Source: an uncultured Gaiellaceae bacterium
GTDB lineage: Bacteria > Actinomycetota > Thermoleophilia > Gaiellales > Gaiellaceae
Length of the DNA: 64,000 nt
Direction of reading: 5' to 3'
NCBI GenBank assembly: GCA_963771185.1
Contig: CAVYSL010000011.1
Coordinates: forward strand, 15,303-79,302
Shown: positions 1-64,000 of the stretch, piece by piece
Numbering within the stretch: the stretch's first letter is position 1
Layout of the letters: each line of letters begins with the position of its first letter
The notes under the pieces: model-generated
The model's input: only the letters and a program-made list of their open reading frames with translations
The model's database searches: none
Told to the model about the DNA's origin: nothing
Position numbers and translations under genes: made by a program

Positions 1-907
<907 letters not shown>

Positions 908-951
908 CCGCGGCGATCCTACTGTGCCGGGGCGCGCGCCCCTAAAGAGAA

Positions 952-2019
952 CTAGCCCGCGACCGTCGTCGGGATGTCGGAGATCGTGCCATCCGCGATC
1001 TCCTCCTGGACGCGTTTGACCTCGGCGACGGCCGTCCGCGGCACGGTGGGAGAGATGACACCGATCCCGACCGCGCCGGAGGCCACGTCGAAGATCGTGT
1101 CCTCGCCGCCGTTGAAGCCGCCGTCGACGACCTCCTGAATCGTCTGGAAGACCGCCACGTCCACCTTCTTCAGCGCGCTCGTCATCACGTGCTCGCCGAG
1201 GTAGGCCTGATCGGCGTCGACGCCGATCCCGCGCATGTTCTTCTCCTCCGCGGCGGAGAGAGCGCCGAGGCCGCACTGGCCCGCGACCTGGAAGATCACG
1301 TGCGCGCCGCGGGAGATGTGGTCGAGCGCGAGCTCCTTGCACTTCGCCTGGTCGACGAAGTCCTGCGAGTAGGCGTTCAGCGTCGTGATCCCCGGATCCG
1401 CCGCCTTTGCGCCCGCCTGGTAGCCCGCGATGTAGCGGTCGACGGGCGGGATCTTGAGCCCGCCGACGGAGCCGATCACCTGCTTCGCCCCGGCTTCCTC
1501 CTTCGTGACCAACCCGGCGAGGTAGCCGACGAGATAGCCGGCCTCCTGCTCCTTGAAGAGCAGCCCGCGAACGTTCTTCGGCTTTGACTTCATCTCCGAC
1601 TGCGAGTAGTCGATGATCGCGAAATTGACATCGGGATAGCGGACTGCCACCTTCTCGAGTGCCGACGCCATCAGAAAGCCGACGGCGATCACGAGGTCGT
1701 AGTCCTGCTTCGCGAGCGTCGTCAGGTTCGGGACGTAGTCCGCCTCCGCCCTCGAGATCACGACGCGCCCCTCGACGCCGAGCTCGTCCTCCGCCCGCTT
1801 GAGGCCCTTGTTGGCGAGGAAGTTGAAGGAGCGGTCGTCGAGGCCGCCGATATCGGTGACGAGACCGACCTTGATCCCGGCCCCGGTCGTCGTACCGGTG
1901 GTCGCCGCGGTCGTCGTCTCGGGCGCGGTCGTCTCGCCGCCGGCCGTCTCGTCGTCGCTGCCGCAGCCACCGAGGGCGAGTACGAGCACGAGCAGCGCCA
2001 GCAGGCGCGAGAGCCTCAT
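952..2019 (-). CDS. BMP-family (Med/PnrA-like) ABC substrate-binding lipoprotein
   Basis: 355-aa ORF with lipobox LALGGC after a signal peptide. Conserved TDIGGLDDRSFN and GVDADQ motifs typical of basic membrane protein/nucleoside-binding SBPs. Confidence 0.9.
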   Translation of the reverse strand: MRLSRLLALLVLVLALGGCGSDDETAGGETTAPETTTAATTGTTTGAGIKVGLVTDIGGLDDRSFNFLANKGLKRAEDELGVEGRVVISRAEADYVPNLTTLAKQDYDLVIAVGFLMASALEKVAVRYPDVNFAIIDYSQSEMKSKPKNVRGLLFKEQEAGYLVGYLAGLVTKEEAGAKQVIGSVGGLKIPPVDRYIAGYQAGAKAADPGITTLNAYSQDFVDQAKCKELALDHISRGAHVIFQVAGQCGLGALSAAEEKNMRGIGVDADQAYLGEHVMTSALKKVDVAVFQTIQEVVDGGFNGGEDTIFDVASGAVGIGVISPTVPRTAVAEVKRVQEEIADGTISDIPTTVAG

Positions 2020-2035
2020 GCAGGGAGTGATACCG

Positions 2036-2069
2036 GAAGGGGCGGGATCGAAACCCCGCCCCTTCCGTG
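2036..2069 (-). other. GC-rich intergenic hairpin between the two BMP paralogs (13-bp stem)
   Basis: cggaaggggcggg (2036-2048) pairs perfectly with cccgccccttccg (2057-2069), with an 8-nt loop. No clear U-tract follows, so it is more likely an mRNA stability or processing hairpin than a strong terminator. Confidence 0.4.
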
Positions 2070-2083
2070 GAACCTGCTTCTGC

Positions 2084-3148
2084 CTAGCCCGTCGTTGCCG
2101 GCGGGGCCTGCGGGATGCCCTTGATCTTCCCCGCGGCGAGCAGCTTGCGGACGGCCTCGACCTGCGCCTTCAGCGCCGGCGAGATGCGGGAAGAGATCTT
2201 CCCGTAGCCGACACCGCCGTTGGCGACCGTGAAGATGGCGTTGAAGTTCGTGCGGAACTTCGCGCCCGTCTTCCTCGCCGCGTCGATCGTCTGGTAGACC
2301 GCGACGTCGACCTTCTTCGTGGCGCTCGTCATCACGTGCGCGCCGAGGTAGCCCTGGTCGGCGTCGACGCCGATGCCGAAGACGCCCTTCTCCTTCGCCG
2401 CCGAGAGGACGCCGAGGCCGCACTGGCCCGCGACCTGGAAGACGGCGCCGGCGCCGTTGGCGATCATGTTCAGCGCCTGCTCCTTGCACTTCGCCTGGTC
2501 GACGAAGTCCTGCGAGTAGGAGTGCGTCACCGTCACCTTCGCGCTGGCACGCTTCGCGCCCGCGTAGTAGCCCGCGATGAAGCGGTCGACCGGCGGGATC
2601 TTGAGGCCGCCGACGGCACCGAGCTTCGTCTGGCCCTGGTACGGCTTCGCGACGACCTGCTTCGCGGCCAGGAACCCGACCAGGTAGCCGGCCTCCTGCT
2701 CCTTGAAGAGGATGCCGCGGACGTTCGTCGGCTTGCCCTTGAGCTCGGCCGCGACGCCCGAGTTGTCGATGATCGCGAACTTCGTCTTCGGGAACCGCTT
2801 CGCGACCTGTGAGACCGCGTCCGCCATCAGGAAGCCGACGCCGACCACGAGCCCGCTGCCGTTGCGTGCCGCACGGGTCAGGTTCGGGACGTAGTCACGG
2901 TCGGACTTGGAGATGAACACCGTTCCGTCGATTCCGAGCCTCTTCTCCGCGGTCACGAGACCCTTGTTCGCGAGGAAGTTGAACGAGCGGTCGTCGAGAC
3001 CACCGATGTCGGTCACGAGCGTGACCTTGAACTTCGCCGGCGCCGCCTGGACGTCCGACTTCGCGGCACCTGTGCCGGCGCCGAGCGCCAACGTCAGGAC
3101 CGCAATCAGCGCCGCCGCCACGAGCGGCATGAACGTACGTACTTTCAC
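2084..3148 (-). CDS. BMP-family ABC substrate-binding protein (paralog; signal peptide, no lipobox Cys)
   Basis: 354-aa ORF with the same TDIGGLDDRSFNFLANKG and GVDADQ motifs as 952-2019. GTG start at 3148 is preceded by a strong SD (AAGGAGGG, complement of 3152-3160). Confidence 0.9.
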   Translation of the reverse strand: MKVRTFMPLVAAALIAVLTLALGAGTGAAKSDVQAAPAKFKVTLVTDIGGLDDRSFNFLANKGLVTAEKRLGIDGTVFISKSDRDYVPNLTRAARNGSGLVVGVGFLMADAVSQVAKRFPKTKFAIIDNSGVAAELKGKPTNVRGILFKEQEAGYLVGFLAAKQVVAKPYQGQTKLGAVGGLKIPPVDRFIAGYYAGAKRASAKVTVTHSYSQDFVDQAKCKEQALNMIANGAGAVFQVAGQCGLGVLSAAKEKGVFGIGVDADQGYLGAHVMTSATKKVDVAVYQTIDAARKTGAKFRTNFNAIFTVANGGVGYGKISSRISPALKAQVEAVRKLLAAGKIKGIPQAPPATTG

Positions 3149-3236
3149 TTACCCTCCTTAGAAGACACATCCACCGCCAAACTTGGACGCTTGATTAGAC
3201 CCTAAGTTGGGTTAAAAGGAAAGTCTTTACCTTTAT

Positions 3237-5418
3237 TTACGGCGCCGCGGTGACGAAGCGCTCCAGCTCGGCCTCGTCCACCAGCACGCGCCTCGGCTTC
3301 GAGCCTTCGTAGCCGGAGATGATCCCGCGCCGCTCGAGCATGTCGATCAGGCGGCCTGCCCGCGTGTAGCCGACGCGCAGGCGGCGCTGCAGCAGGCTGA
3401 CGGATGCGGTCTGTGTCTGGACGACGATCTCGATCGCCTTGTCGAGCAGCGGATCCTCGTCCGGGTCGAACTCGCCGTCGTGGTCGTCGCCGTCGTCGGT
3501 CGCGCCCTCGGGCACGTGGAGCAGCGTCTCGTCGAGCTCCTGCTCGCGCTGGTGGCGGCACTGCTCGACCACCAGCGACACCTCTTCCTCGGAGACGTAG
3601 GCGCCCTGGACGCGCTGCAGCCTGCTCGTTCCGAGCGGCTTGAAGAGCATGTCGCCCTGGCCGAGCAGGCTCTCGGCGCCCGCGCCGTCGAGGATCACAC
3701 GCGAGTCGGTCTGGCTCGAGACGGCGAACGCGATCCGGCTCGGAACGTTCGCCTTGATCATCCCGGTGATCACGTCCACCGACGGGCGCTGCGTCGCCAG
3801 CACGAGATGGATGCCGACCGCGCGCGACTTCTGGGCCAGCCTGATGATCGCGTCCTCGACCGCCTGCGGGCTGATCATCATCAGGTCGGCGAGCTCGTCG
3901 ATCACGACCAGGAGGTACGGAAGCGGATCCTCGCCGCGTGCCTTGAAGGCCCGGTTCGCCTCGGGCAGGTTGCGGGCGCGCACGATCGAGAGGCGCTCGT
4001 AGCGCCGCTCCATCTCGGCGACGACGTTGGTGAGGACGGCGCTCGCCTCCTTCGGGCTCGAGACGACCGGCGTCAGCAGGTGCGGGATCGACTCGTAGTA
4101 GTTGAGCTCGATCCGCTTCGGGTCGATCAGGATCATCCGCACGTCGTCGGGGGTCGAGCGGAGCAGGATCGAGGTCAGGATCGTGTTGATGCAGCCCGAC
4201 TTGCCGGAGCCGGTCGTGCCGGCGATCAGGATGTGCGGCATCCGCGCCAGGTCGGCCCAGACCGCGTTGCCGGAGATGTCCTTCCCGAGCCAGACCGCCA
4301 GCGGGCTCGCGGTCGAAGGTAGGTCGTCGTAGATGTCGCCGAGCGTGACGATCTTCGGCGCCAGGTTCGGGACCTCGACGCCGACCGCCTGCTTGCCGGG
4401 AATCGGCGCCAGAATCCGGATCTCCGTCGTCGCGAGCGCGTAGGAGAGGTCGTCCTTGAGCGCCGCGACCTTCGAGACCTTCGTCCCCGGCGCCAGCTGC
4501 AGCTCGTAGCGGGTGACGCGCGGGCCTGCGATCTGGCCGACGATCGTCGCCTCGACGCCGAAGTGCGCGAGCGCCGTCACGAGCGTGTCGGCGGTGCGCT
4601 GGTCGGCGCCCTTCGAGCTGGCCGCTGCCGCCGGCGAGACCTTGAGCACGGCGCGATCGGGCAGCACGTACTCCCCCTCCGCGCGCGGGGCGTCGAAGAG
4701 CGCCGTCTGCTCCTCGGTGACGTCGTCCGGCTGGACGAGCAGCGGCGGTGGCTCGGACAGCCCTTCCGAGACGACGTCCGGGTAGTCGTGGACGACGTCG
4801 ATCGGCGGCTCGTGGCTGCGCGAGCGCGGGCGGCGGCGAGGCGACTTTGTGTCTATCAGACACTTTCTCCGGCCGGGCGACCGCCCGGCGGACGGCGTGG
4901 TGCGAGCGACGGAGCAGGGCGCCGTACGACGCGCCAGAGAGCATGAGCCCGCCGGCGAGCAGCGCGGTCAGGCCGAGCAGGACGGAGCCGGTGCCGCCCA
5001 GCAGCTTCGCGACTCCGCCGCCGAGGACGTTCCCGACGGCGCCGCCGTGCTCCTCGCCGAGCGTGACCATCAGCCCGACGATCGTGACGACGAGCCCGGT
5101 GCGAAACGGCTTCACGTCGAGGAGAGCGCTGCGGAAGAGCATCAGGCAGCCGACGATGACGAGCGCGAGCGGCGCAGCGTACGCGGCCGACCCGATCACG
5201 TCGCGCAGCCCCGCCTCGATCTTCTCGCCGGCCACGCCTCCTTCCCAGCCGAGGTAGAGCAGCGTTGCGAGGAAGAGGCCGACCGCGGCGAGCCCGAGCC
5301 CGATCAGCTCGGGATGCTCGTGCGCGGCGCGGGCGCGCGCCTTCTTCTTCGTCGTCCGCTTCTTCACGCGCGAGGGCGTGCGCGGCCGCAGCGGCCGCTT
5401 CTTCTTCCTGGCTGCCAT
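3237..5418 (-). CDS. ftsK: DNA translocase FtsK/SpoIIIE; reading frame changes at about 4840-4875
   Basis: The C-terminal motor is in ORF 3237-4667 (Walker A GTTGSGKS, LLVVIDELADL, winged-helix gamma domain LLQRRLRVGYTRAGRLID). The N-terminal membrane domain (MAARKKKRP...LIGLGLAAVGLFLATLLYLGW, ATG at 5418) lies in a different frame, inside ORF 3202-5736. Total span is 2182 nt, not a multiple of 3. Confidence 0.85.
4849..4863. repeat. AT-rich palindrome GTGTCT-ATC-AGACAC inside the ftsK linker (member of the ACTTTGTGT family)
   Basis: gtgtctatcagacac is preceded by ACTTT (4844-4848) and followed by ACTTT (4862-4866, overlapping the right arm). It encodes rare codons (AAA, TCT, AGA) in a very GC-rich gene and coincides with the ftsK frame change. 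Confidence 0.7.
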
Positions 5419-5444
5419 GGAGGCGCGATTCGACGCGCCTGTGG

Positions 5445-5615
5445 TCAGCCCTTCCTGGTTGCCTGGACCGACCAGTACAGAAGCACAGCGCCGCCGAGGG
5501 CGAGCGGGATCCCCCAGAGGTTGCCGTCGATCGTGGCGACCGCGCCGACGCCGAGCGCGAGCGCCCCGAGGGCGGCGACTACGACGTACTGCGTTCCGGG
5601 CGGGAAGCGGCTCAT
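5445..5615 (-). CDS. small two-helix membrane protein (56 aa), hypothetical
   Basis: MSRFPPGTQYVVVAALGALALGVGAVATIDGNLWGIPLALGGAVLLYWSVQATRKG. Its ATG overlaps the stop of the upstream hydrolase gene (ATGA). Confidence 0.5.
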   Translation of the reverse strand: MSRFPPGTQYVVVAALGALALGVGAVATIDGNLWGIPLALGGAVLLYWSVQATRKG

Positions 5616-6520
5616 CCGAAGCTCGCGATCCGCTCGAGCAGGAGTGCGAAGAAGGCGTCCGCGTCGATGTCGACGCCGACGTGCGCGTTCGGCTCGCGGT
5701 CGGTGCGATGCCAGCGATCGGCGACCGTGCGTCCACGGGTCAGCTCCGACTCGAGCTCCACCTCCACGTTCATGTACTCGGTCGTGACGATCCCCGGCCG
5801 GAAGGCATGCGCGAGCGCGACGGCGTCGTGGATCGGCGCCCCGTCCCAGCCGTACGTGCGCCGGTGGTACTGCTTGAAGAACTCGACCAGCTCGGCGACG
5901 AAGGTGCCGACGCGGCCGGCGTCGCGGAAGCGGTCCGCCCACTGCGGTGTCAGCAGGGCGCCGTGGGTGACGTCGAGGCCGATCATCGCCACGTCGAGCC
6001 CTGAGTGGAAGACGCGCTGCGCCGCTTCCGGGTCGGCCCAGATGTTGAACTCGGCCGCCGGGGTCATGTTGCCCTCGGCGATCGCGCCGCCCATCAGGAC
6101 GATCCGCGCCGGCCGGATGCCTCGGTCGAGCGCGAGCGCGACGTTCGTCAGCGGCCCCACCGGGACGAGGACGGTCTCGGGCGTCACGTGCTCGACGAGG
6201 AAGTCGACGGCGTGCTGCTCGATCGGCTCGGAGGCGCGCGGCGGCAACTCGGGGCCGTCGAGGCCGCTGTCGCCGTGGACGTGGGCGGCGGTGTGGAGCT
6301 CGCGCACGAGCGGCCGCTCGGCGCCGGCCGCGACGGGCACGTCGGTGCGGCCGACGAAGGCCAGCACCCGGAGCGCGTTGTCGGTGGTCTTGTCGAGCGT
6401 CTGGTTGCCGTGCGTCGTCGTGACGCCGACGAGGTCGATCTCCGGGCTCGCGAGCGCCAGCAGCAGCGCGATCGCGTCGTCGTGCCCGGGGTCGCAGTCG
6501 AGGATGACTGGAGTCGTCAC
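5612..6520 (-). CDS. nucleoside hydrolase (IUNH family)
   Basis: 302-aa ORF with the N-terminal fingerprint VILDCDPGHDDAIALLLA (DxDxxxDD), characteristic of inosine-uridine-preferring nucleoside hydrolases. Confidence 0.9.
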   Translation of the reverse strand: MTTPVILDCDPGHDDAIALLLALASPEIDLVGVTTTHGNQTLDKTTDNALRVLAFVGRTDVPVAAGAERPLVRELHTAAHVHGDSGLDGPELPPRASEPIEQHAVDFLVEHVTPETVLVPVGPLTNVALALDRGIRPARIVLMGGAIAEGNMTPAAEFNIWADPEAAQRVFHSGLDVAMIGLDVTHGALLTPQWADRFRDAGRVGTFVAELVEFFKQYHRRTYGWDGAPIHDAVALAHAFRPGIVTTEYMNVEVELESELTRGRTVADRWHRTDREPNAHVGVDIDADAFFALLLERIASFG

Positions 6521-7332
6521 GTCGCCAGTATGGCGTCGACCTCCGCCGCCGTCGGCAGGGAAGGTTGCGCGCCGAAGCGCGAGGCGGCAATGGCACCCGC
6601 AGCGCAGGAGCGGCGCAGCGCCACCTCCGGTTCGAGCTCAGCGAGCCAGGACACGAGCAGGCACGCGGTGAAGGCGTCACCGGCCGCGGTGCCGTCGACT
6701 GCGTCGACCGGCGGCGGCTCCGCGCGCGCGACCTCCTCTCCGTCCTCGAGCAGGATCGCGCCCTCGGCGCCGAGCGTGACCGCGACGAAGCCGTCGCGGC
6801 GCCGCAGGACCTCCAGTTCGTAGCGGTTGACGACGGTGAGATCCGCGTCGACGTCGATTGGGCGTGCGGGAGCGGCGTTCAGGCAGAAGAGGCCCGTCGA
6901 CTGCTCCCAGGCCCGGCGGACGGCCTCGTCCGGGATCTCCAGCTGAGTGAGGACCGCGTCGCTCGGAGGCAGCTGGAACTCCTTCAGCTCGGCGTTGGCT
7001 CCGGGCGCGACCGCGATCTGGTTCTCGCCGCTCGCGTCGACGAGGATCAGCGCGACCCCGGTCGGCGCCTCGACGCGCGCGGCCGCAAGGGTCAGCCGTT
7101 CCTCCTGCGGCAACGCCTCCTCGGCGAACACGTCCGTTCCGACCGAGCAGACGAGGGTCACATCGGCTCCGAGCCGCGCGCACGCCACGGCCTGGTTCGC
7201 GCCCTTGCCGCCCTTGACGCGGGCGAAGCTCGCGTCGGTGACCGTCTCCCCCGCCCGCGGCAGCCGCTCGACGCGGGCGACGAGGTCGAGGTTGACCGAG
7301 CCGACGACGGTGATCGAAGGTGGTCGGCTCAC
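6517..7332 (-). CDS. rbsK: ribokinase (PfkB family)
   Basis: 271-aa ORF with VVGSVNLDLV, GGKGANQAVA and C-terminal DGTAAGDAF motifs. GTG start at 7332; 4-nt overlap with the hydrolase gene. Confidence 0.85.
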   Translation of the reverse strand: MSRPPSITVVGSVNLDLVARVERLPRAGETVTDASFARVKGGKGANQAVACARLGADVTLVCSVGTDVFAEEALPQEERLTLAAARVEAPTGVALILVDASGENQIAVAPGANAELKEFQLPPSDAVLTQLEIPDEAVRRAWEQSTGLFCLNAAPARPIDVDADLTVVNRYELEVLRRRDGFVAVTLGAEGAILLEDGEEVARAEPPPVDAVDGTAAGDAFTACLLVSWLAELEPEVALRRSCAAGAIAASRFGAQPSLPTAAEVDAILAT

Positions 7333-7338
7333 GAAACT

Positions 7339-7357
7339 TTGTGTCTGATAGACACAA
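7339..7357. promoter_or_regulatory. palindrome TTGTGTCT-GAT-AGACACAA just upstream of the rbsK start (candidate operator)
   Basis: Perfect 8-bp arms with a 3-nt centre. AT-rich in a GC-rich intergenic region, 7 bp upstream of the rbsK GTG. Shares ACTTTGTGT with the copies at 4844 and 43802. Confidence 0.55.
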
Positions 7358-7394
7358 GCGATCTTCGACCCATGGAACCGTGCGGGTTCACGAG

Positions 7395-7421
7395 GAGCTT
7401 GTGTCTGATAGACACAAGCTC
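7395..7421. promoter_or_regulatory. palindrome GAGCTTGTGTCT-GAT-AGACACAAGCTC (second copy, 12-bp arms)
   Basis: Perfect 12-bp arms. Its centre is exactly 60 bp from the centre of the 7339-7357 copy. It overlaps the stop codon (7420-7422) of the upstream ORF. Confidence 0.55.
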
Positions 7422-7956
7422 ACGCCGCCAGCGCTCGGAGGTCGTCCACGGTCGAGCCGAGCAACGTGTCGCGCAGGTCGAAGAGGCCCGCCCAGAGCGA
7501 GGAGGCGTCCGGCGGGGCATCGAGGCGCGCCGAGTCGGAGAGGCCCTGGAGCGCCCGCACGAGCACGGCCAGCTCGAGGTAGACGGCCGTGACGCGATCG
7601 GGAGACGCGTGGACGCCGGCCCGGGTGAGCACCGGCTGCCACTCGACGAGCTCGCCGGCGCCGGGCCCCGAGTACCAGGAACGGCCCTCGGCCTCGTCGG
7701 CCTCGAGCTCGAGCAGGTAGCGGCCGAGCGGAACCTCGAGGCCTGCGAGCGCCGTCTCGACACGGTCTGCGGCGTGCCGTAGCGCCGCTTCGCGCCCTCC
7801 GGCGGTCGCTGGCTGCGCCTCCCCCCTGCCCCAGCGCTCGAGCAGGCGGCAGAAGGCGAGCGCCGACGCCTCGCAGGCGCGCAGCTGCACGATCAGCCGC
7901 CGCGCGGTCAGCTCGCTCGTCGCATGACCGACGAGGATGTCAGGCCACTCGCTCAA
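7420..7956 (-). CDS. hypothetical protein (178 aa)
   Basis: Open frame with non-degenerate composition. TTG start overlaps the rnj stop (TTGA), implying co-translation with rnj. No family recognised. Confidence 0.5.
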   Translation of the reverse strand: MSEWPDILVGHATSELTARRLIVQLRACEASALAFCRLLERWGRGEAQPATAGGREAALRHAADRVETALAGLEVPLGRYLLELEADEAEGRSWYSGPGAGELVEWQPVLTRAGVHASPDRVTAVYLELAVLVRALQGLSDSARLDAPPDASSLWAGLFDLRDTLLGSTVDDLRALAA

Positions 7957-9596
7957 ACCTCGATGACCACGGGAAGAATCATCGGCCGGCGGCGGGTTCT
8001 GTCGTAGACCAGCTGGCCGACCGCGTCGTGCAGGTGCTCCTGGATCAGCTTGATCTCGGTGATCCCGTCGGATGAGAGATCCTGCAGCACGCTCAGGGCC
8101 TCCGAGCGCAGCTCGTCGACGAGCTCGTCCGAGTCGCCCATCCCGCGCGCGATCAGCTCGGGCGGCGCGGTCGAGCCGCCGTTGGAGCCCGCGAGAGTCG
8201 TGACGATGATCAGCACGCCGTCCTCGGAGAGGCGGCGGCGGTCCCGGAGCGCGACGTCCTGCACGTCCCCGACCCCGAGGCCGTCGACGAAGGTGACGCC
8301 CGCCTCGATCCGGTCGACGATCCGCGGCGTCCGTCCCTGCTCGAGCTCGACCACCGAGCCGTTCTCGCCGATCAGGATCGCGTCCGCCGGTACGCCCGCC
8401 TCGCGCGCCAGCTGGCCGTGCGCCGCGAGCATCCGGTACTCGCCGTGCACCGGCATGACCGCACGGGGCCGCACGAGCGAGAGCAGGGTCCGCATCTCCT
8501 CGGAGCAGGCGTGGCCGGAGACGTGCACCGGCGCGATCTCCTGGTGCAGCACCTCGGCGCCCATCTGCGCGAGCCGGTTGATCGAGTCGTGCACGCGCAG
8601 CTCGTTCCCGGGAACCGGTTTCGCCGAGAGGATGACCGTGTCGCCACGCTCGATCGAGATCGACGGATGGTCGTTGTAGGCGATCCGCGTCAGCGCGGAC
8701 ATCGGCTCGCCCTGGCTGCCCGTGCAGAGGATCATCACCTGGCCGGGCGGCAGCTCCATCGCCTCCTGCGGCTTGACGAGCACGTGCTCGGGCACGTCGA
8801 GGTAGCCGAGCTGGCGGGCGATGTTGAGGTTCTTGCGCATCGAGCGGCCGACGATCGCCACCTTGCGGCCGACCTGCACCGCGACGTCGATCGCCTGCTG
8901 CATCCGGTGCACGTTCGACGCGAACGAGACGACGAGGATGCGCCCCTTGCGGAGCGGGATCAGCGTGCGGAACGCCTCGCCGACGAGCCGCTCCGAGCCG
9001 GTCATCCCCGGCCGCTCCGCGTTCGTCGAGTCGCCGAGCATCAGGTCGACGCCCTGGTTGCCGAGCTCCGCGAGCCGCCCGACGTCGGTCTTGAGCCCGT
9101 CGACCGGCGTGTGATCGAGCTTCCAGTCGCCCGTGTGGAGCACACGCCCCGCCGCAGTCTCGAGCACGACTGCGACGCAGTCCGGGATCGAGTGCGCCAT
9201 GCGCACGAAGTCGAGCGTGAACGAGCCGACCCGGATCTCCTCGTTCGGCACCGCCTCCTGCAGCTCGGTCGAGGCCGAGAGGCCGTGCTCGTCGAGCTTC
9301 GACTTGATCAACCCCAGCGTCAGCTTGGTCGCGATCACCTTGTCGCAGTCGACCTGGCGGAGCAGGTACGGCAGCCCGCCGACGTGATCCTCGTGCCCGT
9401 GCGTGAGCACGACCGCGTTGACGCGCTTGCCCTCGAGATAGGAGATGTCGGGCAGGACGAGATCGACGCCGAGGTGCTCGTCGCGCGGGAACGCCAGGCC
9501 GGCGTCGACGACGACGATGTCGCCGCCGTGCTCGTAGACGGTCATGTTCTTGCCGACCTCGCCGAGGCCGCCGAGTGGGATGATCCGCAGGCTCAC
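7953..9596 (-). CDS. rnj: ribonuclease J
   Basis: 547-aa ORF with the metallo-beta-lactamase motif LTHGHEDHVGGLPYLL, a beta-CASP region and the RNase J C-terminal domain. N-terminus MSLRIIPLGGLGEVGKNM is typical. Confidence 0.9.
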   Translation of the reverse strand: MSLRIIPLGGLGEVGKNMTVYEHGGDIVVVDAGLAFPRDEHLGVDLVLPDISYLEGKRVNAVVLTHGHEDHVGGLPYLLRQVDCDKVIATKLTLGLIKSKLDEHGLSASTELQEAVPNEEIRVGSFTLDFVRMAHSIPDCVAVVLETAAGRVLHTGDWKLDHTPVDGLKTDVGRLAELGNQGVDLMLGDSTNAERPGMTGSERLVGEAFRTLIPLRKGRILVVSFASNVHRMQQAIDVAVQVGRKVAIVGRSMRKNLNIARQLGYLDVPEHVLVKPQEAMELPPGQVMILCTGSQGEPMSALTRIAYNDHPSISIERGDTVILSAKPVPGNELRVHDSINRLAQMGAEVLHQEIAPVHVSGHACSEEMRTLLSLVRPRAVMPVHGEYRMLAAHGQLAREAGVPADAILIGENGSVVELEQGRTPRIVDRIEAGVTFVDGLGVGDVQDVALRDRRRLSEDGVLIIVTTLAGSNGGSTAPPELIARGMGDSDELVDELRSEALSVLQDLSSDGITEIKLIQEHLHDAVGQLVYDRTRRRPMILPVVIEV

Positions 9597-9632
9597 GCGC
9601 GGGAGTGTATGCGCGTCGGGAGGGCCCGGCGG

Positions 9633-10514
9633 CTACACCGCGGCGGGCGCGAGCAGGCCGAGCCGCGCGAGACAGTCGCGCACCCGCTCGCGTTCCTCCT
9701 CGGTCGGGTCGACGAGCGGCAGCCGGTGGCCGCCGACCTCGTGACCGAGCAGGTTCAGGGCCGCCTTGATCGCGATCGGGTTGCCGACCACACGCAGGAG
9801 CTCGATCGAGGGCGCGAGCTCGCGGTCGAGCGTCCGCGCTGCCTCGTGCTCGCCGGCCTTCCAGAGCCGGATCAGCTCCTTCACCTGTGGGCCGACGACG
9901 TGCGTGTGCACGCAGACGCCGCCGACGCCGCCGAGCTCGAGGAACGGCACGATCAGGTCGTCGTCACCGGCGTAGAGGTCGAGGCCGGTCTCGACGATGT
10001 GTCGCGCCTGCGCGAGATCGTCGTACGCCTGCTTGACGGCGCGGACGTTCTCGATCGCGGCCAGCCGGGAGATCGTCTCGGGCTCGATGTTGATCACGAC
10101 CCGGCTGGGGATGTTGTAGACGACGATCGGCCTGTCGGTGGCTGCCGCAACAGCCTCGAAATGGGCGACGATTCCGCGCTGTGGTGGCTTCGAGTAGTAG
10201 GGCGTCACGATCAGGACGGCGTCGACGCCAAGCTCGTGCGCCCGCTCGGTCAGGTGGACAGAATGGCGCGTGTCGTAGGTGCCGGTGCCCGCGACCACGG
10301 TCGCACGGTCGCTGACCTCCTCCAGCGCCGCCGCGTAGAGCTGGAAGCGCTCGTCATCGGAGAGCGTCGGGCTCTCACCTGTGGTTCCGGTGACGACGAG
10401 CCCGTCGGAGCCGTTGTCGACGAGGTGGCGCGCGAGCGCGCGAAAGCTGTCCAGATCGACCGAGCCGTCCCGTTTGAACGGCGTCACGATCGCGGTCAGC
10501 ACCTCGCCGAGCAC
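9633..10514 (-). CDS. dapA: 4-hydroxy-tetrahydrodipicolinate synthase
   Basis: 293-aa ORF with TAIVTPF...GLVVTGTTGESPTLS and IVVYNIPSR motifs typical of DapA. Confidence 0.9.
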   Translation of the reverse strand: MLGEVLTAIVTPFKRDGSVDLDSFRALARHLVDNGSDGLVVTGTTGESPTLSDDERFQLYAAALEEVSDRATVVAGTGTYDTRHSVHLTERAHELGVDAVLIVTPYYSKPPQRGIVAHFEAVAAATDRPIVVYNIPSRVVINIEPETISRLAAIENVRAVKQAYDDLAQARHIVETGLDLYAGDDDLIVPFLELGGVGGVCVHTHVVGPQVKELIRLWKAGEHEAARTLDRELAPSIELLRVVGNPIAIKAALNLLGHEVGGHRLPLVDPTEEERERVRDCLARLGLLAPAAV

Positions 10515-10558
10515 GTCCAGATCCTACATCGACGCTCGAAGCTGCCGACTACCGGCGC

Positions 10559-10885
10559 ATGCGGTTCGGCCTTCTCCTGCTCCTGCCTGCCCTGTTCGCC
10601 GGCCCGGCGCTGACCGGGTCGAACATCGTGCCGCCGGAATCCGCAGGCGGCGGCACCGGTGTCATCAGCGGCTACGCCGTCTCGTCGATCTCCTACTCGC
10701 TCGACGACGAGACGATCGACACCGTCTCGTTCGCCCTCTCGCCCGCGGGTGCGGCGACCGTGCAGGCAAGGCTTGCTGCGAGCGAGCCCTGGACTGCGTG
10801 CACGCTCGCCGGTGCGACGGCGTCGTGCCCGGTCGAGACGCCGGTCGCAGCGGCAAGCGCTCTCGACGTCGTCGCCGCCGGCTGA
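10559..10885 (+). CDS. small secreted hypothetical protein (108 aa)
   Basis: ATG start and a hydrophobic signal-like N-terminus MRFGLLLLLPALFAGPALTG. Divergent from dapA. No family recognised. Confidence 0.45.
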   Translation: MRFGLLLLLPALFAGPALTGSNIVPPESAGGGTGVISGYAVSSISYSLDDETIDTVSFALSPAGAATVQARLAASEPWTACTLAGATASCPVETPVAAASALDVVAAG

Positions 10886-11008
10886 CACTTGACAGACGCC
10901 GGTCGGCGCGGAACAGTCGTCTCTGCGGTCCACGTCGGCCGGTAGTTCGCGGTCGGCCCCCCCTGCGGCGGCGGCAGGCCGTTCGAGCACCCCGGCGTGG
11001 CCCGCGCT

Positions 11009-11617
11009 TTAGAGGAGGGCGTCGAGCCCGACCGTGAGCCCCGGCGGGAGAGAGCGCACCTTCTCCAACGCGAGCAGGACACCCGGGACGTAGGCGTCGC
11101 GCGAAGTGGTGTCGTGCCGGATCGTCAGCGTCTGGCCCGGCCCGCCGAAGATCACCTCCTGGTGGGCGACGAGGCCCGGCAGCCGGACGGAATGGATCGG
11201 CGTGCCTGCCGGCAGCAGCGCCGCCGTTGCTTTCGCCGTCCCCGAGGGCGCGTCCAGCTTCTGGTCGTGGTGGAGCTCGACGATCTCGGCGTGCGGCAGC
11301 AGCTTCCCGGCCTCCGCTGCGAAGCGCATCATCAGCACCGCTCCGAGCGCGAAGTTGGGCGCGTAGAAGACGGGCAGCTCGTGCACCCGCGCGAGCGCGG
11401 CGACCCGCTCCTCGTTGAAGCCGGTCGTCCCGACCACGACCGGGACGCCGTCCTCGAGCGCCACCCTGACGTTCTCCTCGACCGCCTCGGGCCGCGTGAA
11501 GTCGACGGCGACCTCGGCGTCGTGGGTCGACTCGACGAGCTCGTGCCCGGCGGCCTCGAGCGCCGGCGCGAGCACGGAGCCGACCTTGCCGCGGCGGCCG
11601 AAGAGGACGACTTTCAC
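11009..11617 (-). CDS. dapB: 4-hydroxy-tetrahydrodipicolinate reductase (short form, about 202 aa)
   Basis: The tail of ORF 11009-11968 reads VKVVLFGRRGKVGS...ELHHDQKLDAPSGTA... (DapB signature E-L-H-H-x-x-K-x-D-A-P-S-G-T-A). GTG at 11617 overlaps the M16 peptidase stop (GTGA). Confidence 0.88.
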   Translation of the reverse strand: MKVVLFGRRGKVGSVLAPALEAAGHELVESTHDAEVAVDFTRPEAVEENVRVALEDGVPVVVGTTGFNEERVAALARVHELPVFYAPNFALGAVLMMRFAAEAGKLLPHAEIVELHHDQKLDAPSGTAKATAALLPAGTPIHSVRLPGLVAHQEVIFGGPGQTLTIRHDTTSRDAYVPGVLLALEKVRSLPPGLTVGLDALL

Positions 11618-12900
11618 GCGGCGGCGCGCTCCACCAGCGCGGGGTTGACGCGCTCGATCGCCGTGCGGAAGCGCGACTCGGAGGGACCGATCCCTGCGGC
11701 GGAGAGCCGGTCGAGCCGGAGCAGGTCGGCGGCGAGCTCGGCGACGTCGTCGGCCGTGACCGCCTCGACCCGGGCGACGAGCTCGTCGAGCGAGAGCAGG
11801 TCGGTATCGCTGATCAGCGACTTCCCGAGCCGGCTCATCCGGTTCGACGTCGACTCGAGGGAGAGCAGCATCCGGCCCTTCAAGTTCTCCTGTGCGCGCT
11901 CGAGCTCCCCCGGCCTGACGTTCCCGGCTGCGACGTCCGCGAGCTCGCGCGCGACGATCTCGAAGCACTCGACGAGGTTCTCCTCGCGCGTGCCGACGTA
12001 AAGCCCGATCTGGCCCGAGTCGGAGTACTGGGAGGCGAAGCTGTAGACCGAATAGGCCATCCCGCGCTTCTCGCGGATCTCCTGGAAGAGCCGCGACGAC
12101 GCGGAGCCGCCGATGATCGAGTCGAGCAGCGAGGCGGCGAAGCGTCGCTCGTCGCGGCGCGAGATCCCGGGCGCACCCAGGCAGACGTGGTACTGCTCCG
12201 TCGCCTTCCGCTGGAAGCGGTAGCCGGGTGGCGGCACGCGTCCGAACGGCTTCCGCGCGCGGCGCGGGTTCGACTCGGTCGCGGGCAGCCGGGCGCCGAG
12301 CAGCTCGACGACACGGTCGTGCGTGACGTTTCCGGCGGCTGCGACGACGATGTTGTCGGCCGCGTAGGCCGCTCGGTGGTACGCGGTCAGCGCCTTCCGG
12401 CTGACGCTCGAGATCACCTCGGCGCGGCCGATCACGGGCCGGCCGATCGGGTGACCGCCGAAGATCGCCTCAGCGACGACGTCGTGAACGAGGTCCTGCG
12501 GGTTGTCGTCGACCATCGCGATCTCTTCGAGCACGACCTCGCGCTCGGAGTCGATCTCGGCGAAGGCGGGCTCGTACACCATCCCGGCCATCACGTCGAG
12601 CGCCGGCTCGAGCCGGTCATCGGGGACGCGGGCGTAGACGAGCGTCGTCTCGCGCGACGTGGCCGCGTTCAGCTCGCCGCCGAGACCGTCGAAGATCTCT
12701 GCGATCTCCTGCGCGGAGTGCGTGCTCGTGCCCTTGAAGAGCAGGTGCTCGATGAAGTGGGAAACACCCGCGCGCGCGTCCGTCTCGTCGCGAGAGCCGG
12801 TGCCGATCCAGAAGCCGAACGAGACCGAGCGCACGTTCGGGACGTGCTCGGTGATCACGCGCTCGCCGGTCGGGAGCGTCGAGAGGTCGTACGGCTGCAT
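11614..12900 (-). CDS. M16-family (insulinase/PepR-like) zinc peptidase
   Basis: 428-aa ORF with the inverted zinc motif HFIEH (HxxEH) near the N-terminus. Its position next to dapB matches many Actinobacteria. Confidence 0.9.
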   Translation of the reverse strand: MQPYDLSTLPTGERVITEHVPNVRSVSFGFWIGTGSRDETDARAGVSHFIEHLLFKGTSTHSAQEIAEIFDGLGGELNAATSRETTLVYARVPDDRLEPALDVMAGMVYEPAFAEIDSEREVVLEEIAMVDDNPQDLVHDVVAEAIFGGHPIGRPVIGRAEVISSVSRKALTAYHRAAYAADNIVVAAAGNVTHDRVVELLGARLPATESNPRRARKPFGRVPPPGYRFQRKATEQYHVCLGAPGISRRDERRFAASLLDSIIGGSASSRLFQEIREKRGMAYSVYSFASQYSDSGQIGLYVGTREENLVECFEIVARELADVAAGNVRPGELERAQENLKGRMLLSLESTSNRMSRLGKSLISDTDLLSLDELVARVEAVTADDVAELAADLLRLDRLSAAGIGPSESRFRTAIERVNPALVERAAA

Positions 12901-12927
12901 CGGCGGATCCTAGCTCCGCCTGCCCGC

Positions 12928-12956
12928 TTGACATCCGTCGGCGTTCGTACTTAGGT
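12928..12956 (+). promoter_or_regulatory. candidate sigma-70-type promoter of the Hcp-like gene
   Basis: Perfect -35 TTGACA (12928-12933), a 17-bp spacer, then a weak -10 TTAGGT (12951-12956). This is followed by SD GGAAGGGGGG (12965-12974). Confidence 0.35.
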
Positions 12957-12979
12957 CCCCCGCAGGAAGGGGGGAAGCC

Positions 12980-13462
12980 ACGGCCGCCATCGACTACTTC
13001 CTGAAGCTGGACGGAATCTCGGGCGAGAGCAAGGACTCGAAGCACAAGGGCGAGATCGAGGTCCTGTCGTTCACGTTCGGCGAGACGCGGAGCGGCTCAT
13101 CCGGCAGCGTCGGCGGCGGCGCCGGCAAGGTCGAGATGACCGACTTCTCCTTCACCGCGCGGACGAGCAAGGCGTCGCCCCAGCTCTTCCTGCAATGCGC
13201 GCAGGGCAAGCACATCAAGCAGGCGATCCTGACCGTCCGCAAGGCCGGCGGGTCGCAGCAGGAGTACCTGATCATCAAGCTGAACGACGTGCTCGTCTCC
13301 AGCTATGCGCTCGGCTCCGGCGAGGGCGAGAGCGAGCCGCACGATGCCTTCGCGCTCAACTTCGTCAAGCTCTCGTACGACTACAAGCCGCAGAAGGCGG
13401 ACGGCTCGCTCGACGCGCCGGTGCACGCCGGCTGGGACCTGTCGAAGAACGTCAAGATCTGA
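12980..13462 (+). CDS. hcp: Hcp1-family (type VI secretion tube protein-like, PF05638-like) protein; no canonical start codon at the expected position
   Basis: The frame is open from 12932. It reads (T)AAIDYFLKLDGISGESKDSKHKGEIEVLSFTFG...FSFTARTSKASPQLFLQCAQGKHIKQAILTVRKAG...YLIIKLNDVLVSSY...FALNFVKLSYDY. This closely resembles the Hcp consensus MA-ID-FLK-DGI-GES-D-KHK-EI-V-S. The ORF track only reports the internal ATG at 13136. Confidence 0.75.
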   Translation, partial: TAAIDYFLKLDGISGESKDSKHKGEIEVLSFTFGETRSGSSGSVGGGAGKVEMTDFSFTARTSKASPQLFLQCAQGKHIKQAILTVRKAGGSQQEYLIIKLNDVLVSSYALGSGEGESEPHDAFALNFVKLSYDYKPQKADGSLDAPVHAGWDLSKNVKI

Positions 13463-14871
13463 AGCCGCCTCCCGTCCCGCCGGCGGCCGAGACCGCAGCG
13501 CGACTGCGGGAGGAGCTCGCGGCCGCGGACTACACCGGCGTCGGGATCGCGCGGCGCCTGCACACGAGCGGCGAACCGATTTTCACGCACGTCGACCTGG
13601 AGGTCTACCGGCGCCGGCTCGCTGCCGTGCCCGATCGCCTCTCGCTGCTGATCTCGCTCCTCCTCCTCGGCGACCCCGCGCCGCCCGACGAGCTCGCGCC
13701 GCTGCTGGTCGAGGCAGAGCTCGCCGAGGAGCGCGACGGCTCGCTGCACGGGCTCGCCCGTGTCGTCCCGCACGACGACCTCCTGATCGCGTCCGACCGG
13801 CTCGACGTCGACGACGCGGACCGCGTCGCAGGCGTCCATCGACCATCGGCTGTGCTCGCCCACCTGACGGTCCGCGAGCCGGTCGACCGGGCGCTCGACC
13901 TCTGCACCGGGAACGGGATCCAGGCGCTCCTGCTCTCGCGCCACGCCCGGCATGTCGTCGCGACCGACGTGAACGAGCGCGCGCTCGGCTTCGCCCGCCT
14001 CAACCTAACGCTGAACGACGTCGCGAACGTCGAGCTCCGGCAGGGCAGTCTCTTGGATCCGGTCGTCGGCGAGACGTTTCATTGCATCGCCTGCAACCCG
14101 CCCTACGTCGTCTCGCCGGACGCCGCGTACACCTTCCGCGACAGCGGCCTCCCCGGCGACCGCGTCAGCGAGCTGCTCGCCCGCGGTCTGCCCGCTCTGC
14201 TCGAGCCGGGCGGCTTCGCCACCCTGATGGCGAGCTGGGCACAAGCAGGGGACGACCCCGCCGTGCGACCGCGCGAGTGGCTCGACGGCTGCGGCTGCGA
14301 CGCCTGGATCCTGCACACGACCACCGACGACCCGCTCTCGAACGCGGCCGCGTGGACGCGGGACGCAGTGGACGGCGCGAACGAGTTCGCGGCCGCGCTC
14401 GATCGCTGGACGGGGTACTACGACGAGCTCGGGATCGAAGCGCTGGCGTACGGCGCGCTCGTGCTGCGGCGCCGCGACGGCGTCAACTGGTCGCGCGGGA
14501 CGAGCCTGCCGCCCCGGCCGCTCGAGTCCGCCTCGACCCACCTGCTGCGGATGTTCGCCGGCGTCGACGCGGCCGCTGCCGGCCCGGAAGCGCTGCTCGC
14601 ACGCCGCCTCGTCGTCGCGCCGACGGCCCGCTTCGAGCAGGTCGTCTCGCCGGGTGACGGCTGGACCGTTGTCAGCGCCACCCTCTCGCTCGAGGACGGG
14701 CTCGGCTTCTCCGCCGACGTCGACGAGCCGACGCTGCGGCTGCTGCGGGCGCTCGACGGCACACGAACCGCCCGCGAGGCGGTGGCCGCCTCGCTCGGCG
14801 AGGACGAGCTGCCCCGCGCAGCCGAGCTCCTGCGCGGGATGCTCGAGACCGGCTTTCTCGTCCTGGAATGA
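13459..14871 (+). CDS. class I SAM-dependent methyltransferase (NPPY-type); start uncertain, possibly CTG at 13459
   Basis: The real-looking sequence begins about AAETAARLREELAAADYTGVGIARRL. It has the SAM-binding motif LDLCTGNGIQAL and the catalytic-type motif IACNPPYV. The only ATG/GTG/TTG in frame upstream is 13195, which overlaps hcp by 268 nt and gives an Arg-rich junk N-terminus. Confidence 0.75.
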   Translation: MKPPPVPPAAETAARLREELAAADYTGVGIARRLHTSGEPIFTHVDLEVYRRRLAAVPDRLSLLISLLLLGDPAPPDELAPLLVEAELAEERDGSLHGLARVVPHDDLLIASDRLDVDDADRVAGVHRPSAVLAHLTVREPVDRALDLCTGNGIQALLLSRHARHVVATDVNERALGFARLNLTLNDVANVELRQGSLLDPVVGETFHCIACNPPYVVSPDAAYTFRDSGLPGDRVSELLARGLPALLEPGGFATLMASWAQAGDDPAVRPREWLDGCGCDAWILHTTTDDPLSNAAAWTRDAVDGANEFAAALDRWTGYYDELGIEALAYGALVLRRRDGVNWSRGTSLPPRPLESASTHLLRMFAGVDAAAAGPEALLARRLVVAPTARFEQVVSPGDGWTVVSATLSLEDGLGFSADVDEPTLRLLRALDGTRTAREAVAASLGEDELPRAAELLRGMLETGFLVLE

Positions 14872-14901
14872 ACGAGGGGGCGGCTTGCGCCGCCCCCTCG
14901 T
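14872..14901. terminator. GC hairpin (13-bp perfect stem) immediately after the methyltransferase stop
   Basis: acgagggggcggc-ttgc-gccgccccctcgt. It lies between convergent genes. No strong T-tract. Confidence 0.5.
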
Positions 14902-14948
14902 AGCCGTTCCCCCGGAGCGCGGCGAAGCCGCGCTGCACCTACCCCGCT

Positions 14949-14977
14949 GATCGGATCCCGCAGAGCGGGATCCGATC
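14949..14977. terminator. GC hairpin (13-bp perfect stem) in the convergent intergenic region
   Basis: gatcggatcccgc-aga-gcgggatccgatc. Confidence 0.4.
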
Positions 14978-14994
14978 GCGAAGACCCCTAAAGG

Positions 14995-15018
14995 AGAGGG
15001 CGGCTCGCGCCGCCCTCT
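14995..15018. terminator. GC hairpin (10-bp stem) downstream of pnp; its sequence is related to the hairpin at 14872
   Basis: agagggcggc-tcgc-gccgccctct. On the minus strand it is followed by CCTTTAGGGG. Confidence 0.45.
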
Positions 15019-15052
15019 GACCAGCTCTTACTCGGACCGATCCCCGAGCTGC

Positions 15053-17530
15053 CTAGTCGCGGCGCGGGCCGCGGTCGCGGCCGCCGCGGCCGCGATCGTC
15101 GCGGCGCGGGCGCTCCTCCTCCGGAGGCCGCGGCGGTGCCGACTTCGCCCGCTCGATCAGCTCCTCCGGCTCGACGAGCCGTCCGTCCTCGTGCTTGTGG
15201 ACGAGCTTGAGGCCGATCCGGCCCCGCGCCTTGTCCACCTCCTGCACGATCACGTCGACGACGTCGCCGCGCGACATCACGTCCTCGATGTGCGCGACAC
15301 GGCCCGGGCCCACGTTCGAGACGTGGAGCAGGCCATCGGTGCCCTTCTTCAGCTCGACGAAGGCGCCGAACTGCGTCGTCTTCACGACCTTGCCGGTGAA
15401 GGTGTCCCCCACCTCGGGCTCCTTGGTCAGCGCCGCGATCGCGCCGATCGCCGCGTCCGCCTTCGTGCCCTCGGTCGCGTAGACGAGGATCGTGCCGTCC
15501 TCCTCGATGTCGATCTGGACGTCGTACTCGGACTCGAGCGAACGGATCGTCTCGCCGCCCTTGCCGATCACCATCCCGATGAAGTCCGGGTTGATCTGGA
15601 TCGAGGAGATCCGCGGCGCGTGCGCCGCCAGCTCCGTCCGGGCCTCGGGCAGCGCCTCGAGCATCCGGTCGAGGATGAAGTTACGGGCCTGATTCGCCTG
15701 ATCGAGAGCGCCGCGCATGATCTCCTGCGTGACGCCGGTGATCTTGATGTCCATCTGCAGCGCGGTGATCCCGTCCCTCGTGCCGGCGACCTTGAAGTCC
15801 ATGTCGCCCAGGTGGTCCTCCGCGCCCTGGATGTCGGTGAGGATGACGTAGTCGTCGCCCTCCTTGACGAGGCCCATCGCGATGCCGGAGACCGGCGCCG
15901 TGATCGGGACACCGGCGTCCATCAGCGCGAGCGTCGAGCCGCAGACCGAGCCCATCGACGAGGAGCCGTTCGACTCCAGCGTCTCCGAGACGATCCGGAT
16001 CGTGTACGGGAAGTCCTCGGCCGACGGGATGACCGCCTCGAGGGCCCGCTGCGCCAGCGCACCGTGGCCGATGTCACGCCGCTTCGGGCCGCGCATGAAG
16101 CCCGTCTCCCCGACCGAGTAGGGCGGGAAGTTGTAGTGATGCATGAAGCGGCGATCGGTTTCGAGCGAGAGGTCGTCGATCCGCTGACCCTCCTTCGCCG
16201 TGCCGAGCGTCAGCAGCGAGAGCACCTGCGTCTGTCCACGCTGGAAGAGACCCGTGCCGTGCGCGCGGGGACTGACCGTCACCTCGCACTCGATCGGGCG
16301 AATCTCGTCCGCTGCGCGGCCGTCGGGCCGGCGCTTCTCGACCGCGATCTTCTTGCGGACGAGATCCTTGTAGATCGCCTCGGCCGCCTTCTTCACGTAG
16401 CTCTTCGTCAGCGCGTCCTTGACGGTGGGGCCTTCGCCCTCGACCGTCGCCGGACCGACCGGGAAGGGCAGCTCGACGGTGTCGACGATCCGGTCGAAGA
16501 GGAGGTGCCGCTTCGCGGACTTGAGCTCCTTCGAATCGTCCTCGGCGTCCGTGAGGGCGCGCAGATCGGACTCGAACTGCTCCCGCACCGGGCCCTCGAC
16601 CGCCGCGAGCCGCAGCTTCTCGAGCAGCAACGCGATGCTCGCCTTGACCTGGACCTGCCGTTGGATGTCCTCGTCGCTCGAGTCCATCGAGAGCTCGGGT
16701 GCGAGCTCGGCGAGGATCGCCGACTCGACCGACGCTGACTCGCGGAGACCATCGTGCTGGATCCGCTCCCAGATCACGTGCCCGTGGGAGCTCTCGATCT
16801 CGGCGGTCACGTCCATGTCGAGCCACTTCGCCTTGCCCGCCTGGCGACGCAGGTCCTCCTGCGCCTCGCAGAGCTTGCGGATCTCCTCGTGTGCCAGCTC
16901 GAACGCCTCGAGCAGGACGTCCTCGGCGACCTCGGACGCACCGGCCTCGATCATCGTCAGGCCGTCCTTCGTGCCGACGACGATCAGGTCGAGCGCCGAC
17001 TCCTCGAAGTTCTGCTCATGGGTCGGGTTGACGACGAACTCGCCGTCGATCCGGCCGATCCGCACCGCGCCGACCGGGCCGAAGAACGGCAGCGGCGAGA
17101 GCATCAGGGCCGCGGAGGCGCCGTTGATGCAGAGGATGTCGTGCGGCGTGACCAGGTCGGCCGACAGGACGGTGCAGATCACCTGCACCTCGTTGCGGAA
17201 GCCCTTCGGCCAGAGCGGCCGGATCGGGCGGTCGATCATGCGTGCGGTCAGCGTCGCGCGCTCGGTGGCGCGGCCCTCCCGCTTGAAGAAGCCGCCCGGG
17301 ATCTTCCCGGCGGCGTACGCGCGCTCTTCGACGTCTACGGTGAGCGGGAAGAAGTCCGCTCCCTCGCGCGCCTCGGGACGGCCGACGGCCGTCGCCAGAA
17401 CCATTGTGTCGCCGGAGCGAACGACGACTGCGCCGTCCGCCTGCTTGGCGAGCTTGCCCGTCTCGAAGGTGATCTCCTTGCCACCGATCTCGACGGACGA
17501 CGAGGCAATCTGCCCCAGTACCGTGCTCAT
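15053..17530 (-). CDS. pnp: polyribonucleotide nucleotidyltransferase (PNPase) with an Arg-rich C-terminal tail
   Basis: 825-aa ORF with two RNase PH domains, KH (GKGGETIRSL) and S1 (GDTFTGKVVKTTQFGAFVEL) domains. Confidence 0.95.
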   Translation of the reverse strand: MSTVLGQIASSSVEIGGKEITFETGKLAKQADGAVVVRSGDTMVLATAVGRPEAREGADFFPLTVDVEERAYAAGKIPGGFFKREGRATERATLTARMIDRPIRPLWPKGFRNEVQVICTVLSADLVTPHDILCINGASAALMLSPLPFFGPVGAVRIGRIDGEFVVNPTHEQNFEESALDLIVVGTKDGLTMIEAGASEVAEDVLLEAFELAHEEIRKLCEAQEDLRRQAGKAKWLDMDVTAEIESSHGHVIWERIQHDGLRESASVESAILAELAPELSMDSSDEDIQRQVQVKASIALLLEKLRLAAVEGPVREQFESDLRALTDAEDDSKELKSAKRHLLFDRIVDTVELPFPVGPATVEGEGPTVKDALTKSYVKKAAEAIYKDLVRKKIAVEKRRPDGRAADEIRPIECEVTVSPRAHGTGLFQRGQTQVLSLLTLGTAKEGQRIDDLSLETDRRFMHHYNFPPYSVGETGFMRGPKRRDIGHGALAQRALEAVIPSAEDFPYTIRIVSETLESNGSSSMGSVCGSTLALMDAGVPITAPVSGIAMGLVKEGDDYVILTDIQGAEDHLGDMDFKVAGTRDGITALQMDIKITGVTQEIMRGALDQANQARNFILDRMLEALPEARTELAAHAPRISSIQINPDFIGMVIGKGGETIRSLESEYDVQIDIEEDGTILVYATEGTKADAAIGAIAALTKEPEVGDTFTGKVVKTTQFGAFVELKKGTDGLLHVSNVGPGRVAHIEDVMSRGDVVDVIVQEVDKARGRIGLKLVHKHEDGRLVEPEELIERAKSAPPRPPEEERPRRDDRGRGGRDRGPRRD

Positions 17531-17640
17531 TCCATGTCCTCCACTCTGCTTGGTGGAGAGTGGAAGTTTGGATCAGGCCTGCATTTGGGGGCCTCATCCA
17601 AGCTTCCACTCTCCCGGATAGAGAGCTAGCGCCCGAGGCT
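17531..17640 (-). promoter_or_regulatory. structured rpsO-pnp intergenic leader (candidate pnp autoregulatory/processing hairpins)
   Basis: Seen: ccactct...agagtgg pairing at about 17544-17566. A long imperfect hairpin ggaagtttggat...atccaagcttcc at about 17564-17609. ccactct is repeated again at about 17608-17614. Confidence 0.45.
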
Positions 17641-17910
17641 CTACCGCCTCAAGCCGAGCTCCTTGATGAGGGCGCGATAGCCCTCGAGGTCGTGCTTCTG
17701 CATGTAGTTCAGGAACCGCCGCCGGCGACCGACGAGCTTGAGCAGCCCGCGCCGCGAGTAGTGGTCCTTCGCATGCGTGCGCAGGTGCTCGGTGAGGTCG
17801 TTGATCCGCTGCGTCAGCATCGCGATCTGAACCTCGGGGGAGCCGGTATCCGTCTCGTTCCGGCCGTGCTTCCCGATCAGCTCCTGCTTGACTTCCTTGG
17901 TGAGGGCCAT
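17641..17910 (-). CDS. rpsO: 30S ribosomal protein S15
   Basis: [70 protein letters not shown]... (89 aa) inside ORF 17641-18138. Confidence 0.95.
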
Positions 17911-18004
17911 CCGGCCTCCTTCTGTCGATGTCTCCGGAGTCCCCGCGCGGCGTGAAGGAAGACACGGCCGGCCGAGATCTCGGTCGCGACTAGGGTAGCA
18001 ACCT

Positions 18005-19363
18005 ATGGTTCCAAGCGGCGTCGCAGCCGGCCACGCGGCGACCGTGGCGGCTGGAATCGAGGTTCTCGAGGAGGGCGGAACGGCTGCTGACGCCGCCGTC
18101 GCGGCCTGCCTCGCCTCCTGTGTGGCCGAGACCGTCATGACCGGGCTGCTCGGTGGCGGTCACGCGATCTACTTCGACGGCGCCGAGGCGTGGAACCTCG
18201 ATTGCTTCGTCGACGTGCCCTCGGGCGAGGGCGCGGCACCGGTCGAGCTGCAGGTGCCGTTCGGCGAGGAGCTCGTTCACTACGCAGTCGGCCCTGGGAC
18301 GTGCGCCGTCCCTGGGCTCCCCCGCGGGCTCGGCGCGCTCCACGAGCGCTTCGGCCGTCTGCCGTGGGCGCGGCTCGTGGCGCCGGCGCTGCGGTTCGCG
18401 CGCGAGGGCGTCGTCATGCCTTCGGCCCACGCTGCCTGCCTGGCGATGCTCGCGCCCGTCTTCACGATGCAGCCCGACGGCGAGCGCATCTACGCGCCGG
18501 GCGGCCGCCTGCTGGAGACGGGCGAGAAGCTCGACCAGCCCGGCCTCGCAGCGGCACTCGAACTGCTCGCCGAGGAAGGCGCAGCAAGCGTGTACGAAGG
18601 ATCTGTCGCCGAGTTGCTGACGGCCGTCGAGGGCGTCCCTGTGACGGCCGGCGATCTCGCCCGCTACGAGGCACGCTGGGAAGCACCGGCGGGCGTCGCG
18701 TGGCTGGGGCGGCGCGTGCTCACGCGAGCGGGGCTCTCCGGCGTGCCCGAAACGTTCGGGCGGCTGCCCCGCCTCCGCGATCTCGACGAGACCTCGCGGG
18801 TGCACGCATTGCTCGCGGGCCTGGCGGGTGCCGCGGTGGACGGGCACACGACCAACCTCGTCACCGCCGACGGCGAGGGCCGCGTGTGCGTCCTGACCTC
18901 GAGCCTCGGCCTCGGCACGGGCGACTTCCTTCCCGGGCTCGATGTGCAGCTGAACAGCATGCTCGGCGAGGTCGACCTCGTCCTGGCGCCGCTCGAGCCG
19001 GGAGCGCGGATGGGGAGCATGATGGCCCCGACGCTGGCGTTCGGCGACGGGCTCGAGCTGGCGATCGGCTCGGCCGGCGGCACCCGGCTTCGGACGGCGC
19101 TCGTCGGCGTCGCGGCGGGGATTCTCGACGAGGAGCTCGATCCGGTCGCGGCGGTCGAGCGGCCGCGCTTCCACCGCGCCGGCGACGTCGTCAACGCCGA
19201 GCCCGGTGTCGACGAGCCGGCGCTCGCAGAGCTGGCCGCGTCAGGGCTGCAGGTGCGGCGCTGGCCCGGCGTGCACCACTACTTCGGCGGCGTCAGCCTG
19301 ATCGGGACGTCAGGCGCGGCAGCGGACCCCCGCCGGAGCGGCCACGCGGCGACACTACCGTGA
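18005..19363 (+). CDS. gamma-glutamyltransferase-family (Ntn hydrolase) protein, no obvious signal peptide
   Basis: 452-aa ORF with [11 protein letters not shown] near the N-terminus and the autoprocessing-type motif [13 protein letters not shown] (Thr nucleophile). Confidence 0.8.
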
Positions 19364-19517
19364 GCCGCGCAGTGCTCGGCACCCAGCCGACGTAGCCGCA
19401 GTCGGGGCAGCCGGGATTCGTCGTCAGCGTGCCGCGCCCGCTCGGCTTCGCGTAATCCCTGCCGCAATCGAGGCAACGCACCGCCTCGACGGGCCGCAAC
19501 CTACCCGCAGACTCCAT
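19293..19517 (-). CDS. small zinc-ribbon protein (74 aa), hypothetical
   Basis: MESAGRLRPVEAVRCLDCGRDYAKPSGRGTLTTNPGCPDCGYVGW... has two CxxC pairs. Its 3' end overlaps the ggt-family 3' end convergently by about 70 nt. Confidence 0.4.
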   Translation of the reverse strand: MESAGRLRPVEAVRCLDCGRDYAKPSGRGTLTTNPGCPDCGYVGWVPSTARLTVVSPRGRSGGGPLPRLTSRSG

Positions 19518-19552
19518 GTACTCAAAGACACAACAACCGCCGAAAACTTGCG

Positions 19553-20344
19553 CTATGTCAGGAGCAGCTTCTCGACCCGTCGCCCAGCGATCCACATCCC
19601 GACGAGACCGAGGACGGCGAGATACGCGACGTTGACGAGCTGTCCAGGGCCGACGGTGCCCGTCGTGAGCGAGCGGAGCAGATCGACCCCGTGATAGAGC
19701 GGCGTCGCCTGGATCACCCATTCCAGCCAGTCCGGGTACGTCGAGAGCGGGAAGAACGTCGCCGAGAACAGGAACATCGGCAGGATCGCGAGGTTGAGGA
19801 TGTCGAAGTCCTGCCAGCTGCGCATGAACGTGACGGCGGCGATCCCCGCGCCCGCGAACGCGAAGCCGATGAACACCGTCGCCGGCAGCGCCAGCAGCGC
19901 CCACCACGACTCGACGAGGCCGAGCGCCGTGATCACGGTGAAGAAGCCGACCGCGTAGATGAGGCCGCGGAAGAGCGCGAACGCGGTCTCCCCGGCCGCG
20001 ATGTCCTTCGGCCCGAGCGGAGTCGCGAGCACCGCGTCGTAGACCTTCTGATAGCGCAGCTTCCAGAAGATGTTCGTCGCGTCGTAGAAGGCGCCGTTGA
20101 AGGCGGACGCGGCAAGCAGCGCAGGAGCGACGAACGCCGCGTACTCGATCGGCTGCCCGTCGATGACGACGTCGCCGACGTAGCCGCCGAGGCCGTACCC
20201 CAGCGAGAGCAGGTAGAAGAGCGGCTCGAAGAAGCCCGAGACGATGATCGGCCAGGTTCGCCGGTGGCTCATCACGTTCCGCTCGAAGAGGTGGATGCCG
20301 CGACCACCGGGGAGCTCGAACACGCGCAGCACGAGCGAGCTCAT
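19553..20344 (-). CDS. ABC-2 type transporter permease
   Basis: The tail of ORF 19553-21160 from MSSLVLRVFELPGG... is multi-helix hydrophobic and paralogous to 20341-21117. Its ATG overlaps the upstream stop (ATGA). Confidence 0.85.
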   Translation of the reverse strand: MSSLVLRVFELPGGRGIHLFERNVMSHRRTWPIIVSGFFEPLFYLLSLGYGLGGYVGDVVIDGQPIEYAAFVAPALLAASAFNGAFYDATNIFWKLRYQKVYDAVLATPLGPKDIAAGETAFALFRGLIYAVGFFTVITALGLVESWWALLALPATVFIGFAFAGAGIAAVTFMRSWQDFDILNLAILPMFLFSATFFPLSTYPDWLEWVIQATPLYHGVDLLRSLTTGTVGPGQLVNVAYLAVLGLVGMWIAGRRVEKLLLT

Positions 20345-21117
20345 CCGAGCAGCCTCCGGCGATACGAGCGACGCGCGAGCTCGAAGCCGACGAGCGTCCA
20401 TGCCAGCAGATAGGCGGTGTGACCGAGGGCGGGCACGAGCTCGACCGTCCCGAGCGTGAGCATCCGGCACAGCTCGACGCCGTGCCAGATCGGCGTCACG
20501 TACGCGACGAGCTCGAACCCGAGCGGCAGCTGCGAGATCGGGAAGAACGTTCCGGAGAAGAGGAACATCGGCACGATCAAGAAGCGGAAGATCGTCACGA
20601 AGGTGCGGTCGTCCTCGACCCGGGCCGCGAGCGCCGCCATGGGCATCGAGAAGGCGGTGCCGATCAGCACCGCGACCGGCACGACCAGGATGCCGAACCA
20701 GGAGGCAACGGCGCCGAACGCGGCGATCACCGCGAGGTAGGCGGCGGCAGACGTGAACACGCGCGTGATCACGAACAGCTGATGGCCGACGAAGGCGTCG
20801 CGCTCCGTCAGCGGCGTCGCGATCATCGCGTGGTAGACGCGCGACCACTTGATCGCGGCCATCACAGGCCAGGTCGACTCGATCGTGGCGGTCTGCATGG
20901 CGGCGGCGGCCAGGAGCCCCGGTGCGACGTAGTCGAGGTACGGAACGCCGGCGGGAGCGTTCTGCGTCTGGTCGACGATCGTGCCGAGTCCGACGCCGAG
21001 CGCGGTCACGTACAGGATCGGGTTGACGAGGCTCGTCCCGATCGTGCCGCGCCAGACGCGCCGGTACTGAGCGAGCCAGTGCTCGTACGCGCGGAGCGGC
21101 TGGAGCACGACGTCCAT
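20341..21117 (-). CDS. ABC-2 type transporter permease
   Basis: 258-aa hydrophobic ORF with six predicted helices by eye. It follows a DrrA-like ATPase. Confidence 0.85.
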   Translation of the reverse strand: MDVVLQPLRAYEHWLAQYRRVWRGTIGTSLVNPILYVTALGVGLGTIVDQTQNAPAGVPYLDYVAPGLLAAAAMQTATIESTWPVMAAIKWSRVYHAMIATPLTERDAFVGHQLFVITRVFTSAAAYLAVIAAFGAVASWFGILVVPVAVLIGTAFSMPMAALAARVEDDRTFVTIFRFLIVPMFLFSGTFFPISQLPLGFELVAYVTPIWHGVELCRMLTLGTVELVPALGHTAYLLAWTLVGFELARRSYRRRLLG

Positions 21118-21168
21118 TAGATGATTGATGCCACGGAAACGTCCGTTGTCGAGGCATCAATCATCTAA
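21117..21168. repeat. 52-bp AT-rich perfect palindrome (16-bp arms, nested inner hairpin) between the ABC ATPase and permease genes; contains a 15-codon micro-ORF
   Basis: TTAGATGATTGATGCC (21117-21132) is the exact reverse complement of GGCATCAATCATCTAA (21153-21168). The loop contains acgga/tccgt. The arms carry the ATPase stop (TAG) and touch the permease ATG. Confidence 0.9.
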
Positions 21169-22091
21169 TCGACGAGCGTGCGGCCGGTCAGGTGGAGGAA
21201 GACGTCCTCGAGCGTGCTGCGGCGAACGAGCGTCGAGTGCGGAGGCAGCCCGCGCTCCCCGATCGCGATCGCGGTCGCATCGCCGTCGCTCGTGTAGAGA
21301 AGGACGCGGTCCGGCAGCTCCTCGACGCGCTCGGCCGCTCCCTCGAAGACGCCGTTCGCCGGGCGCTCGCGCTCGAAACGGACCTCGACCACCTCACGCG
21401 TCGAGTAGCGCTGGATCAGCTCCCACGGCGAGCCCTCCGCGACGATCGCGCCGTGGTCCATCACGACGAGCCGATCGCAGAGCTGCTCGGCCTCGTCCAT
21501 GTAGTGCGTCGTGACGACGAAGGTCTTGCCGCGCTGCTTCAGCCGAAAGAGGCGGTCCCAGACGACGTGCCGCGCCTGCGGGTCGAGCCCCGTCGTGGGC
21601 TCGTCGAGCAGCAGCAGGTCGGGGTCGTTGATGAGCGAGCGCGCGATCGTCAGGCGGCGTTTCATCCCGCCGGACAGCGGCTCGACCTTGTCCCCAGCTC
21701 GCTCCGTCAGCTGGACGAAGTCGAGCAGCTCGTCGATCCGCGGCTTCAGCTCGCGCCGCGAGAGCCCGAAGTAGCGGCCGTAGATGAGCACGTTCTCCCG
21801 CACGGTCAGCTCGAAGTCGAGCGTGTCCTGCTGCGGGACGACGCCGAGCCGGGCGCGGATCTGCGGCCCGTTCGCCGCCGGATCCTGGCCGAGAATCCGT
21901 AGCGTCCCCTCGCTCACGGGCGAGACGCAGCCGATCATCCGCATCGTCGAGCTCTTCCCCGCTCCGTTCGGGCCGAGGAAGCCGAACGCCTCGCCTTGCT
22001 TGACGTCGAGGTCGATTCCGTCGACCGCGACGAGGTCGCCGAAGCGCTTGACGAGCCCGCGCGCGTGGATCATGACGCCGTTCTCGCTCAC
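21165..22091 (-). CDS. ABC transporter ATP-binding protein (DrrA/ABC-2 exporter type)
   Basis: 308-aa ORF with Walker A GPNGAGKSST, signature LSGGMKRRL and Walker B LLLLDEPT. Confidence 0.9.
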   Translation of the reverse strand: MSENGVMIHARGLVKRFGDLVAVDGIDLDVKQGEAFGFLGPNGAGKSSTMRMIGCVSPVSEGTLRILGQDPAANGPQIRARLGVVPQQDTLDFELTVRENVLIYGRYFGLSRRELKPRIDELLDFVQLTERAGDKVEPLSGGMKRRLTIARSLINDPDLLLLDEPTTGLDPQARHVVWDRLFRLKQRGKTFVVTTHYMDEAEQLCDRLVVMDHGAIVAEGSPWELIQRYSTREVVEVRFERERPANGVFEGAAERVEELPDRVLLYTSDGDATAIAIGERGLPPHSTLVRRSTLEDVFLHLTGRTLVD

Positions 22092-22104
22092 GGCTCCAAC
22101 CTAC

Positions 22105-22944
22105 CTATGCAGGTCGGACCGCTTTTCGCGTCGCTTCGACATCGCGGGCGATCTGGTCGATCAGGCCCTGCTCGCTCTCGAAGACCTGCTCGTCGCGGAG
22201 CCGCTCCCAGAGCTCGACGACGAGCCGGCGGCCGTAGAGGTCGCCCTCGAAGTCGAGCAGATAGGGCTCGATTCGGCGCTCGTCGCCGCCGTAGTGCGGG
22301 TTCGTGCCGATCGAGATCGCAGCGCGGTGGCCGAGCGCCGCGCCGGCGTAGATCCCGTAGGCCGGCACGAGCAGGGCCGGCTCGACGGCCAGGTTCGCCG
22401 TCGGGTAGCCGAGCGTGCCGCCGCGCTGGTCGCCGCCGACGACGATTCCGTCCAGCTCCGGCGGCCGGCCGAGCAGTCGCGCCGCCGCCCGCACGTCGCC
22501 CTCGTGCAGCGAGCGGCGGATCTCGGTCGAGGAGACACCCTCGAGCAGCGGCACCGGCAGCACCTCGTACCCGAGCCGCACCAGCAGCTCGAGGTCGCCA
22601 CGGCGCTTACGCCCGAACCGGAAGTCGGCGCCGGCGACGACCACCGCCGCGTCGACCAGCTGCTCGGCCGCGAACTCCTCCGGCTCCAGCTTGGCGACCT
22701 CGAGCGTGAACTCGACCACCGTCGTCTCGGCGACGCCGAGCTCGCCCAGCAGCTCCAACCGGCGCTCGAGCGTCGCCAGCGCCTCGACGAAGTTGCCCAG
22801 GACGACGCGCGGATGCGGCTGGAAGGTCAGCACTCGGACGGGCAACCCCGTACCGAGCGCGGTCTCGATCACGCGGCGATGCCCGAGGTGAACCCCGTCG
22901 AAGGTCCCGATCGCGACCGCGAACTGCTTCTCGGCCGTGCTCAC
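22105..22944 (-). CDS. ribF: bifunctional riboflavin kinase/FAD synthetase
   Basis: 279-aa ORF with GTFDGVHLGHRRV near the N-terminus and a C-terminal riboflavin kinase region (GYPTANL...PYLLDFEGDLYG). Confidence 0.9.
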   Translation of the reverse strand: MSTAEKQFAVAIGTFDGVHLGHRRVIETALGTGLPVRVLTFQPHPRVVLGNFVEALATLERRLELLGELGVAETTVVEFTLEVAKLEPEEFAAEQLVDAAVVVAGADFRFGRKRRGDLELLVRLGYEVLPVPLLEGVSSTEIRRSLHEGDVRAAARLLGRPPELDGIVVGGDQRGGTLGYPTANLAVEPALLVPAYGIYAGAALGHRAAISIGTNPHYGGDERRIEPYLLDFEGDLYGRRLVVELWERLRDEQVFESEQGLIDQIARDVEATRKAVRPA

Positions 22945-23597
22945 GGCAGCAGGGCGAGCGCCTGCTCGGCCGGGATCACGCGCTCCTCGTCGGCGTCCTC
23001 GACGCTGAACGGCCCCACCTCGAGCCGGCGCAGCGCCACGCAGTGACCGCCGAGCGCCTCGGCGATCGCCCGGACGTACGTCCCCGAGCTGACGCGCAGG
23101 TCGAGCGTGACGATGCCGTCCGTATACGCGATGACGTCGAGCGCGTCGACGCGCGAGCGCCGCAGCGGCATCTCCACCTCGACGCCGCGGCGGTGCAGCT
23201 TGTAGGCGCGCTCACCGCCGATCTTGACCGCGGACGCGGCCGGGATCGGCAGCTCGATCTCGCCGCGGAGGCCCTCGAGCGCGCGCTCGAGCTCGTCCGG
23301 TGAGGGCGCGTCCTGGCGCCCGACCACGGCGCCCTCCGGATCGCCCGTGGCTGTACGGGCCGTCAGGTCGACGTCCGTGAGATAGCGCTTGTCGAGACCG
23401 ACGAACGATCCCGCCAATTTTGTCGAGCGCCCGGAGAGCAGAAGCAACAATCCCGTCGCAAAAGGGTCAAGAGTTCCCGCATGACCCATCTTCGTCCCCA
23501 GGCGCGATCGGACGCGCGCCATCACCGCGAACGACGACGGCCCCGCCGGCTTGTCGAGGAGGATGATCCCGCTCGGCTCGAGCCCCTTCGGCGGCAT
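22941..23597 (-). CDS. truB: tRNA pseudouridine(55) synthase, short form without an obvious PUA domain
   Basis: 218-aa ORF with GIILLDKPAGPSS and the catalytic GHAGTLDPFATG motif. Confidence 0.85.
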   Translation of the reverse strand: MPPKGLEPSGIILLDKPAGPSSFAVMARVRSRLGTKMGHAGTLDPFATGLLLLLSGRSTKLAGSFVGLDKRYLTDVDLTARTATGDPEGAVVGRQDAPSPDELERALEGLRGEIELPIPAASAVKIGGERAYKLHRRGVEVEMPLRRSRVDALDVIAYTDGIVTLDLRVSSGTYVRAIAEALGGHCVALRRLEVGPFSVEDADEERVIPAEQALALLP

Positions 23598-24613
23598 CAG
23601 CGCGCAGGAGCCGCGGCTGCGGCGAACTCGCGCCGGAGAAATGCCGTGATCTCGTCGATCGACTCGTCGCTCGAGAAGCCGGCGGCCTGGCGATGGCCGC
23701 CGCCGCCCGACTTGCGCGCGATCGCAGAGACGTCGAGCTCGTCATGCGACGCGCGGAGTGAGATCCGCCGGGCGGGCGAGCCGCCGCGGGGCGGCTCGCG
23801 GATCAACGCGGCCATGTCGGCGCCCTCGACGGCGCGCAGGAAGTCGATGATCCCCTCCGAGTACGGCTCGACCGCCCCCACCTCGGCGAAGTCGTCGCGC
23901 AGCAGGTAGGAGATGACGAGGCCGCCTCCCTCGTACACCTGCGCCCGCTCGAGCGCCCGCGCGAGCAGCTTCAGCTTCGCGAACTGGACGCTCTCGTACA
24001 CGCCCTGGAAGACCTTGTGCACGTCGGCGCCGGCCTCGACCAGCTCCGCTGCGAGCCGGAGCGACTTCGGCGTGGTGTTCGCGTACTGGAAGCGGCCGGT
24101 GTCGGTCACGAGCGCGACGTAGAGCGGCTCGGCCAGCTCGGGTGTCAGCTCGAGCCCGAGCCCGGCGATCACGCCCCGCAGCACCTCGCCCGTGGAGGAT
24201 GCGGCAGCGTCGACGAGGTTGACGTCGCCGAAGCGCGAGTTGTCGTGATGATGGTCGATGTTGATCGTGAACGGCGCCGAATGGAGCGCCGCAGCGTCGG
24301 CACCCAGCCTGCTCTCGTTCGCCGCGTCGACGGCGACGAGCGTCCGCTCGGCCGCATCGTCGGGAAGCTCGCGCCGCAGCTGCTCGAGCGGCAGGAAGCG
24401 GTACTCGCCGGGGAGCGGCGCCGGGCCGGGCAGGAACATCAGGCTGTCCTTGCCGAGGGCGGTCAGCGCGAGCTGGGTCGCGAGCAGAGAGCCGAGCGCG
24501 TCGCCGTCGGGGTTCTCGTGCGTCGTGACGAGGAACCGGTCGGCGCCGCGGATCGCCTCGACGACCGCCCCAAGGTCAGCCTGCGTTGTCGTCTGGTCCG
24601 GGGGCGAGCTCAT
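23597..24613 (-). CDS. nrnA: DHH/DHHA1 phosphoesterase (NrnA-like oligoribonuclease/pAp phosphatase)
   Basis: 338-aa ORF with HENPDGDALGS, DHHHDN and the C-terminal GGGGH motif. Confidence 0.85.
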   Translation of the reverse strand: MSSPPDQTTTQADLGAVVEAIRGADRFLVTTHENPDGDALGSLLATQLALTALGKDSLMFLPGPAPLPGEYRFLPLEQLRRELPDDAAERTLVAVDAANESRLGADAAALHSAPFTINIDHHHDNSRFGDVNLVDAAASSTGEVLRGVIAGLGLELTPELAEPLYVALVTDTGRFQYANTTPKSLRLAAELVEAGADVHKVFQGVYESVQFAKLKLLARALERAQVYEGGGLVISYLLRDDFAEVGAVEPYSEGIIDFLRAVEGADMAALIREPPRGGSPARRISLRASHDELDVSAIARKSGGGGHRQAAGFSSDESIDEITAFLRREFAAAAAPAR

Positions 24614-24932
24614 CGATGAGTTGTGACATCCGCACGCCGTGCTCGACCGCGTGATCGTATTCGAACGTGAGGGTCGGAGTCCGCTTCAGCCGCAGCTCGC
24701 GCGAGATCCGCGACTGCAGCACGCCATGGGCCGCGTCGAGGCCGGTCATGCACTTGTTCCGCTTCTTCTCGCTGCCGAACACGCTGACGAAGACGACCGC
24801 CTGCCGGAGATCCGGCGAGGTGTCGACACCGGTCACGGTCACGAACCCGATCCGGGGATCCTTCAGCTCCAGCAGCGCCTCCGACAGGACCTGCCGGAGC
24901 GACTCGTTGACTCTGCGCATCCGGTTGGCCAT
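24576..24932 (-). CDS. rbfA: ribosome-binding factor A
   Basis: MANRMRRVNESLRQVLSEALLELKDPRIGFVTVTGVDTSPDLRQAVVFV... inside ORF 24576-25007. Confidence 0.9.
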   Translation of the reverse strand: MANRMRRVNESLRQVLSEALLELKDPRIGFVTVTGVDTSPDLRQAVVFVSVFGSEKKRNKCMTGLDAAHGVLQSRISRELRLKRTPTLTFEYDHAVEHGVRMSQLIDELAPGPDDNAG

Positions 24933-24955
24933 GCGCCTACGGTAGCGAGGCGCGT

Positions 24956-25258
24956 CTAGGCGTCGTCGAGCGTCACGAGCTCGCGCTCGACCGGCCCGAG
25001 CTCCCACTCACGCGAGGCGAGGTACCGCTCCGCGTCTGCGAGCAGCCGCTCGGCCTCACCCGCGTTGCGGGTGACGACGGCCACCGTCAGCCTCGTGCGC
25101 TGCCAGACCTCGTGGTGGTCGACCTCTGCGACTGCGGCCCCGAAGCGGTTGCGCAGCTGCTCCTTCGCGGAGCGGACGGACATCCGCTTTTCCTTCAGCG
25201 AGTGCGACTCCGGAAAGTGGAGCTCCACCGAGAGGATCCCGACCCAGCCGCTCGCCAT
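24956..25258 (-). CDS. DUF503 (YlxP-like) protein
   Basis: MASGWVGILSVELHFPESHSLKEKRMSVRS... is typical DUF503. The position between infB and rbfA matches many Gram-positives. Confidence 0.7.
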   Translation of the reverse strand: MASGWVGILSVELHFPESHSLKEKRMSVRSAKEQLRNRFGAAVAEVDHHEVWQRTRLTVAVVTRNAGEAERLLADAERYLASREWELGPVERELVTLDDA

Positions 25259-25309
25259 GCCGTATTCAACCCTCAAACCCTGAGCGCGAGTTGCCGATCA
25301 CTGGCCGTG

Positions 25310-26899
25310 ATGATGCATCTGTTGCGTTTTTCGGCCGTCCTGGTCGCGTTCGTCGCGAGCGTCGCCGGGATCACCTGGACGACTGCCTCCGCCGAGCGGA
25401 GCATCGGCACGCGCGAGTTCGAGGAGCGCGAGGCGGCCGGCTCGATGCTCGACGCCGTCCTCGCCCGCGAGAGCGCGCTGCGCGGCTGGGCCGAGTCGAA
25501 GAACGAAGCTTTTCTCCAGAATTACGACGAAGCCTCTGCCTCGCTCGCAGCCGCAGCCGACCGCGCGCGCACGTACGCAAAGCGCGGTGACGGCAAGTCG
25601 GAGGCGATCGCGGAGCAGGAGCGGATCGCGGAGCGCTGGGCCGGAATCGCGAACGACGTCGTGATCCGGATCAGGAACGGACGACCCGTTTCGGCGGTCT
25701 CGACCGCCGCCCGGACCGACCTGGTCGGGCGCTTCGAGCGGGCGAATGACAGCCTCGTGGAGCAGATCGAGGCCGAGAGCGCCGACCGCCACAGCTTCGC
25801 CGTCAAGCGCGCCGTCGTGCTGATCGTCCTGCTGAGCATTGCCTTCGCCGCCGTCGGCGGGCTGCTCCTCGGCCGGATGCGCCGTCGCGAGCACGACCGC
25901 CGCGTCGCCGACGCCGAGTATCACGCCTCCCAGCGCGAGTTCGCGGAGACGCTGCAGGTGATGGAGAACGAGAGCGAGGCGCACGCACTCGTCAAGCGGC
26001 ATCTCGAGCGCTCCCTCGGCGGCTCGGAGATCGTCGTGCTGAACCGGAACAACAGCCAGAATCGGCTCGAAGCGGCGACGCCGGTCGCGCCCGCCAGCCC
26101 GATCGCGGAGAAGCTCGTCGATTCGTCGCCCAGCTCGTGCCTTGCCGTACGCCTGGGCCGGACGCACGCGCAGTCGGTCGACAGCGAGCCCCTGCTCACG
26201 TGCGACCTCTGCAACCAGCATCCGCGCACGACCTGCGTGCCCTCGCTCGTCGGCGGCGAGGTGATCGGCTCCGTGCTCGTCGCCCACGAGCGGCTTCTGA
26301 GCGCGTCGGAACGAGGCAGGATCGACCAGTCCGTGAGCCAGGCGGCCCCCGTGCTCGCCAACCTCCGCAACCTCGCGGTCGCCGAGGTCCGTGCCGCCAC
26401 CGACGCGTTGACCGGCCTCCCGAACGCCCGCAGCCTGCGCGAGAACCTCGTTCGCATGGTCGCGCAGGCCTCGCGCTCGAACCTGCCGCTCTCGGCCGTG
26501 CTCTGCGACCTCGACCACTTCAAGCAGATCAACGACGTCTTCGGGCACGAGAAGGGCGATCAGGCGCTGGCCGCCGCGAGCGCCGCGCTCAGCTCGGCAC
26601 TCCGCGAGAGCGATCTCGCCGGCCGCTACGGCGGCGAGGAGTTCCTGATCCTGCTCCCGGACACCCCGCTCGAGGGCGCCGTCGTGCTCGCCGAGAAGCT
26701 CCGCGACGAGGTGGCGCTCGTGAGCGTGCCGGGCGTCGACCGCGCAATCACGGCGAGCTTCGGCGTCGCCTCGTTCCCCGCGGACACGCCCGACGGGGAC
26801 ATGCTCGTACGGATGGCTGACCGCGCTCTCTACGCAGCCAAGGCGCTCGGACGCAACTGCGTCGTCACCTCGGCCGAGCTGCTGGCCAAACCCTCCTAG
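25310..26899 (+). CDS. diguanylate cyclase with CHASE3-like sensor, TM helix, GAF-like region and GGDEF domain (GGEEF active site, RxxD I-site)
   Basis: MMHLLRFSAVLVAFVASVAG..., CHASE3-like ESALRGWAESKNEAFLQNYDEA, TM VVLIVLLSIAFAAVGGLLLG, then ...DALTGLPNARS...RESDLAGRYGGEEF. Confidence 0.85.
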   Translation: MMHLLRFSAVLVAFVASVAGITWTTASAERSIGTREFEEREAAGSMLDAVLARESALRGWAESKNEAFLQNYDEASASLAAAADRARTYAKRGDGKSEAIAEQERIAERWAGIANDVVIRIRNGRPVSAVSTAARTDLVGRFERANDSLVEQIEAESADRHSFAVKRAVVLIVLLSIAFAAVGGLLLGRMRRREHDRRVADAEYHASQREFAETLQVMENESEAHALVKRHLERSLGGSEIVVLNRNNSQNRLEAATPVAPASPIAEKLVDSSPSSCLAVRLGRTHAQSVDSEPLLTCDLCNQHPRTTCVPSLVGGEVIGSVLVAHERLLSASERGRIDQSVSQAAPVLANLRNLAVAEVRAATDALTGLPNARSLRENLVRMVAQASRSNLPLSAVLCDLDHFKQINDVFGHEKGDQALAAASAALSSALRESDLAGRYGGEEFLILLPDTPLEGAVVLAEKLRDEVALVSVPGVDRAITASFGVASFPADTPDGDMLVRMADRALYAAKALGRNCVVTSAELLAKPS

Positions 26900-28866
26900 G
26901 CCGCCGGCGCCGGTGTGCTGCCGGCGGGCTCGTCAAGCGACGTCCGCTCGACCTGGCGCGTCTCGTAGGCCTCGAGGATGTCGCCTTCCTTCTCGTCGTT
27001 GAAGTTGTCGAGCAGGATCCCGCATTCGAAGCCCTCGGCGACCTCGCGTGCGTCCTCCTTGAACCGCTTCAGCTGCGAGATGGTCGTGTCGTAGATCACG
27101 GTGCCGTCGCGGACGACGCGGACCTGCGAGTTCCGGCGGACGACGCCGGAGGTGACCATGCAGCCGGCGATCGTGCCGAGCCGCGAGACCTTGAAGAGCG
27201 CGCGCACTTCCGCCTCGCCGATGATCTCCTCGGTCTGGACGGCCGAGAGCATGCCCACGAGCGCCTGCTCGATGTCCTCGGTCAGCTGGTAGATGACGCG
27301 ATAGGTGCGGATGTCGACGCCCTCGCGCTCGGCCAGCGCGCGCGCCTCGGCGTTCGGCCGCACGTTGAAGCCGACGACGAGCGCGTTCGAGGTGGCGGCG
27401 AGCATGATGTCGCCCTCGGTGATCGGGCCGACGCCCTGGTGGATCACGTTCACCCGCACCTCGGGATGCTCGATCTTCGCCAGCTCGGAGACGGCGGCCT
27501 CGACGGAGCCGCCGACGTCGCCCTTGAGGATCAGGTTCAGATCCTGGACGGCGCCTTCCTGGAGCTGCGAGAACAGCGTCTCGAGCGAGACGCCGCCCTT
27601 CGAGCGCTGCGCGAGCTGCTCGGTGCGGAGCCGCTGGCCACGCCGCTGCGCGAGCGTTCGCGCCTCGCGCTCGTCCTCGACTACGCGCGCGAACTCGCCC
27701 GCGGGCGGCGGCGCGTTGAAACCGAGGATCTCGACGGGCGTGCCCGGCTTCGCCTCCTGGACCTTCTCGCCGCGGTAGTCGTGCAGCGCGCGCACCTTGC
27801 CGAACGCGTCGCCGGCGACGATCGCGTCGCCGACGCGGAGCGTGCCGCGGTGGACGAGCATCGTTGCGACGGGGCCGCGGCCGACGTCGAGGCGCGACTC
27901 GATGATCGGGCCCGACGCTTCCGCGTTCGGATTCGCGGTCAGCTCGAGCTCGGCGTCCGCCACGAGCAGCACCTTCTCGAGCAGGTCGTCGAGGTTCGTC
28001 TTCTGCTTCGCGGACACGTTCGAGAACTGGACGTTGCCGCCCCAGTCCTCGGGCTGCAGGCCCTCGGCGGCGAGGTCGGCCTTCACCCGGTCGGGGTTCG
28101 CGTCGGGCATGTCCATCTTGTTGACCGCGACCACGATCGGCACATCCGCCGCGCGGGCGTGTGAGATCGACTCCTTCGTCTGCGGCATGACGCTGTCGTC
28201 GGCCGCGACGACGAGCACGGCGATGTCCGTCACCTTCGCGCCGCGGGCGCGCATGGCGGTGAAGGCCTCGTGGCCCGGGGTGTCGAGGAACGTGATCTTG
28301 CGGCCGCCGACGTCGGCCTGGTAGGCGCCGATGTGCTGGGTGATCCCGCCGGCCTCGGTCTCGACGACCGCCGCCTCGCGGATCGCGTCCAGCAGCGTCG
28401 TCTTGCCGTGATCGACGTGGCCCATGATCGTCACCACGGGCGGGCGCGGGGCGAGATCCTCCTCGGCGTCCTCGAAGACCTCCGGCAGCTCCTCCTCGTC
28501 GGCGGCGTGCTTGATCGTGATCTCGCGGTTGAGCTCCGTGCCGACCAGCTCGACCTCGTCGTCGGAGAGCGACTGCGTGATCTGGACCATCTGGCCGAGG
28601 CCCATCATGATCTTGATGATCTGAGCCGCGGGCACGCCGAGCGCCTGCGAGAGGTCGCGGACGGAGACGCCCGACGGGACGGTCGCGGGGCCGGTCGGCG
28701 GAACGACCTCCTGCTTCTCGCGCTTTGGCGTCGCGTCAGTGCGTCCGCGCGCCTGGCGTGGGTTCGGGCGGTTGTTGCCGCCCTCGATCACGACGCGGCG
28801 CTTCCGGCCCGGCGCACCCTGGCGCGGGCGGATCGGTCGGTTCGGCTTGTTGGGTCCGTCAGCCAT
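26896..28866 (-). CDS. infB: translation initiation factor IF-2
   Basis: 656-aa ORF with G-domain motifs GHVDHGKTTLLD, DTPGHEAF and NKMD. Confidence 0.95.
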   Translation of the reverse strand: MADGPNKPNRPIRPRQGAPGRKRRVVIEGGNNRPNPRQARGRTDATPKREKQEVVPPTGPATVPSGVSVRDLSQALGVPAAQIIKIMMGLGQMVQITQSLSDDEVELVGTELNREITIKHAADEEELPEVFEDAEEDLAPRPPVVTIMGHVDHGKTTLLDAIREAAVVETEAGGITQHIGAYQADVGGRKITFLDTPGHEAFTAMRARGAKVTDIAVLVVAADDSVMPQTKESISHARAADVPIVVAVNKMDMPDANPDRVKADLAAEGLQPEDWGGNVQFSNVSAKQKTNLDDLLEKVLLVADAELELTANPNAEASGPIIESRLDVGRGPVATMLVHRGTLRVGDAIVAGDAFGKVRALHDYRGEKVQEAKPGTPVEILGFNAPPPAGEFARVVEDEREARTLAQRRGQRLRTEQLAQRSKGGVSLETLFSQLQEGAVQDLNLILKGDVGGSVEAAVSELAKIEHPEVRVNVIHQGVGPITEGDIMLAATSNALVVGFNVRPNAEARALAEREGVDIRTYRVIYQLTEDIEQALVGMLSAVQTEEIIGEAEVRALFKVSRLGTIAGCMVTSGVVRRNSQVRVVRDGTVIYDTTISQLKRFKEDAREVAEGFECGILLDNFNDEKEGDILEAYETRQVERTSLDEPAGSTPAPAA

Positions 28867-29119
28867 CAGCGTCCAATTCTAGAGGGTGAGTGAAGAGTCG
28901 CGAGAGACCGGGATCGACCGAGACGTTCTGCCGCAGCACCCGGTTGAACGCGCGCCGCGACACCGCCCGCTCGAAGCAGGCGAGCCGGCGGCACGTGTAG
29001 GCGCCGCGACCGGGCTCCGTGCGCCCGCTGACGAGCACTCCATCGCGGGCCGCAAAGCGGACGAGCTCCGGCTGCGGCGCCTTGCGCCCGCAGCCCGCAC
29101 AGGTGCGTTCCGGCGTCAC
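28859..29119 (-). CDS. ylxR: YlxR/DUF448 RNA-binding protein
   Basis: VTPERTCAGCGRKAPQPELVRF...GRGAYTCRRLACFERAVSRRAFNRVL. GTG overlaps the nusA stop (GTGA). Confidence 0.75.
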   Translation of the reverse strand: MTPERTCAGCGRKAPQPELVRFAARDGVLVSGRTEPGRGAYTCRRLACFERAVSRRAFNRVLRQNVSVDPGLSRLFTHPLELDADG

Positions 29120-30549
29120 GCAGGCGTCTCGTCCTCCTGGCGGTCGGCGGCCAGCGGCTCGTCGGCGGCGGCCTCCTCGGACGGCGTCTCCTCGACCTCG
29201 GCAACCGGCTCGAGCTGCTCGGCCTCCTCGGGCGTCGCGACCTCCTCCACCGCCTCGACGGGAACTTCCTCGGGCTCCTGGCCGGCGAGCGCCTGGTGCG
29301 CGGGCACGCCGCAGTAGCGGCTGCCGGCGAGGGAGGCGTTCGGGCAGCGCTTGCCGTTCGAGAGGATCGCGGCACAGCGGCCGGAGAAGTCGCCGGCCTC
29401 GCCGTCGCCTTCGCCGGCGCCCGCGAACGCCGCCTCGGCCTCGGCCTGGGCGAACTCCTCGTCGGACTGGATGTCGACCTTCCAGCCGGTCAGGCGGGCG
29501 GCGAGGCGGGCGTTCAGCCCCTCCTTGCCGATCGCCAGCGCCAGCTGGTCGTTCGGGACGACGACGGTCGCTTCCTTGGTCTCGTCGTCGATGTAGACCT
29601 CGCGCACGCGGGCCGGCGAGAGCGCCTTGGCGACGAACCGGGCCGGCTCCGTGTTCCACGGGATGATGTCGATCTTCTCGCCGCGCAGCTCCGAGACGAC
29701 CATGCGCACGCGCGAGCCGCGCGGGCCGACGCAGGCGCCGACCGGGTCGACACCCTGGGCGTGCGACTCGACGGCGATCTTGGCGCGGTAGCCGGGCTCG
29801 CGGGCGACGCCGCGGATCTCGACGAGACCGTCGGCGATCTCGGGCACCTCGAGCTCGAAGAGCGTCTTGATCAGCTCGGGATCGCGGCGCGACAGGATCA
29901 CCTGCGGGCCCTTGGTCCCGGAGCGGACCTCGGTGATGACGGCCTTGATCCGGGAGCCCTGCTCGTAGCGCTCGCCGTCGACCTGCTCGGAGCGCGGCAG
30001 CAGCGCCTCGACCTTGCCCAGGTCGACGAGCACGTTGTTGCGGTCGCCCGCCTGCTGGACGATGCCGGTGACGACCTCGCCCTGGCGGTCGATGTACTCC
30101 TCGTACATCATCGCGCGCTCGGCCTCGCGGATTCGCTGCTGGATCACCTGCTTGGCCGTCATCGCGGCGATGCGGCCGAAGTCGTGCGGGGTCACGTCGG
30201 AGCGGGCGATCAGCTCCTCGGGCACCTGGTCCCAGTCGAGCTCGAGCTCGTCCTGGTTGATCAGCGTGTGCTGCTTCTCCCCCGTCTCCTCCTCGAGCCG
30301 CTCGAGCTCGTCGATCTTGGCCTCCATCGCCTCGTCGAGCAGCCGCGCCTCGAGGTCCGCGGGGATGTCGATCGCGAAGACGCGGAACTCGCCCTCTTCG
30401 TCGAGCTCGACGGCGGCGTGACGGGCCGCGCCCGGCGTCTTCTTGTAGGCAGCGAGGAGTGCGTCCTCCAGCGCGTGGATGACGGTGTTCTCCTCGATTC
30501 CCTTTTCGCGTTCGAGCCCGCGGATGTGCTCGATGATCTCCTGCGACAT
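29116..30549 (-). CDS. nusA: transcription termination/antitermination factor NusA with a Cys/His motif and an acidic C-terminal extension
   Basis: 477-aa ORF with S1 and KH1/KH2 domains (GACVGPRGSRV, ALAIGKEGLNARLAARLTGW). The extra C-terminal part is about 110 aa. Confidence 0.95.
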   Translation of the reverse strand: MSQEIIEHIRGLEREKGIEENTVIHALEDALLAAYKKTPGAARHAAVELDEEGEFRVFAIDIPADLEARLLDEAMEAKIDELERLEEETGEKQHTLINQDELELDWDQVPEELIARSDVTPHDFGRIAAMTAKQVIQQRIREAERAMMYEEYIDRQGEVVTGIVQQAGDRNNVLVDLGKVEALLPRSEQVDGERYEQGSRIKAVITEVRSGTKGPQVILSRRDPELIKTLFELEVPEIADGLVEIRGVAREPGYRAKIAVESHAQGVDPVGACVGPRGSRVRMVVSELRGEKIDIIPWNTEPARFVAKALSPARVREVYIDDETKEATVVVPNDQLALAIGKEGLNARLAARLTGWKVDIQSDEEFAQAEAEAAFAGAGEGDGEAGDFSGRCAAILSNGKRCPNASLAGSRYCGVPAHQALAGQEPEEVPVEAVEEVATPEEAEQLEPVAEVEETPSEEAAADEPLAADRQEDETPA

Positions 30550-30559
30550 TGCTCTTCTC

Positions 30560-30988
30560 CTACTGCTCGTAGACCAGGTTGCCCCGGACGACCTGGTCGT
30601 ACGGGATCTCGATGGTGTCGTCGCCCGACCGGACGACGACGGACTGCTGACCGGCGCTGAGGATCTCGCCCTTGAGGCGCTTGCGCTCGGGCGTGCGGAG
30701 CGTCACCTGGCGGCCGATCGCGTTGCGGAAATGCTCGGGCGTGCGGACCGGGCGCTCGATCCCCGGCGAGGAGACGTCGATCGCATACTCGCGCAGGTAC
30801 TCGCGCAGCACGTCGGTGACGCGCGCGCACAGCGCGTGGTCGACGCCCTCGGCGTGATCGACGAAGACGGTGAAGCGTTCGGGGTTCGAGAGCTCGACGG
30901 CGAGCACCTCGACGCCGGGCAGTGCCGACTCGACTTCCCGTCCGATCTGCTTCGTCAGTGTCCGCTCCTTCTCGTGCGTTGCGCTCAT
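30560..30988 (-). CDS. rimP: ribosome maturation factor RimP
   Basis: MSATHEKERTL...YAIDVSSPGIERPVRTPEHF... inside ORF 30560-31429, immediately upstream of nusA. Confidence 0.85.
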   Translation of the reverse strand: MSATHEKERTLTKQIGREVESALPGVEVLAVELSNPERFTVFVDHAEGVDHALCARVTDVLREYLREYAIDVSSPGIERPVRTPEHFRNAIGRQVTLRTPERKRLKGEILSAGQQSVVVRSGDDTIEIPYDQVVRGNLVYEQ

Positions 30989-31015
30989 GGTTACTCCTTG
31001 CAACTGCTGCCTCTT

Positions 31016-31044
31016 CAACAAAAATGGGCGCAGCGCGCCCATTT
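31016..31044 (-). terminator. rho-independent terminator after the dtd-GNAT-EamA operon
   Basis: Minus strand: AAATGGGCGC-GCT-GCGCCCATTT followed by TTGTTG, so the stem and U-run are contiguous (ATTTTTGTT). Confidence 0.7.
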
Positions 31045-31109
31045 CGTCCAGCAGGTGAAAATGGTGAAGGAAGTGTAGCAAGCAGTAGGCCGTTCGGCCC
31101 ATTACGGGC

Positions 31110-31916
31110 CTAGGCGGAGCCCAGCGCGACCACCCCCGCGACGACGAGGATCGCGCCCGCGAGGCGGCCCCGCGTGACGCGCTCCCCGAGGAACGGAGCG
31201 GCGAGCGCGACCGCGAAGAGCACGCTCGTTTCGCGAACGGCAGCGACCGGTGCCGCAGGCGCCAGCCGGAGCGCGGCAAGCACGAGCACATACGCGAGGA
31301 AGCCACCGCAGCCGGCGAGGATCGCCCGTCCGCTCCACTCCGCGCGAAGCCGCTCCCGCCCACATACGAACGCCGCTCCGACGGCCGTCGGCAGGAGCGC
31401 GAGCAGGAGGTACGGGACCGGGTTCGCATGCTGGATCCCCTCGGCGTCGACGAGCGTGTAGGCGGCGATCTGAGCGGCGATCACGAGCCCGAGCACGACC
31501 CCGAGCCGGTCGCCGCCGCGCAGTCCGCGGACGAGGACGACGCCGGCCGCGACGGCGAGCACGCCGAGTACCTCGATCCCAGCGGGCGCGTACCCCGTCG
31601 CGACCGCGCCGAGGAGCACGAGCACGGGGGCGCCGCCGCGCGCGAGCGGGTAGACGAGCGAGAGCTCTGCGCGCTGGTACGCCGCCGTGAGCGTGAAGAA
31701 GTACGCGAGCTCGAGCACGCCGGACGCGACGAGCCAGGGGATCGCCTCGCGCTCCACCCCCCACGTCACGAGCGCGAACGGCAGCGCGACGACGAGGCTG
31801 GAGCCGAGCGCGACCGCCGTCGCTGCGAGCACGTCGCGGGATCCGGCGAGCAGGAGATTCCAGAGCGCGTGCAGGACGGCAGCGCCGAGCGCGAGCCCGA
31901 GGGCGGCGCTACTCAT
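31110..31916 (-). CDS. EamA/DMT-family transporter
   Basis: [25 protein letters not shown]... has about 9-10 hydrophobic helices and a duplicated EamA-like organisation. It lies inside ORF 31110-32303. Confidence 0.8.
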   Translation of the reverse strand: MSSAALGLALGAAVLHALWNLLLAGSRDVLAATAVALGSSLVVALPFALVTWGVEREAIPWLVASGVLELAYFFTLTAAYQRAELSLVYPLARGGAPVLVLLGAVATGYAPAGIEVLGVLAVAAGVVLVRGLRGGDRLGVVLGLVIAAQIAAYTLVDAEGIQHANPVPYLLLALLPTAVGAAFVCGRERLRAEWSGRAILAGCGGFLAYVLVLAALRLAPAAPVAAVRETSVLFAVALAAPFLGERVTRGRLAGAILVVAGVVALGSA

Positions 31917-32376
31917 CCGCCGGCCGCTGCATCTCCAGAAACCGGTAGACGCTGCCCGCCGTCGCGTGGTCGTACGTTCGGACGGCCATGAATCCGGCAC
32001 GCTCGTAGACCCTGATCGCACGCTCGTTGAACGTGGCCACGGCGAGCCGGAACCGCTGTGGCCGGAAACGCTCGCGCGCGAATGCCATTCCCGTCTCGAC
32101 GAATGCGAGCCCCGACCCACGTCCGGTGCGATCGGGGCGAAGTCCCAACCCGAGCTCGATCGTCGTGCCGTCCTGCTTGAACTCGAAGAACCCGACGAGC
32201 GAGCCGTCCTCCGCGATCGCCGAGAAATACCGGTTCTCACGCACTTCGGCGCTGAGGAGAAGCGCGAGGTCGTCGGCATCGGCGTCGGCGTCGTAGAACG
32301 CATAGGGACCCTCGTAGCGCCAACGAGCGATCTCCTCGGCGTCCGCCTGAGACATCTGCCGAAACTCGAGCGTCAC
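31909..32376 (-). CDS. GNAT-family N-acetyltransferase
   Basis: [19 protein letters not shown]...[18 protein letters not shown]...[13 protein letters not shown] (acetyl-CoA binding Q/RxxGxG/A-like motif). GTG overlaps the dtd stop. Confidence 0.8.
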
Positions 32377-32813
32377 GAGCCATCCAGCACGATCGTCACG
32401 GGACCGTCGTTCACGAGCTCGACGTCCATCCGCGCGCCGAAAACGCCCTGCTCGACCGTGGGGCCGAGATCGCGGAGCGCCGCGCAGAACCGCTCGTAGA
32501 GCCGCTCCGCCTCGTCGGGCGGCGCCGCAGCTGCGAAGCTCGGCCGGTTGCCCTTGGCGGTGTCCGCGATCAGCGTGAACTGGCTGACGACAAGCACGCT
32601 CCCGCCCGTGTCGAGCACGGAGAGGTCGAAGCGGCCGTCGTCGTTCTCGAAGATCCGGAGCCGCGCGACCTTCTCGGCCAGCCTGGCCGCATCGCTCTCG
32701 GCGTCGCCGGCGGCCACGCCGAGCAGGACGAGCAGCCCCACGCCGATCTCGCCGGTGACACGGCCCTCGACCCGCACGGCTGCGCGGGAAACGCGCTGGA
32801 CAACCGCCCTCAT
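32373..32813 (-). CDS. dtd: D-aminoacyl-tRNA deacylase
   Basis: [33 protein letters not shown]...LVVSQFTL...GNRPSF... is a canonical Dtd. Confidence 0.9.
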
Positions 32814-32826
32814 GTCGATCCGCACT

Positions 32827-34575
32827 ATGGCCGATACACAGGGCGTGGAAGCTGCGTCGATTCCGCCGTTCCCGCATGCGGACCCGTACGGCCGGCCCGA
32901 GGGCAGGCCGCAGCTCGGCTCGCTGCTGCTGCGCGACGGCGTCATCACCGTCGACCAGCTCGAGGCCGCGCTCGCCCAGAAGGAGGCCGAAGGCGGCCGG
33001 CTCGGCGAGATCCTGCTCCGTTACAACGTCGCGACCGCGACTGCGATCGCGAAGGCGCTGGCCGAGCAGTACGGCTTCGAGTTCATCGAGCTGAGCCGCT
33101 TCGACCTCGTCCCGGCGGCCACGAGCCTGCTGCCCGAGAACGTCTCGCGCCGCCTCTCGGCCCTGCCGATCGCCTTCGACGAGGACGGCACCGTCATCGT
33201 CGCGGTCACCGATCCGACCGACGTGATGGCGTCCGACGACCTGCGCCTCGCGCTCGGCCTGCAGATCCGCTTCGTCGTCGTCTCGGTCTCCGACCTCGGC
33301 CGCACGCTCGACCGGTGCTTCCGCGCGAACGTCCACGTCGAGATGGAGGCGGACGTGGTTGTGGAGGACGAGGAAGAGGCGGTCGAGGACATCACGGAGG
33401 GCGACGCCACCGACGCGCCCGCGATCAAGCTGACCAACCAGATCATCGCCAACGCGATCGCCGAGGGAGCCTCGGACATCCACTTCGAGCCGCAGCCGCA
33501 TGCGATGGTCGTCCGCGCCCGGATCGACGGCGTCATGCGCAAGGTCGCCGAAGTGCCGACCGGGCTGACGCCTGCCGTCACCAGCCGCCTCAAGATCATG
33601 GGCGAGCTCGACATCGCCGACCGCCGCAATGCCCAGGACGGCCGCGTCTCGATCCGCTACGACGGCCATCCCGTCGACCTTCGCATCGCGGTGCTGCCGA
33701 CGACGTTCGGCGAGAAGGTCGTGCTCAGGATCCTCCACCGCGCCTCCGGCCGGCTCGCGATCTCCGATCTCGGGATGAACCCCGAAGCCGAGGCGGTGCT
33801 GACGCGCGCGCTGAAGCAGCCGTACGGCGCCGTCCTCACCGTCGGCCCGACGGGCTCCGGCAAGACGACGACGCTCTACGCGGCGCTCGAGTTCCTCAAC
33901 GACGACGAGCGCTCGCTCGCGACGATCGAGGATCCGGTCGAGAACCAGATTCCCGGGATCACGCAGGTCGAGGTGAACGTTCGCGCCGGTCTGACCTTTG
34001 CGAGCGGCCTGCGGACGATGCTCCGCTCGGACCCCGACGTCGTCCTGATCGGCGAGGTGCGCGACGAGGAGACGGCCCGGATCGCGATCCAGGCGGCGAT
34101 GACCGGCCACCTCGTGCTGACGACGCTGCACACGCACAACGCGGCCAGCTCGATCGCCCGGCTCCGCGACATGGGCGTCGACCAGTCGCTGATCGCGACC
34201 TCGATCAACTGCATCGTCGCGCAGCGGCTCGCGCGCAAGCTCTGCGTCCACTGCCGTGAGGCGTACATCCCGACCGAGGCCGAGAAGATCGCGGACGGGC
34301 TCAAGGGCGTCCTCCAGGACGGCGAGATGCTCTATCGCGCCCGCGGCTGCGGCGAGTGCGCCGACACGGGCTACAACGGGCGCGTCGCGCTCTACGAGGT
34401 GATGCCGATCAGCGGCAAGATCCGGCATCTGATCGAGGCCTCGACCGAGGAGATCTTCGCGGCTGCGGTCGGCGCCGGGATGATCACCCTCCGCGAGGAC
34501 GGGATTCGCCTCTGCCGCGCCGGCATCTCCTCGCTCGAGGAGATCCACCGGGTCACCGGCGACCGCCTGATGTAG
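32827..34575 (+). CDS. GspE/PilB-family secretion ATPase with an N-terminal MshEN-type (c-di-GMP-binding-like) domain
   Basis: ATG at 32827. Two MshEN-like motifs ([47 protein letters not shown]). Walker [11 protein letters not shown]. Tetracysteine CVHC...CGEC. Confidence 0.9.
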
Positions 34576-34582
34576 CTCCGCG

Positions 34583-37500
34583 TCAGTCGATGTCGGCGAT
34601 CACGATGACCGCGGTCGCGCCCTTCTTCCCACGCGCCGAGACAGTGATCGTGTTGTCCGATCCGGGGCGCATCGCGGATGCGACGTCGAACTTGCGCACC
34701 TCCCCCGGCCCGAGGTCCTGCTCCTTGAACTTGACGCCGTTGACCGTCAATTGCACCTTCTTCATGCCGGGGTCGCCGTTGAGGATCGTGACCTTGCTCT
34801 CGGACTGCGGAACGCCCGTGAACTGCTCCTCCTCGGGTTGGTCGTCCGTGCGGGCGACGACGAGCACGATCGGGTCGCACACGGCCTTGTTGCCGGCGAG
34901 GTCGAAGAAATGGACCTCGACGCCGAGGCTCTTGTTGGCGTTGACCGCGGTGGCCGTGACGGTGACAGGTTGCAGCGTCCCAGGCGTGAACGGGCTGACG
35001 GAAACGGTCGCGTTCCGGACGTACACGACCTGGTAGCGGGCGAGGCCGCTGCCGACGTCCTGGACGCGGAAGCGGATGAAACCGCGCCGGTCCGCGAGCG
35101 TACCCTGTTCCTCGATCACGCACGTCGGCGGGGGATCGACCGGCGACCGGTTGTCGACGTCGACGTTCGTAACCGTGGAGGCGGTCACGGTCGTCGAGGC
35201 GCACGTCTCGCCCCCCGGCAGCGTGAAGCCGGCGAGCGAGGTCGTCCAGTTGGCAGGGACGATCTCGCACAGCTGATACGTACCGGGCGTGAGGTTCGGG
35301 AAGGTCGCCGGGGACCCGCCCGCCGCCGGCGCCGCCGCCTCGCCGACCAGCGTGCCGGGCGTGCCGGCGGATGCGCCGCGACGGAGCCGGAACGTGAACG
35401 TCTGACCGGCGGCCGGCGCCGCACCGTTCACGGTCTTCTTCACCGACACCGCGCCTGTGTCGGGCGGCAGGTCGACCTGGAGCTTCGCGCCACAGAAAAC
35501 CGTCACCTCGGTCGAGGAGGCGTGGTAGTCGAACCGGAGCGCGGTCAGCGTGACGCGAGTGGGGCTGTTCGAATTCCCAACCGGCACCTCGGTGAGCGCG
35601 TAGCGACCGTCGGTGCCGGTCACGGTCGAGCGCCCGCCGCCGGTCACGGTCGCATTCGCGATCGGCAGGGCGGTGTCCTGATCGGTGACGCGGCCGGAGA
35701 TCTCCGCGTTCTGGCAGAGCGGCATCAGCTCGAAGTCGCGCGGGGTCGTCACGTCCGCGGCCAACGGAATGTCCTCCGCAGTGGCCGGCCAGTAGGCGAA
35801 TGCACTGACGCTTGCATCAGTCGAACGCGGCGTGTTCCGGTCGCTGAGGTGCAGGCCGCCGATCGTGTACCTGCCGTCGCTTCCCGTGAGTGCGCCGCCG
35901 GCGGAGACGGTCACGCGCGCGCCGGTGACGGGCTGCTTCGTGATCACGTCGCGCACGAGGCCCGCGACGGCGCCGAAGCGGCGCCGAAGCAGGAGGAGGT
36001 CCTGCTGGGTCGGCGGGTCTCCCTTCGCGATCGTCACCGGAGCCGTGGCGTCGTAGTACGGCGGCGGAAACTGCTGCTGCGTCCTCACGAGGGTCGAGTA
36101 GGTGTCGTCGGGGGCGTGTCCCGTCAGGACCGGACCGATCCGGTAGCGGCCGGCTGCGTCGGTCGTCGTCTGGCACGGCGCCTCAAAGCGCGGCGGCGAC
36201 CCGCACCGGCCCGTCGAGAAGTCGAGGAACACCGTGATCCCCGGCAGGGGCTGCAACGTTTCCTCGTCGCGGACGACACCTTCGATGGAGCCGAAGTGGT
36301 ACTCGAGCGGCGTCATGCGCAGCGTGGTCTCGTGGTTTCCGCCGCACGCAGAAACGTCGCCGCTTGCGAAGCCGCCGTCGTAGCCGACCAGGTTTGCGTC
36401 CGCGAAATACTGCGTCGGGGCGTTGTTATGGCCGAGCAAGAGCTTCGGGAAGGAGAACGTCCCGTCGGCGCCGGCGACTGCCGTGTCGAAGTCCTCGCTG
36501 GTGCCCACGTTGACGAACGCGCCCGGAATCGGCTGATTCGTGGCTGCGTCGACGACGCGGCCCGAAAGCGCGAACGTGCATTTGCGGACGACTGCGATGT
36601 CGCGCTGCAGCTCCGCGCCGGGCTGGACCGAGAGCGTGAGACGCGAGAACCAGTACCCCTGACGCCACTCGTCCTCGTTGTCCCCCGAGGTGAAGGCGTT
36701 CAGCGACGTCGAGAGCGGCGCGTTGTTGTAGCCAACGGGGAAGCGAAACTCGAAACGACCGTCCGGTGTCACGATCGCTGGGACCGGGAACGGCGCACGG
36801 TGGTCGATCGGGTCGAGGTACGTCGTCACTCCCGTCGCGGGCGTCGTCGTCGGAATGACACGGAACGGGTCGGACGGGTCGGGCGTGCCCTCGAAAACCG
36901 TGCCGACGAGATGTGCCGGCCGGACGCGTACGAGCGTCAGGTCGATCTGCGTCGTACGCCCGCAGCCGATCGTCTGCTCATCCGACCGTGCGGGCCAGTA
37001 GTCCGGCCGCAGGTTGGCGGCGACGAAGAGGGCACGGTCGGCGTTCCGGGGGCCGAGCCCGACGTTCTGGATCCGGTACGTGCCGTCCGCCCCGGTTGTA
37101 GCCGCGGGCGGGCCGATCGGGTCGAGGCCCGGCGTGACGCGGAGCTCGACGCCCGTGAGGAGCGCCCCCGTCTCCGCGTCGCGGACGGTGCCGGCAATCG
37201 TGCCGAAGCAGACCTTGAGCATCGTGAGGTTTGTCGTTTCACGGCCGGTCGAGACGTGGGTCTTGCCGCCGCCGCTGGCGGTGACTTCGATCGCCACCGT
37301 CGCCGCGGCCGCGTTCGGCGCGGCGCTGAGCACGAGGTCGGACACGCCCGAAGGCGTGATCGGGTTGACGCTGAACTGCGCGGTCACGCCCGTCGGGAGT
37401 CCCGAGACGGACAGCGATACGGGAGCCGAGAATCCGTCGATCGCGCCGACGCCGACGTGCAGCGTTGTCGTCTGTCCCGGCGTCACCGTTACCTGAGCGG

Positions 37501-37693
37501 GCGAGACGAGGAGCTGGAAATCGGCCTCCGCCAGTGCGTTGGCCGGCAGCGCCAATGCGGCGAAGACAGCGATCGAGCCGAGGAATAGACGAGCCCCGCG
37601 GGCGCGGTGGGTCGGACGCCCAAGCGCGGAAGTCCCCCCGCCGCTCGTGCCGCATGCCACAGCACGCGGGAGACTACTCTCCCACCGGACCAA
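34583..37693 (-). CDS. large secreted/surface protein with many carboxypeptidase-regulatory-like (CarboxypepD_reg) repeats and a prealbumin/SpaA-like domain
   Basis: 1036-aa ORF with a signal-like LFLGSIAVFAALALPANALA. The pattern G-V-D-T-PL-GA-V...TD-GRY-I recurs at least 8 times. A VKKTVNG...TFTF...PGTYQLCE segment is present. Start codon uncertain. Confidence 0.8.
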   Translation of the reverse strand: MVRWESSLPRAVACGTSGGGTSALGRPTHRARGARLFLGSIAVFAALALPANALAEADFQLLVSPAQVTVTPGQTTTLHVGVGAIDGFSAPVSLSVSGLPTGVTAQFSVNPITPSGVSDLVLSAAPNAAAATVAIEVTASGGGKTHVSTGRETTNLTMLKVCFGTIAGTVRDAETGALLTGVELRVTPGLDPIGPPAATTGADGTYRIQNVGLGPRNADRALFVAANLRPDYWPARSDEQTIGCGRTTQIDLTLVRVRPAHLVGTVFEGTPDPSDPFRVIPTTTPATGVTTYLDPIDHRAPFPVPAIVTPDGRFEFRFPVGYNNAPLSTSLNAFTSGDNEDEWRQGYWFSRLTLSVQPGAELQRDIAVVRKCTFALSGRVVDAATNQPIPGAFVNVGTSEDFDTAVAGADGTFSFPKLLLGHNNAPTQYFADANLVGYDGGFASGDVSACGGNHETTLRMTPLEYHFGSIEGVVRDEETLQPLPGITVFLDFSTGRCGSPPRFEAPCQTTTDAAGRYRIGPVLTGHAPDDTYSTLVRTQQQFPPPYYDATAPVTIAKGDPPTQQDLLLLRRRFGAVAGLVRDVITKQPVTGARVTVSAGGALTGSDGRYTIGGLHLSDRNTPRSTDASVSAFAYWPATAEDIPLAADVTTPRDFELMPLCQNAEISGRVTDQDTALPIANATVTGGGRSTVTGTDGRYALTEVPVGNSNSPTRVTLTALRFDYHASSTEVTVFCGAKLQVDLPPDTGAVSVKKTVNGAAPAAGQTFTFRLRRGASAGTPGTLVGEAAAPAAGGSPATFPNLTPGTYQLCEIVPANWTTSLAGFTLPGGETCASTTVTASTVTNVDVDNRSPVDPPPTCVIEEQGTLADRRGFIRFRVQDVGSGLARYQVVYVRNATVSVSPFTPGTLQPVTVTATAVNANKSLGVEVHFFDLAGNKAVCDPIVLVVARTDDQPEEEQFTGVPQSESKVTILNGDPGMKKVQLTVNGVKFKEQDLGPGEVRKFDVASAMRPGSDNTITVSARGKKGATAVIVIADID

Positions 37694-37755
37694 GTCAAGA
37701 GTGCGTCAGCAGCGCCATCCGGACCGACCCGCCGCTCGAGCGGCGATGACCGGCG

Positions 37756-38124
37756 CTACGGCTCGTCGGGAGGGTCGTCGAGCTGCATGATCCGCTCGGC
37801 GTAGTGCTCGCTCGACGGCGAGAGCGAGCTCGCCAGCTTGTAGTGCCCGTTCGCCTCGGCGTCGCGGCCCTGCTTCTCGAGCGCGCGGCCGAGCGCGTAG
37901 TGGGCGTAGTCGTCGGTCGGCGAGAGCTCGAGCACCGCCCGAAACTCCGCCTCCGCCTCCTTCCAACGCTGGATCCGGAAGTACGCGATCCCGAGCGCCT
38001 CCCGGATCGATGCCTTGTCCGGCTCGAGCTTCTTCGCCTTTTCGAGCGCGACCGTCGCCTGCGCCGCCATGCCGTCCTTGAGATGCGCCTTGCCCTGCTG
38101 AAAGTTGTCGTACGCGTCGCTCAT
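37756..38124 (-). CDS. TPR-repeat protein (122 aa)
   Basis: AYFRIQRWKEAEAEFRAVLELSPTDDYAHYALGRALEKQGRDAEA fits the TPR consensus. Confidence 0.7.
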   Translation of the reverse strand: MSDAYDNFQQGKAHLKDGMAAQATVALEKAKKLEPDKASIREALGIAYFRIQRWKEAEAEFRAVLELSPTDDYAHYALGRALEKQGRDAEANGHYKLASSLSPSSEHYAERIMQLDDPPDEP

Positions 38125-38790
38125 AGGCTTCTAAGGTAGGGAAAGTTGTGCTCGAGGAGGTCGAACGGCGTCGTCAGCCCGCGCGTCGAGCCGACCTCGA
38201 TGCCCGCTATCTCCTCTCCCGCGTCGATCGCTTGTTGAAACGCCGTCGCGAGCTCGAAGGGGCGGGCGCCGGGCAACGCGTCGACGTGGCTCGCGACGGA
38301 TGGGCCGACCCCCCAGAGCGGCATCGCGAGCACACCGTCGCCGAGAATCCGCTGGACGAGCCCGCCCTCGAGCTCGACCGTGCCCGGCCGCGGCTGGACC
38401 GCGAGCGCACCTGCTGCACCGGAGCCCGCAAACGCCTGAGCAAAGCGTGCGATCTCGCCGCGCGCGAAGGACCATGTCGGCACCGAGGACGAGATACGGC
38501 GCGGTCGCCCCCGCGGCCACAACCGCGTGCGCGGATCCGTCCGGTGAGCCCTGCCGCGCGCAGGCGACCTCGAGCCCGAAGCCGCTCCCGTCGCCGACGA
38601 ACCGCTCAACCTGCTCCGCGAGGTGGCCGGTCACGACGGTCGCCAGGGGGATGCCCGCGGCGGCGAGCTCGCGCAGCAGGTGCGCGAGCACCGGTGTGCC
38701 GTCGATCGGCAGGAGCGGCTTGGCGTAGCGATCGGTCAGCGGCCGGAGCCTCGTGCCGAGGCCGGCCGCGATCACGACCGCGGGGATCAC
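38121..38790 (-). CDS. sugar-phosphate nucleotidyltransferase-like protein; frame change at about 38475
   Basis: N-terminus [29 protein letters not shown] (G-x-G-T-R-x-x-P motif) is in ORF 38131-38790 up to ...YLVLGAD. The sequence then continues sensibly ([15 protein letters not shown]...[12 protein letters not shown]) only in the frame of ORF 38121-38609. Confidence 0.7.
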
Positions 38791-40991
38791 GTCCGCAGCG
38801 AGCGGAGCGTGACGAGCCCACGCAGGCGGGCCGTCCGCCCGAGGCTGTGGCGGAGACGGCGTAGCAGCAGCCGCAGCTCGCGACGAGCGTTGGCCGCGGC
38901 CGCGGCGCTCTCGCCTGGAGGGCCGAAGCGGGCCGCCGCAAGCGCCTGCGCGAACGGCCGGCCGTCCGCGCCGAGCTCCGCCTGGACGAGCTCGTGCAGC
39001 TCCTCCGGCGTCGCGCTCGCACTGACGGCGATCCCCTGGTCGGTGAGGAAGTCCGCGAGCTCACGCCGGGCCGCGGTCGCCAACTGCCGCGGATCGCGCG
39101 TCAGGTAGCGAAGCCGCCGCCTGACGAGCTTCGCCATCCCGATGGCGGCACCGGCGCCGGCCACGACCAGGAGCAGGAGCCAGAGGGTGCTCGGCCCTCC
39201 GTCGTCGGCGCGCCGCGCGGCCTGCGCCTCCGCGAGCCGTTCCCGCTGCTCGAGCAGGCGCAGCTGGTCGGCGCCGCCGCCGCTCGCGCGGCCGCCTGCA
39301 GTGCCGCCGAAGGCGTCGGCGGCATCGCCGGCGTTGAATCCGGTCGACGACGCGCTGTAGCTGGCGGCGAGCGAGCCGCGGCCCGGCGTGGGGTCGAACG
39401 GCAGCCAGCCGTAGCCGGGGAACCAGACCTCGACCCAGGCATGGGCGTTGTGGTCGGTCACCGTCCAGCCACCGTCCTCGTACTTGCCGCTCGTGAACCC
39501 GGCGGCGACCCGGGCGGGGACGCCGAGCATCCGCAGCATCAGCGCCATCGCACCGGCGAAGTGCTGGCAGTAGCCGCGCCTGCCGTCGGCGACGAAGTGC
39601 GCGAGCGGCGGCACGCCTCCGGTCGCCGGCGGCGACTCGTCGTAGGCGAAGCCGCCCGTCGTGCGGAGCCACGTCTCGATCGCGACGACGGCGCCGTACG
39701 GCGTCCGGGCGTCGGCGCGCAGCCGTCTCGCCTGCTGCCACATCGCCTCGTACGGCCAGAGCGCGAGATAGCGGTCGTCCTCGAAGAGACCGTCGACGAG
39801 CCGATCGCGGCCAGGTGTGCCGAAGGGCTCGACGCGGGTCCGGCCGATGTCGAGAAAGCGGTCGAGCGCGGGCGGATACTCGGCCTCGAGCGGCGCCAGC
39901 TCCGCCGGCCCCGGTCGAGGCGCGTAGCTGTAGACCGTGTAGCTCTGCCCCCGCCGGAGCCCGTTGTAGACACGAACGAGCCCGTCGGAGAGGTGGAAGA
40001 CGCCACCGAGGCTCGGTGCGTCGAGAGCGACCGGCTGCGCCGCGGCGACGATGTGCGTGTCCTTGAGTGCCAGCACCTCGACGTCCTGACGAACCCAGGT
40101 GGCGCGGTTCAGCGAGCGCGTGGGCAGGAGCGGATCGTTCGGGAGCCTCCCACTCGCGGGTCCGGTCGAGAGCGGAGTCGGATTTTCGAGCCACCGGTCC
40201 GAGTCGAACTGGTCGAGCGTTGTCGCCCGCCAGTACAGCCCGCGCCTCGGCCCGGTGATCCGCAGCACCGTCGTCCGGTTCTTCGCGAACTCGATCCCGC
40301 CGTAGGTTCCTTCCCACACGTAGCTGACCGAGACCGGCTGCCCCGCCCCGCTCGGGGTCCACCGCTCCCACGCGAGCACGCCGTCCTTGGCGACGGCAGC
40401 CGAGCTGGAGGCGCCGGCGGCGACCAGGACGAGCACCGCGCCCGCGACGAGGGCAGGCACGGGCCGCGTCGTTCGCAGGCCCGCGAGCACCCAGAGCGCG
40501 GCGGCGAGAATGATCGCGCCGTAGGCAATGCTGCGGGAGGGATAGAGCGCCGCAGGCCAGCCGGCGCCCGCGATCACTGCGAGCAGCGCGGGCAGCGGCC
40601 GTCGCGCCGCGACGGACTGCGCGAGGACGACGCAGAAGCCGAAGATCGCGAGCAGGAGGACGCCGTGCATCCGTTGATGCTCGACCGCGCTGAACGGGAC
40701 GGTCACGTCGTAGTAGCCGCCGACGCCGTTCGCGAACCGATCGAGCACGGGCGCGAAGAAGCCCGGCCGGTCGTCGATCGCCGGCGTGTCGAGCGCGACC
40801 CAGGCGGCCGTCAACGCCGCGGGCGCGATGAGCGCCAGTCGCAGCCAGAGCGTCGGCGCCAGCGCCGGAACGAGCGCGAGAAGGACGACCCAGACCCAGT
40901 CGGCGCCCTTGGCGCGGGGCTCCTCCAGCCGAAGCCAGCCCAGCGCGATCAGGGCGGCCGGGAAGAGATAGACGGCGAGCGTCCTAAGCAT
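38787..40991 (-). CDS. transglutaminase-domain membrane protein (TgpA-like)
   Basis: Multi-helix N-terminus. Transglutaminase core [27 protein letters not shown]...[25 protein letters not shown]-terminal TM plus DUF4129-like tail. ATG at 40991 is preferred over 41033. Confidence 0.85.
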
Positions 40992-42183
40992 GGGCGCTCC
41001 GTACAGAGGGAGCGGCACCGAGCACCGCAGCAAGGGAGTCGCCGCGGCGGATCACTGCCACCGCGACGCCGGCAGCCTGCAGCCGGAGCAGCTCCGGCTC
41101 GACCTTCGCGGGCCGGCCCGCGAAGCTGGCGCTGTCGATCCAGACGATGCTGACGCCCTGGCCGGCGAGCGAGCGCTGCACGAGCCTCGTCGCGAGCGCG
41201 CCGGACAGCCGTGCAGTGACGACGACGGTCTCGACCGCGCGTGACGCTGGTCCGCTGTCGCGCGCGAGCAGCTCGACGACGGGGCGCGTCCCATCCGGCT
41301 CCGCCTCTGCGAGCACGCCGAGCGCGACCAGCCAGTCCCCGTCGAGCGACGTGACCCGCACGCTCGGCCGTGCGGCCGAGTTGACCGCCAGAACGGCCCG
41401 ACGCGCGTGCGAGGCGTGCGCGCGCAGGATCGAGCCGGCCGCGCGCACCTGCACGTCGAAGCTGTCCTCGACGACCGCGCTCGCATCGGCGTCGAGGATC
41501 ACCGCGATCTCGTCGCGGGGCGCATCCTCGAGCTCCTTCACCATCAGCTGGCCGCGGCGGGCAGTCGACTTCCAGTGCACCTTCCGCAGCGACTCGCCCT
41601 GCTCGTACTCACGCACCGAGTGGAGATCGAAGCCAGAGGGGCGGCGCAACAGCAGCCGGCGGCCGTCCTGCGCGTGGGCGCCGCTCTCGGAGAAGAGCCG
41701 GTCGAGGACGACGAGCCGCGGGTAGACCAGCAGCGATCCGCGCGCATCGAGGTCGACGTCCAGACGCGCAAGCCCGAACGGGTCGTCGATCGTCGCGCGC
41801 GCCTCCTCGACGATGTAGCGCCCGCGCGGCACGCGCTCCAGGACATACGTGCCTCGGTAGCCGCTGCCGACGCGGGACAGCGTCGTCACCTGATCGCCGA
41901 AGCGCGCGATTCTCTCGGTGATCGCGATCCCGGCTGCCGGCATCCGCGACTCGGGCAGGACATCGAGGCTGACCCAGACGTCCTCGCCCTCGAGCAAGGC
42001 GCCCTTGCCGGCACGGCGCCGCAGCTGCATCGGCCCCGCAGCGAGCCACGTCCACGCGAGCGCGCCGAGCGGCGCGAGCACCAGCCCGGTCGCGACCGGG
42101 TAGAGCGCCTTGGCGCCGAAGAGCCAGGCGACGACATACGTCGCCGCCCCCAGCAGCAGCGTCAGCCAGCCCCGCCTCGTCAA
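40984..42183 (-). CDS. DUF58-family protein
   Basis: 399-aa ORF with two N-terminal helices and the DUF58 hallmark VREYEQGESLRKVHWKSTARRGQLMVKE. Confidence 0.85.
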   Translation of the reverse strand: MTRRGWLTLLLGAATYVVAWLFGAKALYPVATGLVLAPLGALAWTWLAAGPMQLRRRAGKGALLEGEDVWVSLDVLPESRMPAAGIAITERIARFGDQVTTLSRVGSGYRGTYVLERVPRGRYIVEEARATIDDPFGLARLDVDLDARGSLLVYPRLVVLDRLFSESGAHAQDGRRLLLRRPSGFDLHSVREYEQGESLRKVHWKSTARRGQLMVKELEDAPRDEIAVILDADASAVVEDSFDVQVRAAGSILRAHASHARRAVLAVNSAARPSVRVTSLDGDWLVALGVLAEAEPDGTRPVVELLARDSGPASRAVETVVVTARLSGALATRLVQRSLAGQGVSIVWIDSASFAGRPAKVEPELLRLQAAGVAVAVIRRGDSLAAVLGAAPSVRSAHA

Positions 42184-42186
42184 GAC

Positions 42187-43149
42187 CTAGACCGGGACGG
42201 GGGTCTGCTCGACTGCTTCGCCGACGATCTCCTCTGCCGTGAGGCCGGCGGAGCGCGCCTCGGGGGCGAGGATCAGCCGGTGCGCGAGCACGGGCCGGGC
42301 GATCGCCTTCACGTCGTCGGGAAGCACGTAGTCGCGGCCCTCGCCGAGCGCGCGCGCCTTCGCAACGCGAAGCAGCGCGATCCCCGAGCGCGGGCTGGCG
42401 CCGAGAGCGAGCCGGGAGCTGCCGCGCGTGTGCCGGAGCAACGCCACGACGTAGCGGTTGAGGCTCTCCTCGACGAAGAGCGAGCGCGCCTCGTCGATCG
42501 CGGCCGTCACCTCCGCGAGCGTCGCGACCGCCGCCAGCGAGTCGAGCGGTGGCTCTGTCGTCTGCTCGTTCAGCATCCGCGCCTCGTCCGCGAGCGGCGG
42601 GTACCCGAGCGAGAGCCGCATCGAGAAGCGGTCGAGCTGCGCCTCGGGCAGCGGGTACGTGCCCTCGTACTCGATCGGGTTCTGGGTCGCGATCACCATG
42701 AACGGCCGGTCGAGCGGGTACGACTCGCCGTCGATCGTCACCTGGCTCTCCTGCATCGCCTCGAGCAGCGCCGCCTGCGTCTTCGGGGAGGCACGGTTGA
42801 TCTCGTCGACGAGCAGCACGTTCGCGAACACCGGGCCGGGCCGGAACTCGAACTCGTTCGTGCGCTGGTTGAAGACGTTGACGCCGGTGACGTCGGACGG
42901 GAGCAGGTCGGGCGTGAACTGGATCCGCGAGAAGTCGAGGTCGAGCGAACGGGCGAGCGACTTGGCGAGCATCGTCTTGCCGACGCCGGGGAAGTCCTCG
43001 ACGATCACGTGCCCCTCGGCGACGAGCGAGAGCACGATCAGCCGCAGCGTGTCCGCGGGCGCGTGCACGACCCGAGCCAGGTTCTCGACCAGCCGCTCGA
43101 CCGTCTCGGCCGACGAGGCGACGGCTGCGGCGTCGCGCCTAGCCTCCAC
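42187..43149 (-). CDS. MoxR-family AAA+ ATPase
   Basis: 320-aa ORF with Walker A FPGVGKTMLA, LLVDEINRASPKTQAALLEAMQE and IATQNPIEYEGTYPLPEAQLDRF. Confidence 0.9.
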   Translation of the reverse strand: MEARRDAAAVASSAETVERLVENLARVVHAPADTLRLIVLSLVAEGHVIVEDFPGVGKTMLAKSLARSLDLDFSRIQFTPDLLPSDVTGVNVFNQRTNEFEFRPGPVFANVLLVDEINRASPKTQAALLEAMQESQVTIDGESYPLDRPFMVIATQNPIEYEGTYPLPEAQLDRFSMRLSLGYPPLADEARMLNEQTTEPPLDSLAAVATLAEVTAAIDEARSLFVEESLNRYVVALLRHTRGSSRLALGASPRSGIALLRVAKARALGEGRDYVLPDDVKAIARPVLAHRLILAPEARSAGLTAEEIVGEAVEQTPVPV

Positions 43150-44326
43150 GTCGCTCCTCGAGCAGGCGCTCGACCTCGTCGACGATGCCGGCGGCGATCT
43201 CCGCCTTCGATGCGCGCTGGAGCTCCCGCTCGCCCGAGCGGGTCACGAGCGTGACCTCGTTCTCGCTCGAGTCGAAGCCGATGCCGGGAGCGGACACGTC
43301 GTTGTAGACGACGAGATCGAGGTTCTTGTCTGTGAGCATCCCCCGCTTCCGCTCGAGGCCGGCCTCGCCCAGCTCGGCGCCGAAGCCGACCAGCACTTGG
43401 CCGTTGCGCTCCTCCTCGCCGAGGAGCGCGAGCACGTCCACCGTGGGCTCGAGCTCCAGGCTCCACGGCTCGCCCGTCTTCGCACGCTTGCCCTCGATCG
43501 GCTCGGCGGGCCGGTAGTCGGCCACAGCGGCGGCCATGACGACGACGTCGGCGTCGCCGGAGCGGTTGCGCGCCTCACGCTCGAGGTCGGCTGCGGTCGG
43601 CACCTCGACGACTTCGACCCCGTCGGGTGTGGGCACGGCCAGGTTCGATGCGAGCAGCGTCACCCGCGCGCCGCGACGCTTCGCCTCGGCGGCGAGCGCG
43701 ACGCCCATCCGGCCGGACGAGCGGTTGCCGAGGAAGCGGACGGCATCGAGTGGCTCACGCGTGCCGCCGGCGCTGACGAGCACACGCGCGCCGGCGAGCC
43801 GACTTTGTGTGACTGTCACACGTGCTCCGAGCAGCGTCTCGATCCGGCGGGCGATCTCCTCCGGCTCGGTCATCCGCCCCGCGCCGACCTCGCCCTCGGC
43901 GAGCTCCCCCGCCTCGGGCCCGATCAGCTCGACGCCGCGTTGGCGCAGCGTCGCCGCGTTCGCCTGCGTCGCCGGGTGCTCCCACATGCGCGTGTTCATC
44001 GCGGGCGCGACGAGGATCGGCCCGCGGTGCGCGAGTGCCGCCTCGGTGAGGACGTCGTCCGCGAGCCCGTGCGCAAGCTTCGCCAGCGTGTTCGCGGTCA
44101 GCGGCGCGATCACAAGCAGGTCGGCGCGCTCGAGGTGCGGGTACGCGTTGTTCGGGCCGTGCGGCTTGCGGGCGAGGGCGAAGAAGGTCTCGGCGCGCAC
44201 GAAGCGCTCGGCGCCCCGCGTCGGCAGCGGCAGCACGTCGTGCCCGGCCTTGACGAGGAGCCGCACGAGCTCGCAGGCCTTGTAGGCCGCGATGCCGCCG
44301 GTGATCCCGAGCAGGATGCGCGCCAT
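43139..44326 (-). CDS. coaBC: bifunctional phosphopantothenoylcysteine decarboxylase/synthetase
   Basis: 395-aa ORF with ILLGITGGIAAYKA (CoaC) and VSAGGTREPLDAVRFLGNRSSGRMG (CoaB). Confidence 0.9.
   Translation of the reverse strand: MARILLGITGGIAAYKACELVRLLVKAGHDVLPLPTRGAERFVRAETFFALARKPHGPNNAYPHLERADLLVIAPLTANTLAKLAHGLADDVLTEAALAHRGPILVAPAMNTRMWEHPATQANAATLRQRGVELIGPEAGELAEGEVGAGRMTEPEEIARRIETLLGARVTVTQSRLAGARVLVSAGGTREPLDAVRFLGNRSSGRMGVALAAEAKRRGARVTLLASNLAVPTPDGVEVVEVPTAADLEREARNRSGDADVVVMAAAVADYRPAEPIEGKRAKTGEPWSLELEPTVDVLALLGEEERNGQVLVGFGAELGEAGLERKRGMLTDKNLDLVVYNDVSAPGIGFDSSENEVTLVTRSGERELQRASKAEIAAGIVDEVERLLEERRGG
43807..43821. repeat. AT-rich palindrome GTGTGAC-T-GTCACAC inside the coaBC interdomain linker (ACTTTGTGT family)
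   Basis: Preceded by ACTTT (43802-43806). In frame it encodes RVTVTQSR using rare codons (ACA, CAA, AGT). Confidence 0.65.
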
Positions 44327-44394
44327 CGCCTCATTGTGCCCGCACGAAGACGTCCGCGGTGGCGGGTTACCCGATTCGCGAGTGAGAAAGGGGT

Positions 44395-44643
44395 CTAGCG
44401 CTTGCCGTAGTCGTACTTGATCTTGCCCTGGGCGATCTCTTCCAGAGACATGGTCAAGTAGTTCTTCGAGCGCGACTCGACGAGCGGCGGCGGGGCCTCT
44501 TCGAAGCCCATGCCCTCGCCGAGCTGGTGGTGGTAGTTGTTGATCTGCCGCGCGCGCTTGGCCGCGACGATGACCAGCGCATAGCGCGAGTCGACCCCAC
44601 CGGCGTCCGTGTTCAGCAGTTCATCGATGCGAGGATGGATCAT
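44395..44643 (-). CDS. rpoZ: DNA-directed RNA polymerase subunit omega
   Basis: 82-aa ORF ...SRYALVIVAAKRARQINNY... Conserved position between gmk and coaBC. Confidence 0.9.
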   Translation of the reverse strand: MIHPRIDELLNTDAGGVDSRYALVIVAAKRARQINNYHHQLGEGMGFEEAPPPLVESRSKNYLTMSLEEIAQGKIKYDYGKR

Positions 44644-45236
44644 GAGCCGGCCATGGTACCCGCAGCCACGAGTTCCTGTTGGACCAGGGCCGAGAGCGCG
44701 TCGGTCGCCCGCTCGACGTCGTCGTTGCGGACCATGTAGCGGAAGCGGTAGGCCTGCTCGAGCTGCTGGCGCGCGAGCGCGATCCGGTCGCCGATCTCGC
44801 CCGAGCTCTCCGTGGCGCGAGCGCGCAGCCGCCGCTCGAGCTCGGGCACGTCGGCGGCGATGAAGAGGGTGACGCAGCGGTCGACGTGCTCCTGTACCGC
44901 CAGAGCGCCGTCGATCTCGAGCTCGAGCACGCAGACTCTCCCCTCGGCGGCGATCCGGTCCATCTCCGAGGCGAGCGTGCCGTAGCGGCCGCCGACGAAC
45001 TCGACGTGCTCGAGGAACTCCCCGGCATCGATCCGCTCGACGAACTCCTCCTCGGTCAGGAACCAGTACTCGCGGCCGTTCGTCTCGTTCGGCCGCTGCG
45101 GACGCGTCGTGGCCGAGACCGCCACCTCGAGCTCCGGGTGCCGTTCGACGAGCCGCTTGATCAGCGTCCCCTTGCCGGCCCCGCTCGGGCCGGTGATCAC
45201 GAAGACGGGCAGAGGACTATCTGTTGAAGAGGCCAA
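44640..45236 (-). CDS. gmk: guanylate kinase
   Basis: 198-aa ORF with P-loop GPSGAGKGTL and ...TTRPQRPNETNGREYWF. Confidence 0.9.
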   Translation of the reverse strand: MASSTDSPLPVFVITGPSGAGKGTLIKRLVERHPELEVAVSATTRPQRPNETNGREYWFLTEEEFVERIDAGEFLEHVEFVGGRYGTLASEMDRIAAEGRVCVLELEIDGALAVQEHVDRCVTLFIAADVPELERRLRARATESSGEIGDRIALARQQLEQAYRFRYMVRNDDVERATDALSALVQQELVAAGTMAGS

Positions 45237-45546
45237 TGAGCTCCGCGCGCTGCCGCTCGGAGAGGCCGCCCACAGTCTTCGACTGGCTGATGCGGCACTG
45301 GTTCAAGAGCCGCGCCGCCTTGACGCGCCCGAACTTGGGCACGGCCATGAGCATGTCGAAGACCTTCGCGGTCGAGACGTACTCGGGCGGGTCGAGCAGG
45401 ATCCCCTCGATCTGGACCCGTCCGTCCTTGAGGTCCTTCTTCAGCTGGGCGCGTCGAACGCGGATGTCGTTGGCCCGCTTGAGCGCCTCCATCCTTTGAT
45501 CCAGCGACCGCAGCGGGGCTTGTGCTTGCGTCTTCGACGACACCAT
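45217..45546 (-). CDS. mihF: actinobacterial integration host factor (mIHF/sIHF-like)
   Basis: 109-aa ORF ...RMEALKRANDIRVRRAQLKKDLKDGRV...VFDMLMAVPKFGRVKAARLL... Position upstream of gmk matches Mycobacterium and Streptomyces. Confidence 0.85.
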   Translation of the reverse strand: MVSSKTQAQAPLRSLDQRMEALKRANDIRVRRAQLKKDLKDGRVQIEGILLDPPEYVSTAKVFDMLMAVPKFGRVKAARLLNQCRISQSKTVGGLSERQRAELIGLFNR

Positions 45547-45633
45547 GAGCGCGGGATACTAGCATCCTTCCGAAGTCGGTCAAGCAGTCACTTTCGGCTT
45601 GTTTCCAGGCACTTTTTGCATCTCGTTGCCTGA

Positions 45634-46482
45634 TCAGGAAACGCTCATTTGCAGGGACGAATGGGCTCGGCCGCGCGCGTCCAGGGGATGTCCGAGGTCC
45701 CGCGCGGCGACCTCCGCGGCCAGCTCGGCGCGGATTCGGTCGGGCGCGTCGGGGTCGGAGAAGAGGATCGTGCCCAGTGCGACGGCGCTCGCGCCGGCCG
45801 CGATCAGCTCGAGCGCGTCGAGCCCGGAGCGCACTCCACCCATGCCCACGATCGGGATGTCGACGGCCGTCGAGCAGGCGTAGACGGCGGCGAGGGCGAC
45901 CGGTTTGAGCGCCGGTCCGGAGTAGCCGCCGGTGCCCCGGGCGAGCGTCGGCCGGAGCGTGCGCGGGTCGAGCGCGAGGCCGCGGAGCGTGTTCACGAGC
46001 GAGAGCCCGTCCGCCCCGGCCGCCTCGACGGCGCGCGCCGCCTCGGCGATGTCCCAGGCCGCGGGTGAGAGCTTGGCGTAGAGCGGCAGCCCGGTGGCGG
46101 CGCGACAGGCGGCGACGATCGCGGCCGCGCTCTCGGGCGCCTCGTCGACGTTCGGGCAGGAGAGGTTGAGCTCGATCGCGGCAATGTCATCGAGGGCGGC
46201 GCACGTCTCGGCGTACTCGGCCGCGGCGAAGCCGCCGACGGAGACCCAGAGCGGGCGGCCGAGCTCCCGCAGCCGCGGCAGCGTCTCGGCGAGGAAGCGC
46301 TCGCGGCCGGGATTTGCGAGCCCGATCGAGTTGAGCATCCCGGCGTCGGTCTCCGCGATCCGGACCGGCGGATTGCCTCCGCGCGGCTCGGGCGTGATCG
46401 TCTTCGTCACGAAGGCGTCGAATGAGCGCGCGACGTCGGGGGCGGTGAGCGCGTCGAGACAGCCCGAGGCGTTGAGCAGCAT
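45634..46482 (-). CDS. pyrD: dihydroorotate dehydrogenase catalytic subunit (class 1B-like)
   Basis: [10 protein letters not shown]...NLSCPN (active-site Cys)...GGYSGPALKP...IVGMGGV. ATG at 46482 overlaps the pyrK stop. The N-terminus may start further upstream. Confidence 0.85.
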   Translation of the reverse strand: MLLNASGCLDALTAPDVARSFDAFVTKTITPEPRGGNPPVRIAETDAGMLNSIGLANPGRERFLAETLPRLRELGRPLWVSVGGFAAAEYAETCAALDDIAAIELNLSCPNVDEAPESAAAIVAACRAATGLPLYAKLSPAAWDIAEAARAVEAAGADGLSLVNTLRGLALDPRTLRPTLARGTGGYSGPALKPVALAAVYACSTAVDIPIVGMGGVRSGLDALELIAAGASAVALGTILFSDPDAPDRIRAELAAEVAARDLGHPLDARGRAHSSLQMSVS

Positions 46483-47127
46483 CAGGCCGCACCTGCCAGC
46501 ACAGGGCCTTCGACGCACAGGCGCCTCAGCTCGCCGTCGAGCTCGACCACGCAGCCGTAGCAGGCGCCGTAGCCGCATGCCATCGGCGCTTCCCAGGCGA
46601 GCTGGGCGTCCGGGACGAGCGCTCGCAGCGCGGCCAGCATCGGCTCGGGCCCGCATGCAAGCACGTCTCGGCGCTCTTCGGGAAGCAGCGCGGTGACGTA
46701 GGTCGGCTCGATGCAGACCTCGGCGCCCGGCAGCAGCGCTGCCGCTTCCGCGTGGCGCTCGCTGCGGAAGCCGACGATCGCGGGCGGCCCGCCGAGCTGT
46801 TGCGACAGGTACGGCAGCGGCGCGATCCCGATCCCGCCGCCGACGAGGAGCGGCCGCTCGACGTCGAGGTCGAAGCCGTTGCCGAGCGGGCCGAGCACGT
46901 GCAGCCGTTCACCGGGCTCGAGCTCGCAGAGCGCCGTCGTGCCGGGACCAACCGGATCGATCAGAAAGGCGAGCTCGCCGGCCTCTGCGAGGCAGACGCT
47001 CATCGGCCGCGGCAGCACCCGTCCCGGCGCCTCGAGCATGAAGAACTGCCCTGGAATCCCCGCTTCGAGCCCTCCCTGGTCGATCCGCAGGAGCGTGTAC
47101 GGACCGACGCGCTCGACGCCGCGGACG

Positions 47128-47147
<20 letters not shown>
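46482..47147 (-). CDS. pyrK: dihydroorotate dehydrogenase electron-transfer subunit
   Basis: FAD/NAD-binding fold and the C-terminal 2Fe-2S motif [13 protein letters not shown]...LCVEGPV. Start is at 47147 (MRRELRSV) or 47186. Confidence 0.8.
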
Positions 47148-50304
<3,157 letters not shown>

Positions 50305-52496
50305 TCGAGCGCGGGCCCGAGCCGCCGGACGACGCGGCAGACCTCCGCGTAGGCCTCCTCGTCGAGCGAGGGCGCCGGCAGCACGCACGACGAGTCGCCG
50401 GAGTGGATCCCGGCCTCCTCGACGTGCTCCATCACGGCGCCGATGTGGACGGAGACGCCGTCGCAGAGCGCGTCGACGTCGATCTCGAGCGCGCCCTCGA
50501 GGAAGCGGTCGACGAGGACGGAGCCGCGTGACGCCCGCCATCGCCGCCCGCACCTGCTCGTCGTCGTAGCAGACCCGCATCGCGCGGCCGCCGAGCACGT
50601 AGGAGGGCCGGACGAGCACCGGGTAGCCGACCCGGCCGCGATCTCGACCGCCGCGTCCGGCGCGTCGGCGATCCCCCACTCCGGGCAGCGGATGCCGAGC
50701 TCGGCGAGCAGCCGGCCGAAGCGCTCGCGGTCCTCGGCGAGGTCGACCGCCTCGTACGGCGTGCCGAGCACCTTGAAGCCGGCCGCCTCGATCGCGCGCG
50801 CGAGCTTCAGCGGCGTCTGGCCGCCGAACTGGATCACGACGCCCTCCGGCTGCTCCCGCTCGCAGACCGCGAGCACGTGCTCGACGTCGAGCGGCTCGAA
50901 GTAGAGGCGGTCGGAGGTGTCGTAGTCGGTCGAGACCGTCTCCGGGTTGCAGTTGACCATCATCGCCTCGTAGCCGAGCGCGCGGAAGCTCTGCGCCGCG
51001 TGGACGCAGCAGTAGTCGAACTCGATCCCCTGGCCGATCCGGTTCGGGCCGGAGCCGAGGATGACGACGCGCGGCTTGCCGGTCGCCGGCAGCGGCTCGT
51101 CGGCCTCGCCGCGGGTCGAGTAGTAGTAGTTCGAGTCGGCCGCGACCTCGCCGGCGCAGGAGTCGACGCGGCGGTAGACGCGCTCGCCCTGCGGCGGGCC
51201 GTCGCGCGCGCAGCTGCTCGAGCTCGCGCCGGAACCACGGGTGCAGGTCGTCGGGGAGGTCGTCGAGCGTCGCCCACGGCGTCACCGCGCCCGCGTCGAG
51301 CTCGCGGCTCGACCAACGCCTTCCAGAACGCCTCCTGGAAGGTGCGGCCGATCCCCATCGCCTCGCCGACCGACTTCATCTGCGTGCCGAGCGTCGTGTC
51401 GGCGCCGGGGAACTTCTCGAACGCGAAGCGCGGGAACTTGACGACGACGTAGTCGAGCGTCGGCTCGAAGCTCGCCGGCGTCGTCTTCGTCAGGTCGTTC
51501 GGGATCTCGTCGAGCGTGTAGCCGACGGCGAGCTTGGCGGCGACCTTCGCGATCGGGTAGCCGGTCGCCTTCGAGGCGAGCGCCGACGAGCGCGAGACGC
51601 GCGGGTTCATCTCGATCACGCGCAGCTCGCCGGTCTCGCGGTCGCGCGCGAACTGGATGTTCGAGCCGCCGGTCTCGACGCCGACGGCGCGGATGACGGC
51701 GATCGCCGCGTCGCGGAGCTCCTGGTAGGCCTCGTCGGAGAGCGTCATCTGCGGCGCGACGGTGACCGAGTCGCCGGTGTGGACGCCCATCGGGTCGAGG
51801 TTCTCGATCGAGCAGACGATCACGACGTTGTCGCGGCGGTCGCGGATCACCTCGAGCTCGAACTCGTCCCAGCCCTTGACCGACTCCTCGACGAGCACCT
51901 GGCCGATCGGGCTCTCGCGCAGGCCGAGCTCGACCTGGGCGCGCAGCTCGGCTGCGGTCGAGACGAAGCCGCCGCCGTGGCCGCCGAGCGTGAACGCCGG
52001 GCCGCACGACCGCGGGCACCGCGACGCCGGCGAGGTCGTCGAGCGAGGTGACGATCCGCGAGCTCGGCACCGCGAGGCCGCAGCTCTGCACCGCCTCGCG
52101 GAAGAGCTCGCGGTCCTCGGCGCGGCGGATCACGTCGACGGGCGCGCCGAGCAGCTCGACGCCGAGCGCGTCGAGGACGCCCTCCTCGGCGAGCTCGATC
52201 GCGAGGTTGAGCGCCGTCTGGCCGCCGAGCGTCGGCAGCAGCGCGTCGGGCCGCTCGCGGCCGAGCACGTCGGCGACGCCCTCGAGGTCGAGCGGCTCGA
52301 GGTAGGTCGCGTCGGCGAAGCCGGGGTCGGTCATGATCGTCGCCGGGTTCGAGTTGACGACGATCGTGCGGAAGCCGTCCTCGCGCAGCACCTTCAGCGC
52401 CTGGCAGCCGGCGTAGTCGAACTCGCACGCCTGCCCGATCACGATCGGGCCGGAGCCGATCAGGCAGATCGACCGGATGTCCTGCCTACGCGGCAT
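50305..52496 (-). pseudogene. carB: second, 3'-truncated and multiply frameshifted carB copy
   Basis: ATG at about 52496 ([30 protein letters not shown] again). CarB-like peptides are scattered over three frames (ORFs 51282-54218, 50960-51898, 50151-50963). It ends at ...VVRRLGPAL, the equivalent of about 47887 in the intact copy. Confidence 0.85.
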
Positions 52497-52708
52497 CGCG
52501 CAGCTCCTCGACCCAGCCGTGCTCGAGGATCGGCCACGCGTCGTGCGGCCCGGGGCCGGCCTCGGGGTGGAACTGCACCGAGCGGGCGCGCAGCTCCGGG
52601 AAGTCGAAGCCCTCGACGGTGCCGTCGTAGAGCGAGACGTGCGTCGCCTCGGCGTCGTCCGAGGGCGCGACCGCGAAGCCGTGGTTCTGGCTCGTGACGA
52701 GCACGCGG
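52486..52708 (-). pseudogene. carA: second carA 3' fragment
   Basis: ...[72 protein letters not shown] in ORF 52486-53343. Nearly identical to 50100-50293 over about 190 nt. Confidence 0.85.
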
Positions 52709-52734
52709 ACGGTGGCGCGTTGAGGAAGGCGGCC

Positions 52735-53768
52735 GCACCTCCGTCGACCCAGCGTCTCCGAGGATCGGCCACGCGTCGTGCGGGCCCGGGCCCGCCTCGG
52801 GGTGGAACTGCACCGAGCGGGCGCGCAGCTCGGGGAAGTCGAGGCCCTCGACGGTGCCGTCGTAGAGCGAGACGTGCGTCGCCTCGGCGTCGTCCGATCG
52901 GCGCGACCGCGAAGCCGTGGTTCTGGCTCGTGACGAGCACGCGGCCGCTGCGCCGCTCGAGCACCGGGTGGTTGGCGCCGCGGTGGCCGAACGGGAGCTT
53001 GAACGTCTCGTGGCCGGTCGCGAGGCCGAGCAGCTGGTGGCCGAGGCAGATCCCGAGCACCGGCACGCGGCCGAGCAGCTCGCGCGACCGTCGCGACCTC
53101 GTCGCCGCAGCGGCTCCGGGTCGCCGGGGCCGTTCGAGAGCAGGACGGCGTCGTAGCCGGCGAGCTCGTCGGCGTCGGCCGTCGTGCGGGTAGACGGTCA
53201 CGTGCGCGCCCGCGCCGGCGAGCCGGCGCAGGATCGAGCGCTTGCAGCCGTAGTCGACGACCGCGACCCGGATCGAGCCCGCGTCGCAGTAGACGTACGG
53301 CTCCGGCGTGGAGACACAGGCCGACGAGCGCCGCGCCCGCCATCGACGGCTGCTCGCCGACCGCGGCGAGCGCCTCGTCCTCGTCCAGCGCCGCCGGCGA
53401 CGGCCGCCGCGCGCATCGCGCCGCCCTCGCGCAGGCGCAGGACGAGCGAGCGCGTGTCGATCCCGGTCAGCGCGACGATCGCCGCGCTCGGCGAGCCAGT
53501 CCGTCCACTCCGGCCCGCGCGCCTCGCGCATCAGCACCGCCTTCGCGTGCGCGCCGGGCGACTCGGCGCGACCGGCGGCGACGCCGTAGTTGCCGACCAT
53601 CGGCGCGGTGAAGCAGACGAGCTGCTCGGCGAAGCTCGGATCGGTGACGGTCTCCTGGTAGCCGGTCATCGCGGTCGTGAAGACCGCCTCGCCGAACGCG
53701 ACGCCCTCGGCGCCGACCGACTCGCCGCGGAAGATCGTCCCGTCCTCGAGCGCGAGGAAGGCGCTCAT
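52735..53768 (-). pseudogene. carA: full-length carA (CPSase small subunit) with at least five frame changes and no clean stop
   Basis: ATG at 53768: [19 protein letters not shown]...[19 protein letters not shown] | junk | [47 protein letters not shown] | junk | [39 protein letters not shown]...[15 protein letters not shown] | junk. All are in or out of the frame of ORF 51282-54218. Confidence 0.8.
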
Positions 53769-55033
53769 CCGTGCACGACCCGGCCGTCGGCGACCGTCTT
53801 CAGGACCGTGCCGCGCAGCGTGCTCGCCGAGCAGCCACGAGTTCGCCGAGCGGGAGCGGAAGCCGGCCTCCGTCGACCGTCCACTCCGCCTCGAGGTCGA
53901 GCAGGACGAGGTTCGCGCGCGCGCCGACCTCGATCCGCGGCTCGGGCAGGCCGAGCGCGCGCGCCGGGCCGGCGGACATCCGCTCGAGCAGCGTCTCGAG
54001 CGGGAGCGAGGCCCGGCTCGACGAGGTGGGTGTGGAGCGCCGCGAACGCCGTCTCGAGGCCGGTGACGCCGAACGGCGCCGCCTCGAACGGCGCCTCCTT
54101 CTCCTCGCGCGAGTGCGGCGCGTGGTCGGTGGCGACGGCGGCGATCGTGCCGTCGCGGAGCGCCGCGATCAGCGCCTGCGCGGTCGTCCTCGGCGCGGAG
54201 CGGCGGGTTCATCTTCACGTTCGGATCGAGGCGCGCGGACGGCCTCGTCGGTGAGGACGAGGTGGTGCGGCGTCACCTCGGCGGTCGCCTGCGACGCCGC
54301 GCGCCTGCGCGCGCCGCGAGCGCCTCGACCGACTCGCGCGCGGAGAGGTGCATCAGGTGGAGCGGCCGGTGCTCGTAGCCGGCGAGCGAGAGGTCGCGCT
54401 CGACCATCGCGCTCTCGGCGACGCGACGGGTAGCCGCGCGAAGCCGAGCTCGGCGCAGACCGCGCCCTCGTGCACCTGGCCGTCGCGGGAGAGCGTCGGC
54501 TCCTCGCAGTGGAGCGCGAGCTTGCGGCCGGTGACGGCGCCGTACTGGAGCGCGCGGCGCATCAGCCCGGCCGAGGTGACCGGGCGGCCGTCGTCGGTGA
54601 AGGCGGCCGCGCCGGCGTCGGCGAGCTCGCCCATCTCGGTCAGCTCCTCGCCGTCCGAGCCGCTTCGAGATCGCGGCCATGAAGCCGGTCGGGACGAGCG
54701 CCTCGCGCCGCGCCGCCTCGACGAGCGAGCCGAGCACGGCCGCCGAGTCGACGACCGGGATCGGTGTTCGGCATCGCGAGGATCGCGCAGTAGCCGCCGG
54801 CGGCCGCCGCGGCGGTGCCGCTCGCGATCGTCTCCTCGTCCTCGCGGCCGGGCGAGCGCAGGTGGACGTGCGGGTCGACGAACGCCGGCGCGAGCACGCG
54901 CGGCGTCGCCGCGGCCGGCTCGATCCGGGCGATGACGCCGTCCTCGACCGTGACCGCGACGCACTCGCCGCCGCGCGAGGCGGCCCTCGAGCACGAGGCT
55001 GTCGGAGCGGCCGTTCGGCAGAAGAGCGCTCAT
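53765..55033 (-). pseudogene. pyrC: dihydroorotase, multiply frameshifted
   Basis: Pieces lie in three frames: [116 protein letters not shown]...[47 protein letters not shown]... The stop overlaps the carA ATG (ATGA). Confidence 0.75.
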
Positions 55034-55939
55034 GCGACCACCTCGAGCGCCCGCCGCGGCGACGAGCAGCTCCTGGAGCACGGCCATCCGCACCGCGAGG
55101 CCCGAGCGGACCTGCTCGAGGATCAGCGAGTCGGGCGCGTCGGCGACGCGGCCGTCGATCTCGACGCCGCGGTTGATCGGGCCCGGGTGCATCACCTTCT
55201 GGCCCGGCCGGAGCCGCTCCGGCGTGATCCCCCAGCGCGCGGCGTACTCGCGCAGGCTCGGCACGTAGCGCCGACTCCATCCGCTCGCGCTGCATCCGCA
55301 GGACGTAGACGACGTCGGCCGCCTCGATCGCGCCGATGTCGGTGGAGGTCTCGCAGCCGAGCGCCTCGATCCCGCGCGGGAGCAGCGTCGGCGGGCCGAC
55401 GAGCGTCGTGTGCGCGCCGACGAGCGCGAGCGCCTGGATCAGCGAGCGGGCGACGCGGCTGTGGAGGACGTCGCCGACGATCGCGACGTGCAGTCCCTCG
55501 AGCCGGTCCGAGCGCCTCGCGCATCGTGAAGAGGTCGAGCAGCGCCTGGGTCGGGTGCTGGTGCTTGCCGTCGCCGGCGTTCACGACCGCGGCGCCCGAG
55601 TAGCGCGCGACGAGCTGCGGCGCGCCGATCTGCGGGTGGCGGACGACGATCGCGTGCGGCTCGTAGGCGCGCCAGCGTCAGCACCGTGTCCTTCAGCGAC
55701 TCGCCCTTGTCGACCGACGAGCCGGCCGCCTTCAGCGACATCATGTCCGCCGAGAGCCGCTTCGCGGCGAGCTCGAAGCTCGACGACGTGCGGGTCGAGG
55801 ACTCGAAGAAGAGGTTGAGCACGAGCTTGCCGCGCAGCGTCGGCAGCTTCTCGTCCACGTCCGCGAGGGCGCCTGCGGTCTCGAGGATCCGCTCGACGTC
55901 GTCGCGGGTCAGGTCGCCGATCGAGATCAGGTGCTTCAT
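55030..55939 (-). pseudogene. pyrB: aspartate carbamoyltransferase catalytic subunit, frameshifted
   Basis: [23 protein letters not shown]...[31 protein letters not shown]...[13 protein letters not shown], then a frame loss. Later pieces [25 protein letters not shown] and [37 protein letters not shown] lie in other frames. Confidence 0.8.
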
Positions 55940-56562
55940 CGAGCCTCCTCCTCCGGTGTGCCGATCAGCAGGATCCGGTCGGCGCCGTCGATCTCCTCGA
56001 GCTCGACCTGGATCCGCTCACTGCGGGCGGTCGGCAGGTTCTTGCCGACGTAGTCGGGGCGGATCGGCAGCTCGCGGTGGCCGCGGTCGACGAGGACGGC
56101 GAGCTGGACGCGCGCCGGGCGGCCGCGCTCGAAGAGCGTCTCGATCGCGGCGCGGATGGTGCGGCCCGTGTAGAGGACGTCGTCGACGAGGACGCATGTC
56201 AGTCCCGCCAGGTCGAAGTCGAGCGCCGTCGCGTGGACGACGGGCTGCTCGCTTGCCGGGCGACGGTGTCGTCGCGGTGGAAGGTGATGTCGACCGCACC
56301 GAGGCCGACCTCCTCCCCGCTCCGCTCCTCGATCAGCGCCGCCAGGCGCTCCGCGAGCGGGACGCCGCGCGTGTGGATCCCGATCGAGAGCCAGCTTGGT
56401 CAGGTCGTCGTTGCGCTCGATGATCTCGTGCGCGATGCGCGAGAGCGTGCGAGCGAGGCCCTCTGCATCCAGCAATATCTTGGCCCCAGCTTGCGCGGTC
56501 GGGATCTGCGTCCGCAGATTCCGACCTGCGTAGACCGTGCGGTCGGGGACGTGCGTGTTCAT
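55936..56562 (-). pseudogene. pyrR: bifunctional pyr operon regulator/uracil phosphoribosyltransferase PyrR, with two compensating frame changes
   Basis: [31 protein letters not shown] | about 45 aa of Arg/Pro-rich out-of-frame text | [69 protein letters not shown]. The middle reads [20 protein letters not shown]...ITFHRDD in another frame. Confidence 0.8.
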
Positions 56563-56569
56563 TCCACTT

Positions 56570-56600
56570 CCTTTCCGGCCTCTCTGGACCGGGTTAAAGG
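56570..56600 (-). promoter_or_regulatory. PyrR-binding-loop-like RNA hairpin overlapping the pyrR ribosome-binding region
   Basis: The mRNA reads CCUUUAACCCGG-UCCAGAGAGG-CCGGAAAGG and contains GGUCCAGAGAGGCC (complement of 56577-56590). This matches the conserved PyrR binding-loop core UCCAGAGAGG. The 3' arm runs into SD GGAAAGGAAG, 8 nt before the ATG at 56562. Confidence 0.7.
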
Positions 56601-56684
56601 GGTCGGCGGCAGTGTAATCGCTGCGGAGGACGTCGTCGCGGACCGAGGAGACGCCGTTCCCGCTCCGTGCGGACGTTTTCAAAA

Positions 56685-58712
56685 ATGGCAAACGTGCATG
56701 TGACACCCATGCGGTCCCCGCGGAAGGGCCCCCTCATCGCGGTGGTGCTGCTCGCCGCGGTGTCCGCCGCGTTGCGCTTCTGGGCGACGCGTGGCCTCGA
56801 CGTCCCCTGGATCGCTCCCGACGAGTCGATCTACGCGCTGCTGGGCCGCTCGCTCTGGGAGGACGGCTCGCCCTCCTTGCTCGGCGCAGCCGGACGAAGC
56901 TACTCCCTCGTCTACTCGGCCCTGGTCGGCCTGCCGCTCACGCTCGACGACCTCGGGGCGGGCGTGACGATCGCGCAGGCCGTCGGTGCCCTGCTGATGT
57001 CGGCCACCGCGCTGGTCGTCTACCTGTGGGGCCGCGGCCCGCTCGGGGCGTGGTGGGCGGTCGTTGCCGCCGGGCTGACGGTGGCGGTCCCGGGTCTTGC
57101 GTACTCGGGCTTCCTGATGAGCGAGGTCGCGATCTACCCGCTCGCGACGCGTCGCGCTCTGGGCGATCGCGTCGACGCTCGCGCGCCCCTCATACGCCCG
57201 GCAGGCGCTCGCCGCCGGCGCGATCCTGGTCGCACTGGCGACGCACGTCCGGCTGGTTGCGCTCATTCCCACGCTGTTTGCAGCAGTTGCCGTGCAATGC
57301 GGCTTCGAGCGGTCACTCGAGCCGGCACGGCGTCAGATCGCCCTGCTCGCGGGAACCGCGTGCGCAGTCGCCGTGACGCTGGCGGGGTTCGCGCTCGCCG
57401 GCCGCTGGAGTGACCTCTTCGGTGCCTACGCCGCCGCTGCCGGCGGCTACGAGCTCGGAGCGGCGCCGAGGACGTCGTCTGGCACCTCGCCGGCGTGTTC
57501 GTTCTCGTGGCCGGCATCCCGCTCGTCGCGCTCGCCGCGATGAGCCTGGAGTGCGCCGCCAGGCGGGTGCGCGACCCTGCCGCCTGCGCGCTCGTCGCGA
57601 CCACGCTCGCATGGACGGTGTGCCTCGTACTCGAGATCGGCACCTTTGCCTCGCGCTGGGTCGGCCACCTCGCGCTCCGCGACCTTCAGCCGGTCGCGCC
57701 GGCGCTGTTCCTGGTCTTCGGGCTGTGGGTCGCGCGCGGGGTGCCTCGGCCGGCGCCGTGGACGCACATCGCGGCGCTCGCGGTGGCCGTCCCGGCGCTG
57801 CTCCTACCCGTGCGACGGTTCGCGACCCAGGAGGCCGCGCTCGACGCGTTTGCCCTGATCCCGTTCTGGCGGCTCGGGGAGGCGAGCTCGGTTCGAACGC
57901 TGGAGCTCGTCTACGCGCTGTCGGCAGGGGTGCTGATCGCCCTTGCGGCCCTCGTCCCGAGGCGAGCCCGCGTCGCGTTGCCGGTGGCCGTTGCGCTCTC
58001 GCTCCTGACGCTCTCCGTCCTCTCGACGAGGCAGATCGAGCGGCTGACGCAACTCGACCGGGCGTGGGTCTTCGACACCGGCGACCCTCGCTGGTTGGAC
58101 GACGCCGCGGACGGCCCGGTGACGTACCTGCACGCCAGCGCATTCTCGGTCGGGGTCTGGAAGCACGCCTTCTGGAACCGCAGCATCGACTCGGTCGCCC
58201 GGCTGCAGGACTCGGCCCGCCTCGACCCGCTCGTGCCGGTGGAGCTGGAGCTGCGGCCCGACGGCGTGCTCGGCCGGGTGGACGGAGGCGCCTTCCGACC
58301 GGCGCTCGTCGCGGCTCCAGCCAACTTCGACCTTGCCGGCGAAAGGCTCGCGGTGGCCCCGCGCTCGACCGATCTGCCTGGGCTCGCGCTCTGGCGGCTC
58401 GAACAGCCGCTCCGCCTGCTCACGTCCCGTTCCGGCGTGCAGCCGAACGGAGACATCGTCGGGACGGCAGAGATCACCGTCTACGCCTGCGGCAAAGGAC
58501 GGCTGGAGCTGACGCTGCTCGGCAAGCAGGGAGCGCCGATCGAGCTCCGTGCAAACGGGATCACCACGGCCCGGCCGGAAATCGCCCCGGACACCGTCTG
58601 GAACGGGATCATCACCGCACCGCCGGACGCTGATGGGCGGTCGCCGTGCGTGTTCGAGGTGGTGAGCCCCGGGCTCGTCGGCTCGACGCGGCTGGAGTTC
58701 GTCCGCGAGTAG
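56685..58712 (+). pseudogene. GT-C-type (ArnT/PMT-like) integral membrane glycosyltransferase-like protein, frameshifted between about 57150 and 57495
   Basis: N-terminal piece (ORF 56667-57413: ...LRFWATRGLDVPWIAPDESIYALLGRSLW...), middle piece (ORF 57292-57543) and long C-terminal piece (ORF 57495-58712). All are hydrophobic and collinear but sit in three frames. Confidence 0.65.
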
Positions 58713-58717
58713 AGCGC

Positions 58718-58930
58718 CTACGGCTCTACGATCAGCTCGTCGGGCTCGCTCAGCGCCTCGATCGCGTCCTGCGCGGCCTCGAGCGACGACTCAGGCACCA
58801 CGACGGTCAGCGGATCGTCCTCGCCGCGGTCGGTGAGCTCGGACTCGATGCCGGCGGTCGTGAGGATCGACTGGATCTCCTCACCCTCCGTGACATCCCC
58901 CGCAATCGCCACCTGCACCATCCGTGTCAT
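58718..58930 (-). CDS. small acidic protein (70 aa), DUF2007-like
   Basis: MTRMVQVAIAGDVTEGEEIQSILTTAGIESELTD...VVVPESSLEAAQDAIEAL has a split beta-alpha-beta-like pattern. Intact frame. Confidence 0.5.
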   Translation of the reverse strand: MTRMVQVAIAGDVTEGEEIQSILTTAGIESELTDRGEDDPLTVVVPESSLEAAQDAIEALSEPDELIVEP

Positions 58931-58934
58931 GCAC

Positions 58935-59918
58935 CTACACCTCCTGCGGGGAGGGTACTTCAGCCCGGGGCAGGCGTGCGCCGCTTTTCACCAGCTCGGG
59001 ACCACCCCGTTCCTGGAACGGGATTTCGATCAGATCGAAGTCGCGCGGGACGACGGTGTCCGGGAAGACGGTGCGCGCCTCCCGCTCGACGTCGCCGCCG
59101 CCGTAGCGGCTGGAGAGGTGCGTGAGCGCGAGCAGCTTGACGCCGGCGTCGCGCCCCACGCGCGGCCGCCTCGAGCGCCGTCGAGTGCTCCGTCTCCTGC
59201 GCCCGCTCGGCCTCGTCCTCGCAGAACGTCGCCTCGTGAACGAGCAGGTCGGCGCCGAGCGCCGCCTCGACGACGACGTCCGACGGAGCCGTGTCGCCGG
59301 TGAGCACGAGCTTGCGGCCCGGACGTGCGGCGCCGAGCACCTCTCCGGGCGTCACGACTCGTCCGTCGGCGAGCGTCACGGCGACACCGTCCTGCAGCGC
59401 ACCCCGCTCCGGACCGAAGGGGACTCCGAGCGCGTCGGCCGTGGCGACGTCGAAGCGTCCGGGACGCTCCTCCTCCACGAGCGCGTAGCCGAGTGCGTCC
59501 GACCGTGACGAACCGGGAAAGTGCGCACCTCGTAGCCGTCGCGCGGCAGCACCGCCCCCGCCGCCAGCTCGACGACGGCGACCTCGTAGGTCAGCCGGCC
59601 GATGATCCGCTGCAGCGAATTCAGCAGGTCGTCCAGCCCCCTCGGGCCGTAGAGGGTCAGCGGCAGCTCTCGCCCGCGCAGGGCGAACGTCTTCAGCATC
59701 CCGGGGAGCCCGAGAAAGTGATCGGCGTGGAAGTGGGTCAGGAAGACCTCGTGCAGGTCGACGAGCCCGACGTCGGATCGCAGCAGCTGGCGCTGCGTCC
59801 CCTCGCCGCAGTCGAACAGCAGGCGGTCGCCACCGCGGCGCACGAGCGTCGCCGAGGGCGCGCGGCGCGCTGTCGGCATCGAGCCGGCCGTGCCGAGAAA
59901 GATCAGATCGAGATCCAC
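58935..59918 (-). pseudogene. rnz: ribonuclease Z (metallo-beta-lactamase), two frame changes (about 59490 and about 59160)
   Basis: MDLDLIFLGTAGSMPTARRAPSA...LTHFHADHFLGLPGML... (ORF 59376-59918), then ...GRKLVLTGDTAPSDVVVEAALGADLLVHEATF... (ORF 58960-59478), then ...KLLALTHLSSRYGG... (ORF 58935-59159). Confidence 0.8.
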
Positions 59919-59952
59919 GCGCGCAGTGTAGGCGCGCTCGGTACGGCGCTCC

Positions 59953-60189
59953 TTACGGCAGCAGGAGCACCTGGCCGGGGACGATCGTCGCTCCCTCGAG
60001 CCCGTTCCGCTGCTTGATCTCCCAGATCCCCTCGCGCGGGTCCGAGTAGCCGGTCGACGCGATCGACCAGAGCGTGTCGTACGGCTGCACGACGTAGCGA
60101 CGCTCCGGCCCGGACGCGTCGGAGGAGCGCGCGAACGCCGCCCAGAGGAAGACCGACACTGCGACCACGACTATGAGGCGTCCGAACAT
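59953..60189 (-). CDS. small TM + LysM-domain protein (YneA/ChiZ-like architecture)
   Basis: ATG at 60189: MFGRLIVVVAVSVFLWAAFA (TM), then YVVQPYDTLWSIAS...GATIVPGQVLLLP (LysM). Two LexA boxes lie at and upstream of the start. Confidence 0.75.
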   Translation of the reverse strand: MFGRLIVVVAVSVFLWAAFARSSDASGPERRYVVQPYDTLWSIASTGYSDPREGIWEIKQRNGLEGATIVPGQVLLLP

Positions 60190-60196
60190 GTGTTCG
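60183..60196. promoter_or_regulatory. LexA (Cheo/SOS) box CGAAC-ATGT-GTTCG overlapping the LysM gene ATG
   Basis: Perfect match to the Gram-positive/actinobacterial consensus CGAAC-N4-GTTCG. Confidence 0.75.
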
Positions 60197-60206
60197 CCAT
60201 GATACA

Positions 60207-60220
60207 CGAACACGCGTTCG
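60207..60220. promoter_or_regulatory. LexA (Cheo/SOS) box CGAAC-ACGC-GTTCG
   Basis: Second perfect CGAAC-N4-GTTCG, 24 bp from the first, embedded in the longer palindrome ACACGAAC-ACGC-GTTCGTGT. Confidence 0.75.
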
Positions 60221-60230
60221 TGTCAAGCGG

Positions 60231-61343
60231 TTACAGCACCCCGGGCAGGAACGTCCCGTTGCGGTAGACGAGCTCGCCGTCTGCGTAGACCTCGCTGCCC
60301 GTGCGGAGGTCGCAGATGATGTCCCAGTGCAGGGCGGAGCGGTTGAGCCCCCCGGTCTCGGGATACGACGTCCCGAGCGCGAGGTGGACGGTGCCGCCGA
60401 TCTTCTCGTCGAAGAGGATGTTGCGCGTGAAGCGGTCGATGCCGTCGTTGAGCCCGAACGCGAACTCACCCAGACGCCGTGCGCCTGCGTCCATCCCGAT
60501 CATCTCGCGCAGGAACTCGAGCCCGTGCGAGGCGGAGCTGCCGACCACCTCCCCGCCCTCGAAACGGAGCTCGACGTCGTTCACCTCGCGGCCCTGGAAG
60601 ACCGCCGGATACGTGAAGCGGATCGTCCCGTCGACCTTCGTCTCGATCGGCGCCGTGAAGACCTCACCGTCCGGGAAGTTCTCCTTGCCCACCGACGGCT
60701 CCCAGGTCCGCCCGTCGACGCTCAGCGTCAGGTCGGTGCCCTCGGCGACGATCCGCAGCTCGCGAACGCCTTCGAGGAACGCCTTCGCCGCGAACGCGTG
60801 CTTCGCGAAGCCCTGCCAGGACGCGACCGGGTCGGGCTCGAACAGCCGGCCGGCTCCGTAGACGAAGTGCTCGTACTCGGCGAGCGACATCTCCGCGTCC
60901 TGCGCCCCCGCCTCGGTCGGAAACGCGGTCAGCACCCACTTCAGCTCGCCGGCGGCGGCGCGCTCGAGATAGCGGTTGCGCGAGGCCTCGCGGGCGCGGC
61001 TGCGGCGCGCCTGACGGGCGGGCGGGACGTTCGAGAGGCCCTTCGTGTTCGTGTCGGCGTCGACGATGATCCTGACGTCCGCCGTCTCGTTGATCGCGAG
61101 AAACGCGGGATCGACCCAGTCGAGCTGGGCGTCCGAGGCCTCGGCGAAGAGGATCTCGACCTCGCGCGGCAGCTTCAGCTTCGGCAGCGGGTTCCCGCCG
61201 GCACGCAGCACTTCGCGGTAGATCTCGACGATCAGCGGCGTCGCGACGAGCGGGCCCTCGATCGTGACGAGCTCGCCCGGCTGGACGTTCGCCGAGTAGC
61301 CGACGAGCACCGAGGCGAGCCGCTCGATGCACGAGTCAGCCAT
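60231..61343 (-). CDS. M29-family (AmpS/PepS-like) aminopeptidase
   Basis: 370-aa intact ORF ...FTYPAVFQGREV...ILFDEKIGGTVHLALGTSYPETGG.NRSALHWDIICDLR... is typical of thermophilic metalloaminopeptidases. Confidence 0.88.
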   Translation of the reverse strand: MADSCIERLASVLVGYSANVQPGELVTIEGPLVATPLIVEIYREVLRAGGNPLPKLKLPREVEILFAEASDAQLDWVDPAFLAINETADVRIIVDADTNTKGLSNVPPARQARRSRAREASRNRYLERAAAGELKWVLTAFPTEAGAQDAEMSLAEYEHFVYGAGRLFEPDPVASWQGFAKHAFAAKAFLEGVRELRIVAEGTDLTLSVDGRTWEPSVGKENFPDGEVFTAPIETKVDGTIRFTYPAVFQGREVNDVELRFEGGEVVGSSASHGLEFLREMIGMDAGARRLGEFAFGLNDGIDRFTRNILFDEKIGGTVHLALGTSYPETGGLNRSALHWDIICDLRTGSEVYADGELVYRNGTFLPGVL

Positions 61344-62454
61344 CGGTGGCCTCCAGGAACCGCCCCTGCTTCCAGATCAGCTCGCCGTCCGCGTAGACCT
61401 CGCCGTCGGCGCGCAGGTCACAGATCAGGTCCCAGTGCAGCTTCGACTCGTTCCGGCCGCCGAGCTCCGAGAAGCTCGAGCCGAGCGCGACATGGATCGT
61501 CCCGCCGATCTTCTCGTCGAAGAGGATGTTGCGCGTGAAGCGGTCGATCTCGTAGTTGAGCCCGAACGCCAGCTCGCCGAGCACGGCCGCGCCCGCGTCC
61601 ATCTCGAGCAGGGAGCGGAGGAAGTCGACGCCGCGGGAGGCCTCGGACGCGACCACGCGCCCGCCTTCGAAGCGGAGGCGCACGTCGGCGACCTCGCGGC
61701 CCTCGAAGACCCCGGGGAAGCCGAAGCGGATCTCGCCCCGAGTCTCGGACTCGATAGGGCTGGTGAACACCTCGCCGTCCGGCATGTTCGAGTGGCCGTC
61801 GGCCTTCTGCCACGTCCGGCCGGCGACGCCGAGCGTCAGATCGGTGTCCGGGCCGACGATCCGCAGCTCGCGGACCTGCTCGAGCCGCTCTGCGTGACGG
61901 CGTAGCTCGGCCGAGACTCCGAGCCAGTGCTCGACCGGGTCGTCCTCGCCCGTCACGTGACAGGCGGCGTAGACGAAGTCCTCGTACTCCTCGATCGACA
62001 TCTCGGCGTCCTGCGCGTACGCCTCGACCGGTTGGAGCGTGCCGCACCAGCGCAGATCGCCGGCGGCGATCCGCTCCCAGCCGCGCTGCGAGAGCTCACG
62101 CCTGGCGGAGAGATAGCGGCCGTACCGCTCGGAGTCGGCGTTGGTGAACGAGCGTGTGTTTCGCTCCGCCCATACCGTCGCGACCGCGTCCAGCTGCTCG
62201 AGCTCGTCCCATTCGAGCTGCGACACGTACGCGATCTGCTCGTCGCTGCCCTCGGCGACCTTGAGCTCCGACAGCCGGTCGATGCCGACCTGGAGATAGG
62301 GATTGGCGCCGAGGCGGAGCGCTGCCCGGTAGAGCGCGTAGAGGAGCGGCTCGGCGATGTCGCCTCCCTCGATCCGGACGACCTCACCCGGCTGGAGGTC
62401 GAGTGAGTAGCCGGCGATCAGCTCGCCGAGGCGGTCGAGGCGAGGGTCCCTCAC
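61336..62454 (-). CDS. M29-family aminopeptidase (tandem paralog)
   Basis: Collinear with 60231-61343 (ILFDEKIGGTIHVALGSSFSELGGRNESKLHWDLICDLR). GTG at 62454 (VRDPRLDRLGEL) aligns with the paralog N-terminus better than the ORF-track start at 62490. Confidence 0.85.
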   Translation of the reverse strand: MRDPRLDRLGELIAGYSLDLQPGEVVRIEGGDIAEPLLYALYRAALRLGANPYLQVGIDRLSELKVAEGSDEQIAYVSQLEWDELEQLDAVATVWAERNTRSFTNADSERYGRYLSARRELSQRGWERIAAGDLRWCGTLQPVEAYAQDAEMSIEEYEDFVYAACHVTGEDDPVEHWLGVSAELRRHAERLEQVRELRIVGPDTDLTLGVAGRTWQKADGHSNMPDGEVFTSPIESETRGEIRFGFPGVFEGREVADVRLRFEGGRVVASEASRGVDFLRSLLEMDAGAAVLGELAFGLNYEIDRFTRNILFDEKIGGTIHVALGSSFSELGGRNESKLHWDLICDLRADGEVYADGELIWKQGRFLEATDG

Positions 62455-62517
62455 GCGTGGTTGGTTGTAGCAGAGGCCGGGAGCCCGCACCGGCGGGCCC
62501 CCGGAGCGTGTCGCCTC

Positions 62518-62664
62518 CTACTTCTTGCCTTTCTTGGACTTCTTGCCCTTCTTGCCGGGCTTGCTCTCCTTGGCCTTCTTGGCCTTCGCCTTCTCCGCGA
62601 CCTTCGCGGCCGGGCCGGCCAGGAACGCCTTGCTCAGGTACGTCGACGGCGGTTCCTCGTTCAT
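62518..62664 (-). CDS. small lysine-rich basic protein (48 aa), hypothetical
   Basis: MNEEPPSTYLSKAFLAGPAAKVAEKAKAKKAKESKPGKKGKKSKKGKK. AAG-rich coding in a GC-rich genome argues for a real, selected ORF. Confidence 0.45.
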   Translation of the reverse strand: MNEEPPSTYLSKAFLAGPAAKVAEKAKAKKAKESKPGKKGKKSKKGKK

Positions 62665-62684
62665 GGCCGCCTCGAGCGTCAGCG

Positions 62685-64000
62685 CTAGACGTAACAACCC
62701 CACGCAAGCGCCTTTTCGGGAGCTGCAGCAGCGGCGTGTAGCCCGCCTTGACCTCGAAGTCGCCGTCCAGGACCAGCACGCGGTCGCCTGCGTCCCTTGC
62801 CGGCCTGCATCGCTTGGCCTTGCTCTTCACCTTGAAGAGGGCCAGCTGCGCATGCGCGTCCTCGGCTGCGGTCGCGTTCGCGTTCCACGCCTTCTGCTTG
62901 ACCGGCTTCGGCGAGGAGTCGTTGAACTTCGCGCCCGCGCCGACGACGCCCTTCGCCGGCGACCATCACCCGCCGCCCCTGCAGCCCGCCGCGACGCCGT
63001 CGCGGAACGTGTTCAGCGATGCCCGCGGGGTGCCGTCCTTGCGAACGAGCCCGGCCTGGAAGCCGGCGAGGTCGCCCGCGTCGACGAAGCCGAACAGGTT
63101 CACGGCGGAGATGGCCGGATCGCACGCGACGAGCCGCGGAATCTGGCCGTAGATCTCGGCCTGGTTCGCCTCGATCGTGACCGGGACGTTCTCGGAGCCG
63201 GAATACGAGGCGTGCCCGCTCGTGTCGACCTGCCAGCCGAGCTCGTCGTAGAAGAGCTTCAGGCCCGAGCCGACCGTCGGGTGGCTCGTGCCGCCGAACG
63301 CGTCGTGGATCGCCTGCTTGAGCCGGTCGGCATTGACGAGGCCGATGCTCGGCCAGGCGTAGCCGTTCGAGAGCGATCGGTGTTGGCGTTCGGGTACGGG
63401 TGGAAGCTGAGCGCGTCCATCACCGGCATCGTCCGGCCGCTCGCGCGGTACCAGCTGCCGAGCGCCTGCAGGAAGCGGACGGGCGAGTCGAGATGTTGCT
63501 CGGTGCGTCCGGCCGGTCGTTGCCGCGCGGCGAGAGCCCGACTCCGGCGATCTGATTCGGCCGTCGACGGCCTTGAGCGCGTCGTAGGCTGCGGCGAGCA
63601 CCGGCCCGAACGCCGCGGCCGACGCCTGCCGGCCGCTCGCGTCGAACTGCGGGCGCCAGAAGCGGGGCTGGTTCGGCTCGTTGCCGACGATGAACGTCCT
63701 GACGGACGGGTACGTGCGCGCAACCTGGCCCGCCCAGGCGGCGAACGCCTCGGCGTTGCCCCGTCACCCGTGAAGGTCGTCGGCTTGGCGCCGGATAGCG
63801 CGAAGACGAGCTTGATCCCCGCGGCTGCGCAACCGGGACGGCGCCGTCGAGGAAGCGCCTGGTCGGGCACGGTCATCGGCGCCGCCGGATCCCAGTGCAG
63901 CGTCATCACGGTCTGGCGAAGGCCGGCCGCGGCCATCTGGCCGAAGAAGGCACACGCGTCGGCGGAGAGGACTTGCCGGTGTCGTCGTTCGCGCCGAAGT
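62685..64000 (-). pseudogene. clan GH-A-like glycoside hydrolase, multiply frameshifted; continues beyond the window
   Basis: Pieces in several frames: ...VARTYPSVRTFIVGNEPNQPRFW (NEP acid/base motif), ...VLAAAYDALKAVD, ...LSNGYAWPSIGLVNADRLKQAIHDAFGG...LFYDELGWQVDT...NLFGFVDAGDLAGFQAGLVRKDGTPR, and C-terminal ...GAKFNDSSPKPVKQKAWNANATAAED... Confidence 0.55.

Follow-up and report, generated by a model that had tools for sequence, protein, structure and literature searches.

A probable ACG initiation codon in an orphan Hcp1-type gene of Gaiellaceae (Actinomycetota)

The presence of Hcp is commonly taken as the signature of a type VI secretion system (T6SS). The closest known counterpart of the protein reported here is Pseudomonas aeruginosa Hcp1 (PA0085, structure 1Y12), the T6SS tube protein TssD. 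Its gene belongs to the H1-T6SS cluster, and a sheath, a baseplate and a membrane complex assemble Hcp1 and expel it. A second point of comparison is provided by the orphan hcp genes and hcp-vgrG-PAAR islands of Proteobacteria (bioRxiv 10.64898/2025.12.03.692189), where hcp is likewise found apart from the core T6SS cluster. These islands, in which vgrG, PAAR or effector genes are usually present, serve a T6SS whose own genes lie at a different site in that diderm genome.

With regard to initiation, genetic code table 11 does not list ACG as a start codon. In Escherichia coli, ACG initiates translation at about 0.1-1% of the AUG level, the product carrying an N-terminal Met as established by mass spectrometry, and AUC and CUG perform somewhat better, at 1-2% of AUG (bioRxiv 10.1101/063800). 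Initiation factor IF3 discriminates against near-cognate start codons (PMC9723500). Regulatory non-canonical starts include the AUU of infC, which is autoregulated through IF3, as well as the GTG of lacI and others (PMC11445065). These natural regulatory examples use AUU, AUC, AUA, CUG, GUG or UUG, which all belong to table 11. ACG itself is found at the initiation site of conserved proteins in adeno-associated virus (AAV VP2) and paramyxoviruses (C'), where eukaryotic scanning and Kozak context are involved, and in organelles, where C-to-U editing converts it into AUG. In the literature searched, no natural bacterial gene starting with ACG was found.

Here, we describe an Hcp1-type gene present in a 64-kb stretch of DNA (64,000 nucleotides, hereafter the window) from an uncultured Gaiellaceae bacterium. 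The initial annotation of this stretch had pointed out a stand-alone Hcp-family gene with ACG in place of a start codon, and had proposed non-canonical initiation (at ACG or at the ATC at 12989), recent inactivation or a base error. The explanation that we favour, and consider probable, is that of a functional, vertically inherited orphan Hcp1-type gene which uses the near-cognate ACG as its start and is probably coupled to the methyltransferase gene located downstream. The features of the locus are as follows.

Positions 11614-12900, - strand: M16 peptidase (Pfam), adjoining the Hcp gene upstream.
Positions 12928..12933, + strand: TTGACA, -35-like hexamer, kept in nearly all Gaiellaceae relatives.
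Positions 12952..12957, + strand: TAGGTC, -10-like hexamer, 18 nt past the -35-like hexamer and within the conserved block GTACTTAGGTC.
Positions 12965..12974, + strand: Shine-Dalgarno (SD) sequence GGAAGGGGGG, followed by the 5-nt spacer AAGCC.
Positions 12980..12982, + strand: ACG, proposed near-cognate initiation codon, at the site of ATG/GTG in relatives.
Positions 12980..13462, + strand: Hcp1-type coding sequence, 160 codons plus TGA at 13460-13462.
Positions 13136..13138, + strand: ATG, codon 53, first canonical in-frame start and the one chosen by gene callers.
Positions 13459..13461, + strand: CTG overlapping the Hcp stop (C-TGA), present in 18/18 loci, candidate coupled start of the methyltransferase.
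Positions 13459..14871, + strand: SAM-dependent amino-methyltransferase (DUF7059 - MTS - DUF7782, by domain matches).
Positions 15053-17530, - strand: PNPase (pnp; Pfam), beyond the methyltransferase.

The window protein is a bona fide Hcp1-type protein. It matched PF05638 (T6SS_HCP) over the entire model (positions 1-129 of 129) with 123.4 bits against a cutoff of 23.5 (E 9.4e-36). With TIGR03344, the NCBIfam model for TssD, it reached 50.7 bits over model positions 28-154 of 167, below the curated cutoff of 58.9, so that only one of the two HMM checks suggested at the outset turned out positive. Among solved structures, Hcp1 (1Y12) was the closest, with 49% identity over the full length (E 9e-43); both proteins are of equal length, lack a signal peptide and contain a conserved GGGAGKV loop. 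An AlphaFold2 monomer model (mean pLDDT 83.3) displayed the β-barrel, the single helix and the extended loop of the Hcp fold, and was superposable on solved Hcp: Foldseek aligned it to 1Y12 with a TM value of 0.83 (E 6.5e-17, 49% identity), and nearly all of the best 50 matches were Hcp proteins or Hcp1 fusion constructs. The sole stretch of low confidence in the model was a Gly/Ser-rich loop (residues 39-47). The assignment to the Hcp family, first made from the translated frame, was thus confirmed by the whole-length PF05638 match, by the identity to Hcp1 and by the fold predicted for the monomer. From this same level of identity, the formation of a hexameric ring is to be expected. In the PHROGs collection, the protein fell in phrog_27303, a family without assigned function, which was uninformative.

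The gene order of the window was obtained by a Pfam scan of about 54 ORFs. Genes for ABC-type nucleoside uptake, FtsK, a nucleoside hydrolase, RNase J, DapA and DapB come in this order before the M16 peptidase. On the other side, PNPase is followed by S15 (rpsO), RibF, TruB, an NrnA-like protein, RbfA, IF2 (infB), NusA and RimP, beyond which a PilB-like ATPase, a MoxR/DUF58/transglutaminase group, CoaBC, Gmk, PyrD, CarB and CarA were found. The nearest relatives of the Hcp protein belong to Gaiellaceae MAGs (Actinomycetota, Thermoleophilia). Throughout Gaiellaceae, the succession M16 - Hcp - methyltransferase - PNPase is retained, which indicates that the Hcp gene is a vertically inherited resident of this housekeeping block. 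Farther homologs, with 45-58% identity, occur in Chloroflexota, Patescibacteria, other Actinomycetota, Acidobacteriota and Proteobacteria.

Compared with the systems described above, the window Hcp differs from Hcp1 by the absence of T6SS neighbours, by its location in an actinobacterial housekeeping block, by its methyltransferase partner and by its ACG start. It also differs from the proteobacterial islands, as no vgrG, PAAR or effector gene is present in the 64 kb and the host is an actinobacterium. The protein could still be the tube subunit of a T6SS or another contractile system encoded elsewhere in the genome, the gene being an orphan in position only. Unlinked hcp genes are common in Proteobacteria, and the 49% identity is to a bona fide tube protein. 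Furthermore, the envelope type is unsettled: the only cultured Gaiella, Gaiella occulta, stains Gram-negative (PMC6741124). The actinobacterial core region recognized by the initial annotation is therefore supported by gene order and by the Gaiellaceae relatives, and the monoderm envelope that it attributed to the host is an assumption.

However, several observations go against a T6SS located elsewhere. As had been claimed from the sequence, no T6SS or contractile-injection family was detected by Pfam among the ~54 ORFs of the window. The same held for Pfam families within +/-10 kb of the Hcp gene in L086, a syntenic Gaiellaceae relative; the other Gaiellaceae loci were compared for their M16, PNPase and methyltransferase neighbours only. 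In 11 loci from three monoderm-type phyla (Actinomycetota, Chloroflexota and Patescibacteria), the 87 ORFs next to Hcp contained no recurrent T6SS family. The conserved partner of Hcp is a methyltransferase and not VgrG or PAAR, and the score with the TssD model is below its cutoff. To our knowledge, no T6SS is known in the actinobacterial lineage of the host, and a literature search on Hcp or T6SS in Gaiellales or monoderms returned nothing specific. In addition, a survey of secretion systems found diderm-type systems to be absent from monoderm genomes (PMC4793230). On the evidence of these stretches and of the literature, a distant T6SS in this genome is considered unlikely.

The Hcp frame is closed upstream by an in-frame TGA (12929-12931) lying within the TTGACA hexamer. 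Its GC3 of 0.93 and GC2 of 0.45, in a window with 70.8% GC, follow the pattern of a real gene. Inspection of the sequence recovered the ACG at 12980, the SD at 12965-12974 and the 5-nt gap between them exactly as first reported, and confirmed that neither ATG, GTG nor TTG occurs between this TGA and the ATG at 13136. An ORF listing allowing ATG, GTG and TTG starts consequently gives only 13136..13462 for this frame. At the position where homologs start, none of the table 11 codons (ATG, GTG, TTG, CTG, ATT, ATC, ATA) is present; ACG is found there, and the ATG of relatives aligns exactly with it, in agreement with the statement that it occupies the Met position of Hcp proteins.

The same ACG was found at the homologous position in L001, L007, L078, L079, L080-L084 and ten more JGI contigs (L087-L096), and altogether more than 20 ACG alleles were collected from independent assemblies (JGI, ENA, Logan, NCBI). 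The other Gaiellaceae have ATG at this position, or GTG in the case of L006. Within the ACG group, codons 2-3 vary synonymously (GCC GCC, GCA GCG or GCC GCG). Every apparently N-truncated homolog in the databases (P0084, P0087, P0089, P0098) proved to be an ACG allele with an intact N-terminal coding region, and P0002 (197 aa) is an ACG allele whose frame was extended by the caller to an upstream GTG. In two protein clusters at 90% identity, 21 of the 22 members are mis-called, with lengths of 108, 126, 130, 132-135 and 197 aa; the last one has 161 aa.

The site at which coding begins can be bracketed by comparison of the ACG alleles. Upstream of ACG, the C-run varies in length and the G-run of the SD contains 5 or 6 G; this 1-nt variation means that the frame is not kept upstream, which shows that the SD region is non-coding and that coding starts after 12974. 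Downstream of ACG, no indels are observed until the loop, in which they occur in multiples of three. Taken together, the unconserved frame upstream and the lack of early indels downstream place the beginning of coding between 12975 and ~12989, a region where ACG is the only codon one mismatch away from AUG. ACG thus combines the properties expected of a near-cognate start: a suitable distance from the SD, a codon kept in more than 20 alleles, purifying selection downstream and the absence of a frame upstream.

Another near-cognate codon might be used instead, either the ATC at 12989 (codon 4) or a CTG (codon 8 or 10), in which case ACG-GCC-GCC would be an untranslated leader. Such a start would benefit from the somewhat better performance of AUC and CUG over ACG in E. 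coli. Nevertheless, ATC is located 14 nt and the CTGs at least 26 nt from the SD, versus 5 nt for ACG, and the ATG or GTG of all relatives sits at the ACG position; the ATC alternative raised initially is disfavoured by these two facts. Moreover, the two substitutions that codons 2-3 have undergone within the clade fall at third positions and are synonymous, residues D5, Y6 and F7 are invariant across Hcp homologs, and the CTG at codon 8 is unconserved, being CTC in L080-L083. We therefore regard a start at ATC or CTG as quite improbable.

The SD of the ACG alleles is predicted to pair the most strongly. With an assumed anti-SD sequence, the predicted SD:anti-SD duplex has an energy of -14.9 to -16.0 kcal/mol in ACG alleles versus -8.6 to -12.6 kcal/mol in ATG alleles. 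This difference may represent a compensation for the weak start codon and is confounded with phylogeny.

Selection on the frame was followed by counting changes among ACG alleles only, so that the changes are younger than the ACG itself. The method is a simple count of distinct states in related and probably recombining sequences, and the counts are small, but their direction is unambiguous. Codons 2-35 contained 12 synonymous and 1 non-synonymous changes (omega ~0.02, P 1e-7), codons 2-52 contained 19 and 9 (omega ~0.15, P 9e-7), the non-synonymous ones falling mostly within the variable loop, and the whole gene contained 36 and 28 (omega 0.24, P 2e-8). The substitution pattern indicates that the codons right after ACG are translated and under selection. 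Since codons 2-52 are under purifying selection within the ACG clade, the internal ATG at 13136 is strongly disfavoured as the real start of the Hcp protein. In pairwise comparisons, omega ranged from 0.13 to 0.38 for most pairs of the ACG group, with values of ~0.7 in two close pairs involving L078, and from 0.20 to 0.59 among the ATG/GTG relatives. The constraint on ACG alleles is thus no weaker than that on the ATG relatives.

These data also bear on the idea that the ACG alleles are recent pseudogenes whose frame has not yet decayed. At first sight, the loss of the canonical start, the poor initiation at ACG in E. coli and the failure of gene callers to predict the full protein would all agree with inactivation. 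However, none of the more than 20 ACG alleles has a broken frame, and the synonymous excess that arose after ACG, together with the unrelaxed constraint, argues against a pseudogene as well as against the use of the internal ATG. In addition, the SD, the spacer and the promoter-like block are conserved, and the ACG alleles span lineages that share only 84% DNA identity in the adjoining methyltransferase gene. As the gene is also transcribed (see below), the recent inactivation envisaged by the initial annotation is judged very improbable.

Expression of the gene was detected in metatranscriptome assemblies. Contigs X26, X28 and X31 matched parts of the Hcp gene with 97-100% identity, and the cDNA contig X29, which spans 12977-13140, carries ACG, as does a contig from run X25. 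It was concluded that the Hcp gene is transcribed in soils.

The transcripts are also relevant to a possible C-to-U editing of ACG into AUG, as in plant organelles. Start codons created by editing classically arise from ACG, and where the gene calls for L080 and L004 begin the methyltransferase with GTG, the window has GCG, again a T-to-C difference at position 2. This GTG is, however, missing in most lineages and is not a conserved start. No sign of editing at 12981 was seen at the level of assembled contigs, X29 and X25 both carrying ACG, a type of data that leaves partial editing possible. We know of no start-creating C-to-U editing of mRNA in bacteria, and this explanation is hardly credible. 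The window ACG resembles the viral and organellar cases by its presence at the initiation site of a conserved protein, and differs from them in that a bacterial SD located 5 nt upstream would position the ribosome and in that the cDNA contig is unedited.

Finally, a sequencing or assembly error at C 12981 can practically be dismissed: ACG is one transition away from ATG, and frameshift-type errors do occur in the long-read MAG loci L070 and L086, but the same codon is found in the more than 20 independent assemblies, flanked on either side by differing synonymous variants, and in 10/11 Logan DNA contigs spanning 12981, from eight soil/sediment runs of eight studies. The base error considered at the outset is thereby rejected, and the ACG is genuine and widespread. 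A scan for the ACG-allele pattern in a metagenome contig collection devoid of the known carriers L001 and L080 gave no match, which has no bearing on the frequency of the allele. With the base error excluded and inactivation disfavoured, non-canonical initiation is the option of the initial annotation that is left standing.

As regards the history of the alleles, the ACG sequences form a clade with L002 (ATG, nested within them) and L003 (ATG, sister) in 200/200 bootstrap replicates. This topology fits ACG having arisen once, with ATG later regained on one or more occasions, either by reversion or through recombination. ACG is not fixed in the clade, as ATG is present in L002 and in the one remaining Logan contig spanning the site, from run X16. 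Between the window and L080, DNA identity amounts to 94.8% for the Hcp gene and 84.0% for the adjacent methyltransferase gene; between the window and L004, the values are 86.5% and 83.5%, respectively. This contrast suggests that Hcp alleles move between lineages.

The methyltransferase gene directly follows the Hcp gene in all Gaiellaceae loci examined, and a homolog with 46% identity adjoins Hcp in L010 and L011 (Limnocylindria MAG). Its ORF contains 470 codons, with DUF7059 from residue 22 and an NPPY motif at residue 213, and the protein is distantly similar to the HemK/PrmC family. PADLOC gave no match for Hcp and matched the methyltransferase only to the mad2 catalytic core; the pair is thus not a known defence system. 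No conserved canonical start was found for the methyltransferase, the first one after the Hcp stop in the window being GTG 13627. Upstream of this GTG, codons 14-56 are under purifying selection, with, for example, 16.5 synonymous and 6.5 non-synonymous changes relative to L080 (P 1e-5). The CTG at 13459 is a weak candidate for a termination-reinitiation start, as codon bias alone could produce CTGA. The Pro-rich, linker-like stretch present after the stop also raised the possibility that a programmed -1 frameshift joins Hcp and the methyltransferase into one protein. This was set aside, as no slippery heptamer precedes the TGA and no Hcp-methyltransferase fusion was observed among the best 120 of 6027 homolog matches.

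Upstream of the gene, all relatives share the conserved block GTACTTAGGTC, which contains the -10-like hexamer. L006 and L008, which branch deeply, have their start codon only 7-9 nt after TAGGTC, a leaderless-like layout, and the crown group has an SD-bearing leader. The layout of L006 and L008 supports a -10 role for this hexamer and a transcription start near 12964-12967 in the window. Both the promoter role and the position of the start are inferred from conservation. A scan of 12800-15100 with E. coli-type promoter and terminator consensus sequences found no sigma-70-type site, and TTGACA was not called. Rfam models matched 12500-15200 only by chance and below threshold, so that no riboswitch or leader RNA was found there.

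Following the favoured explanation of a functional gene with an ACG start, Hcp would be transcribed, probably from its own conserved promoter-like block, into an mRNA with a short leader consisting almost wholly of the long SD. An ancestral ATG would have mutated to ACG in one clade, translation still starting at this position. The extended SD would hold the 30S subunit while the initiator tRNA probably pairs with ACG through a mismatch at the middle base. No tRNA gene is present in the window, and hence no variant initiator tRNA was seen within the 64 kb. The product would be a normal Hcp of 160 residues, made at a reduced rate and probably in an IF3-sensitive manner, so that ACG may act as a built-in throttle on translation. 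As no canonical start is conserved for the methyltransferase, whose frame begins at the Hcp stop or right beside it, its production is probably coupled to that of Hcp. We infer initiation at ACG itself, its lower efficiency and the coupling of the methyltransferase from these comparisons, and likewise a ring-forming, T6SS-independent role of Hcp together with the methyltransferase.

In the starts of the infC and lacI type as in the window gene, evolution would keep a weak start and thereby a low, potentially regulated translation rate; the window gene differs by the use of ACG and by the comparative nature of the evidence. ACG is an odd choice for a gene whose promoter-like block is strong and conserved, whose SD is strong and which is often recovered in metatranscriptomes. 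A more far-reaching version, which we put forward as doubtful, is that evolution maintains the ACG start and the extended SD as an IF3-sensitive throttle, that the ACG and ATG alleles, which occur side by side in natural soil populations and probably recombine there, constitute a heritable expression switch, and that the product is a T6SS-independent Hcp ring working in monoderm-type bacteria with the coupled NPPY methyltransferase. In such a case, possible roles would be those of a cytoplasmic chaperone or receptor ring, or of a sponge for incoming T6SS effectors.

For the lineage concerned, which is abundant in soil, these results mean that a conserved gene is mis-annotated by every standard caller, ACG being excluded as a start: the protein appears either as truncations of 108 to 135 aa or with an extension to 197 aa. 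The Hcp locus provides a concrete and testable natural example of likely ACG initiation in bacteria, and similar cases may be found by looking for frames in which purifying selection already acts ahead of the first canonical start. The ACG/ATG polymorphism, with its co-varying SD strength, constitutes a natural system for the tuning of expression by the start codon. For the Hcp family, orphan copies also occur in Chloroflexota and Patescibacteria and, together with the conserved, transcribed and methyltransferase-linked Hcp of Gaiellaceae, they point to an Hcp function that would need no contractile machine.

In the two deepest-branching Gaiellaceae loci, carried by contigs L006 and L008, the start codon of the Hcp gene, which is GTG or ATG, lies 7-9 nt 3' of the conserved TAGGTC block (L006:9930-10000; L008:1940-2012). 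This layout is leaderless-like. In all the other relatives, a leader containing a Shine-Dalgarno motif is inserted ahead of Hcp.

On the minus strand, the divergent gene for an M16 peptidase carries a TAGGAT motif 6 nt 5' of its ATG at 12900 (window 12901-12915), and this motif is kept in relatives. The spacing between TAGGAT and the ATG corresponds to the arrangement in leaderless mRNAs of actinobacteria.

The downstream methyltransferase gene likewise has no canonical start codon that is conserved, both in the window (13459-13630) and in the same region of contigs L001-L009, L080 and L085. The first canonical start in the window is the GTG at 13627; the 56 codons ahead of it are nonetheless conserved and show purifying selection, and a CTG overlaps the TGA of Hcp in each of the 18 loci (18/18). 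Directly 3' of the Hcp stop, a Pro-rich, linker-like stretch (KPPPVPPAAE) was observed. In the Limnocylindria (Chloroflexota) contig L011, what appear to be two tandem Hcp-like genes were found directly 3' of the homologous methyltransferase (L011:9395-10483).

In public annotations (JGI, ENA, NCBI and Logan), the products of the ACG alleles are given as 108, 126, 130, 133 or 135 aa, and a further annotation describes a 197-aa extension. These mis-called lengths were taken from the protein clusters of the database entries P0087 and P0002, relative L007 being contig CAWGAP010000008.1. Every aberrant length goes back to a separate false start picked by a gene caller.

For the DapB open reading frame (window 11009-11968, minus strand), only positions 60-124 of the 124 in the DapB_N model were matched, and the 198-aa call in the relative L086 contained DapB_C only. 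It seems that, in this lineage, either the N-terminal Rossmann part is short or divergent or the start was again misplaced by the callers.

A second fragment resembling the CarB N-terminus (residues 1-171 of the E. coli protein) was noticed at window 51995-52496 on the minus strand, about 1.9 kb upstream of the full-length carB (47128-50079), where it shares a long open frame with carA. A partial duplication may account for it, as may a split gene or a frameshift. Between about 50 and 57 kb of the window, the gene finder also gave weak codon-usage scores.

Finally, ACG and ATG alleles (window 12981) with nearly identical sequences were both present in one metagenome, the soil/sediment run X16. 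In contig L002, which carries ATG, the coding sequence resembles that of the window and the upstream region that of L080, a mosaic that suggests recombination at the Hcp locus.
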